A DNA stretch of 47,712 nucleotides from Armatimonadota bacterium (lineage in GTDB: Bacteria; Armatimonadota; Hebobacteria; CAIYQO01): positions 1 through 47,712 of the forward strand of contig JBBRXO010000009.1 of the NCBI GenBank assembly GCA_038248345.1. Direction: 5' to 3'. A program made the position numbers and the translations under genes. Shown here one piece after another: positions 1-47,712 of this stretch (positions are counted from its first letter, which is position 1; every line of letters begins with the position of its first letter). The notes under the pieces were generated by a model. That model saw only the letters and a program-made list of their open reading frames with translations. It ran no database searches and was not told where the DNA came from.

Positions 1-2771
1 ACCGATATCGGGTAATTCTGCTCTGCTGATACTACCTGGTTTTCGGTTCCTCGCTCCTGCGCAATTACGTACACATAATAGTTTAACGCCTCGGTCGGTG
101 TCCAACTAAAATCTTTCAGTGCGGTAAAGCCTTCTGATAGAGTTTTGTCAACCCAAAGTTGCGTTGCAGTATTATAATACCGCGCATGGAACTCGTAGTC
201 AAGAGTCGGAGAACCACTAGTAGTCGGGTTTGCGGTGAGGGCGATCGTCGTGCCGGCAACTAGTGGAGCTGTCTTGTTTGCGGTGATCGTGACGGCCGTC
301 AGCTCTGGAGCTGTGATTGCCAATGCGTCAGCTAATGTGCAGCTCCCTCCATCGGCGTTAGTAACTGTTACATCGTATCGACCAGTAGCGACCCCCGAAA
401 TATTCACTGTGCAGGTTATTTTCGTACCGCCGGTTACTACTACATCTGTTGCCGGAATAGCCCCGACAAGGACGGTCGGTGTCCCGATGAAGTTAGCGCC
501 ATTTATCGTTAATAAACAATCCGTTTGATTATTGGTCACACTGGCAGGAGAAATTGTCGATATAGCAGGCGGTGCAGCTGCGAAAATGTGTAAATTTACG
601 TTGTCCAAGCTGGCGAGATCCGTACCTGGGTTTGTAACAATTACCTGGTAATCACCTGCAGGAGTATTGGCCGTAAGATCGAGGGTGATCTTTAAACGAT
701 TCTGTCCCAAGTTGATTACATTATTGGCTGGTACTGGGATAACCAATGCTCCCTTGACGCCTTTTACGGTCGCGTTGCTTGCGAAGCCATATCCTAATAT
801 TTCACTGGAGACAGATTGGCCTGCGACACCTGTTGTAGTGGTAACCCATACAACGTGGGGGCGTGCAGATGTAAGAATAATTCCACCCGGTAGCGCTACC
901 CCACGACCAGCTCGAACGACATAGACGTCCCAGTTGCCTGGATTATTCATGGTGAAATAAAAATCGCAGGTTATACTGGTGGAACTGTTGACGGTAATAA
1001 AGGAGCCGGTGATTGTGGGCTGGTCTGCCTGGCGCAATTCTACCCAGTCGCCCTGCTGGAAGCATTCACCGCTGAGTTCGATGCCACGCGCTCCCCCGGC
1101 GTTATCACAAGTAATGTTGGCTCCAGGTACTCTGACACTGGCCTTATTTATTCCAGTGACACTGAAGTCTAAAATTGTAGCACCCTGCGTTCCTGACGTA
1201 ATTGTGGTGGGTGCAGTGCTGGCAGCTGTGAGAGTAGGTAAGCCAGCAATGGTATCGGAGTAGGTAAAGGTTACCGCGCTGGTACCGTTTGCAATCAGGA
1301 TTGGGCTGGCTGGGGTGAATGTACCGCCAATTGAGCTGGATGCCAAGGTCACTGTGCGGGTTGCATCAGAAGTGCAAGCATTACCATATTGGTCCTGCCG
1401 TTGTACGGTGATTGGTGCAGTTGAACTCCCTGCACCTACTGTCATCGGCGTAGAGGTGAATGCCAATTTTGTCGCTAAACCGGAGCTGATAGTAATACTG
1501 TAGTCTCTGGTGAGAGTCGATAAGCCATCAGACGCTGTTACGGTTATTGTTTCATTTCCAGAGGTTTGACCGTTGGTGATGGTCATGGTTCTGGGTGAGC
1601 CAGTTGCACTGATTGAGACTGGCAATTCCAAGGTTCCATCTTTTTTGGATGCGGTGAGGATCATGGAATCGAGGTTTGCTTCCGGGTTAGTGATGTCTAT
1701 CGAAACAGCTGTTGATGTAGAGTCTACGGTGGAAGAATAGTTGTAGTCGATAGACGTCATCGTCATCGGCTCATAGTCCCAGGTGAATATATCGGAGTTT
1801 GCCCCCGAAGTTTTCGTCGCTAATTGCGCTGTAGAGACTAATCCGATACGTGGTCCGGTAGTGGAGACAGTTAATTCTGTCGCTACTGTATTTAAGACAG
1901 TCCGCACTTTGGTGCCATCTGTTTTATACAGGTAGGTATTGCCCTTAGTGTTATCGGCAGAAGTGCTGGCACAGGAAAGCAGTGCTCCATCTGCAGATAA
2001 TGCCACCGGCGCATTCCCGTCTAAGGTGCGCACAAGAGCGCCCGAACTTAGAGTATACAGTGAAACAGCATCTGCTGCTGTTTGTATCGCTAGGTAATCG
2101 GCGCTTATTGCAGGCTTGTTTGTGGCGAAATTGGCTGTAGCTCCGGCGGCGGCCTTTGAATAGAGTGCGGTAGTCGTGTTGGTGGCGCTATAGACATAGA
2201 CGGTATTGCTCTTCTGAAAAGCAAGATAGCTTCCATTTGTGTCACAAGCAATATACGAGGAGACTCCGGTGGTAATCTGTGTGTTGGCGCTATTGTAGGC
2301 ATTATTTGAACTATTGATGTACGCCACAACGGTTCCATCATATTTGACCGCTGGATAATTTGTGCCTAGAGTAGGCAATCCGGCAATCGGTGCTGGGATG
2401 GAATCCCCGAACTTGAAGTTGTATAAGCCGATGCTACCAGCTTTGGAGCCATAAAACGCTATCCAGATATCATCGGGTACTCCTTTGGTGAAGAAGGTTG
2501 GGACGTTACTGATTAACAGGCCTGAACTGGCAGTTCTGCTGGAGAAAGGAACGACTCCATCAGCGGCATAGGAAACCAGCCACTTCGAGCCATTATAAAC
2601 CTCGTACGCTTGATGCTGACCATCAACGTTCATCGCGAGATTGCGGCAGTTGTTGGTGTTGCCTGAAGTTACCCAGTTGATGGTACCCGCCATGCATGCG
2701 CTGGCCAGGGATACCAAGGCTACTACCTGAATGGTAAAACAAGCTGCTGTAGACCAGAAATTTGTTCTCAT
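1..2771 (-). CDS. Large secreted Thr/Ser/Ala-rich surface protein with Ig-like/IPT-TIG repeats; 3' end lies beyond the window
   Basis: Manual translation of the minus strand from ATG at 2771 (GGAGGA SD upstream) gave no stop to the window edge (>920 aa). N-terminus MRTNFWSTAACFTIQVVALVSLASACMAG is signal-peptide-like. Later segments such as PPAISTISPASV...LTINGANF...GRYDVTVTNADG and ITVQRQDQYGN resemble IPT/Big domains. Absent from the ORF track because it has no stop. Confidence 0.85.
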   Translation of the reverse strand, partial: MRTNFWSTAACFTIQVVALVSLASACMAGTINWVTSGNTNNCRNLAMNVDGQHQAYEVYNGSKWLVSYAADGVVPFSSRTASSGLLISNVPTFFTKGVPDDIWIAFYGSKAGSIGLYNFKFGDSIPAPIAGLPTLGTNYPAVKYDGTVVAYINSSNNAYNSANTQITTGVSSYIACDTNGSYLAFQKSNTVYVYSATNTTTALYSKAAAGATANFATNKPAISADYLAIQTAADAVSLYTLSSGALVRTLDGNAPVALSADGALLSCASTSADNTKGNTYLYKTDGTKVRTVLNTVATELTVSTTGPRIGLVSTAQLATKTSGANSDIFTWDYEPMTMTSIDYNYSSTVDSTSTAVSIDITNPEANLDSMILTASKKDGTLELPVSISATGSPRTMTITNGQTSGNETITVTASDGLSTLTRDYSITISSGLATKLAFTSTPMTVGAGSSTAPITVQRQDQYGNACTSDATRTVTLASSSIGGTFTPASPILIANGTSAVTFTYSDTIAGLPTLTAASTAPTTITSGTQGATILDFSVTGINKASVRVPGANITCDNAGGARGIELSGECFQQGDWVELRQADQPTITGSFITVNSSTSITCDFYFTMNNPGNWDVYVVRAGRGVALPGGIILTSARPHVVWVTTTTGVAGQSVSSEILGYGFASNATVKGVKGALVIPVPANNVINLGQNRLKITLDLTANTPAGDYQVIVTNPGTDLASLDNVNLHIFAAAPPAISTISPASVTNNQTDCLLTINGANFIGTPTVLVGAIPATDVVVTGGTKITCTVNISGVATGRYDVTVTNADGGSCTLADALAITAPELTAVTITANKTAPLVAGTTIALTANPTTSGSPTLDYEFHARYYNTATQLWVDKTLSEGFTALKDFSWTPTEALNYYVYVIAQERGTENQVVSAEQNYPIS

Positions 2772-2866
2772 GTCATCCTCCATCGTGATACATCTCGTTG
2801 AAACAACATCATTATTGAGGTTGTTATTGATCGATCATTCTCATGCGCTCAGGTGGACCAGGTATC

Positions 2867-4096
2867 CTATATGGCATACTTGGTTTTAAACTTATTGTAC
2901 ATGGTGGATAGCTCTGATGCAGATAACACTCGGTTATAGATCATAAGCTCCGCGATTTCCATAGTAGCAGGATACTGATAGACGTTTGGCCAGTTAATTG
3001 GATCGTTACCGAGGCATAGAGGGAATATGCCGCTTTGGGTAGATTTGCTAGCAAGCGTGAAGCCGGTAAGGTAATCATCGGCATTGTATTTTACCCCGAT
3101 GTCATACCCTTTGCCATTGTCTTTCAGAGTAATACTCACCATATGGTTATTTACGCTCTGGTCAGGGAATGAACCCTCGTTGGGCGAGCCTGATACCTTT
3201 GACATTAATTCACCACCACGTAGTACGAAATCTGGGGCTGAGAGGACAGAAGCATAACTATCAGCACCCATGTCGCGAACCATGATGATAGTCATATCGC
3301 CACGATTAAAGTTGTGGATCGCTTCAGTTTTACCAACGCCTGCAGTAGCTTTCAAGAAGGTGTTTGAATTACCATCAAAATGGATGGAGTTCTGACCGTT
3401 AATGCCAGTGGCGTTAAGGCTTGGAGCTTTGGCAACTTCTGGCTGGGTGAAGGTGCTGCCGGGGCCAGTTTCGCCATTATCCGGGACTGCTGCCAGCATC
3501 TCAACATGCCCATCTACGAAGCTCATACATGCCTTGTTCTCGTGCCGGTAGCTAACGTCCTCGGGCAGATAGTAACCGCTATCTAGATTGGTACCATCAG
3601 TTGAGGGCAGTGCGCGTGGTTCCCAGGCAGTTACTTTGCTGTCTTCATCGGTTTCCACTCCTGTGTCTGCGCTATACCAGGCATTTAGGCCAGTTGCCCA
3701 GTTAGGGTCAACATTTACATTATGTTTTCCGTCAATCACCATCATAGTGGAGGTCGGATTGGCAATTCGCCCCATACCTTTTTTACTCAAGTTAGCATTG
3801 TAGGCGTAACTATTGTTGACGCTGGTATTGCTTGGACAACGCAGGATTTTGGCATCAGCCGTATATTGTCGTGACCAATTTGCAGTTGCAGGGAGAGTTT
3901 CTTCATTTTCCTGCGCGAAAAGTTGCATACCTACTGTTATTTGACGGAGATTGTTCATGCACGATGTCTGCCGGGCTTTTTCCCGCGCCTTGGAGTAGAC
4001 GGGGAATAGAATTGCCGCCAATATTGTGATTACTGTGATCACAACAAGCAATTCGATTAGTGTGAAACCGTTGTTCTTTCCATTCTTACCAAGCAT
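2867..4096 (-). CDS. Prepilin-type N-terminal cleavage/methylation protein with H-X9-DG motif and C-terminal LamG/ConA-like domain
   Basis: [34 protein letters not shown] and [14 protein letters not shown]. Start chosen at ATG 4096 after AAGGGAGG. Confidence 0.88.
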
Positions 4097-4220
4097 TGTA
4101 TGCCTCCCTTTTACCATTTATCAGCTATCTGCTGATGTCTTCAGTTATGTATTCCATGAACAGGAATAAATTCACCAAAGAGAAGGAAGACAAAGCAACA
4201 TTTTTTTAATCACATTTTAA

Positions 4221-5453
4221 TCAGGGGACGTAGCCATTCTGGTTTAGCATGGTATAAACCGTCGCCATCTCTGCATTAGTCAGGGCTTTTTTGTAGAAAA
4301 GTAATTGCGATAGTTGCATGGAAACTGGGGCAGGAGCGGCAGGCCAGTTGTTCAGGTCGGAGCCAATATATAACGGCGCAATTCCACTGATCGTCCCACG
4401 TTCTGCTAATGGTTTGGTGAGATTGGTGAAAGTGGAATTGGCGGCGTAGGTGGTTACCAGATTCCAGGATGAACCGTTGTTTTGAACAGCTACAGCGAGG
4501 AAGGTAGGTGTAGTTGGCGCTGCGCCGAAGGTTACCGCGGCTTGATCAGGCGGGTTCGGTCCGTATTTTACATGGAACACGTCCGTGCGCAGGACCATAC
4601 CGGGTGCGGAAAGAAAGGTGGACATACTGCTATCTACCATATCACGAACCTGCACGATAGTAAACTCGTCACGGTTAAAGTCAATGCCCACTCCTTGTGG
4701 TAATGTGAGATAGGAAGTGGGGATATTGGCGAACAGGAGACTGCTCCTCCCCATAATCCCGTTGGATAATAGTGTGGGTGCCAAGCTAGGGTCATTTTGT
4801 ATTTGCGGGGTGCCCACCCCCGGGTCATCGTCCGGAGGTGGAGCGACTAGTAACTCGGTGTGTCCATCAACAAAACTGAAAATCGCCTTACCGTTATGGC
4901 GTAAGTTGATATCTGTTGCTGTGTAATACCCGTATGCGAGATCGGAGCCATCATATTTCGGCAGGGTGCGCGGGAGCCATTGCGATACCTTGCCATTGTT
5001 ATCAGCTGTTACACCGGTGTCGGCGCTGTACCATGCAGTGAGGCCATTAACCCAACTTGGGCCTAGATTTCCGGGGATATGTTCACCGTCAGCTGTCAGG
5101 ACAGTACTAGAAGGATTGCTGATACTGGCCATACAGGTATTGCTTAGCTTTACGTTATAAGTATAACTGGTGGCATTATTCGAGACATTGGGGCATTGGA
5201 GGATTTTTCTGTCGGTAAAGAACACCCATCTCCAATTGGTAGTGCCAGGGAAGACTTCATCGTTTTCCTGGGCATTCATCAATATGCTAATGGCGATTTG
5301 TCGTTGATTTGATGTACAGCTAACCTGACGGGCTTTCTCGCGAGCCTTGGAGAACACAGGGAAGAGGATGGCGGCCAATATCGTGATTATCGCAATTACA
5401 ACTAGCAGCTCTATCAAGGTAAACCCAGCTCTGACTCTATTGAGATGCGTCAT
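4221..5453 (-). CDS. Prepilin-type N-terminal cleavage/methylation protein with H-X9-DG motif and LamG/ConA-like domain (paralog of the neighbouring gene)
   Basis: [48 protein letters not shown], and AWYSADTGV shared with the neighbour. Confidence 0.88.
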   Translation of the reverse strand: MTHLNRVRAGFTLIELLVVIAIITILAAILFPVFSKAREKARQVSCTSNQRQIAISILMNAQENDEVFPGTTNWRWVFFTDRKILQCPNVSNNATSYTYNVKLSNTCMASISNPSSTVLTADGEHIPGNLGPSWVNGLTAWYSADTGVTADNNGKVSQWLPRTLPKYDGSDLAYGYYTATDINLRHNGKAIFSFVDGHTELLVAPPPDDDPGVGTPQIQNDPSLAPTLLSNGIMGRSSLLFANIPTSYLTLPQGVGIDFNRDEFTIVQVRDMVDSSMSTFLSAPGMVLRTDVFHVKYGPNPPDQAAVTFGAAPTTPTFLAVAVQNNGSSWNLVTTYAANSTFTNLTKPLAERGTISGIAPLYIGSDLNNWPAAPAPVSMQLSQLLFYKKALTNAEMATVYTMLNQNGYVP

Positions 5454-5616
5454 AAACCATTCCTTAAACTAACGAAAATTTGAGCGTATGGGAGAGCTGA
5501 GTAGATATTACCATATAATGATGATCTGGGACACAGATATCGGGTATTGCCAGGTTAAAAATCGTTTCAAAAATACTCAAAGGATTTTTGGAGGCACCGG
5601 GGATTGCACGAGTAAG

Positions 5617-6486
5617 TTACCGCACCGGCGGGGCCACACCTTTGGGTAGCAAGGCGATGTTGTCGATTAATCGCGTTTTACCGATTTGTACAGCAAGCAG
5701 TAAGCGTGATTCCTGGGTTATCATGCGAACAGGGGTCAGCTCTTCGGCATCTACGATTTCCGCATAGTCTAATTTCGCCATCGGTTGGGTGGCCACCAGG
5801 CGATAGATTTCCGCCTGCACAATGGAAGGGTTCTGCTCACCATTCTCCACCATCTCCAGGGCCAGGTGGCAGGCTCGCGGTACAATTCGCGCTGCCTGCC
5901 GCTCGGTGGGGGTGAGGTAGCTGTTGCGTGAAGAGAGCGCTACGCCATCTGCCTCGCGCACAGTGGGTATCCCGATGATACTGACAGGAATGAAGAGGTC
6001 GCGTATCAGGCGTTTGATCACCTGCAGTTGTTGATAGTCCTTCTCGCCAAAATATGCCCGATCGGGGCGGATAATGTTGAAAAGTTTGGTAACAACAGTA
6101 GCGACGCCGCGGAAGTGTCCCGGGCGTGCAGTACCACAGGCAACTTCAGTTAGTCCGTCCACGGTCACCCAGGTGCAGGCATTGCGTGGGTATAGCTCAC
6201 GTGCCTCGGGATGAAATATAAAGTCGGTGTCGGTGCGGTTGCAAAGCTCGGTATCATGGGCCAGATCGCGCGGATATTTCTCCAGATCCTCGTTGGGGCC
6301 AAATTGGGTGGGATTGACGAAGATACTGGCGATCACCAGGTCGCACTCGGCACGGGCCCGCCGTAAGAGCGCCTCGTGTCCTGCGTGCAGGTAGCCCATA
6401 GTGGGAACCAGCCCGATGCACGAGGGCAACACGCCACGTTCACGAATCTTCTGCCGTAATGCCGCGCCAGTTGTGACTATCTCCAT
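5617..6486 (-). CDS. panC: Pantoate--beta-alanine ligase
   Basis: VPTMGYLHAGH, SIFVNPTQF, RPGHFRGV, FGEKDYQQ, RLIDN motifs. Confidence 0.97.
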   Translation of the reverse strand: MEIVTTGAALRQKIRERGVLPSCIGLVPTMGYLHAGHEALLRRARAECDLVIASIFVNPTQFGPNEDLEKYPRDLAHDTELCNRTDTDFIFHPEARELYPRNACTWVTVDGLTEVACGTARPGHFRGVATVVTKLFNIIRPDRAYFGEKDYQQLQVIKRLIRDLFIPVSIIGIPTVREADGVALSSRNSYLTPTERQAARIVPRACHLALEMVENGEQNPSIVQAEIYRLVATQPMAKLDYAEIVDAEELTPVRMITQESRLLLAVQIGKTRLIDNIALLPKGVAPPVR

Positions 6487-6515
6487 GCGTCGTTACCTCT
6501 AATTGATCAGCCATG

Positions 6516-7139
6516 CTAAAATGTATGTATACTCAAAATCACCTTGCCTATGATAGAGACGTCATTGACGATGATCGGCTCCATTGTCGGATTCTCTGGT
6601 TGCAGACGGTAGTGACCTTTCTCGCGGAAGAAACGTTTGATAGTAGCTTCATCGTCAAGGAGGGCGACGACGATATCGCCGTTATTTGCATGATCCTGTT
6701 TACTCACTACAGCCATATCACCATCGAATATACCGGCGTTTATCATGGAATCTCCACGTACATGGAGCACGAAGCTGTTTTCATCACGTACCAATGAACG
6801 GGGGAGGGCAATAGAGTCTTCGACGTTTTCAATTGCGAGGATAGGGTTACCTGCAGTAACAGTGCCGAGTACCGGTAAAGAGACCATGCCGCCGTCGGCA
6901 GCGTATTTTGAGAGTGGGCGGGGCCCGCGTATTATTTCAATGGTTCGTGCTTTGGTGGGGTTTCGTTGGATGTACCCCTTGCGTTCCAGCGCCTCCAGGT
7001 GGCGTTGCACGGTGCAACTGGAGCTTAAATTAAGCCGTTCGCCCAGTTCGCGTACCGTTGGTGAATATCCGGTATCAGTAAAGATTGCACGGATGCACTC
7101 GAGCACATCATTTTGTCGCTTCGATAGTTTTTCACTCAT
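6516..7139 (-). CDS. lexA: SOS repressor LexA
   Basis: wHTH (PTVRELG...HLEALERKGYI), Ala-Gly cleavage site (VTAGNP), GDSM catalytic Ser, ATIKR Lys. ATG at 7139 follows GGAGG. Confidence 0.97.
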   Translation of the reverse strand: MSEKLSKRQNDVLECIRAIFTDTGYSPTVRELGERLNLSSSCTVQRHLEALERKGYIQRNPTKARTIEIIRGPRPLSKYAADGGMVSLPVLGTVTAGNPILAIENVEDSIALPRSLVRDENSFVLHVRGDSMINAGIFDGDMAVVSKQDHANNGDIVVALLDDEATIKRFFREKGHYRLQPENPTMEPIIVNDVSIIGKVILSIHTF

Positions 7140-7183
7140 GCTTGCCTCCAATTGAGACGTTTGACTGTGAGATTTCGCATACC

Positions 7184-7237
7184 AAACGTACGACTGCTAT
7201 AATACCATAAGCATAGTTGTTTGGCAAACGAACGTTT
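7184..7237 (-). promoter_or_regulatory. Putative lexA sigma70 promoter with candidate LexA operator(s)
   Basis: Minus strand TTGCCA (7227-7222), 17 nt, then TGn-TATTAT (7204-7199). Palindrome AAACG-aa-CGTTT at 7226-7237 overlaps the -35. A degenerate copy AAACG-ta-CGACT lies at 7184-7195. Confidence 0.55.
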
Positions 7238-7379
7238 TGGCAATCATCCCACCTTTGGTGTTAGAAAACGCTCATAGTTGTTCAATATGTGGGTTGTAGA
7301 CTGATGATTTGGTATACTCTTCACTTTCCATGTATAATAGTTGATATTGTGGTGAGTTTTGCTACCCAGTTAGGAGTGC

Positions 7380-8633
7380 GTGTTGGTACAACTGAATGAT
7401 TTCTTACTTTCTATAGGGAAAAGGGAATACGTTCCGATAATATTAGGTGGGATGGGTGTTGATGTGTCAGTGCCAGAGTTGGCATTGGCCGTGGCCGGCC
7501 AGAATGGTATAGGACATATCACAGATGCTATGATTACCGCTACTGTCGACAAGCATTTCCACACTCATTACGTGATGGATAAACTGAATCAGTACCGTTC
7601 ACTACTTGGCGCGCATGATAATAAGCAGTCGATCCATTTTGATCTGGATGCGCTGGCAGAGGCTGTTCGGCTCTTCGTAGGAAAGACCATGGAAGCGAAG
7701 AAGGATGCCGGTGCGATCTTTATCAATGTGATGGAGAAGCTCACAATGAGTGACCCGCATGAGACTCTGCAGGTACGTATGCGCGCCGCCATGGATGCCG
7801 GGATAGATGGTATCACACTTAGTGCTGGGTTACACCTTGGTTCACTTGATCTGATTAAAGATCATCCACGTTTTCGTGATGTTAAGCTGGGCATCATTGT
7901 CTCATCAGCGCGGGCATTGAATGTATTTATGAGAAGGGCCATGCGCGTTGATCGGATGCCGGACTACATTGTCGTCGAAGGTCCGCTGGCTGGTGGGCAT
8001 CTGGGTTTCCCCCTTAATTGGAGCGATTTCTCGCTTAAAGATATCATGCAGGATGTCCTGCAGATGTTGAAGCAAAATGACAGGAATATCCCGGTGATTG
8101 CCGCCGGTGGGGTATTTACTGGTTCTGATGCTGTAGAATTAATGCAACAGGGTGCTGCCGGAGTACAGGTAGCCACGCGTTTTGCTGTAACCAAGGAAAG
8201 CGGATTGCCTGACAAAGTGAAGCAGGAATTTTTTAGCGCTTCCGAAGAAGATGTGGTGGTGAATATGATCTCTCCCACCGGGTATCCGATGCGGATGTTG
8301 CGCAATTCTCCAGCTATTGGCAGTGGGCCCACACCCCAGTGCGAGGCATTCGGTTATATGCTGGACGGTGGAGGCAAATGTTCGTACCTTGACGCCTACA
8401 TTCATGAATCTGAGACGGGGGAACGCCCGGTACATGTGGATGAGGTAACCTGCCTGTGTACACAGATGAATGCATATAAAATATGGACCTGCGGTCATAA
8501 TGTGTATCGTCTCAAGGATACTACAAATAAATTGCCCGACGGCAGTTATCAGCTACCCACAGCCGCGCAGGTTTTTGCTGATTATCAATTCAGTACCGAC
8601 GGTAAAGTAGCGCTACCGCCCCGGGAAGTATGA
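7380..8633 (+). CDS. Nitronate monooxygenase / 2-nitropropane dioxygenase family flavoprotein
   Basis: PIILGGMGV, VVEGPLAGGHLG, IPVIAAGGV, GVQVATRF. Confidence 0.85.
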   Translation: MLVQLNDFLLSIGKREYVPIILGGMGVDVSVPELALAVAGQNGIGHITDAMITATVDKHFHTHYVMDKLNQYRSLLGAHDNKQSIHFDLDALAEAVRLFVGKTMEAKKDAGAIFINVMEKLTMSDPHETLQVRMRAAMDAGIDGITLSAGLHLGSLDLIKDHPRFRDVKLGIIVSSARALNVFMRRAMRVDRMPDYIVVEGPLAGGHLGFPLNWSDFSLKDIMQDVLQMLKQNDRNIPVIAAGGVFTGSDAVELMQQGAAGVQVATRFAVTKESGLPDKVKQEFFSASEEDVVVNMISPTGYPMRMLRNSPAIGSGPTPQCEAFGYMLDGGGKCSYLDAYIHESETGERPVHVDEVTCLCTQMNAYKIWTCGHNVYRLKDTTNKLPDGSYQLPTAAQVFADYQFSTDGKVALPPREV

Positions 8634-8688
8634 TGTGTGCTAGGGAAAGAAAATGTTACAATAATGCTCCAGGAGAGGGCTTAGTGTA

Positions 8689-10287
8689 ATGATTAATCGG
8701 CGTATTTGCGGATTTCTACTGGCAGTACTTATATCGTTTACCGGTACTACAGTAGTAGCCGAACCGGATCCGTGGGATGATTGGAAGATCGGTATTTCTG
8801 CGGAGCAAACACAACCTGCCGTAGCGGAGCAGGGTTTTCGCCGCGCCGCGGTAGCGTTTGAGCTGGCGAACGATTGGATTGATGCAGCTTACGCCTGGCA
8901 GAGAGTTTTTCACCTCAATGATAGCATGGGTCGCCTGACTGAAGCTGGGGAAAATTATCAACGTGAGGCATATTGCTACAGTAAAGCTGGCAATGCTGAC
9001 TGGGCCTGGCCAGATACTTTGCGAGGCGAGACGCTGAAGTCGGTGGCACGGGTATATTATCGCTCCAGTACTCCAGAACCGCCTGCATTAACTCCGAATC
9101 TGGCTAAATATGAACCTAATTCAGGGATTTACCTGGGTATGTATCAGGAATGCGGTGTAGCGGTTGATGATTATCAACGGGTTAAAGCTATTTATGGTCG
9201 TCCTCACGCATTATTCCTTAGCTATGGTCACTTCTACAGTCCCGGTAAAATTCTTATCGCAGATGATACAATTGCTAGAATCAAGCGCATGCCGGGGGCA
9301 GGGCTGGTATTAGGGTTAGAACCGAATGGTGGCCTCGCCAATATGAACGAAGCGGATGTGATAAGCGCTGCGCAGACACTAGCTAAAGCGAATATCCCGG
9401 TGTTTCTTCGTTTCGCCAGCGAGATGAATATGTCAGGCACTAATCAATGGCATGGAGACCCGGAATTGTATGTAACCTGGTTTCGCAAGGTGACCATCAT
9501 CATGCGCCGCGAAGCTCCCAATGTTGTGATGGTTTGGAATCCGTTCGATATAGTTCAACCAGAAGGTGTAAAGGCAGATGCGCTCAAATATTACCCCGGT
9601 GACGATTACGTAGACTGGGTAGGAGTCAATTTTTACAACGATTATTACTACAATGGGAAAATGAGTGAGCCGGGGGAGGGAATCGATCCGCTGCAACGGC
9701 TGGATTACTGGTATCGCATATTCGCTACACGCAAACCAATTATGATCGGCGAGTGCGGTATTTCGCATCGGGCGTTGGTTCCTGTCGGCAAGGATGTTTC
9801 CCATTGGGCGGAGATGAATGTTCGCCGTTTGTTTACCCTGCTACCGATCATGTATCCACGAGTAAAAGCGTACATTTATTTCGATTTGGATCAGAGTCAG
9901 ATTAAAAATGACTTGAAGATTACCAACGATTACCGTTTAAGTGGCAATGATGAATTATGTGGAGCATATGGATCGTCAACTGCAGCCCCCCACTATCTGG
10001 AGCAGATCGGCCAGAGTTCTACCGTACCGCTCTACAAAGAGGTCGTGACTGGTACGAAATTATGGGGTAAAACCAAATTGAGTTGCTACGCCAAATGTTA
10101 CGACCCCTTCATTGGTCGGGTGGATTACTACCTCAATGATACGTTGATCGGCACCGCCAAACATGTGCCCTATACTATTGATTATGATTTTACATCTGAA
10201 ACTGTCCCGACACAATTGACTGTTAAAATCTATGATAGTAATAATCTATTCGCATATTCACGCGCAGTTAGCATTGATACGAGATAA
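8689..10287 (+). CDS. Secreted glycoside hydrolase family 26-like protein with N-terminal helical/TPR-like region and C-terminal Ig-like domain
   Basis: Signal peptide; LRFASEMN, YYPGDDYVDWVG, KPIMIGECG; C-terminal RVDYYLNDTLIG...PY. Confidence 0.75.
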   Translation: MINRRICGFLLAVLISFTGTTVVAEPDPWDDWKIGISAEQTQPAVAEQGFRRAAVAFELANDWIDAAYAWQRVFHLNDSMGRLTEAGENYQREAYCYSKAGNADWAWPDTLRGETLKSVARVYYRSSTPEPPALTPNLAKYEPNSGIYLGMYQECGVAVDDYQRVKAIYGRPHALFLSYGHFYSPGKILIADDTIARIKRMPGAGLVLGLEPNGGLANMNEADVISAAQTLAKANIPVFLRFASEMNMSGTNQWHGDPELYVTWFRKVTIIMRREAPNVVMVWNPFDIVQPEGVKADALKYYPGDDYVDWVGVNFYNDYYYNGKMSEPGEGIDPLQRLDYWYRIFATRKPIMIGECGISHRALVPVGKDVSHWAEMNVRRLFTLLPIMYPRVKAYIYFDLDQSQIKNDLKITNDYRLSGNDELCGAYGSSTAAPHYLEQIGQSSTVPLYKEVVTGTKLWGKTKLSCYAKCYDPFIGRVDYYLNDTLIGTAKHVPYTIDYDFTSETVPTQLTVKIYDSNNLFAYSRAVSIDTR

Positions 10288-10294
10288 TGGACGT

Positions 10295-11038
10295 ATGGGA
10301 TCGATTTTGAAAATTTTAATAACAACCAGTACGGTACTTCGCTCCCCCGAGGCGCGCGAGCAACAAAGTGCAATAGCTCATTTGATTTACGCAGACTTGA
10401 TTCACCGGGCAGGTGCAACACCGATATTGTTGCCTAATCTACATTTTGAAGATGCGGAAGATATCCTTACCGCATTTGATGGGCTGCTACTTACCGGTGG
10501 TGCAGATATTGCTCCGGCACAGTTTGGCGAGGTTGAGCATCATGAATTAGGCTCAGTGGATCAAACCCGTGATACCGTAGAGCTAGCGTTGACACGTGCA
10601 GCATACAAACGTGATATCCCGGTATTGGGCATCTGCCGTGGCATTCAGGTAATGGCGGTGGCCGCGGGCGGGAGTTTGTGGCAGGATATCCCGACACAGT
10701 TACCGGAGAATATCGGGCATAGCCAGACTGTAGGGCGTGCCGAGGTAAGTCATCAGGTAACCGTGGCGGCTGATTCGCAACTGGGGGATATATTGTGCGC
10801 TGGCGCTACTGCTGGCGAGTTGCGTCTGGGCGTAAATAGCTTCCATCATCAGGCTACGAAAGAGTGTGGTACATTGTATCCAGTAGCCTATAGTGATGAT
10901 GGGGTAGTTGAAGGACTAGAAGCACGCGGGGCGCGTTTTATTATCGGGGTGCAATGGCATCCCGAGGAGATGGCGGGCACAGATCAGCAGCAGAATCGGC
11001 TGTTCGTTGAATTTGTGCGTGCTGCATCAGGCAAATAA
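10295..11038 (+). CDS. Gamma-glutamyl-gamma-aminobutyrate hydrolase family (peptidase C26)
   Basis: DGLLLTGGADI, LGICRGIQ, VNSFHHQA, GVQWHPE. Start uncertain (ATG 10295 or TTG 10307). Confidence 0.88.
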   Translation: MGSILKILITTSTVLRSPEAREQQSAIAHLIYADLIHRAGATPILLPNLHFEDAEDILTAFDGLLLTGGADIAPAQFGEVEHHELGSVDQTRDTVELALTRAAYKRDIPVLGICRGIQVMAVAAGGSLWQDIPTQLPENIGHSQTVGRAEVSHQVTVAADSQLGDILCAGATAGELRLGVNSFHHQATKECGTLYPVAYSDDGVVEGLEARGARFIIGVQWHPEEMAGTDQQQNRLFVEFVRAASGK

Positions 11039-11051
11039 ATCCGGAGTAGAA

Positions 11052-12539
11052 ATGAGTAAGAAATTGAAGATATTATATGCATCGGCAGAGGTAGTACCTT
11101 TCGCCAAGACCGGCGGGCTGGCAGATGTCGCGGGCGCGTTGCCTGCGGAACTAGCGGGAATGGGACACGATGTGCGTGTGGTCATGCCGCGCTTCAGTTC
11201 AATAGATGGCGATAAATTCAAGTTAAAGACCATTACCGCGCCATTCAAAATCCCCTTGGGGAATGAATTAATTGATATCACGGTAGCGGAGAGTGACGCA
11301 ATCGCAGGCGTATCTACCTACTTTATCGAAAACGACGCACTTTTTGATCGGGATAGCCTGTATGGCCAGCCGGACGATGACCGTCGCTTTATTGCCTATT
11401 GTCGTGGTATGTTGGAGATGTTTGAACAGATCGGCTGGTTCCCGGATGTTATCAGTTGCAATGACTGGCATTCCGCGCTGACGCCCGTGTACTTGAAGAC
11501 GATATATGCTAATCAGGAGAAGTTTCGCCGCATCGCTACACTGTACACCGTACATAATCTCGCCTACCAGGGAACATTTAGCGAAAATGTAATGCAACTC
11601 GCTGGGTTACCGGCAGAGCTCTTTACCTGGGACAAATTGGCGTACTATAACACCTTTAATTTCATGAAGGTCGGTTTGCTCTATGCCGATGTCATCAGCA
11701 CAGTAAGTGAAGGATACGCGGAAGAGATTGCCACCAAAGAGTACGGGGCCGGGCTGGAAGGCGTAATCGAGTATCGCAAGCATGATCTCTTTGGCATCCT
11801 GAACGGAATTGATTATGATATCTGGAACCCGCGTACTGACAAACTAATTCCAGCGAATTTCAGCGTGAATGACTTGAAGGGTAAAGCAGAATGTAAACGG
11901 GAGCTGCAGCAGGAGATGGGGCTGGCAGTGGATGCCAATACGCCAGTGTTTGGTCTGATCAGCCGCCTTAGCTCGCAGAAGGGTTTGGATATCCTCGCGG
12001 AAGTGTTGCCAGAATTGCTGAAAATGCAGGATATGCAAGTAGTGATACTTGGCACTGGCGATGAATATTTCCACACTATGCTGAAGAAACTGGCGGCACT
12101 TCACCCGGATAAGCTGGCGTTGGCGCTCCGTTTCGATAACGCGCTCGCGCATCGTATCTACGCCGCCTCCGATGCCTTTCTCATGCCCTCGCAATACGAG
12201 CCGTGTGGCCTCGGACAGATGTTCAGCCTGGCTTATGGCACTGTACCGGTGGTACGTGCCACCGGTGGCCTCGCGGACACCGTGCATAACTTCGATTTAC
12301 ATGACCCGGCCAGCAAAGGCAACGGCTTTGTTTTTGAGCAATATAGCAGTTTCGAATTACGCAAGACCATCCTTGCTTGCCTTAACTGCTATCATGAAGC
12401 ACCTGGCAGTTGGGCGCAGCTAGTCAAAAACGCCTTCGCTGGCGACTTCTCCTGGCACAATTCTGCAGCACGATATCTGGAAGTCTACCAGCATGCGTTG
12501 CTAAAGGTACGGGGTAGGGCAGGGTCATTCGACGAATAA
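11052..12539 (+). CDS. glgA: Glycogen synthase
   Basis: PFAKTGGLADV, HNLAYQG, GILNGID, MPSQYEPCGLGQ. ATG 11052 after GGAG. Confidence 0.96.
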   Translation: MSKKLKILYASAEVVPFAKTGGLADVAGALPAELAGMGHDVRVVMPRFSSIDGDKFKLKTITAPFKIPLGNELIDITVAESDAIAGVSTYFIENDALFDRDSLYGQPDDDRRFIAYCRGMLEMFEQIGWFPDVISCNDWHSALTPVYLKTIYANQEKFRRIATLYTVHNLAYQGTFSENVMQLAGLPAELFTWDKLAYYNTFNFMKVGLLYADVISTVSEGYAEEIATKEYGAGLEGVIEYRKHDLFGILNGIDYDIWNPRTDKLIPANFSVNDLKGKAECKRELQQEMGLAVDANTPVFGLISRLSSQKGLDILAEVLPELLKMQDMQVVILGTGDEYFHTMLKKLAALHPDKLALALRFDNALAHRIYAASDAFLMPSQYEPCGLGQMFSLAYGTVPVVRATGGLADTVHNFDLHDPASKGNGFVFEQYSSFELRKTILACLNCYHEAPGSWAQLVKNAFAGDFSWHNSAARYLEVYQHALLKVRGRAGSFDE

Positions 12540-12586
12540 CAAAGCCACAGACTATCTCTGTGAAGACTCGGACATATAGTTAGCTT

Positions 12587-12619
12587 ATTGCCCAGTCGTT
12601 TACGGCTGGGTAATTTGTT
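12587..12619 (+). terminator. Putative intrinsic terminator after glgA
   Basis: Hairpin ATTGCCCAGTCG-TTTA-CGGCTGGGTAAT followed by TTGTT. Confidence 0.55.
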
Positions 12620-12662
12620 ATCAGAGTCTGATGAAGCGGGAATGACAATCGTCATACCGCAC

Positions 12663-12692
12663 TTGACATATCCGCTACCTATCTGGTAGTAT
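12663..12692 (+). promoter_or_regulatory. Putative sigma70 promoter of the pyr operon
   Basis: TTGACA (12663), 18 nt, then TG-extended TAGTAT (12687). Confidence 0.6.
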
Positions 12693-12708
12693 CTTCCCTA
12701 ACGCATCA

Positions 12709-14459
<1,751 letters not shown>

Positions 14460-14463
<4 letters not shown>

Positions 14464-15671
14464 CAATATTGATTAAAAACGTCTCCAGCAATGGCGAAAT
14501 TAAGGATATTTCCTTCGGAGGGCCTGCGCTCTCCGATGAGAGCAAGTATGACCAGGTGATCGACGGCACCGGCCTGCTGGCCGTGCCCGCCTTCGTCGAC
14601 GTCCACGTACACTTCCGTGATCCCGGCCAGACGGAGAAGGAAGACCTGCTCACCGGCGCACGCGCGGCGGTGGACGGTGGCTACGGGCGGGTGATCTGCG
14701 AGGCCAATACCTCCCCGGTGATCGACAACTTGGAAAAGGTGCAGGCATTCTACGCACGTGTGAAGGAGCTGCAACTGCCTATAACCGTAGATACCAAGTG
14801 CGCCCTGACAATCGGGCAGCAGGGAGAGCAACTGGTAGATATTGCCGGACTGAAAGAGAGCTATCCGAGCATTATCTTCAGCAGCGACGGCGAGCCGGTG
14901 ACGGATCGCGAGTTGTTGATTAAGGCCTTCCGTGCAGCAGGAAATAACGAGATACACCTTCATTGTGAGGAGACACCCCGTTCGCATGAGCGCGTAGTCG
15001 CCGTCCTGGGCGAGGGGGCATACCTTTCTCGCGAGGTGGAGTTGATCAAACTGGCGCTATCAGCATTAACGGAAGCAGGGGTCGGCAGTCTGCATATCCA
15101 GCATGTAAGCCTCGCCGAGAGCGTTGCGATTATCGCAGAAGCAAAAGAGCGCGGGCTGAATGTTACCGCCGAGGTGACACCGCATCATATGTTACTTTGT
15201 GATGAGGATATCCCCGTAGGGGATACCAACTGGAAGATGAACCCGCCACTACGCAGTCGGAAAGATATGATGGCAGTTCGCAAGGCACTAGCTGATGACA
15301 TAATCGATGTAATTGCCACCGACCACGCCCCGCACACAATTGCAGACAAATCAAAATCGTGGGACGAAGCGCCATTTGGTGTTATCGGATTGGAGACGGC
15401 ATTCGGGGCTTGCATGAAGCTGGTACGTTCGGGCGAATTGTCTTTCGGAAGATTGATAGTGGCGATGACGGATGGTGAGCAATCGCTTGAATATGGGGTC
15501 ACATTAATAGATCCCAATGAAAAATGGACGGTAGATTCAGCTAAATTCGAGTCAAAATCCAGTAATTGTCCCTTCGCTGGGATGGCGTTAATCGGTAAAG
15601 TGAAGAGGATAGTTCCTAGTTCCTGGTTCCTAGTTTCTGGTTCAATGTTCAATGTTCAATGTTCAATGTAA
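14460..15671 (+). CDS. pyrC: Dihydroorotase
   Basis: DVHVHFRDPG, EVTPHH, KMNPPLRS, IATDHAPH. ATG overlaps the pyrB stop (ATGA) after GGAGG. The last ~17 codons are encoded by heptamer repeats. Confidence 0.93.
15611..15668 (+). repeat. Left arm of cassette 1: 7-nt tandem repeats, (AGTTCCT)-type then (GTTCAAT)x4
   Basis: agttcct agttcct ggttcct agtttct g gttcaat gttcaat gttcaat gttcaat g, read directly. Confidence 0.95.
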
Positions 15672-15702
15672 TACGCAGATTTTGCGAATTATGGAGTTTA
15701 GA

Positions 15703-16089
15703 ATGGCTGATAAATTTGAAGAGCTTGTTGCTTGGCAGAAAGCACGTGAACTATGCAACGCGGTTTATTGCCTGACGTTAGAAGGTGCTTTTAATAGAGA
15801 TTTTGCATTGCGAGATCAGATTAGAAGAGCGGCTATCTCCATTATGTCTAACATTGCTGAGGGTTTTGAACGAGGTGGTAACAGGGAATTATGTCAATTT
15901 TTGTATATAGCCAAGGGATCTGCAGGAGAAGTCAGAGCGCAATTGTACATTGCACACGATGTCGGTTATATCACCGATGAACAATTTGAGAGACTGAATG
16001 ATATGACGATTAAGAACAGCCAGCTAATTGCAGGATTCATACGCTACATTGAAAAGAGCGACATGAAAGGTTCAAAATACAAGGAATAG
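15703..16089 (+). CDS. Four helix bundle protein (23S rRNA IVP / bAvd-like family)
   Basis: MADKFEELVAWQKAREL...DQIRRAAISIMSNIAEGFER...AKGSAGEVRAQL. ATG 15703 after GGAG. Confidence 0.92.
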   Translation: MADKFEELVAWQKARELCNAVYCLTLEGAFNRDFALRDQIRRAAISIMSNIAEGFERGGNRELCQFLYIAKGSAGEVRAQLYIAHDVGYITDEQFERLNDMTIKNSQLIAGFIRYIEKSDMKGSKYKE

Positions 16090-16135
16090 TAATGTGAAAA
16101 CAGTGGGTGAATGACTTCGCAAAAGCATTGCTACT

Positions 16136-16178
16136 CGTTGAACATTGAACGTTGAACATTGAATCATAGATAGGAACT
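16136..16178 (+). repeat. Right arm of cassette 1: inverted (TTGAACR) repeats plus TAGGAACT
   Basis: cgttgaacattgaacgttgaacattgaatcatagataggaact is the near reverse complement of 15625-15668. Confidence 0.95.
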
Positions 16179-16183
16179 TTATT

Positions 16184-17305
16184 ATGGCTAAATTAGTTTT
16201 GAGTGATGGTACCGAGTTTTCCGGCGTCTCCATTGGCGCTCCGGTTACGCATATTGGCGAGGTAGTTTTCAATACTTCGATGACCGGGTATCAGGAGATG
16301 CTCACTGACCCCAGTTATCGCGGGCAGATATTGACGCTCACCTATCCGCTCATCGGCAATTATGGCATTACCGATGAGGACTGGGAGTCGAGCGAGGTGC
16401 AGGTGCGCGGGCTGGTGGTGAAGCAGCTTTGTGCCCGGCACAGCAACTGGCGCGCCACGGCGGCGCTGGATGACTTCCTGCGTGAGAAGGGGATACCGGG
16501 CATCGCTGGGGTGGACACACGTATGTTGACGCGTGCGATTCGCTCGCACGGCGTGATGATGGGCGTGATCACCGGCGAGGACAAGACGGCGGCGGAATTG
16601 CAGCAACTGCTCACCGATGCGCCGGATTACGGCCTCACCGACTACGTGAAGGAAGTATCCGCCGGGCGCATTTACCCGTGGCAGGAGCAGGTACAGGAAC
16701 CTTACGATGAGCTGGCACGCTTCGTCGCACCGGAGCAGCTGAATATCACCGTGGTTGATTATGGGGTAAAGCGCAACATTCTGCGCCTTCTCGCAACCCG
16801 TGGCTGTACCGTGCGCGTGGTTCCTTGCGATGCACCGGCTTCTGTTATCCTGGAGGGCAACCCCGATGGCATCGTCTTCTCGCCTGGCCCCGGTGACCCG
16901 GCGATGTTGGGCTACGCTATCAAAGTGATGCAGCAGGTGGTCGCCACAGGGATTCCCATATTGGGCATCTGCCTAGGCCACCAGCTGATGGCACCTGCCT
17001 TCGGTGGTAAGACCTTCAAGCTGAAATTCGGCCACCGCGGCAGCAATCACCCGGTGAAGGATCTGGTACGTAACGGTGCCATCCACATCACCGCGCAGAA
17101 TCACGGCTACGCGGTAGACGCCGACAGCATCGCCGGCAGCGGCCTGAAGGTCAGCCATATCAACCTGAACGACGGCACGGTAGAAGGAATGGTACATGAG
17201 ACCCTGCCGATTATGACCATGCAGTTTCACCCGGAAGCCAGCGGCGGGCCACGGGATACGGAGTATATGTTTGATGAATTTGTCAGGATAGTCGCTAGTC
17301 GCTAG
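16184..17305 (+). CDS. carA: Carbamoyl-phosphate synthase small subunit
   Basis: GEVVFNTSMTGYQE, SPGPGDP, GICLGHQ, QNHGYAVD, QFHPEA. Confidence 0.97.
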   Translation: MAKLVLSDGTEFSGVSIGAPVTHIGEVVFNTSMTGYQEMLTDPSYRGQILTLTYPLIGNYGITDEDWESSEVQVRGLVVKQLCARHSNWRATAALDDFLREKGIPGIAGVDTRMLTRAIRSHGVMMGVITGEDKTAAELQQLLTDAPDYGLTDYVKEVSAGRIYPWQEQVQEPYDELARFVAPEQLNITVVDYGVKRNILRLLATRGCTVRVVPCDAPASVILEGNPDGIVFSPGPGDPAMLGYAIKVMQQVVATGIPILGICLGHQLMAPAFGGKTFKLKFGHRGSNHPVKDLVRNGAIHITAQNHGYAVDADSIAGSGLKVSHINLNDGTVEGMVHETLPIMTMQFHPEASGGPRDTEYMFDEFVRIVASR

Positions 17306-17320
17306 TCTCTAGTCCTGATT
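17290..17320 (+). repeat. Left arm of cassette 2: (AGTCGCT)-type 7-nt tandem repeats containing the carA stop
   Basis: agtcgct agtcgct agtctct agtcctgatt. Confidence 0.95.
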
Positions 17321-17352
17321 GAATGGTTACAATTCGGAGATAGAAGGAAACG

Positions 17353-17730
17353 ATGGCAACTATTTCTCGGTTTGAGGATATTGAAGCTTGGAAGTAAGCG
17401 CGGGAGCTGACGCGCGAGGTGTATCAATTAACAGCTTGTGGTGAATTTGCGCGTGATTACGGTTTACGCGAACAGGTGCGTCGTGCAGCGGTATCGGTGA
17501 TGTCGAATATTGCTGAAGGTTTTGAACGTGGGAGTGATAGGCAATTACGTCATTTTCTCCTTATCGCCAAGGGTTCGGTCGGAGAGGTGAAGTGCCAACT
17601 CTATATCGCGCATGACGTTGGATATATATCAGAAGAGCAGTTCAGCATATTGATGAACAAAACAACTGAGATCGGGAGAATGCTCGCTGGTTTCATGCGC
17701 TATTTAGAACAAAACGATAAAAAAGGATAG
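17353..17730 (+). pseudogene. Four helix bundle protein gene with premature stop
   Basis: ATG 17353 (after AGAAGGA) reads MATISRFEDIEAWK*ARELTREVY, with in-frame TAA at 17395-17397. The remainder (RRAAVSVMSNIAEGFERG) is clearly homologous to 15703..16089. Confidence 0.85.
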
Positions 17731-17749
17731 TCTCAAGTCAGTCTGTCAA

Positions 17750-17780
17750 AATCATGACTAGCGACTAGCGACTAGTGACT
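17750..17780 (+). repeat. Right arm of cassette 2: (GACTAGC)-type repeats, inverted relative to 17290-17320
   Basis: aatcatgactagcgactagcgactagtgact; 28 of 31 positions are Watson-Crick complementary to the left arm, plus one G-U. Confidence 0.95.
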
Positions 17781-17798
17781 TATTAGGAGATACTATAT

Positions 17799-19484
17799 AT
17801 GCCTCTAAGAACAGACTTACATAAGGTAATGGTCATCGGCTCCGGCCCCATTGTTATCGGGCAGGCTGCCGAGTTCGACTATGCGGGGACGCAGGCTTGC
17901 CGGGCGTTGCGCGAGGAGGGGTTGTCGGTGGTGCTGGTGAACAGCAACCCGGCGACTATCATGACCGACGCGAATATGGCGGACAAGGTCTATATTGAAC
18001 CGCTGACGGTGGAATTCCTCACGAAGATCATCGAGAAGGAGCGTCCGGACGGGCTACTGCCCACACTCGGTGGGCAGACGGGGCTGAACCTGGCGACGAA
18101 GCTGGCGAAGAAGGGTGTGCTGGATGATTACGGTGTGGAGCTACTTGGTACCCCGCTGTCATCTATCGAGAAAGCGGAGGATCGCGAGCTGTTTAAGAAC
18201 CTGATGAAGGAGCTGAACGAGCCGGTGCCCGAGTCCGCCATCGCCGAGAGTATGCAGCACGTGAAGGATTTCGTCGCTCATCTCATAGAAGTGGAGAAAG
18301 AGACGGGTCTGCCGGTATTCCCCATCATCGTGCGCCCGGCGTACACCCTGGGCGGCACCGGCGGTGGCATCGCCTATACCATGGAAGAACTTCACGATAT
18401 CAGTGTGCGCGGTTTCCGCATGTCCATGACGCAGCAGTTACTGCTGGAGCGCTGCCTGCTGGGCTGGAAAGAAGTCGAGTATGAAGTGATGCGCGATGGC
18501 GATGACAACTGTATTACCATCTGTAATATGGAGAACTTCGATCCGATGGGCATCCATACCGGCGACTCCATCGTTATCGCCCCCAGCCAGACGCTCTCCG
18601 ACAAAGAGTACCAGATGTTGCGCTCCGCCTCGGTAAAGATCATCCGCGCACTGGGTATCTGGGGTGGATGTAATGTGCAGTTGTCGCTCGATCCGAAGAC
18701 CTTCCGCTATTACGTCATCGAGGTAAATCCCCGCGTGAGCCGTTCTTCGGCGCTGGCATCGAAAGCTACCGGCTACCCGATTGCCCGCGTGGCGGCGAAG
18801 ATCGCCGTCGGCCTGCGATTGGATGAAATACAGAATGCGGTGACCAAGCGCACACTCGCCTGCTTCGAGCCGGCGCTGGACTATGTGGTGCTGAAGATCC
18901 CGCGCTGGCCCTTCGATAAGTTCAACTTTGCTGACCGGCGCATCACCACGCAGATGAAAGCCACGGGTGAGGTGATGGCTATCGACCGCACCTTTGAAGG
19001 CGCGCTGATGAAGGCAGTCCGTTCACTGGAGATCGGCCAATATGGCCTGACGCTGAAGGGCATCTGCGACTGGACCGACATGCAGCTGGAGGAAGTGATA
19101 AAACATGCCACCGACCAGCGCCTCTTCGCCATCTGCGAGGGCTTCCGGCGCGGTATGGACGTGGAGGAGATACACCAGCTCTCCAATGTGGACGTATGGT
19201 TCCTGGAGAAGGTGAAGGGCCTCGTTGATCTGGAGACCGAGTTCCGCGCCCACAAAGGCCTGCCCGACGAGACGCTGTTGCGCCGTGCAAAAGTGGCCAG
19301 CTTCAACGATCACAACCTGGCCGATATGTGGGGTGTGAAGGAGACAGAGATCCGCGCCCTGCGCAAAGAATGGGGCATCCAGCCAGTCTTTAAATTCGTC
19401 GACACCTGCGCCGCAGAGTTTGAATCAGAGACGCCGTATTACTACTCGACATATGAGACGGAGAATGAGCTAATGATGGCGTAA
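17799..19484 (+). CDS. carB: Carbamoyl-phosphate synthase large subunit, N-terminal half
   Basis: [42 protein letters not shown]; ends at [24 protein letters not shown]. Confidence 0.95.
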
Positions 19485-19534
19485 TCTTTCTATCGGGCGT
19501 TGTCTGCGAGAAAGGGAATAATGTGATATGTATA

Positions 19535-19673
19535 CCCCGGACGTTGCCCGAGGTTATGATATTTATCCGTTTGAGAGGTAGTGAAGCTATTAGCCCGGTT
19601 ATTTTTTGTACGGGCTAATAGGGATAGAGGCAATATGCTAGAATAATAACATAGCCTCGGGCAACGCCCGGGG
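19535..19673. repeat. REPIN-like palindromic element, copy 1
   Basis: Outer inverted repeat CCCCGGACGTTGCCCGAGGTTATG / CATAGCCTCGGGCAACGCCCGGGG; inner hairpin TATTAGCCCG...CGGGCTAATA. Confidence 0.85.
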
Positions 19674-19751
19674 ATATGGTTTATAGTGATATGTCTATCC
19701 CAGGCGGTGCCCGGTGATAGGAGTTAACGCTACAATATAAGGGGTATAGAG

Positions 19752-20198
19752 ATGCATTCATTTACTCGTATTCTGATACATGCTATTTTTAGTACTAAAT
19801 ACCGAAATCCTTTGATATTGGATGATTTTAGGGAAGAGATGCATCGGTATATGGGTGGAATATTGCGTAATCTGGGTTGTACTCCAATATTGATTAATTC
19901 TGTACCTGATCATGTCCATTTGTTGTTCATACTTTCAAATATGCAGACGATCGCTTTTGTTATGGAAGAGACGAAGAGAGCATCGTCTAAATGGATAACA
20001 ACCCGATTCTCAAAACCGGATTTTCGCTGGCAGAGCGGATATTGTGCATTATCTGTAGACAGCACTGGACTGGATAAAGTGCAGGGGTACATCGCAAGGC
20101 AGCGTGAACATCATGAAGAAATTTCATTCGCAGATGAGCTTGAAGAAATTTTCCGACGTAATAAGATTGAATTCAACAAGCATGATACGTTAGATTAG
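19752..20198 (+). mobile_element. IS200/IS605-superfamily Y1 (HUH) transposase, probably REP-associated (RAYT-like)
   Basis: HAIFSTKYR, DHVHLL (HUH), WQSGY, YIARQREHH (catalytic Tyr). AT-richer than carB and flanked by palindromic repeats. Confidence 0.88.
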
Positions 20199-20204
20199 TC
20201 GGCT

Positions 20205-20349
20205 GTTCCCCCGGGTATTGCCCAGACTATGATATATACCTGTTTGAATGGTATTGAATTCTATTAGCCCGTAATTCTGTTTACGACCTAATATGGGCAG
20301 AGGCAATATTAGTGCATAATATCCTAGCCTCGGGCAACGCCCGGGGAAC
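20205..20349. repeat. REPIN-like palindromic element, copy 2 (diverged direct repeat of copy 1)
   Basis: GTTCCCCCGGGTATTGCCC...CTATTAGCCCG...AGAGGCAATAT...TAGCCTCGGGCAACGCCCGGGGAAC aligns along the length of copy 1. Confidence 0.85.
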
Positions 20350-20413
20350 GGGTTTCGATTCCGGGCAGCGCCGGTGGTAATGATTTTAGAGGCGAAAAGA
20401 GGGAGAATAAAAA

Positions 20414-20716
20414 ATGTTCATCCACAGTGTATACTTTTGGCTAAAAGAAAACCTGTCTGAGGCAGAGCGCGCGGACTTTGTGCGCGGGGCGCAGTCGTTA
20501 CTCGGCGTGGACACTATTGTGCGCGGGCATATCGGGGTACCGGCAGCGACGCGGCGGGCAGTGATCGACAGCAGTTATGACTTCGCGCTGGTCTTCGAGT
20601 TTGCTGACCAGGCGGGGCAGGATACCTATCAGGAGCATCCGATTCATTTACAGTTTGTGGCGGATTGCGCGGTTTATTGGACGCGGGTGCAGGTTTATGA
20701 TTCGGTAGCACTGTAG
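20414..20716 (+). CDS. Dabb family (stress-responsive A/B barrel) protein
   Basis: MFIHSVYFWLK...YDFAL...YQEHPIH pattern; strong SD GGGAG. Confidence 0.85.
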   Translation: MFIHSVYFWLKENLSEAERADFVRGAQSLLGVDTIVRGHIGVPAATRRAVIDSSYDFALVFEFADQAGQDTYQEHPIHLQFVADCAVYWTRVQVYDSVAL

Positions 20717-20748
20717 TTTTTGCATATGAAGTAAGTAGAGGAAGAACC

Positions 20749-22317
20749 ATGTCAACAAAGAAACGTGTCGTTGTATTAGGCTCCGGACCCATTCGTATCG
20801 GTCAGGGGATAGAATTTGATTACTGCTCGGTGCACAGCGTCTGGGCGCTGCGCGAGGAGGGGTATGACGCCGTCATTATCAATAACAATCCGGAGACGGT
20901 ATCAACAGACTTCGACACCTCCGACGCGCTCTTCTTTGAGCCGCTGACGGAAGAGGATGTGATGAATATCCTCGACCAGATTCACCCGGAGGGGGTAGTG
21001 GTGCAGTTCGGCGGGCAGACGGCCATCAACCTGGCTGGGCCGTTGCATGAGGCTGGTGTGAAGCTACTGGGTACCTCCTTCCATGGAATAGAAATGGCGG
21101 AGGACCGGGAGCTGTTCGACGATCTGCTCACCAAGCTGGATATCGTTCGTCCGAAGGGGAAGTGCGTGGTCTCGTTTGAAGAGGCATTGATTGCGGCGCG
21201 GGATATCGGGTTTCCGGTACTCATACGCCCCAGTTTCGTCCTCGGCGGTCGCGCGATGGAGATCGTCTATGACGAGGTTCATCTGAAGCGCTACATGACC
21301 TATGCGGTAGATGTATCACCGGATCGTCCGATCCTCATTGATCGGTATATTACGGGTAAAGAAGTAGAGGTAGACTGCATCTGTGACGGCACCGACGTGC
21401 TCATCCCCGGTATCATGGAGCATATTGAGGCGGCGGGCGTCCACAGCGGCGACTCTATGTCCGTCTATCCACCGGTGACGCTCTCGCAGCAGGTGAAGGA
21501 CACGGTAGTAGACTACGCTATCCGCCTCTGTCACGGCATCAACGTTATCGGGCTGATGAATATTCAGTTTGTTGTGGATGAAGCTGATATCGTTTACGTC
21601 ATCGAAGTGAATCCGCGCGCCTCGCGCACCGTGCCCTACATGAGTAAGGTCACCGGTGTGCCGATGGTGAACGTGGCTACCAAATGCGCACTGGGCCGCA
21701 CCCTAAAGGAACAGGGGTATTCGCACGGATTATTCCCCGAGCGCCCTTATTACGCGGTGAAAGCTCCCGTGTTCAGCTTTTCCAAACTCACTGACGTGGA
21801 TGTATCACTAGGGCCGGAGATGAAATCCACCGGCGAGATTATGGGCGTGGATGCAAAATATCCGCACGCGCTCTACAAAGCGATGGTGGCCTCGCATATC
21901 GACGTACCGCTGAAGGGTTCGATGATCTGCACCATTGCCGACAAAGATAAAGAGCGCGCCTTGCCGGTAATCCGCAAATTCAGTGACGAAGGATTTAAAA
22001 TCTACGCTACACGTGGTACTGCTTTGCATTTGATAAAGAATGGGGTAGATGCACAGAGCGTAGCGAAGATCAACCAGGGCAGTCCCAATATTATCGACTT
22101 GATTAAAAATGAGAAGATTGACCTGTTGCTCAACACTCTTTCCCCGGACAAAAACAGCGAGCAGGAAGGCGCCAAAATCCGTCGGAGTACCGTCGAGCAC
22201 AATGTCGCCTGTCTGACTTCGTTGGATACTGCTGAAGCTTTGCTGATAGCCATGGAATCCCGTCGCAGCGGTGAAGAGATGACGGTGCGGTCATTGGACG
22301 AGTATTTCAGCGAATGA
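20749..22317 (+). CDS. carB: Carbamoyl-phosphate synthase large subunit, C-terminal half (second ATP-grasp plus MGS domain)
   Basis: LGSGPIRIGQGIEFDYCSVH, EVNPRASRTVP, LGPEMKSTGE, YATRGT; has its own SD (GAGGA). Confidence 0.95.
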   Translation: MSTKKRVVVLGSGPIRIGQGIEFDYCSVHSVWALREEGYDAVIINNNPETVSTDFDTSDALFFEPLTEEDVMNILDQIHPEGVVVQFGGQTAINLAGPLHEAGVKLLGTSFHGIEMAEDRELFDDLLTKLDIVRPKGKCVVSFEEALIAARDIGFPVLIRPSFVLGGRAMEIVYDEVHLKRYMTYAVDVSPDRPILIDRYITGKEVEVDCICDGTDVLIPGIMEHIEAAGVHSGDSMSVYPPVTLSQQVKDTVVDYAIRLCHGINVIGLMNIQFVVDEADIVYVIEVNPRASRTVPYMSKVTGVPMVNVATKCALGRTLKEQGYSHGLFPERPYYAVKAPVFSFSKLTDVDVSLGPEMKSTGEIMGVDAKYPHALYKAMVASHIDVPLKGSMICTIADKDKERALPVIRKFSDEGFKIYATRGTALHLIKNGVDAQSVAKINQGSPNIIDLIKNEKIDLLLNTLSPDKNSEQEGAKIRRSTVEHNVACLTSLDTAEALLIAMESRRSGEEMTVRSLDEYFSE

Positions 22318-22318
22318 T

Positions 22319-22350
22319 AAATATGGGGCGGAGCCTTCCGCCCCATATTT
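22319..22350 (+). terminator. Hairpin terminator ending the pyr/car operon
   Basis: Perfect 14-bp stem AAATATGGGGCGGA-gcct-TCCGCCCCATATTT. Confidence 0.8.
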
Positions 22351-22473
22351 CTACAATATCACCATTCCTCCCCGTACCTGCTTTATTCCGGTGCGAAATA
22401 ATTTTAAAAAAAAATTTTGATATGGCAAAAATCCGGCAGGTGATACCTGGCGCCATAGCAAACTTATACAAAG

Positions 22474-24264
22474 ATGCCGGAGAGTTTATTCTGGCTTAGT
22501 TGCGGTTTTTTTATGGCTCGTTTACGTGTTTTCTGGGGAATAATACGTCCTTTTCGGGGACGATTGTTTTTGGCGGTGCTTTTAACCGTGGTGCTTACGT
22601 CATTATCGGCGTTACCGCCACTGGTGATGCAATACCTCATAGATGATGTTGCTACTAAAAAGAACTGGCACCTGATGGTACCGGCGGTGCTCTTTGTTAC
22701 CCTGCTCCCCATTTGGTCGGCCTGGTTCACCTTCCTCAATCGCGTTTATATCTCTGCCATCGGGCAACGGCTGGTAGTGGATCTACGCACTAACCTTTAT
22801 GAGCATGTTCTGAATCTGAGCATGCGCTTCCACGGGAAAGTCGGGGCCGGGCCTTTGATGAGCCGGCTGATGACTGATGTGGGTATCGTGCAGAATATGG
22901 TTACCGGTGAGACGTTGGCTACCTTGAGTAGTGGCGGTATGCTCATCTTTGGTGTGGCCATGGCTTTCCACATAAATTTCCGCCTGGCCTGGGTGGTGGT
23001 GATTGCAATTGTCCTCTGCGCGCTCAACTATCGTAAATATTCGCGCCTGATACGCACAGCCAACCTGGAATTACGCGAGATGATGGACGAGGTGACCGGC
23101 ACGCTGCAGGAGCGGCTGGCAGGTGTGCGGTTGGTAAAGACCTACTGTCGTGAACGTGACGAAACTAACGCATTTCTCGTTTCTACCGACAAAGCACTGG
23201 AAATCGGCATGCGCTCGCAGATGCTTTCCGTATCATTGAACACCTCCGCACGTCTTATCGTCGGGTTATTATCCACCGTGGTCTGGTGTGGCGCTGTCTG
23301 GTTCATCCTCAAGGGGGAGGATGGCATGACTTACGGGAAATTACAGGCTATTACCGCTTATCTGTGGATGGCGCTGAACCCGGCTATCAACCTGACAATG
23401 GTGGCGGATACATTGGTGCAGGCTACTACTTCGCTGGATCGCATCCTAGATGTTACCAATACCCCACAGGATATTGTGGAGCGGAAAGACGCCTATGAGT
23501 TACCGGCGGTATCAGGGGAATTGAAATTCGAGTCGGTTGATTTTGCCTATGAGCCAAGTAGTCCGCTTTTTCAGCATCTTGATATGACCTTCCCGGCGGG
23601 GAAGATGACGGCGCTGGTGGGCCATACCGGCTGCGGCAAGACTACCGTCACCAGTCTGCTCATGCGCCTGTGGGAGGCGCAGGGTGGGGCGGTTACTCTC
23701 GACGGGCACGACGTGCGCGACATCACCCTGCGCAGCCTGCGCCGTCACATCGGGGTGGTGCCACAGGAGTCAGTGATGTTCGAGGGGAGCATCAGCAGCA
23801 ATATCGCCTACGGGATGCCGGAGGCGACCCAGGAGGAGATCGAGGAAGCGGCGCAGGCGGCGCAGATACATGACTTCATCATGACTCTCCCCGATGGCTA
23901 CGCCAGCTGGCTGGGCAAGGGTGGGGTGCAGATCTCCGTCGGGCAGAAGCAGCGTATCGCCATCGCCCGCGCTATCCTGCTCAAACCGGCGGTGCTGATC
24001 CTGGATGAGGCGACTAGCTCGCTGGATAGCGAGTCGGAAGCGGCCATCCAGTTGGCGATGAAGATCGTCTTGAAAAACCGCACCAGTGTGGTGGTGGCGC
24101 ACCGCTTGAGTACCATCACCGCCGCGGATCAGATAATCGCCATGGATCACGGAGAGATAAAGGAAAAGGGAACTCACGAGGAGCTGATGCAGATTGAAGG
24201 CGGGCTATACCAGCGTCTCTACCATGAGCTACAGGGTAAGCACGAAGGTGAGGTGTCGCTATGA
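22474..24264 (+). CDS. ABC exporter, fused permease/ATPase (subunit 1)
   Basis: TM domain, GHTGCGKT, degenerate signature ISVGQ, ILDEAT. Start may be 22513. Confidence 0.92.
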   Translation: MPESLFWLSCGFFMARLRVFWGIIRPFRGRLFLAVLLTVVLTSLSALPPLVMQYLIDDVATKKNWHLMVPAVLFVTLLPIWSAWFTFLNRVYISAIGQRLVVDLRTNLYEHVLNLSMRFHGKVGAGPLMSRLMTDVGIVQNMVTGETLATLSSGGMLIFGVAMAFHINFRLAWVVVIAIVLCALNYRKYSRLIRTANLELREMMDEVTGTLQERLAGVRLVKTYCRERDETNAFLVSTDKALEIGMRSQMLSVSLNTSARLIVGLLSTVVWCGAVWFILKGEDGMTYGKLQAITAYLWMALNPAINLTMVADTLVQATTSLDRILDVTNTPQDIVERKDAYELPAVSGELKFESVDFAYEPSSPLFQHLDMTFPAGKMTALVGHTGCGKTTVTSLLMRLWEAQGGAVTLDGHDVRDITLRSLRRHIGVVPQESVMFEGSISSNIAYGMPEATQEEIEEAAQAAQIHDFIMTLPDGYASWLGKGGVQISVGQKQRIAIARAILLKPAVLILDEATSSLDSESEAAIQLAMKIVLKNRTSVVVAHRLSTITAADQIIAMDHGEIKEKGTHEELMQIEGGLYQRLYHELQGKHEGEVSL

Positions 24265-26123
24265 AAGCAAAACGCCCAAGTGCACATCAGATTCGCTTGG
24301 ATAAAATTCTGGATAAGTACGCCGACAAAGAACAGCGCCCCGGCGCGGAGCGGCGGCATATCCTCCGTTTATGGCATGAGTACCTGTATCCATTGCGTGG
24401 CAAGCTATCATTGGCGTTGATGTTCGCGGTCTTCCTCAACTTGCAGCCGTACTTCTGGGCCTACATGGGCAACGCCATCACCGGTGATGTTATCCTTACT
24501 CTGGGCAAAAGCATCTCGCCGGAAGATCTACCGGAGCATCTGCGCTGGACAATCTATCTATTTATAGTAAACAGTAGTGCCCACATCATCGTGGTGCTCT
24601 TTACCTGGCAAAATAGCTATCAGATGACCTACGTCGGGCAAAAAGTGGTCTTTGAGCTACGGAAAGCGCTGCATGAAAAGCTGCAGTGTCTGCCGCTCTC
24701 ATTCTTCGACGGCATTCAGACGGGCCGCCTGCTCAGCGTGGTTGTGGATGATGTTGAGACTATCCGGCAGTCGGTGGCGAATACCCTGCAACGTATTGTG
24801 GTCAACCTCATCAACTTGCTGGTGGGGGCGATCATCCTGCTCTCGCAGAACTGGCTCATGGGCGTGGTGGTGCTGGCAGCGTTGCCTTGTTATGCCTATA
24901 CCTTCCATAGCTTCCGGCCCAAGATACGCGCGGGCAATATCGCCGCGCGCCGCGCCACAGCTATCATGTACGGGCGCATGGAGGAGCGGGTGACGGGCGT
25001 GCGCACGGTGAAGGTCTTCGGGCGCGAGCGTGCCGAAGTGCGAAGTTTCACAGAACTGGTGAATAATCTGGCGCGCCTGATGATGCACCTGGTGCGCATG
25101 GGCTCCTGGCAGAACGTCATCGCCACCACTATCAGCGCCATCGCCACCGGCTTTGTGCTGTACTTCGGGATGCATCTAGTACAGACGGGCGAGATGTCCA
25201 TCGGACATGCGCTCTTTTTCTACACCAGCGCTGGTGTGGTCTTTCAACCAGCAATGGTTTTCGGTGACCTGGCAGTGGAGTTCCAGCGGATCAGTGTAAT
25301 CATGCGCCGCGTCTTTGATGTGCTGGAGGAAGACCCGGAGCCTCTCGACCGCCCTGACGCCGTGGCCGTACCGGATGCGCGCGGAGAGATCGACTTCCAA
25401 AACGTCACCTTCACGTATCCGGGCGATGAGCATCCCACGCTGAATGACATTACTGTCACCATACCGGCGGGCAAACAAGTGGCCATCATGGGCCCCAGCG
25501 GCGCGGGCAAAAGCTCGCTGCTTTATCTGCTCATGCGTTTCTATGATCCCGACAGTGGCACAGTTAATATTGATGACATCGACCTGCGCGATACCAAACT
25601 GCTCAGCCTGCGTGACCGTATTACGCTGGTGATGCAGGAGCCAGTGATCTTCAGTGGCTCGGTGGCGGAGAATATCCGCTACGGCCGCCTGGATGCCGAA
25701 GATCGGGAAGTGCGCCGTGCCGCCAAGGATGCAGATCTGCATGAGTTCATCATGTCACTACCCGATGGGTATGACACGGTGGTGGGCGAACGTGGTATGA
25801 GCCTCAGCGGAGGCCAACGCCAGCGCCTGGCCCTGGCCGCCAGCCTGCTCAGCCGTCCCAGTGTGCTGCTGCTGGACGACACCACCTCGGCGCTCGACCC
25901 CGTCACCGAGACGAGAGTGCGCGCCACCCTCAACCGCCTGATGGCCGGACGCACCTGTTTCGTAGTAACCCACCGCGTCTCCACCGCGCTGGCCAGCGAC
26001 CTGGTGATAGTGCTGGAGGACGGACATCTGACCCAATTCGGCACCCCCGCCGAACTGCAAGCGCAAGAAGGCCTTTTCCGCCGCGTCTATGAGCAACAGT
26101 TGGACGAGAGCGCTGATAAATAA
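24261..26123 (+). CDS. ABC exporter, fused permease/ATPase (subunit 2)
   Basis: GPSGAGKS, LSGGQ, LLLDD (Asp in place of the catalytic Glu); ATGA overlap with subunit 1. Confidence 0.92.
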   Translation: MKAKRPSAHQIRLDKILDKYADKEQRPGAERRHILRLWHEYLYPLRGKLSLALMFAVFLNLQPYFWAYMGNAITGDVILTLGKSISPEDLPEHLRWTIYLFIVNSSAHIIVVLFTWQNSYQMTYVGQKVVFELRKALHEKLQCLPLSFFDGIQTGRLLSVVVDDVETIRQSVANTLQRIVVNLINLLVGAIILLSQNWLMGVVVLAALPCYAYTFHSFRPKIRAGNIAARRATAIMYGRMEERVTGVRTVKVFGRERAEVRSFTELVNNLARLMMHLVRMGSWQNVIATTISAIATGFVLYFGMHLVQTGEMSIGHALFFYTSAGVVFQPAMVFGDLAVEFQRISVIMRRVFDVLEEDPEPLDRPDAVAVPDARGEIDFQNVTFTYPGDEHPTLNDITVTIPAGKQVAIMGPSGAGKSSLLYLLMRFYDPDSGTVNIDDIDLRDTKLLSLRDRITLVMQEPVIFSGSVAENIRYGRLDAEDREVRRAAKDADLHEFIMSLPDGYDTVVGERGMSLSGGQRQRLALAASLLSRPSVLLLDDTTSALDPVTETRVRATLNRLMAGRTCFVVTHRVSTALASDLVIVLEDGHLTQFGTPAELQAQEGLFRRVYEQQLDESADK

Positions 26124-26171
26124 CTGCTGGGAGCGCACGCTTCCAGTAGGGGCGTGCTCCATATCATACAG

Positions 26172-26203
26172 ACTTACTAACCTACGGACCTACAGACCTA
26201 CCC
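26172..26203 (-). repeat. Degenerate 8-nt tandem repeat overlapping the stop of the TIM-barrel gene
   Basis: Plus strand acttacta acctacgg acctacag acctaccc. Confidence 0.6.
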
Positions 26204-27050
26204 GCACCGCATCATACAACGCCATGAATTTACGCCCGTATTCCAGGTAACTTTCCAGTTTCACCTGCTCCAGGTTTTTATCACCAATGCCCTGGCCGGT
26301 GTGGATGATGCTGGCGAGGTGGGGCTCGATGCTGTAGCCGCCGTCGTAGCCGTGGGCGACAAGGGTACGTACGCATTTCTCTACCTGGCAGGTGCCATCG
26401 CCGGGGTAGGTGAATTGTACTTTCCCATCCGGGTTTTTCCGCCCATCTTTGATATGTACGTGCACCACGTAGTCGATGACTTCCTTCAGGTATGCCACTG
26501 CGTCCTGACCGTGAACGACCGGGTTGCCGGTGTCATAGACCAGTTTCAGCGCTGGGCTATCCACGAGCTCCAGTAGTTCTAATGTGTTGGCGGCGGATTC
26601 ACCTGCCCAGCCATCGCAGTTCTCATGGATGATGATCACACCGCCGTCTTTTGCCATCGCAGCCAGTATCTTCATGCGGCGGACTGCTTCATCACGCCAG
26701 CGCTCATCGGCCCATGGCTCTGCTGCATTGGGCCAGCTCATGCAGCGGATGTACAACGTCCCCAGCCGTTGCATTCGTGGCAAGGCCATTTTCAATTCTT
26801 GAATATCGACATCGAAGTCGGTGGTTATCGACCGGCTCCAGTTGGCTAGCGCCGAGGCAAAGGAACACACCTTCATTCCCGCTGTTTCCACCTGTTCTAC
26901 CACATGGTCAAAGGTCGCGTCATCTACGGTGGTGAGATTGACATCATTGATTAAGCGCAATTCCAGATGCTTCCAGCCTAATTGCTGATGCGCAGCTATT
27001 TGCGCTTCAATTGAAAAACCCGCTTCGTCGGGGATACCAGTGAAATACAT
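26190..27050 (-). CDS. Sugar phosphate isomerase/epimerase (xylose isomerase-like TIM barrel)
   Basis: HENC, YDTGN, HVHIKD, SIEPH metal-ligand motifs. Confidence 0.85.
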   Translation of the reverse strand: MYFTGIPDEAGFSIEAQIAAHQQLGWKHLELRLINDVNLTTVDDATFDHVVEQVETAGMKVCSFASALANWSRSITTDFDVDIQELKMALPRMQRLGTLYIRCMSWPNAAEPWADERWRDEAVRRMKILAAMAKDGGVIIIHENCDGWAGESAANTLELLELVDSPALKLVYDTGNPVVHGQDAVAYLKEVIDYVVHVHIKDGRKNPDGKVQFTYPGDGTCQVEKCVRTLVAHGYDGGYSIEPHLASIIHTGQGIGDKNLEQVKLESYLEYGRKFMALYDAVRVGL

Positions 27051-27064
27051 GGTTTATCCTCCTG

Positions 27065-27928
27065 CTAGAACCTCATTAAATTTTCTGCTTTGAATACCCC
27101 TTCAGGCATCCCGCTCTCTTTGTTCGCCTGTGGATACCAGGGGGTGATGGGGGTAGTACTAGGATTAATGATGACATAGAAATCTTGCGCCGGGTTATGG
27201 CTGGTACCCAGCAGGAAATAGCGCGCTTTCGTCGCCGGATCCTGTACGACATCCAGCACCAGCACAGCGAATTCCGGCTGATCTTTTTTGAGCATTATAT
27301 CACCCGGTTCCATATCGCGGATATCCTTCACTGGTTTCAGCATGGATGCCAGCGTGGTGGCGTCTGTCTGGGGGAATAGCTCCTGTAAATATTCGATCAG
27401 TGCCTTATGATCGGGAGAGAGCTTCTTCTCTTTAACCCAGGTACGGAAATCAACTTTCGTGCCCTTTTTAGTGGGAAAGTCTATCTGCCACAGCCAGTCC
27501 TTGGAGAATAGATATTCCGCGCGTAGCCGTAATATGGCATTAGCGCTCAATTGCAGGTTATTTTTGCCGGGATCGATATTAACCACTGCTGCGTGTTTGA
27601 ATTGGTTCGGTGCTTCAATGCCATCATAGGTGAGGACGGGTGGGTTACCCGCCTTCAACGGCAAGTGCTGCACCCATTCGCCGAAGGTGCCGGGTATTGC
27701 GGTTAACCGCAGATAGTTCGCCTTAGGGGTGATGACGTTCAGCAGCTGAGTTATGGGGTCTGGTTTTTGTGACAACCAGGGGTACGTTACAGCTGCTGTG
27801 GTATCTCTGGTTACCGGTAACAACTTCGCCCGCGGGGATTCGTTAGCGCAGCCAGCTAGCAAAAAGATAGTCACGAGAAATGACGATGCGAGTAAAAACA
27901 AGCGCATTTGGGCGGTTCTCCAATTCAT
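27065..27928 (-). CDS. Lipoprotein, DUF4846-like
   Basis: Lipobox LLAGC; FGEWVQHLPLK, LRLRAEYLF and PAQDF resemble DUF4846. Confidence 0.65.
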   Translation of the reverse strand: MNWRTAQMRLFLLASSFLVTIFLLAGCANESPRAKLLPVTRDTTAAVTYPWLSQKPDPITQLLNVITPKANYLRLTAIPGTFGEWVQHLPLKAGNPPVLTYDGIEAPNQFKHAAVVNIDPGKNNLQLSANAILRLRAEYLFSKDWLWQIDFPTKKGTKVDFRTWVKEKKLSPDHKALIEYLQELFPQTDATTLASMLKPVKDIRDMEPGDIMLKKDQPEFAVLVLDVVQDPATKARYFLLGTSHNPAQDFYVIINPSTTPITPWYPQANKESGMPEGVFKAENLMRF

Positions 27929-27931
27929 TAT

Positions 27932-28570
27932 TTAATAACCAAGTTCGCTTAGGCGTTCTAATGTCAGCCCGGCAGGAATATCTCGATTGAGCAGCAGGCG
28001 TTCCAGGTATCGCGCCAGCAGGTCTACCTCGATATTTACTTCATCCCCGATTGAGAGAGTGGATAATGTGGTGACGCTCAGGGTGTGACGGATGAGTGAT
28101 ACCGAAAAGCTCACTGTGTTCGCATCCACCACGGTCAGGCTGATGCCATCAATGGCGATAGAACCCTTGGGGGAGACAAAGCGAGCTAATGCGCCGGGAA
28201 GGGTAAAAGTGAGGACGCGCTCTTCACCGACACCGCTAACGTTCCGCAATTTCCCCACACCGTCTACATGTCCGCTGACGATGTGCCCACCCAGCCGGCC
28301 ATCCAGACGTAGTGCACGCTCCAGATTCACTTGTTGCCCCGGTTGGAGTTTTTCCAGTGTGGTACTTTTCAACGTCTCTGGCATCATCCAGAGCCACAGT
28401 TTTTCTGGTTCAATCTTTTCTACTGTCAGGCAAACTCCGTTGGTGGCTAGGCTATCGCCCACATGCAAGTCCTCACGGACTAACGTAGCCCGCACCGACA
28501 GCCGCGCGGTATTCCCAGAACGCTGCAAAGTCTGCACCGTCCCCATCTCTTCCACGATTCCGGTAAACAT
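27932..28570 (-). CDS. ribE: Riboflavin synthase (alpha chain)
   Basis: Canonical N-terminus MFTGIVEE; GDSLATNGVCLTV, GGHIVSGHVDG, VNIEVD. Confidence 0.95.
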   Translation of the reverse strand: MFTGIVEEMGTVQTLQRSGNTARLSVRATLVREDLHVGDSLATNGVCLTVEKIEPEKLWLWMMPETLKSTTLEKLQPGQQVNLERALRLDGRLGGHIVSGHVDGVGKLRNVSGVGEERVLTFTLPGALARFVSPKGSIAIDGISLTVVDANTVSFSVSLIRHTLSVTTLSTLSIGDEVNIEVDLLARYLERLLLNRDIPAGLTLERLSELGY

Positions 28571-28705
28571 AAGCTTAGTTTCCATGTTGTGGGGAGTTGT
28601 GTCAAGAGGAATACGGAAGTTTAAATTTTGAAACGTTGCAGGTAATTTCTAATTTATGTTGAATTCAAGGATTAGGATTCTTCAGAACAAGGGGTTGAAT
28701 TTCTA

Positions 28706-29749
28706 ATGAGTTATGAAATCGGAATGGCTGCATTAAATATGCAGATGACAGAGCGGGTCGCGCGGACTGAATATACCGACAGTTGGGAGATTGTCCGGCA
28801 TTACTCCGGGCTTGATCCACGGAAAGATAATGCAGCTTGGCGCGGCTACCAGGATGCTGTTAATTTAGACTATTTGTGGACAGTTAACGATGGCCCGGTT
28901 CCCTGGAGTGCACGTGGGCGAGTTACCGATTTGGGTCATGCTGTTTATAATGAGGATGGCTCGGATTTTCATGCGAGCCAACCCTCACCGTTCACCGACT
29001 TTGAGCAGGTACTGTCATTCAATGCTGTGGATGAATATGGGATGTTGGATATAGATGAACTAACGGCCTACTACGAGAATAGCTATCAGAATAACCGAGC
29101 AAATAACCCCAATCAGGTTATAAGCGGGGGGTACTATAATACACTCGTCTCCGGCGCGATAGCGATATTCGGCTTTGAGATGATGCTGGAAGCGATGGGC
29201 GAAGATTCAGAGCGCTTCGGCGAAGAGGTGTTTGAGGGGATTTTTCAGCAGACTTTGCATCATATCAAAGCGTGGGCAAATACCTCCATCGATATCTTCA
29301 TGTGTCACGATGACATGGTCTGGACGGAAGGCCCGTTTATTAGTCCTAACTTCTACCGAAAGTACATTTTTTCACGTTATAAGGAGCTGTGGCAACCGCT
29401 CAAGGATGCCGGCAAGCGCGTGCTCTACACCAGTGATGGCACTTATGACATGTTCTTCGACGATATCGCAGCTGCTGGCGCTGACGGATTCTGCTTCGAG
29501 CCAACCAACGATATCAATAAACTGGTACGCGACTATGGGCAGACACATGTGATAATAGGCGGTGCCGACTGCCGAACTCTCACCTGGGGGAGCAAAGCGG
29601 ACATTGAAGCTGAACTCCGTTCGTTATTCGAGCTCGCGCGCGCCTGCCCCGGTTTCGTCTTTGCCACCGGCAATCACCTCCCCAGCAACATACCGCTGGA
29701 GAATGCCATCTATTACTTTGATTTGATCGCGGAGTTAGGGAAGCGCTAA
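28706..29749 (+). CDS. Uroporphyrinogen decarboxylase / methyltransferase-like family protein
   Basis: HDDMVWTEGPFISP, YTSDG, IIGGAD, GFVFATGNHLPSNIPLEN. Confidence 0.75.
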   Translation: MSYEIGMAALNMQMTERVARTEYTDSWEIVRHYSGLDPRKDNAAWRGYQDAVNLDYLWTVNDGPVPWSARGRVTDLGHAVYNEDGSDFHASQPSPFTDFEQVLSFNAVDEYGMLDIDELTAYYENSYQNNRANNPNQVISGGYYNTLVSGAIAIFGFEMMLEAMGEDSERFGEEVFEGIFQQTLHHIKAWANTSIDIFMCHDDMVWTEGPFISPNFYRKYIFSRYKELWQPLKDAGKRVLYTSDGTYDMFFDDIAAAGADGFCFEPTNDINKLVRDYGQTHVIIGGADCRTLTWGSKADIEAELRSLFELARACPGFVFATGNHLPSNIPLENAIYYFDLIAELGKR

Positions 29750-29766
29750 CTCAGGCTGACGAGGGT

Positions 29767-31287
29767 CTATATCCCCTCTTCGATATACACTGCGCGCATC
29801 ACTTCGCTCAGCGAGGTGATGCCTGCGCGGGCTTTGGCCAGTGCATCAGCACGCAAGTCGGGATAGCCAGCTTCGGCGATGATAGTGCGTAGTTCGCCGG
29901 AGCTTTTTTTGCGCATGATGCCGAATTTCAGCTGATCGATGAATGGTATAATCTCAAAGATGCCGATGCGGCCGCTGTAGCCGGTGTTGCGGCAACGCCC
30001 ACACCCACGCCCTCGATAGAAGACGGTGTCTGCAACAGTCAGGCCCAGTTTTTGTTTGATATCATCAAAGACATTGTCGCGCTCGCGGCAGTGCTCACAG
30101 ATTTTACGTACCAGACGTTGCGCGATTATCGCATTGATCGAAGAAGCTACCAGGAATGGTTCTGCACCCATGTCGATCATGCGGGTAGCGCCGGCCACCG
30201 CATCGTTGCAATGCAGGGTGCTGAATACCAGGTGCCCGGTGAGCGAGGACTGGATCGCCATCTGCAACGTCTCCGGGTCGCGTATCTCTCCTACCATGAT
30301 AATGTCCGGGTCTTGGCGTAACATCGAGCGTAACCCTGTCGCGAAAGTGAGACCGATCTTCGGGTTTACCTGTATCTGCGTCATGCGCGGAAACTGGTAT
30401 TCCACTGGGTCTTCGATTGTCATAACATTACGCGCCACGCAATCAATTTTCGTCAGACAGGAGTACAGCGTGGTAGTTTTACCGCATCCGGTTGGCCCCG
30501 AGGAGAGTAGCATCCCGAAAGGACGGCTGAGTAGTTCGGTCAGTAGCTGCTGGTGCGCTTTGTTTATGCCCAGTTGAGCGAAGTCCAGCTCTAGTACGCC
30601 TTTGGGTAGCAAGCGGAGTACCGCCTTTTCGCCGGAGATAGATGGCACCAGTGATACGCGTACATCATATTCTTTTTTGTTATGTACAAAGGGGAAGCGG
30701 CCATCCTGGGGTAGGCGGTTCTGACCGATATCCAATTGCGCCAGTATCTTTACGCGCGAGATCATCTGCTGGTGGCCGGTAGGTTCATAGGTGGTGTGGT
30801 CATACAGCATCCCATCTACGCGGAAACGTACGATTACTACGTCCAGATACGGTTCAATATGCACATCTGTGGCACGCGCCCCCGCTGCTTGCTGCAGCAG
30901 GTTATCAATAGTTTTGCTGGCTGATGCTAATTCGCTCGAGTCACCCAGAGATTCTGCAATATTACCCATTTCGCGAAGTAGGTCGGTTGGACGCGCAGGG
31001 GTAACGGTATTATTCGGATAGTGGACGCTGATAGCATGGATGATATCAGTTTGCGAGGCACGTACCGGGGCGATGCGGAAGCCTGTCAGCCGCTTGAGCT
31101 GGTCAAGTAACGGGAGATTACCAGGGTCTGCTACCGCTACGGTTAAAATGCGCATGCCGGAGCGATCCACCAGCGAAATTGGGCACACCGAATAGCGCAG
31201 AGCATCCGTATAATCAATTGCATTCAGTGCATCTGTAGTGACGCGAATATCCTGTGGGCGCACAACTGGTATTGAATCATCACGCAT
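29767..31287 (-). CDS. GspE/PulE/PilB family secretion/pilus assembly ATPase
   Basis: GPTGCGKTT, TIEDPVEY, LRQDPDIIMVGEIRD, TGHLVFSTLH, CxxC...CxxC. ATG 31287 after GGAGGA. Confidence 0.93.
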   Translation of the reverse strand: MRDDSIPVVRPQDIRVTTDALNAIDYTDALRYSVCPISLVDRSGMRILTVAVADPGNLPLLDQLKRLTGFRIAPVRASQTDIIHAISVHYPNNTVTPARPTDLLREMGNIAESLGDSSELASASKTIDNLLQQAAGARATDVHIEPYLDVVIVRFRVDGMLYDHTTYEPTGHQQMISRVKILAQLDIGQNRLPQDGRFPFVHNKKEYDVRVSLVPSISGEKAVLRLLPKGVLELDFAQLGINKAHQQLLTELLSRPFGMLLSSGPTGCGKTTTLYSCLTKIDCVARNVMTIEDPVEYQFPRMTQIQVNPKIGLTFATGLRSMLRQDPDIIMVGEIRDPETLQMAIQSSLTGHLVFSTLHCNDAVAGATRMIDMGAEPFLVASSINAIIAQRLVRKICEHCRERDNVFDDIKQKLGLTVADTVFYRGRGCGRCRNTGYSGRIGIFEIIPFIDQLKFGIMRKKSSGELRTIIAEAGYPDLRADALAKARAGITSLSEVMRAVYIEEGI

Positions 31288-31400
31288 AAAAAATCCTCCC
31301 GCCACTTATGTATAAATATAATACAACGGAATCCCCGTTTACGCTAGTTATACCCGTAGACTGAGGGGAAAATATGACATCTTTTTTTTCTCTTTTCCCC

Positions 31401-31436
31401 TTGACGCCTTTAACCAAACCCTTTACGCTAGTATCA
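31401..31436 (+). promoter_or_regulatory. Putative promoter producing a leaderless hisF mRNA
   Basis: TTGACG, 17 nt, TACGCT, 6 nt, then ATG; no SD. Confidence 0.5.
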
Positions 31437-32194
31437 TGCTTGCAAAACGTGTAATTCCCTGCCTGGACGTGAAGGATGGGCGGGTAGTAAAAGGTACTAA
31501 TTTCCTCGAGCTGCGTGACGCGGGGGATCCGGTGGAACTGGCAGCGTTCTATGACCGTGCCGGGGCGGATGAGCTGGTCTTTCTGGACATCACTGCTTCG
31601 CATGAGCGCCGTGACACCATATTGGATATTGCGGCGCGCACTTCGGAGGAGGTCTTCATCCCGTATTGTGTGGGTGGTGGCATCAAGTCGGTGGAAGATT
31701 TCCGTGCGTTGCTCAAAGTAGGGGCAGATAAAATTGGGATAAATACTGCCGCTGTGGAGCACCCGGAGCTGATCACGGAGGCGGCAGAACGCTTTGGCTC
31801 ACAGTGCGTGGTGGTGGCTATCGACGGACGGTGGAACAACGCGGATAAATACTGGGAGGTCTACCTGCATGGCGGGCGCACCCCTACCGGCAAAAATGTT
31901 GTTGCCTGGGCGGAGGAAGTGGAACGGCGCGGTGGCGGCGAGATCCTTCTCACTAGTATGGATGCCGACGGCACCAAGGCGGGTTATGACCTCAAGCAGA
32001 CGCGCGCAGTGGCGGAGGCAGTAAATATTCCGGTGATCGCCAGTGGTGGCGCAGGTTGCCCGGATGACTTGTATCAGGCGCTCACGGAAGGTAAGGCCGA
32101 CGCCGCCCTCATCGCCAGCATCACCCATTACGGCGAGTATACCATCGGCCAGTTGAAAGATTACTTGCGCGAGCGCGGAGTGCCGGTGCGCTAA
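31436..32194 (+). CDS. hisF: Imidazole glycerol phosphate synthase cyclase subunit
   Basis: [48 protein letters not shown]. Confidence 0.98.
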
Positions 32195-32207
32195 TCAGGG
32201 GAATTCG

Positions 32208-33932
32208 ATGACGTCCAATATTTCGGGAACTGGGCGACTGCCCAGTTTAGATAATAAGATAATGCCCGATACCGAGGAGGTGCGCGCGGCCATTCGCAAC
32301 TCGGCACAGGTGGTTGTGTTGGGGATGAGCCGTACTACGGCACCGAATCGCGAAACATTGGAAAACTGCGCCGCTGAGCTGCTGACGCAGCTTGGAATGC
32401 CCGTAATTTACATTGGTTACGCCATGGTGGCGATCAGCAATTGCTTCTGGGCAGGCCAGTTCGCTGCTGTCCCTTATAAACGCCGTCTACTATTGCTACC
32501 ACATTGTCTCAGCAACGCAGATCTTTGTGTGGGTAGTTATGATTCAGTCGGATTGAACTGCGCCAGCTGTGGAGCATGCAATATTAATGAATATCGAACA
32601 CGCGCAGAGAAGCTGAGTTATCAGGTAATTATCTCCGAGGGGACATCTTCAGCGATGATGAAGGTCATAGACGGCAGTGCGGACGCGATATTGGGAGTAG
32701 CCTGCCTGGATTCATTGGAAAAATCTTTCGCACGTATCGTTGATTTGGGTATTCCCAATATCGCGGTACCGTTATTGCAAGACGGTTGTGTGAATACTGA
32801 GGCGGATGCCCGTGAAATAACCCGCTACTTGGAGATGTTCACCGATCAGCAGGTCACTGGCACCAACAGTTATTTGCCGCTCCTACGTGCCGCTAGCGAT
32901 TTATTTTCTAAAGAGCAGTTCTCCATACTGGCAGGCGGATGTACTGTAGCGGGTAACACTGATGATGCGTTGACTAACACTGAGCGTATCGCTTGCGACT
33001 GGTTGCGCTACGGGGGCAAGCGCTTGCGTCCCTTCGTTACCCTGGCGACCTACGCGGTCGCTCGACAAGGCCGGGAGGCTTTAGCGTCAGATGCACAAGT
33101 TGATAAGATGCTGCCGACTTCTATTAAGCGGCTGGCGTTGGCGATAGAGGTTATGCATAAGGCCTCCCTCATCCATGATGATATTGAAGATAGCGACAAT
33201 TATCGTTATGGACGTGCAACGCTGCATAGCGCTTATGATGTACCGACGGCAATTAACGCAGGCGACTATCTAGTAGGAATGGGCTACCAGTTGATCGCAA
33301 ATGAGGGGAACACCCTGGGTGCCAGTTGTACCGGGGATATCATTCGCGCTTTCAGTAGTGCGCACCTGGCACTCACCCGCGGCCAGGGGGCGGAGCTACA
33401 CTGGCGGCAAAGCAATACGCTGGAGATTAAACCATTAGAGATGCTCTCCATGTATGCACTGAAGACCGCGCCTGCTTTTGAGGTTGCGCTTTACACCGGT
33501 TTGCGCGCCGCGGAAATTGATATCGATTTGAATATGTTAAAGCGGTATGCGATGTATTTAGGTGAGGGATTTCAGGCGTTGAATGACCTGGATGATTGGC
33601 GAGACAACGCACAGAACAAAGTAGAGCGTGGCCTCGATGCATTGGCCGACCGTCCGACCATCATGCGCGCATTCGCTATCGAGGCTCACGCGGGTGAGGA
33701 GCTTGCGTCTTTGCTGGCGATGCGTGATGAGGCACCCGCAGGGGAAGTGGTGGAGCGCATCAGACGGCTATATACTGAGCTGGGAGTATTCACCCGTACA
33801 GAGAAGCTGGTGGAAAAATTACGTGCGCGCGCGCTTAATCAGGCAGAGTCGCTGCCGGATGATGGCTTGCGCGAACTCTTTGCTGTACTGGTGCGCATCG
33901 TCCTGCCTACATCAACAGCACAGGGGACGTAA
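32208..33932 (+). CDS. Polyprenyl synthetase family protein with N-terminal Cys-rich DUF116-like domain
   Basis: LLLPHCL...CASCGAC...GVAC; GGKRLRP, HKASLIHDDIED...RYG (FARM), FQALNDLDD (SARM). Confidence 0.85.
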   Translation: MTSNISGTGRLPSLDNKIMPDTEEVRAAIRNSAQVVVLGMSRTTAPNRETLENCAAELLTQLGMPVIYIGYAMVAISNCFWAGQFAAVPYKRRLLLLPHCLSNADLCVGSYDSVGLNCASCGACNINEYRTRAEKLSYQVIISEGTSSAMMKVIDGSADAILGVACLDSLEKSFARIVDLGIPNIAVPLLQDGCVNTEADAREITRYLEMFTDQQVTGTNSYLPLLRAASDLFSKEQFSILAGGCTVAGNTDDALTNTERIACDWLRYGGKRLRPFVTLATYAVARQGREALASDAQVDKMLPTSIKRLALAIEVMHKASLIHDDIEDSDNYRYGRATLHSAYDVPTAINAGDYLVGMGYQLIANEGNTLGASCTGDIIRAFSSAHLALTRGQGAELHWRQSNTLEIKPLEMLSMYALKTAPAFEVALYTGLRAAEIDIDLNMLKRYAMYLGEGFQALNDLDDWRDNAQNKVERGLDALADRPTIMRAFAIEAHAGEELASLLAMRDEAPAGEVVERIRRLYTELGVFTRTEKLVEKLRARALNQAESLPDDGLRELFAVLVRIVLPTSTAQGT

Positions 33933-33934
33933 CC

Positions 33935-34813
33935 ATGGAAATAAGTTTCCTGGACGGATTGGATGCCATCACTGCGCTGGGTGTAATTCCATTAAGTGCG
34001 AAATTCCTGCAACTACATGGCGGATATGTACGCTCGCGTCAGCAGCCAGACGGCGGATTCCCGGCGCGTCACGGTGCCTCTGATATCTATTATACGGACT
34101 TTGCGGTGCGAACCCTGAAAATATGCGGCGATGTCCGTACTGTGGAGAGTGCGCGGGGATTTTGCCAGCAATCGTCCGCCGTTGATATTGTTACCGCTTT
34201 CTGTAAGATGAATTGTGCGCGCATGTTGGGGGATAGTATCCCGGATTTATCACCGATAATTGCTCGGCAACGAATGGCGGGTGGGGGATATGCGCGGTCA
34301 GGCGACACACAGGTGAGCGCCTACGAGACCTTTCTGGCAGTACTCTGTTATGAGATTCTCGGTGTAAAGGTGTCTTGTGAAGTTGATATTCCGAGTGCCA
34401 TGGAAAGATTGCTGTGTGTTGATGGCGGCTACTCCGAGTTGCCGGGGGCTGGTGTTGGGCAGACGAATGCGACGGCAGCGGCGGTAGCTGCTTTGTTGCG
34501 ATGCGGGGTGGTTGATACGGACGCGACGAAGTTCCTGCTTAGTATGCAGGCAGCGGATGGCGGCCTGACGGCTCACGCCGGGGTAGGGGAGGGTGACCTG
34601 CTTTCCACCTATACAGGGATATTAACACTGTTTAATCTCGATGCGTTGGGGCAGCTGGATTTGCCTGCGGTAGGAAAATTTGTGCGCGAGCTAGCATTAC
34701 CGGCTGGTGGATTTCGCTCATGCCTGCGCGATAGCGAAGCAGACATAGAATATACATATTATGGTATTGGTACGCTGGCAATATTGCGTGCCTACCTGAT
34801 GGCGGTGGCATGA
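33935..34813 (+). CDS. Prenyltransferase/squalene oxidase repeat protein (protein prenyltransferase beta-like)
   Basis: Repeated QxxDGG(F/Y/L) motifs; SDIYYTDFA, DLLSTY, ADIEYTYYG. Confidence 0.8.
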   Translation: MEISFLDGLDAITALGVIPLSAKFLQLHGGYVRSRQQPDGGFPARHGASDIYYTDFAVRTLKICGDVRTVESARGFCQQSSAVDIVTAFCKMNCARMLGDSIPDLSPIIARQRMAGGGYARSGDTQVSAYETFLAVLCYEILGVKVSCEVDIPSAMERLLCVDGGYSELPGAGVGQTNATAAAVAALLRCGVVDTDATKFLLSMQAADGGLTAHAGVGEGDLLSTYTGILTLFNLDALGQLDLPAVGKFVRELALPAGGFRSCLRDSEADIEYTYYGIGTLAILRAYLMAVA

Positions 34814-34814
34814 G

Positions 34815-36101
34815 ATGCGAATTGTATATATTGCGGTAGGGTCGGGAAGTATGTATTGCGGTGCCTGCGCGCGCGATATAACACTTGTACGTGCCTTGCT
34901 TCATTTTGGCCACGATGTGGAGATTATTCCGCTATATACCCCGTTGAAGATCGAGAAGCAGGACGAGCTGCCGATTACACCGGTACAATATGGAGCTGTG
35001 AATGCCTATCTGCAGCAACTATCGGAATTATTTCAGCATATTCCGGCGTTTATTGCACAGGCGCTAGATTCTCCAGCATTTCTCACATGGGTGGGGCAGT
35101 TTGCCGTTAGCACGCGGGCTAGTGAAGTTGGGGCCATGGCCGTCTCCATACTCGCCGGGCGCGATGGCAAACAGCGCAAGGAGTTGGATAAGCTCCTTGA
35201 CTATCTGGGGAAGGGTGACCACCCTGATCTGGTGAGCATTACCAACACCATGCTCAGTGGCATCGCTCCGGCGGTGAAAGAGCGGCTGCAGGTGCCGGTA
35301 CTTTGTGCATTGCAAGGTGAGGACAGTTTTATGGATGCCATGGGTACCCCCTATGCAGAACAGGCGAACGCATTAGTGCGGCGGAATGCGCAACAGATTG
35401 ACCTCTTCGTTACTTTCAGCTTTTCCTATGCAGACCGCATGGCAAAGTACCTGGATGTCCCGCGTGCGAAAATCCGTGTGGTTCGTCCAGGTGTTGATAC
35501 CGCTGATTACCCGGTGGTGCAGCAGCGGCTACGCGTTCCCTTTACTATTGGCTATCTTTCAGTGATAACCCGCATGAAGGGGTTGGATATATTGGTAGAG
35601 GCTACGCGTATTTTACTTGCTGATGGCCGTGATATCTTTCTGAAGTTCGCCGGAAAAGTACTTGATGCTAAATATTTCGCTGAGATTAGCGACGCCATTG
35701 ATAATGCGGGTATGGCGGGGCGCGTGACCATCTCAGAGGAAGTAGAGATGGGGAAGAAGCAGGCATTTTTACAGAGTTGCAGTGTATTCAGCGTTCCCAG
35801 CCGCATCCAGGAATCACGCGGCATGGCGATACTGGAGGCGATGTCTACCGGTATACCGGTGATAGTCCCGGAGACGGGTATCTACCCGGAGATGATAAAT
35901 ATGACGCAGGGCGGAATCACCGTGCCCCCCGACGACCCGGTGAAATTGGCGGCGGCCATCGTACGTCTCATGGATGACCCGGATGAGGCAGATGCAATGG
36001 GAAAGAGAGCCCGGGCAGGAGTGGAACAGTATTTTGAAGCAACGCAAACTGCGCGGGATATGGAAGAGATATACCTTGGAATGCTAACATCAAAAACGTA
36101 G
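34815..36101 (+). CDS. Glycosyltransferase family 4 protein
   Basis: KGLDIL, PSRIQESRGMAILEAMSTGIPV; N-terminal MYCGACARD. Confidence 0.88.
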   Translation: MRIVYIAVGSGSMYCGACARDITLVRALLHFGHDVEIIPLYTPLKIEKQDELPITPVQYGAVNAYLQQLSELFQHIPAFIAQALDSPAFLTWVGQFAVSTRASEVGAMAVSILAGRDGKQRKELDKLLDYLGKGDHPDLVSITNTMLSGIAPAVKERLQVPVLCALQGEDSFMDAMGTPYAEQANALVRRNAQQIDLFVTFSFSYADRMAKYLDVPRAKIRVVRPGVDTADYPVVQQRLRVPFTIGYLSVITRMKGLDILVEATRILLADGRDIFLKFAGKVLDAKYFAEISDAIDNAGMAGRVTISEEVEMGKKQAFLQSCSVFSVPSRIQESRGMAILEAMSTGIPVIVPETGIYPEMINMTQGGITVPPDDPVKLAAAIVRLMDDPDEADAMGKRARAGVEQYFEATQTARDMEEIYLGMLTSKT

Positions 36102-36116
36102 AAAGAGTTGTTTTGC

Positions 36117-36791
36117 ATGATTACCGCATTAATACTTGATTTCGATGGCCTGATTATCGATACGGAAACCCCGGATTATCAATCGTGGTTGGAGGTATAT
36201 CATACAATGGGCGCTGAATTGCCGTTGGCAGTGTGGGCGGAATGTATCGGGCGTGCCTGGAGTTCTTTTGATCCGCTGGAATATCTGGAGCGGCAGCTTG
36301 AGGCATTGCCAAATCGTGATGAGATTCGTGTGCTACGGCACCAGCGCTACCTCGAAATGGTCGACGTGCAGCCAGTGCTTCCGGGTGTATTGGATTATAT
36401 CGACCAGGCGCACGGTAGCGGGATGCAAGTTGCCATCGCCTCATCTTCTCCACATAGATGGGTCGATCGTCATTTGGAAATTCGTGGCATCAATGAATTG
36501 TTTGACGTTATCATCTGTGCCGAGGATGCGGAAAATTCCAAGCCTGCTCCTGACCTTTATCTGACCACGCTGTCTGCGTTAGGGATTTCGGCAACGGATG
36601 CTATTGCTTTCGAGGACTCCCCCAATGGCATCACCTCCGCCCGCACGGCAGGGATCTATTGCGTGGCAGTGCCCAACCCCATGACAGTCAATCTCCTCCT
36701 CGCTCATGCAAACCGATTAATACCTTCACTGGCAGCGATTGGGTTGATCGAGTTGATGGCACAAATATTTCCCCCAGCCTCGTGCCGATAA
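36117..36791 (+). CDS. HAD-IA family phosphatase
   Basis: DFDGLIIDTE, KPAPDLY, FEDSPNG. Confidence 0.9.
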   Translation: MITALILDFDGLIIDTETPDYQSWLEVYHTMGAELPLAVWAECIGRAWSSFDPLEYLERQLEALPNRDEIRVLRHQRYLEMVDVQPVLPGVLDYIDQAHGSGMQVAIASSSPHRWVDRHLEIRGINELFDVIICAEDAENSKPAPDLYLTTLSALGISATDAIAFEDSPNGITSARTAGIYCVAVPNPMTVNLLLAHANRLIPSLAAIGLIELMAQIFPPASCR

Positions 36792-36821
36792 ATGTTATAA
36801 TTTCGTATCCACTGGGGAATA

Positions 36822-37973
36822 ATGGATGGGAAAGGTAAAATAATTACAATGATTAGCAGTTTGTCAGGTGTTTTAGGTTTTCTGATAATATTTGGGGCAA
36901 TTGTGTTCGTGCATGAGTTCGGGCATTATATCGTCGCCAAGTTGAGCGGCATGATTGTACCTAATTTCTCACTCGGATTCGGGCCGCCGATCTTCAAGTG
37001 GGTGCGCAATGGTACCACCTATGCTGTGCGGGCGATTCCGCTGGGCGGCTATGTAGAAATAGCCGGGATGGAACCTTCGGAGAATGATGAGACGGATGAA
37101 GGTAAGGGACTGATAAGCGACTACAATAACAAACCGTGGTTCAGCAAGTTCGCCGTGATTGTCGCCGGGGCGGTGATGAATTTCATCTTCGCACTACTGG
37201 TCATCATTTTCATTGGTATGGCAATCGGTGAGCTGCAGCCGGGCAAAGATACCTATATCGGTGGTGTGAATCCAACATCCCCGGCGGAAAAAGCCGGGCT
37301 GCAAGCGGGTGACAAAATCGTCCAGATAAATGAGATTAGCAACCCAAGTGGCGATGTCATAAGAGACACTATCAAAAATTCGCCCAAGGAAGTGAGTCTA
37401 GTGGTAGATCGGCTGGGACAACGTGTTACTGTAGTCGTTTCGCCCATTGAGATCCGCTACCCGGATCGCGGCAACAGCTTGATATATGAGATAAAGACCT
37501 TTCATGGTATTGGAGTTTCCCTGGCCACCTCTTCGGGGGAATTTAAACGGATGGGGCTGGTAGATTCAGTGGTAATGGGTACGCGCAATATCTCCTTTAT
37601 CATGATGGAATCGGTGGCATCTATTGTTTCGCTGGTTACGGGCCATGTCTCTTTGCAGGATTTGAGCGGGCCGGTAGGTATCATGCGAATATCATATGGC
37701 GCTACTAAGAATGCGGTATCTTCGTTGATGGGAATTACCAGCGCGCTCTCTCTGATGGCGTTTCTCTCGGTGGCGATCGGCTTCACCAATCTTCTGCCCT
37801 TCCCGGCGCTCGATGGTGGTCGGTTGGTCTTCATTATCTGGGAGGGAATCCGTGGTAAGCCGGTTGATCGCAACAAGGAAGCGATGGTACACATGGTGGG
37901 TATGGCAATTCTCCTCGGGTTGATTCTGTTGATTACCATCAAAGACGTCTGGATGTGGGTGGGTGGAAAGTAA
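36822..37973 (+). CDS. rseP: RIP metalloprotease RseP (M50, PDZ)
   Basis: HEFGH, IPLGGYV, PDZ domain, NLLPFPALDGG. Confidence 0.92.
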   Translation: MDGKGKIITMISSLSGVLGFLIIFGAIVFVHEFGHYIVAKLSGMIVPNFSLGFGPPIFKWVRNGTTYAVRAIPLGGYVEIAGMEPSENDETDEGKGLISDYNNKPWFSKFAVIVAGAVMNFIFALLVIIFIGMAIGELQPGKDTYIGGVNPTSPAEKAGLQAGDKIVQINEISNPSGDVIRDTIKNSPKEVSLVVDRLGQRVTVVVSPIEIRYPDRGNSLIYEIKTFHGIGVSLATSSGEFKRMGLVDSVVMGTRNISFIMMESVASIVSLVTGHVSLQDLSGPVGIMRISYGATKNAVSSLMGITSALSLMAFLSVAIGFTNLLPFPALDGGRLVFIIWEGIRGKPVDRNKEAMVHMVGMAILLGLILLITIKDVWMWVGGK

Positions 37974-37974
37974 T

Positions 37975-39084
37975 ATGGAGGCCGAATATCCGTTATCACG
38001 GCGGGCCACACGCGCAGTGCAGGTGGGCAATATTACCATAGGCGGCGGAGCGCCCATCACCATACAGTCGATGACGAAAACTCCCACGGTGGATATCGAC
38101 GCTACCGTGGCGCAGATATATCTGTTAGAGGATGTTGGGTGCGATATCATCCGCCTCGGAGTCCCTGATACCCTATCCGCGCAAGCATTGGGGGAGATAA
38201 AACGGCAAGTTAAAATCCCGCTGGTGGCAGATATCCACTTTAACCACGAGCTAGCCTTGATTGCCCTGGCTGGCGGCGTAGATAAGCTACGACTGAACCC
38301 CGGCAACCTGAAACGTCCAGAGCATGTGAAAGCGGTGGTAAGCGCCGCTGCTGAACGCAAGGTACCTATTCGCATTGGAGTAAATAACGGTTCTATGGAT
38401 GCGGAGTTACGCTCGCGTTTCCCCTTTACCCCCCTTGGCAACGCACAGGCGCTAGTGGAGAGTGCCTTAACGCATGTTCGCCTGCTGGAAGAGTTGAATT
38501 TTCACGAGATTATCATCTCCCTTAAAGCGAGTGATGTAGTCACTACAGTTTTGGCATATCGCCTGATGTTGAAAGTTCGCGATTACCCGCTCCATATTGG
38601 CATCACCGAGGCAGGCTTGCCGCCGGTAGGGTTGATTCGTTCCAGCGTAGGGGTGGGGGAGTTGTTGGGAGAGGGGATCGGTGACACGTTGCGGATATCG
38701 CTCACTGCTGACCCGCTGGAGGAAGTAGAGGCGGCGTGGCATATTTTGCGTGCGTTGAATTTGCGCAAGGCAGGTGTTCTCCTCACTAGTTGCCCAACCT
38801 GTGCTCGTTGCGATGTGGATTTCAACCCGATAGTGACCGTCATACAGCAACGGCTGAATCCGCTGGATAGACGCCTGCGGAGCGAGGGTAAGTCCCTGCA
38901 TGTGGCAGTGATGGGGTGTGAAGTGAATGGCCCAGGCGAGGCGCGCGATGCTGATGTAGGTATCGCCGGAGGCAAGCATTATGGTATTCTCTTCAGTCAC
39001 GGTGAAGTAATCGGCAAGGTGCCGGAAGCTATGATGATTGATGCATTGATGGATGAGGTCGAAAAGATTACAGGTAAGCTTTAG
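37975..39084 (+). CDS. ispG: (E)-4-hydroxy-3-methylbut-2-enyl-diphosphate synthase
   Basis: IQSMT, PLVADIHF, RIGVN, SCPTCARC, VMGCEVNGPGE. Confidence 0.97.
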   Translation: MEAEYPLSRRATRAVQVGNITIGGGAPITIQSMTKTPTVDIDATVAQIYLLEDVGCDIIRLGVPDTLSAQALGEIKRQVKIPLVADIHFNHELALIALAGGVDKLRLNPGNLKRPEHVKAVVSAAAERKVPIRIGVNNGSMDAELRSRFPFTPLGNAQALVESALTHVRLLEELNFHEIIISLKASDVVTTVLAYRLMLKVRDYPLHIGITEAGLPPVGLIRSSVGVGELLGEGIGDTLRISLTADPLEEVEAAWHILRALNLRKAGVLLTSCPTCARCDVDFNPIVTVIQQRLNPLDRRLRSEGKSLHVAVMGCEVNGPGEARDADVGIAGGKHYGILFSHGEVIGKVPEAMMIDALMDEVEKITGKL

Positions 39085-39108
39085 CCGGGCTGTAGAAAAC
39101 AAACGAGA

Positions 39109-39145
39109 AAATACATCGCCCGCCAACTCGAAGGGCGATGTATTT
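39109..39145. terminator. Probable bidirectional terminator between convergent ispG and csrA
   Basis: 13-bp inverted repeat AAATACATCGCCC / GGGCGATGTATTT. Confidence 0.75.
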
Positions 39146-39165
39146 GGGTGATAAAAGCAGCGAAG

Positions 39166-39369
39166 TTAATCTTCGACTATTACAGCCGGGATTTCTTCTT
39201 CATCTACCTCCACATGGGAGCGTTCTAACAGCTCCTTGCGGTTCACTTTGATCTCAGTCGGAGCGGAAATTCCCAGACGTATCTGGCCGCCACGCACCTC
39301 AAGCACCGTGATTTCGATGCCACCATCGATAACGATACTTTGTCCCGTTTTTCGCGTAAGGACTAACAT
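39166..39369 (-). CDS. csrA: Carbon storage regulator
   Basis: MLVLTRKTGQSIVI...IRLGISAP...VNRKEL. Confidence 0.93.
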   Translation of the reverse strand: MLVLTRKTGQSIVIDGGIEITVLEVRGGQIRLGISAPTEIKVNRKELLERSHVEVDEEEIPAVIVED

Positions 39370-39604
39370 GATTGCACTTCCTTTCAAAAAAAATTTCTTC
39401 CTTGATACTACCCTGATTGCGATATCCCGTTTGGCAAATTAGAATAGAATAACCATATGCCCCCAAAAGCACATCGCCATAGTCCATTATCCATGAATGG
39501 TACTATGATTATGTAATTCTTCCCCGGAATATAATTCCCTTCTAAGTATAATCAGAAACTAATAAAATAGCAATATAATCAAGAGTTTACTCCAAAACTG
39601 CCCG

Positions 39605-40924
39605 TTATTTGATTCCGGGAGCCGGTAATACGTGCGGCATAGTTACGATAAGATAATAATGCGTGAAGTAGGCACGTGCCACGCGCTGCAAATCATCCGC
39701 AGTCACGGCATCAATTTGAGCGGAGTATCGCTGGTCCGCTGTCGTACCCTGCCCGATTAGTTCGTACCAGCCGAGGTCGAAGGCCAGTTGACTGCTATAT
39801 TGGTGAGAGAGCAGATAGCGGCTCTTAAGATATGCCCGGGCGCGTGCCAGCTCCTCATCGGTAACCTTTTCCGTCTGCACTTTGGCGAGTTCTGCTACCA
39901 ATGCAGATTTCGTTGCTTCCATGTAGCGGGCTTCGGTGAGCGCATATACGGCAAATTCGCTGCTATTGGCTTGTATCGGGTAATTGGTTGATACGTCGTA
40001 GGCGAGTCGCTTATCCTCACGTATGTTGCGAAACAGGCGCGAGCCAGTGCCGCCGGAGAGCAGACTCTCTAGAACACGTAATGGTACTGAATCGGGGTTT
40101 GCTGCACCACAAACTGGGAAGGCCAACATGACGCAGGTATTGCTTACCGACTCTTCTTTCAGTATCAATTTGGTTGCCCGCAATTCAGCAGGTTCATCTG
40201 TGTAACGTGCAGGAGGCAAGGCCACCGCCGGTGTTAGCCAGTTACCGAATGCCCCCTGCGCCAGCAGGCGGACGTCATCGGCATCGCAGCGTCCGGCTAC
40301 ACTGATGATAGTGCGGCTTGGGGTGACAAAATGCTGATATGCCCAGCGTACGGTGGCTGGATTCTTGCGTAGTAATGATTCGGGAGTGCCATGGGCCGAG
40401 GCAGAGTAGGGGTGGCGGGCGAAAAGGTTATTGCGAGCGATATCATCAGCGATAACCAGCGCGCCTACAGATGGCTGCTGCGCATAGAGTTGCTGCAGTT
40501 GTATTGCAGCGTTGATCCCTGCATCGGACAGCACTGGGTGTGTCAGCACCTCGGTGAGGTTATTCAGTGCAGTGACGAAACCATCTGCCGGGATGGAGAT
40601 GGTGATTTCCAGCATATCTGGGTGTACCTGGCTTTGCATGGTGCCGCCCGCCGCGGTGAGGGTACGCCGGAGCGATGCCGCATTCTCCAACTCTGATCCT
40701 TGCATCATGGCATCAAGTAAGACAGCCCGCAGTCCCAGCAAGTTCGGTTGTTCATCTAATGCTGAATAGTCGATCAGCACGGTGATAGCCACCATCTGCG
40801 AGGCAGTGGTGGAAGTGGTTATCAAGCGCACACCGTTATCCAACTTCTCCAGCTGCTGGGAGCGTGTGGTGCAGGTAAATATCAGCAGCAGAAGCGCCAA
40901 CGGCAACAAACGTAGCATCTTCAT
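39605..40924 (-). CDS. M16 family peptidase-like subunit lacking HxxEH
   Basis: LDNGVR, SRLFRNIREDKRLAY, IDAVTADDLQRVA; signal peptide. Confidence 0.85.
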   Translation of the reverse strand: MKMLRLLPLALLLLIFTCTTRSQQLEKLDNGVRLITTSTTASQMVAITVLIDYSALDEQPNLLGLRAVLLDAMMQGSELENAASLRRTLTAAGGTMQSQVHPDMLEITISIPADGFVTALNNLTEVLTHPVLSDAGINAAIQLQQLYAQQPSVGALVIADDIARNNLFARHPYSASAHGTPESLLRKNPATVRWAYQHFVTPSRTIISVAGRCDADDVRLLAQGAFGNWLTPAVALPPARYTDEPAELRATKLILKEESVSNTCVMLAFPVCGAANPDSVPLRVLESLLSGGTGSRLFRNIREDKRLAYDVSTNYPIQANSSEFAVYALTEARYMEATKSALVAELAKVQTEKVTDEELARARAYLKSRYLLSHQYSSQLAFDLGWYELIGQGTTADQRYSAQIDAVTADDLQRVARAYFTHYYLIVTMPHVLPAPGIK

Positions 40925-42246
40925 AACCCCGCCCCTTTATCAATAGTTTTGCCCACCGTGACCTGGGCGATGTGATATATCGGAACGGCAACACGCAAGC
41001 GATCAATATTGCACTCTTGCAGTTGTTGAATATATCGGCATGCCCATTGCGCGCCCCCCAGTCCTTCATAATAGGATAGTGTAGACGCTTGTGCGCTGTA
41101 GGTTTCATTTGAGCGTAAAAATTGTGCTGCCAGCCGCTGTTGGGCCAGCCGCAACGCTGCTGGTGGTAGATTGCCCAGTCCCACCTGATCGAGGAGCGCT
41201 AATGTCGATTCACGGATTTTATCTACCGCGACAGGGGCGCATTGCATCCAGAAAATGATGCGCCCTGGTGCATGGGTGCTGGTGAATTCACCACCGAAGT
41301 TGGTCACTCGCAGGCCATCTTTCGCCCACCATTGCGGAAGCAACGCGTCATGGCCGTCTGCCAGCATAGTCACCAACAGGTCGGTAGCCACCATGGCGTT
41401 AAAATTACTACTCGGTGGGGCAGCAAAAGCCAACCCCAGGTAAGTGTCCTGCAGTGTCGAGGGGAACTTAGCCGTTTTCGCTTCACCAGGGCCAGCAATT
41501 TCTATCTCTGGTGGATTGGGTAATTCGGCAGGTTTGGCATCGCCGAAATATTTAGTAGCCAATTCTGTCGCGCTCTTCAGTGAGATATCACCTACCAGCA
41601 CGATGCTCATATTGTTGGGGACATACCAGCGATTATGGAAGGCGCGCACATCGGTTGCCTTCAAGGCCAGCACATCTTCCAGCGCGCCGGTAACCAGGTC
41701 ACGATAGGGGTAATGCTTATAGCTGAGTTTATTGACTTCGTTCGTTACCGTGGCCTGGGGATTGTCAGTATTCTGGGCAATCTCCGCCAGGATTAGCGGA
41801 CGTTCATGCTTGAAAGCTTCGTCGGTCAACAATGGATTCAGGGTGATATCTGCCAGCACGCGTACCATCAAATCGGCCTGTTCGCTGGTGGCCGCCGCTT
41901 CAAAGCGGGTAAGATCAAATGAGGTGGTAGCATTGCTGATGGCACCAACTTGTTCCATAACGTATTGCGGTTCCAGCGGCTTCGGGTAATTCTTTGTCCC
42001 CTGGAAGACCATGTGTTCGACGTAGTGTGAAAGTCCGCGTGCATCTTCTTCTGCCCCGGAGCCGCCACGAACCACCACGTTGATGGCGACGATCGGGAGC
42101 GAATGATCCTCGCGTACCACCACCCGCATTCCGTTCGGCAAGGTAGCAGTGCTCACCGATTTCTCCGGGAAGGGATTAGGTAACGCCTGCCCCCCCACAG
42201 CCCCCGCCAACACCAATAATAATATCGTACCAATATGTCGAAGCAT
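40921..42246 (-). CDS. M16 family zinc peptidase (catalytic subunit)
   Basis: TLPNGMRV, GLSHYVEHMVFQGT, WYVPNNM; signal peptide. Confidence 0.9.
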   Translation of the reverse strand: MLRHIGTILLLVLAGAVGGQALPNPFPEKSVSTATLPNGMRVVVREDHSLPIVAINVVVRGGSGAEEDARGLSHYVEHMVFQGTKNYPKPLEPQYVMEQVGAISNATTSFDLTRFEAAATSEQADLMVRVLADITLNPLLTDEAFKHERPLILAEIAQNTDNPQATVTNEVNKLSYKHYPYRDLVTGALEDVLALKATDVRAFHNRWYVPNNMSIVLVGDISLKSATELATKYFGDAKPAELPNPPEIEIAGPGEAKTAKFPSTLQDTYLGLAFAAPPSSNFNAMVATDLLVTMLADGHDALLPQWWAKDGLRVTNFGGEFTSTHAPGRIIFWMQCAPVAVDKIRESTLALLDQVGLGNLPPAALRLAQQRLAAQFLRSNETYSAQASTLSYYEGLGGAQWACRYIQQLQECNIDRLRVAVPIYHIAQVTVGKTIDKGAGL

Positions 42247-42363
42247 ATTTTACCTCATGCCAGATCAACGTCCAACGTAACCCACGCTGTAACCATATCT
42301 CTATCTGCGTTCCCATGGGCGTCATTCGAGAACCGCATGATCTATGAGACGCCCATTCCACGA

Positions 42364-42411
42364 ACCTATAGACCTATAGACCTAAAGACCTAAAGACCTA
42401 AAGACCTAAAG
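42364..42411 (-). repeat. Six-unit 8-nt tandem repeat beginning at the proB stop codon
   Basis: Plus strand (ACCTATAG)x2 (ACCTAAAG)x4. Confidence 0.95.
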
Positions 42412-43554
42412 TATCAGCAAATTATCCCGGTGTATCGCCTCATCATATGGGTGATATCCGAGTAGTTCTTCAATCTGTGCTGTTTTTTTGCCCGCGATAA
42501 TCGTCATTTCGTCGGTGGTGTAATTCACCAGCCCGTGCGCTATTTCCCGGCCCTCGGGGTTGATGACAGATACTACATCACCGGCACGGAAGTCGCCAGA
42601 TACCTCTTTTATTCCCACAGGAAGCAGGCTCGAACCACATTGCAACAACGCCTTCGCTGCACCCGCATCTACGGTGATGATACCCCGTGGCGCTGCGGCG
42701 AATCCCAGCCATTGTTTGCGAGCAGCCAGGCGGCCATTCCCCCGGGCGGAGAAGAGTGTGCCAATCTGTTCACCATTCATGATCCCATGTATCACGCCCG
42801 GCCGGCGGCCCAGTGCCACCACCACATGTGTACCCATGCGGGTAGCTATTTTGGCGGCAGTGATCTTCGAGCGCATCCCACCACGGCCAACGCCGCTGGT
42901 GCTTCCTCCCGCCATATTTTCTAGTGCGCCCGTTATTTCGCGCACTTCGGGGATAATCGTCGCGTTTTCATTTATGCGTGGGTCAGCGGAATAGAGGCCG
43001 TCAACGTCGCTTAAGATGATCAGCAGATCGCACTGTACTTTACCAGCGATCAACGCCGCCAGCCGGTCATTCTCGCCAATCGACACACCTTCCACCGATA
43101 CCGAGTCATTCTCGTTGATAACCGGCACAACACGGTAGCGGTGCAGCATCGGCAACAACGTGTTGCGCACATGCAGATAACGCCGCCGGTCACTGATGTC
43201 ATCCCCCGTCAATAGCAACTGTCCGATGGTGCAGCCATGCTGGCGGAAAAGCGCGCTATAATGTGCAATCAGCTCTACCTGTCCCACCGCTGCCATCGCC
43301 TGCCGTGTGGAGAGGTCGGGCCGCGCCCCATCGTTAAGTCCCATCACCGTCAGTCCCAGCCGTACAGCGCCACTGGTGACCAGCAACACCTCACGACCCT
43401 CGCGCACCAGTGCGGCGATTTCGCCTACGATGCCGGCCAGCAACTCCTGATTAAACAGCCCCTCTGCTGTCGCCACCAGATTACTGCCAATTTTCACCAC
43501 AATACGGCGCGCCGAGCCCAGTTGCCCCCGCGCCAAGGATATTTCGTGACTCAC
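42406..43554 (-). CDS. proB: Glutamate 5-kinase with PUA domain
   Basis: VVKIGS, VTSGAV, INENDSV, GGMRSKI, IHRDNL. Start uncertain (GTG 43554 after GGGAG, or ATG 43575). Confidence 0.96.
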   Translation of the reverse strand: MSHEISLARGQLGSARRIVVKIGSNLVATAEGLFNQELLAGIVGEIAALVREGREVLLVTSGAVRLGLTVMGLNDGARPDLSTRQAMAAVGQVELIAHYSALFRQHGCTIGQLLLTGDDISDRRRYLHVRNTLLPMLHRYRVVPVINENDSVSVEGVSIGENDRLAALIAGKVQCDLLIILSDVDGLYSADPRINENATIIPEVREITGALENMAGGSTSGVGRGGMRSKITAAKIATRMGTHVVVALGRRPGVIHGIMNGEQIGTLFSARGNGRLAARKQWLGFAAAPRGIITVDAGAAKALLQCGSSLLPVGIKEVSGDFRAGDVVSVINPEGREIAHGLVNYTTDEMTIIAGKKTAQIEELLGYHPYDEAIHRDNLLIL

Positions 43555-43818
43555 ATCCACTCCCTTATTACTCATTATTACAACTATTCCCTCCCAGTGC
43601 TGAATATTCCTGCAAAAACACCGCACTATCGTAATCCCCTTCGTTTATCACATACCACTGCCGACTCTGGCACGGTGGTATTCACAGAGCAACGACAGTT
43701 AATGACAGGAATTTGGCATTTCCACAAATAATCTGCTACAATATCGGTACACTCAACCTGGGCGTGTTGCTTGTGTGCAGGGCGCTTGGGCCGGGGAGAC
43801 ATCTCGGAGGAATTGCAT

Positions 43819-45615
43819 ATGACCGCAAAATCACCTGAACGGTTATCCGTGCGGATGACCGGAGCAGCAGCACTGCTGGAGGGGTTGGCTCGTGAAGGCG
43901 TAGATATCGTCTTCGGCTATCCCGGTGGCGTGTTGCTTCCACTCTACGACGCCCTCTACGCTACCAGCATGCGCCATATATTGGTGCGGCACGAGCAGGG
44001 CGGCGCCCATGCGGCGGACGGCTACGCGCGCGCTACTGGCAAGGTGGGCGTGTGTATTGGCACCAGCGGACCGGGGGCCACTAATCTGGTCACGGGTATC
44101 GCCACCGCCTACATGGACTCAATCCCCATGGTCGCTATCACTGGCCAGGTAGTCACCAGTGGCATCGGCAAAGACAGTTTCCAGGAGGCTGATATCACCG
44201 GTATCACCATGCCCATCACCAAGCACAATTACTTGGTGAAGGACGTGGCTGACCTGCCGCGTATCGTCAAAGAAGCCTTTTATATCGCGCGCAGTGGCCG
44301 CCCCGGCCCGGTGCTGATTGACCTGCCCAAGGATATCACCACCAGCATGGTGGATGTAGACTGGGACAATATCCAGTTGCACTTGCGCGGCTACAAGCCC
44401 ACCGTGAAGGGCAATACCAAGATGATTCGCCGTGCGCTGGAGGTCATCCACGAGGCACGCCAGCCGGTGCTGATGGTGGGCGGTGGTATTATCCGTGCCA
44501 ATGCCGCCAGCGAGCTGACGCTGCTGGCGCATACGCTGGGCATCCCGGTGGCCAACACGCTGATGGGCAAGGGGGCCTTCCCCGATCTCGATCCGCTCTC
44601 GCTGGGCATCCCCGGTATGCACGGCACCGCCTATGCCAACCTGGCTATTGATCAGGCGGACTTGATTATCAACATCGGCGCGCGCTTCGATGACCGTATC
44701 ACTGGCGATGTGAAACGTTTCGCTCCCAATGCGCGCATCATCCATGTGGATGTCGACCCGGCGGAGATCGGCAAAGTGATGCCAACCGAAGTACCGGTGG
44801 TGGGCGATGCCAAGGTGGTGCTGCAGGAGTTGCTGGCGGAGATCGAAGCACAGGGGAAGACGTTCCCCGACTTCAGCGCCTGGCGTGCGCAGTGCGATGC
44901 CTGGAAGGTGCAGTACCCGCTGAAGTGGGGCACACTGACGGATACTCCGTGTGGCGGAGCCTGTGACGACGAAGGCCGGCGCAAGTGCGGCTCAATAGGA
45001 TGCCCGGGTGGGCACAATGGCATCAAGGCCCCGGCGGTGATCAGCGCGCTGGCGACGATCACCGAGAGCAATGCTATCCTCGTCACTGACGTGGGGCAAC
45101 ACCAGATGTGGGCGATGCAGTATTACCCAGTGAAACGGTCACACCAGTTCATTAGCAGCGCCGGACTGGGCACCATGGGCTACGGGCTGCCCGCCGCCAT
45201 CGGCGCACAGTTCGGCAACCCGGACACCGAGGTCTGGTTGATCACCGGCGACGGCAGCATTCAGATGAACAGCCAGGAGCTGGCTACCGCGGTGATCCAC
45301 AAGTTGCCCATCAAAATTGCGTTGATGGATAACGGCACACTGGGGATGGTACGCCAGTGGCAGCGCATGTTCTTCGGCGAGCGCTACTCGCAGGTGGGGC
45401 TGAATGTGGGGACACCGGACTTCGTGAAGTTGGCGGAAGCCTACGGCGCGGTGGGCATCCGCGTGACTGACCCATCCGAAGTGAATGCGGCCATAGAAAT
45501 GGCGCGTACGATCACTGATCGCCCAGTACTCATCGACTTCATTACCGATATGGAGGAGAACGTCTTCCCGATGATCCCTGCTGGCATGAGCGTGGCAGAG
45601 ATGATCACTGAATAA
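43819..45615 (+). CDS. ilvB: Acetolactate synthase large subunit
   Basis: FGYPGG, RHEQG, TSGPGATN, GARFDDR, GDGS...N. ATG 43819 after GGAGG. Confidence 0.96.
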   Translation: MTAKSPERLSVRMTGAAALLEGLAREGVDIVFGYPGGVLLPLYDALYATSMRHILVRHEQGGAHAADGYARATGKVGVCIGTSGPGATNLVTGIATAYMDSIPMVAITGQVVTSGIGKDSFQEADITGITMPITKHNYLVKDVADLPRIVKEAFYIARSGRPGPVLIDLPKDITTSMVDVDWDNIQLHLRGYKPTVKGNTKMIRRALEVIHEARQPVLMVGGGIIRANAASELTLLAHTLGIPVANTLMGKGAFPDLDPLSLGIPGMHGTAYANLAIDQADLIINIGARFDDRITGDVKRFAPNARIIHVDVDPAEIGKVMPTEVPVVGDAKVVLQELLAEIEAQGKTFPDFSAWRAQCDAWKVQYPLKWGTLTDTPCGGACDDEGRRKCGSIGCPGGHNGIKAPAVISALATITESNAILVTDVGQHQMWAMQYYPVKRSHQFISSAGLGTMGYGLPAAIGAQFGNPDTEVWLITGDGSIQMNSQELATAVIHKLPIKIALMDNGTLGMVRQWQRMFFGERYSQVGLNVGTPDFVKLAEAYGAVGIRVTDPSEVNAAIEMARTITDRPVLIDFITDMEENVFPMIPAGMSVAEMITE

Positions 45616-45633
45616 CAGGGAGAGGAGGAAACC

Positions 45634-46152
45634 ATGACGACAAATATCGCGGAAAATCCGCAACAGAAACATACTATCTCGGTACTGGTGGAGAACAAAC
45701 CGGGCGTGCTGGCACGCACCGCCTCCCTCTTCTCCCGGCGTGGCTTCAATATCGACAGCCTCACGGTGAGTGCTACCGAAGACCCGCACACCTCACGCAT
45801 GACCATCGTGGTGGTAGGGCCGGCGGATGTGCTGGAGCAGATCGGCAAGCAACTCTACAAGCTTATAGATGTCATCAAGGTGATGGATCACACCGACGAC
45901 GAGTTGATCAGCCGCGAGCTGGCGCTCATCAAAGTCCACACAGTCGATAGCGAAAAACGCGCTGAACTGATGCAGATGGTGGACATCTTCCGCGCCAAAA
46001 TCGTGGACATCGGTGATAAGACCATCATTATCGAAGCCACCGGCGTCGCCGACAAAATTGACGCGCTGGAACGCTTGCTGAAGAGCTACGGCATCAAAGA
46101 GATGGTGCGCAGCGGCCAGGTCTCGTTGGTTCGCGGGCTGAAGGCAACGTAG
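45634..46152 (+). CDS. ilvN: Acetolactate synthase small (regulatory) subunit
   Basis: HTISVLVENKPGVL, RRGFNIDSL, KQLYKLIDVIKV. Confidence 0.96.
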   Translation: MTTNIAENPQQKHTISVLVENKPGVLARTASLFSRRGFNIDSLTVSATEDPHTSRMTIVVVGPADVLEQIGKQLYKLIDVIKVMDHTDDELISRELALIKVHTVDSEKRAELMQMVDIFRAKIVDIGDKTIIIEATGVADKIDALERLLKSYGIKEMVRSGQVSLVRGLKAT

Positions 46153-46204
46153 TTTGCGCAGGATGAGTGTTTTGCCCATGAGAACGGGATTGCAGATCAG
46201 CGTG

Positions 46205-46261
46205 TAACTGTTCAGTGTTATCAGCGTATTTGTGCTGATAACACTGAACAGTTATGTTTTT
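46205..46261 (+). terminator. Long hairpin / terminator after ilvN
   Basis: Perfect 21-bp stem TAACTGTTCAGTGTTATCAGC / GCTGATAACACTGAACAGTTA followed by TGTTTTT. Confidence 0.7.
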
Positions 46262-46373
46262 CTCTCTTCGTGTTTTTGTGCCTTCGTGGTTTTCCCATTC
46301 CCAACAACCTTTCAAATTCTGCTACAATACGGCGAAGAAAGCTTTTGGTATTATTAATAAGCGGAGAAATAGC

Positions 46374-47378
46374 ATGGAATTAGCATTAGTGGGAGCTGGG
46401 CATATTCATATGCCGGGGTTTGTCAAAGAATTGAACGCTCGTAAAGAGCAGTTCAGTGTAAAATACGTGTGGGATCACGACTCCGCGCGGGCGGAGAAAT
46501 ACGCAGAGGAGTTGGGGGCTATTGCCATCAGTGATCTGGCGCTGGTGTGGAGTGATGCCAGTATTCCGGCGGTGATTATCTGCTCAGAGACCAACCGACA
46601 AGAAGTGTTAGTGCATTTAGCTGCGGCGGCCGGGAAGGCGATCTTCGCCGAGAAACCGTTAGGGATGGGGGCGGCAGACGGTTACTCAATGGCCACTGCG
46701 ATCGAGAAGGCGGGGGTGATGTTCCACACCGGCTATTTTATGCGTGGCTTTGCTGAGTTGATTTTTCTGCGCGAGCAGATTACTGCCGGTAGCTTCGGTC
46801 AGATAACGCGCATCCGTGGTTCCAATTGCCATTATGGCTCACTGAAAGGCTGGTTCGATGATGAATGGCGTTGGATGGCCGACCCGAGGGTAGCCGGGGT
46901 GGGGGCATTTGGCGATCTGGGCACGCACTCGCTGGATATCATGATCTGGCTGCTGGGTCGCGTCTCCAGCGTCACCGCCACAGTTGGCGTCGCCACCGGT
47001 CATTATGGCGATTGTGACGAATTCGGCGAAGGGATGATGCGTTTTGAGAACGGAGCCGTAGGAACATTAGCCTCTAGTTGGGTCGATATCGAAAATCCGA
47101 TAACTCTGCTCATCAGTGGTACCAAGGGTCATGCCTTTATCTGCCGGGGTGAATTATTCTTCAACAGTGAACTAGTGGAAGGCGCTGACGGCAAAACCCC
47201 GTGGAAGCAATTGCCGGAATACCAGTCCTCCGGGTTTAAACTCTATCTCGATAAACTCGCCGGACTCGATGTCCCCGGTGAATTAGTCACCGCACGGGAA
47301 GCCGCCTACCGCAGCGCAGTGATGGGCGCCATGTACGAGGGCGCGAAAAAGCAGACGTGGGTGGCACCGGTGGAGTAG
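46374..47378 (+). CDS. Gfo/Idh/MocA family oxidoreductase
   Basis: VGAGHIH, AEKPLG, GAFGDLGTHSLD. ATG 46374 after GGAG. Confidence 0.9.
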   Translation: MELALVGAGHIHMPGFVKELNARKEQFSVKYVWDHDSARAEKYAEELGAIAISDLALVWSDASIPAVIICSETNRQEVLVHLAAAAGKAIFAEKPLGMGAADGYSMATAIEKAGVMFHTGYFMRGFAELIFLREQITAGSFGQITRIRGSNCHYGSLKGWFDDEWRWMADPRVAGVGAFGDLGTHSLDIMIWLLGRVSSVTATVGVATGHYGDCDEFGEGMMRFENGAVGTLASSWVDIENPITLLISGTKGHAFICRGELFFNSELVEGADGKTPWKQLPEYQSSGFKLYLDKLAGLDVPGELVTAREAAYRSAVMGAMYEGAKKQTWVAPVE

Positions 47379-47556
47379 CGGGTGATCGTGCATATTGAAC
47401 TACTAAGATTGGTTATTAACAAATTATCGTAGGATGATATGCTAATGTGGGCTTCGCCCGAATTTCAATATCATACTCTAAATGAGGTAATTGCAAAACC
47501 TATTTTTAGTTTGTCCTAGGCACCGTTCAGGGGAAATGATGGCAAAGAAAGACCCA

Positions 47557-47632
47557 GCCCTGAAAGGGCGACATAACAAGCCGCCCTTTCAGGGCATGGC
47601 AGTTTTTGACACCCTTTACCCCGGGCGTTGCC
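47557..47632. repeat. REP-like palindrome plus a half-site related to the RAYT-flanking repeats
   Basis: Perfect 14-bp inverted repeat GCCCTGAAAGGGCG / CGCCCTTTCAGGGC, followed by CCCCGGGCGTTGCC at 47619-47632. Confidence 0.7.
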
Positions 47633-47712
47633 ATTCGGCAGGCTCATGACAGGCCCTAGGGAGCCCCTGAAAAACCCCTAATGAAAGATGAAATCTGAGA
47701 GGTTTTCCTGCA

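Follow-up and report, generated by a model that had tools for sequence, protein, structure and literature searches.

Two PF05635 four-helix-bundle genes in an Armatimonadota pyr operon lie between inverted heptamer arrays whose unit tracks the protein

The pyr operon of an Armatimonadota bacterium contains two four-helix-bundle genes of the PF05635 family, each set between a tandem heptamer array and its inverted counterpart. Across the family the repeat unit of such arms tracks the protein and not the host, and one protein residue covaries with one base of the unit. We consider it reasonably probable that these are selfish cassettes at gene junctions, that the encoded protein reads the cassette's own ends, and that gene-less derivatives are distributed genome-wide.

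Two cassettes at successive pyr junctions

Within the window (the whole stretch of DNA that was analysed, 47,712 nt), the cassettes are arranged as listed in Table 1. The initial annotation had placed two homologous four-helix-bundle genes at the pyrC|carA and carA|carB junctions, and the profile scores agree: genes 1 and 2 reach 121.5 and 107.4 bits against PF05635 (cut-off 33.8) and 116.6 and 108.9 bits against TIGR02436 (cut-off 24), with 72 identical residues in common. The bracketing of each gene by a 7-nt array and its reverse complement was recovered as well, with period-7 arrays at 15610-15643 (TAGTTCC x4.9), 15640-15669 (GTTCAAT x4.3), 16138-16163, 17289-17314, and 17756-17780, and with the cassette arms as the two longest inverted repeats within 12000-22000 (lengths 31 nt, with 90% identity, and 29 nt, with 93%). 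The arms had been taken to be unrelated in sequence between the two cassettes, which did not hold: an R-G-T-Y core is common to both, as it is to the arms of different cassettes generally. It occurs about four times in the arms of cassette 2 and eight times in left arm 1.

Table 1. Positions of the cassette features and flanking genes in the window
Feature	Position	Strand	Remarks
pyrC 3' end	15600..15671	+	arm-encoded (VKRIV...CSM-stop) in place of family PVYT...EVLF-stop
Cassette 1 left arm	15610..15669	+	outer AGTTCCT-type and inner TGTTCAA-type units, GTT core throughout; translated as pyrC
Four-helix-bundle gene 1	15703..16089	+	intact, 128 aa; GC 0.41 (neighbours 0.53-0.58)
Gene 1 codon Asn60	15880..15882	+	accompanies GTT arms
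Cassette 1 right arm	16138..16178	+	TTGAACA x3.7, one outer AGGAACT overlapping the purine tract before carA
carA	16184..17305	+	stop codon 17303-17305 within left arm 2
Cassette 2 left arm	17289..17320	+	AGTCGCT-type units, GTC core
Four-helix-bundle gene 2	17353..17730	+	interrupted by TAA at 17395-17397
Gene 2 codon Asp62	17536..17538	+	equivalent of position 60; accompanies GTC arms
Cassette 2 right arm	17750..17780	+	stops just 5' of carB AGGAG

The initial annotation needs a correction for one of the bundle genes: gene 1 is intact, but in gene 2, as read in the assembly, an in-frame TAA forms codon 15. A third full-length family gene, located on another contig, has an early stop too and is flanked by 8-mer arms. 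Two of the three full-length family genes in the genome are broken, and their arrays persist. Genes 1 and 2 are both AT-richer than the neighbouring genes, and promoters and terminators within 15500-17900 do not exceed chance level. The overlap of the left arms with the last codons of the upstream gene applies to both cassettes, with a correction in extent: the pyrC frame reads through the entire left arm 1, which replaces a 19-residue C-terminal tail kept in the nine other family members shown. The right arms had been described as ending at the downstream ribosome-binding site; right arm 2 does so, ending before AGGAG, while right arm 1 includes the AGGA.

A structure model of the gene-2 residues past the stop (pLDDT 94) has a four-helix fold like that of XCC0516, with a TM score of 0.85 to 2GSC. 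The fold is similar to the pentamers 2GSC and 2RLD (five chains each) and more weakly similar to Avd (TM about 0.76), and both Avd profiles score under their cut-offs (PF22296, 23.7 versus 40; NF033474, 22.6 versus 80). Family profiles and fold match uphold the kinship with the 23S rRNA intervening-sequence (IVS) protein and with Avd that had been stated earlier. A search with PADLOC defence profiles returned 0 families at E 0.01. According to the accessible part of bioRxiv 2023.10.23.563531, flipped-out RNA bases sit between the protomers of the Avd pentamer. By analogy with 2GSC, 2RLD, and Avd, the family protein would form a homopentamer with one heptamer bound per subunit.

Repeat units, proteins, and residue 60

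The suggestion that homologues of these genes are likewise enclosed by paired arms was borne out. Among 80 genomic homologues, 78 of them with both flanks, paired arms (pairing score 18) were present at 53/78, compared with 1/68 neighbouring control genes and 58/614 cross pairs, and period 7 prevails in the flanks (55/78 and 56/78). For homologues of the same phylum, 35 of the 51 that were scorable reach a pairing score of 15; in a second set, made up of metagenomic homologues, 41/68 reach a score of 18. Such pairing is above chance: among the 535 small ORFs of the genome, 7 attain a flank-pairing score of 18, namely gene 2, four ORFs with starts resembling Y1 transposases, and two others; gene 1 is absent from them because its ORF call started within the arm. 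Family genes are mostly co-oriented with their neighbours (58/66 upstream, 59/66 downstream), and the left arm begins between -40 and +15 of the upstream stop in 31/46.

The number of cores per arm peaks at five (36/116 and 40/114) and falls to 8 and 9 at six; five is the number expected for a pentamer. Deviation within arms is 2-3% at core bases versus 10-25% at other positions. The protein tree comprised 126 proteins, 4 of 130 having been excluded as broken or duplicate. Unit similarity declines with protein distance, whatever the host (Mantel test on n=98: rho -0.35, with a minimum of -0.15 under the null), and amounts to 0.86 in 27 close cross-phylum pairs, 0.51 in 26 same-genome pairs, and 0.49 at random. 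A special process homogenising the paired arms had been proposed and found no support: arms of the same unit, taken from different cassettes, pair only slightly less well than the two arms of one cassette (43.9 versus 45.2). The match between left and right arms follows from both being arrays of one motif, which varies with the protein sequence.

Among 65 phased cassettes, no residue and base were linked more strongly than residue 60 and the Y of R-G-T-Y, its fourth base: Asp60 goes with C and Asn60 or Thr60 with T. C was found in 9/9 Asp cassettes of this discovery set, and 54 of 56 non-Asp cassettes were without it. The prediction was fixed before a later set of 80 new loci was examined, 55 of which had a phased unit (the remainder largely had no motif match or unit call), and there C accompanied 25/25 Asp and T 30/30 others. 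Five more Asp loci with unphased units contain GTC or GCC. Another prediction made beforehand, that Ser or Thr59 goes with A, failed (0/6). Arg78 tends to accompany an A as the final base of the unit, a weaker association than that of residue 60 (100/118 rows concordant, LR 30). Both pyr cassettes obey both rules, with Asn60, GTT arms, and Arg78 alongside A at the last position in the first, and Asp62, GTC arms, and Lys80 alongside a non-A last position in the second.

A tree of 118 rows, in which residue 60 was masked, has 14 Asp changes, and all of them coincide with base changes. A Pagel-type test gave a likelihood ratio of 91 for residue 60 versus about 11 for two control positions, and is lenient because these control positions themselves gave p about 0.02-0.03. 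Strongly supported branches provide just four independent contrasts, all concordant (4/4, p 0.125). Templating of the arms by codon 60, or pairing with it, was rejected: the Asp codons are GAC 19 times and GAT 15 times, and the complementarity of neighbouring positions is not above shuffles. GC confounding of the code was also rejected (p 0.35). In other subfamilies the code fits partly and phasing is ambiguous, and an extension to them in which Arg or Lys60 goes with G is a partial, post hoc fit. The genome-wide GTC share has a median of 0.60 in 8 Asp genomes versus 0.20 in 38 others (p 0.0014), a count that includes matches that overlap as well as the arms of the cassettes themselves, omits 3 of 49 genomes, and lends weak support.

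The structure model places residue 60 where helix 3 begins. Helix capping favours Asp, Asn, and Thr at helix starts; it accounts for the set of residues found at position 60, but not for their covariation with the arm base. Judged from these sequence correlations, the arms are very probably read sequence-specifically by the family protein.

Occupied and empty junctions, and gene-less arrays

The idea of a mobile unit with presence/absence variation is supported at several junctions. The pyrC|carA junction is visible in 11 family genomes and holds a four-helix gene in three of them (this genome, G004, and G011), a different gene in each and all with GTT-core arms; in G009 the right arm alone remains. 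In the congener G001, whose carA is 97% identical, this junction is empty, and a different family gene (55-59% identical) with other arms follows carA. Among 18 more distant loci, one has a four-helix gene after carA and one a GxxExxY gene. In two Nostoc plasmids the gene occupies consecutive but different junctions of a single operon, and the site that is filled in one plasmid is empty in the other. Between this genome and G001, at syntenic junctions selected from 27 loci, there is frequent swapping of arrays, REP-like hairpins, and small genes, and no clear target duplication was found there. The cassette ends have neither a conserved terminus nor conserved outer bases. TA is present at the outer edges in 37/84 and 18/63, versus 24 and 11 further out, and at one Nostoc site the start codon context is repeated.

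As had been stated, no transposase or reverse transcriptase (RT) lies within the cassettes; the genome has 10 Y1 matches elsewhere, unlinked to heptamer arms, and two RT matches on other contigs, not adjoining cassettes. Near-identical gene copies at different sites were not seen in this genome. The gene matched 30 of 72,556 plasmid records and was not found in 50,697 phage records, nor in viral contigs. All in all, we are quite confident that the cassettes are mobile as a unit.

Arrays had been presented as a feature of the cassettes. They do flank the genes, but they also occur genome-wide, with 92 period-7 arrays that are mostly without the family gene. The 73 arrays defined by pattern include 66 that could be scored, and among these the outer side is nearer to a gene boundary in 55 versus 11; array partners are found on the inner side in 23 cases and on the outer side in 0. 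Controls using a reversed pattern were discarded, since they overlapped real array families. Four gene-less units of ~95 nt have a related spacer (p at most 0.006 for four of the six pairs, the other two not significant), and one of the four is missing from G001. For some array families of this genome, the assembly lacks a cognate gene.

Intergenic heptamer repeats that resemble the cassette arms (period 7, one strand after stops and the other before starts, inverted pairs) are described in the accessible parts of PMC4692102 and PMC4679880. They include GGGAATC in Xanthomonas and GGGGA(C/T)T in Nostoc, for which this polarity and the inverted pairs are published (PMC4692102), and TAACTGA in Beggiatoaceae, for which MacGregor sought a binding protein (PMC4679880). 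Read backwards, TAACTGA would contain AGTT. As far as the main texts of the two papers are accessible, they make no link to the PF05635 family ('XCC0516' and 'four helix' are absent).

Stem, regulator, or element ends

Recognition through RNA structure, as proposed in the initial annotation, finds no support in the arm mismatches, which in the 148 cassettes passing the alignment threshold are 227 of G·U type versus 219 of A·C type; 46 tRNA stems, used as a control, gave 16 versus 0. Given the lack of a G·U excess, the pairing of foreign arms, and the endangered stop codons of the flanking genes, the arms therefore read as inverted binding-site arrays. It is improbable, in our view, that the cassettes are intervening sequences of mRNA, with arms kept for a stem at which RNase III would cut or the gene would be looped out, so that the insertion does no harm. 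Both stems do dominate the predicted RNA folds (z -5.5 and -2.7), the genome has an RNase III gene, and the co-orientation with neighbours fits; moreover, RNase III cuts the Coxiella 23S IVS, which likewise has a gene of this family, heptamers, and a stem of 28 bp (accessible part of PMC4990558), and Correia elements are cut in mRNA (accessible part of PMC10969869). However, the pyrC stop is at the inner end of its stem and the carA stop inside the other, so ribosomes would traverse the arm and a cut in the stems would risk an mRNA without a stop, and the residue-base code would be left unexplained. We read the pairing of arm RNA as a by-product, one of consequence in rRNA; cleavage or looping of mRNA at the stems may occur as a side effect.

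A post-transcriptional regulator would use the same arrays differently, as a ring that binds them single-stranded in mRNA (in the manner of TRAP or Hfq), autoregulates, and controls the array-bearing genes, with mobility incidental. The code and the five-core evidence apply to it equally, and arrays adjoin gene starts and stops; in the accessible texts, MacGregor suggested such a binding protein for the TAACTGA repeats (PMC4679880) and Avd binds RNA (bioRxiv 2023.10.23.563531). We nevertheless judge it unlikely, as congeners show array turnover at their orthologous junctions, the broken genes of this genome have left their arrays in place, and a protein that reads single strands has no need of a second, inverted arm. 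A retro-mobile unit, whose Avd-like protein binds the cassette RNA and recruits an RT in trans, would suit the structural match to Avd and the occurrence of RT in 16/26 gene-bearing genomes versus 4/15 without the gene, and insertion between stop and start could reflect an RNA-linked target. An RT match is absent, however, from 10/26 gene-bearing genomes (assemblies being incomplete), the Avd family scores are far under the cut-off, and the cassettes themselves have no RT, which makes it quite improbable. Slippage repeats at gene borders, hitchhiking with a gene of unrelated function, would agree with the published gene-less heptamer arrays of the same polarity (accessible part of PMC4692102), and linkage by itself can make units track the protein tree. 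This explanation is largely refuted, and very improbable, considering the 14 coincident residue-base changes and their replication in the later set, the position-specific conservation inside arms, and the enrichment of arms over control genes.

As in the 23S IVS, the terminal inverted repeats of the cassettes are able to form a long stem, and the S23p IVS of Coxiella burnetii and Leptospira have the same protein family and tandem heptamers (PMC4990558, in its accessible part, where ORF decay is described as common and no protein role is proposed). In contrast, no rRNA match was found within 12400-22500: the cassettes are flanked by pyrC, carA, and carB rather than located inside a 23S rRNA gene, their arms overlap flanking codons, and they have no RNA-pairing signature. 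Avd of the diversity-generating retroelements (DGRs; PDB 4DWL, 8UB7) is a similar four-helix bundle, whose pentamer reads bases in inter-protomer crevices (accessible text of bioRxiv 2023.10.23.563531); unlike DGRs, the cassettes lack an RT, a template repeat, and a target gene, and their proteins score under the Avd cut-offs. The cassettes have terminal inverted repeats and empty and filled sites, as MITEs and IS elements do. REP/RAYT elements are comparable short, inverted-end elements at gene borders. The Correia and ERIC MITEs are also short, with inverted ends, a location at gene borders, and gene-less derivatives, and RNase III cuts some of them within mRNA (accessible part of PMC10969869). 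In the cassettes, by contrast, the ends are degenerate tandem arrays linked to a non-transposase protein, and a clear target duplication was not found. The element is thus distinct from the 23S IVS in its location, is not a DGR, and is not a proven MITE.

The mechanism that we propose for the selfish cassette is that a promoter-less PF05635 gene, enclosed by a pair of inverted arrays with about five copies each of the protein's recognition motif, would move horizontally as a unit with them. These arrays would serve as element ends that are read symmetrically, likelier as DNA than as an mRNA stem, although for the bound form itself we regard DNA and RNA as about equally probable. Strand transfer would be provided in trans, for which the Y1 HUH transposases and reverse transcriptases of this genome are possible sources; insertion would occur at stop/start junctions, where readthrough transcription would then express the gene.

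More tentatively, and with somewhat more doubt than belief, PF05635 proteins in general may be sequence-specific nucleic-acid-binding rings with a simple residue-base code, defining a class of minimal mobile elements that end in arrays of the protein's own site. Gene-less derivatives would then explain much of the intergenic heptamer repeats, the 23S IVS would be a special case, and GxxExxY nuclease cassettes, with arms of 8-10-mers, a parallel branch. In the literature covered, which excludes most subscription journals, no paper ties the PF05635 family to intergenic heptamer arrays or gives a residue-base code. The heptamer repeats that several papers report without a binding protein or a means of spread would gain a candidate cause. 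If mobility is true, its mechanism fits none of the element classes compared. At adjacent sites in one host, the Asn/GTT cassette beside the Asp/GTC cassette offers a natural paired control. If the proposal is true, a large protein family of unknown function gains a candidate ligand and a one-residue specificity switch.

GxxExxY genes with cassette-like flanks

Genes of the GxxExxY family (PF13366) were found to share the layout of the four-helix-bundle cassettes, their inverted arrays being built of 8-10-mers. The set comprised 20 loci, namely L331 of the window's own genome (G000, contig C72, 12144-12491) together with L332-L350, from which 14 matches were scored. A flank-pairing score of 18 was reached by 8 of these scored matches. 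One GxxExxY gene of genome G016 lies directly 3' of carA.

The carB split and neighboring features of the pyr operon

The carB gene is present as two halves separated by a Dabb-family gene. Six family genomes were retrieved with a region that includes carB, and every one of them shows this arrangement. The split also holds an IS200-like Y1 transposase gene flanked by REP-like inverted repeats; the congener (G001) carries these repeats and lacks the transposase gene. Between carA and carB, a further unannotated gene was observed downstream of carA in four family members (L007, L008, L011, and L012), and it is missing from the genus of the window organism. The short remnant at the stop of gene 2, the four-helix-bundle gene at the carA/carB junction, is similar to the beginnings of both left arms.

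Further features of the window
Feature	Position	Remarks
PyrR-binding leader match, sub-threshold	12706-12818	5' of pyrR; 31.7 bits vs cut-off 54
Left-arm-like remnant, short	17724-17739	begins at gene 2 stop; repeat family D9
carB halves with Dabb-family gene	17799-22317	
Y1 transposase gene with REP-like repeats	19535-20346	
Lone 8-mer array	26167-26201	related to arms of third, broken four-helix gene (contig C1)
Lone 8-mer array	42364-42411	related to arms of third, broken four-helix gene (contig C1)

Gene-less units and a repeat unit common to two phyla

Arm-spacer-arm units containing no gene form one family with related spacers in the window's own genome (G000 C1:103430, C14:19571, C35:22576, and C127:5726). 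Across phyla, the AGGAGTC unit is common to the cyanobacterial loci L316 and L318, which are copies of one subfamily, and to the Armatimonadota copy L035.
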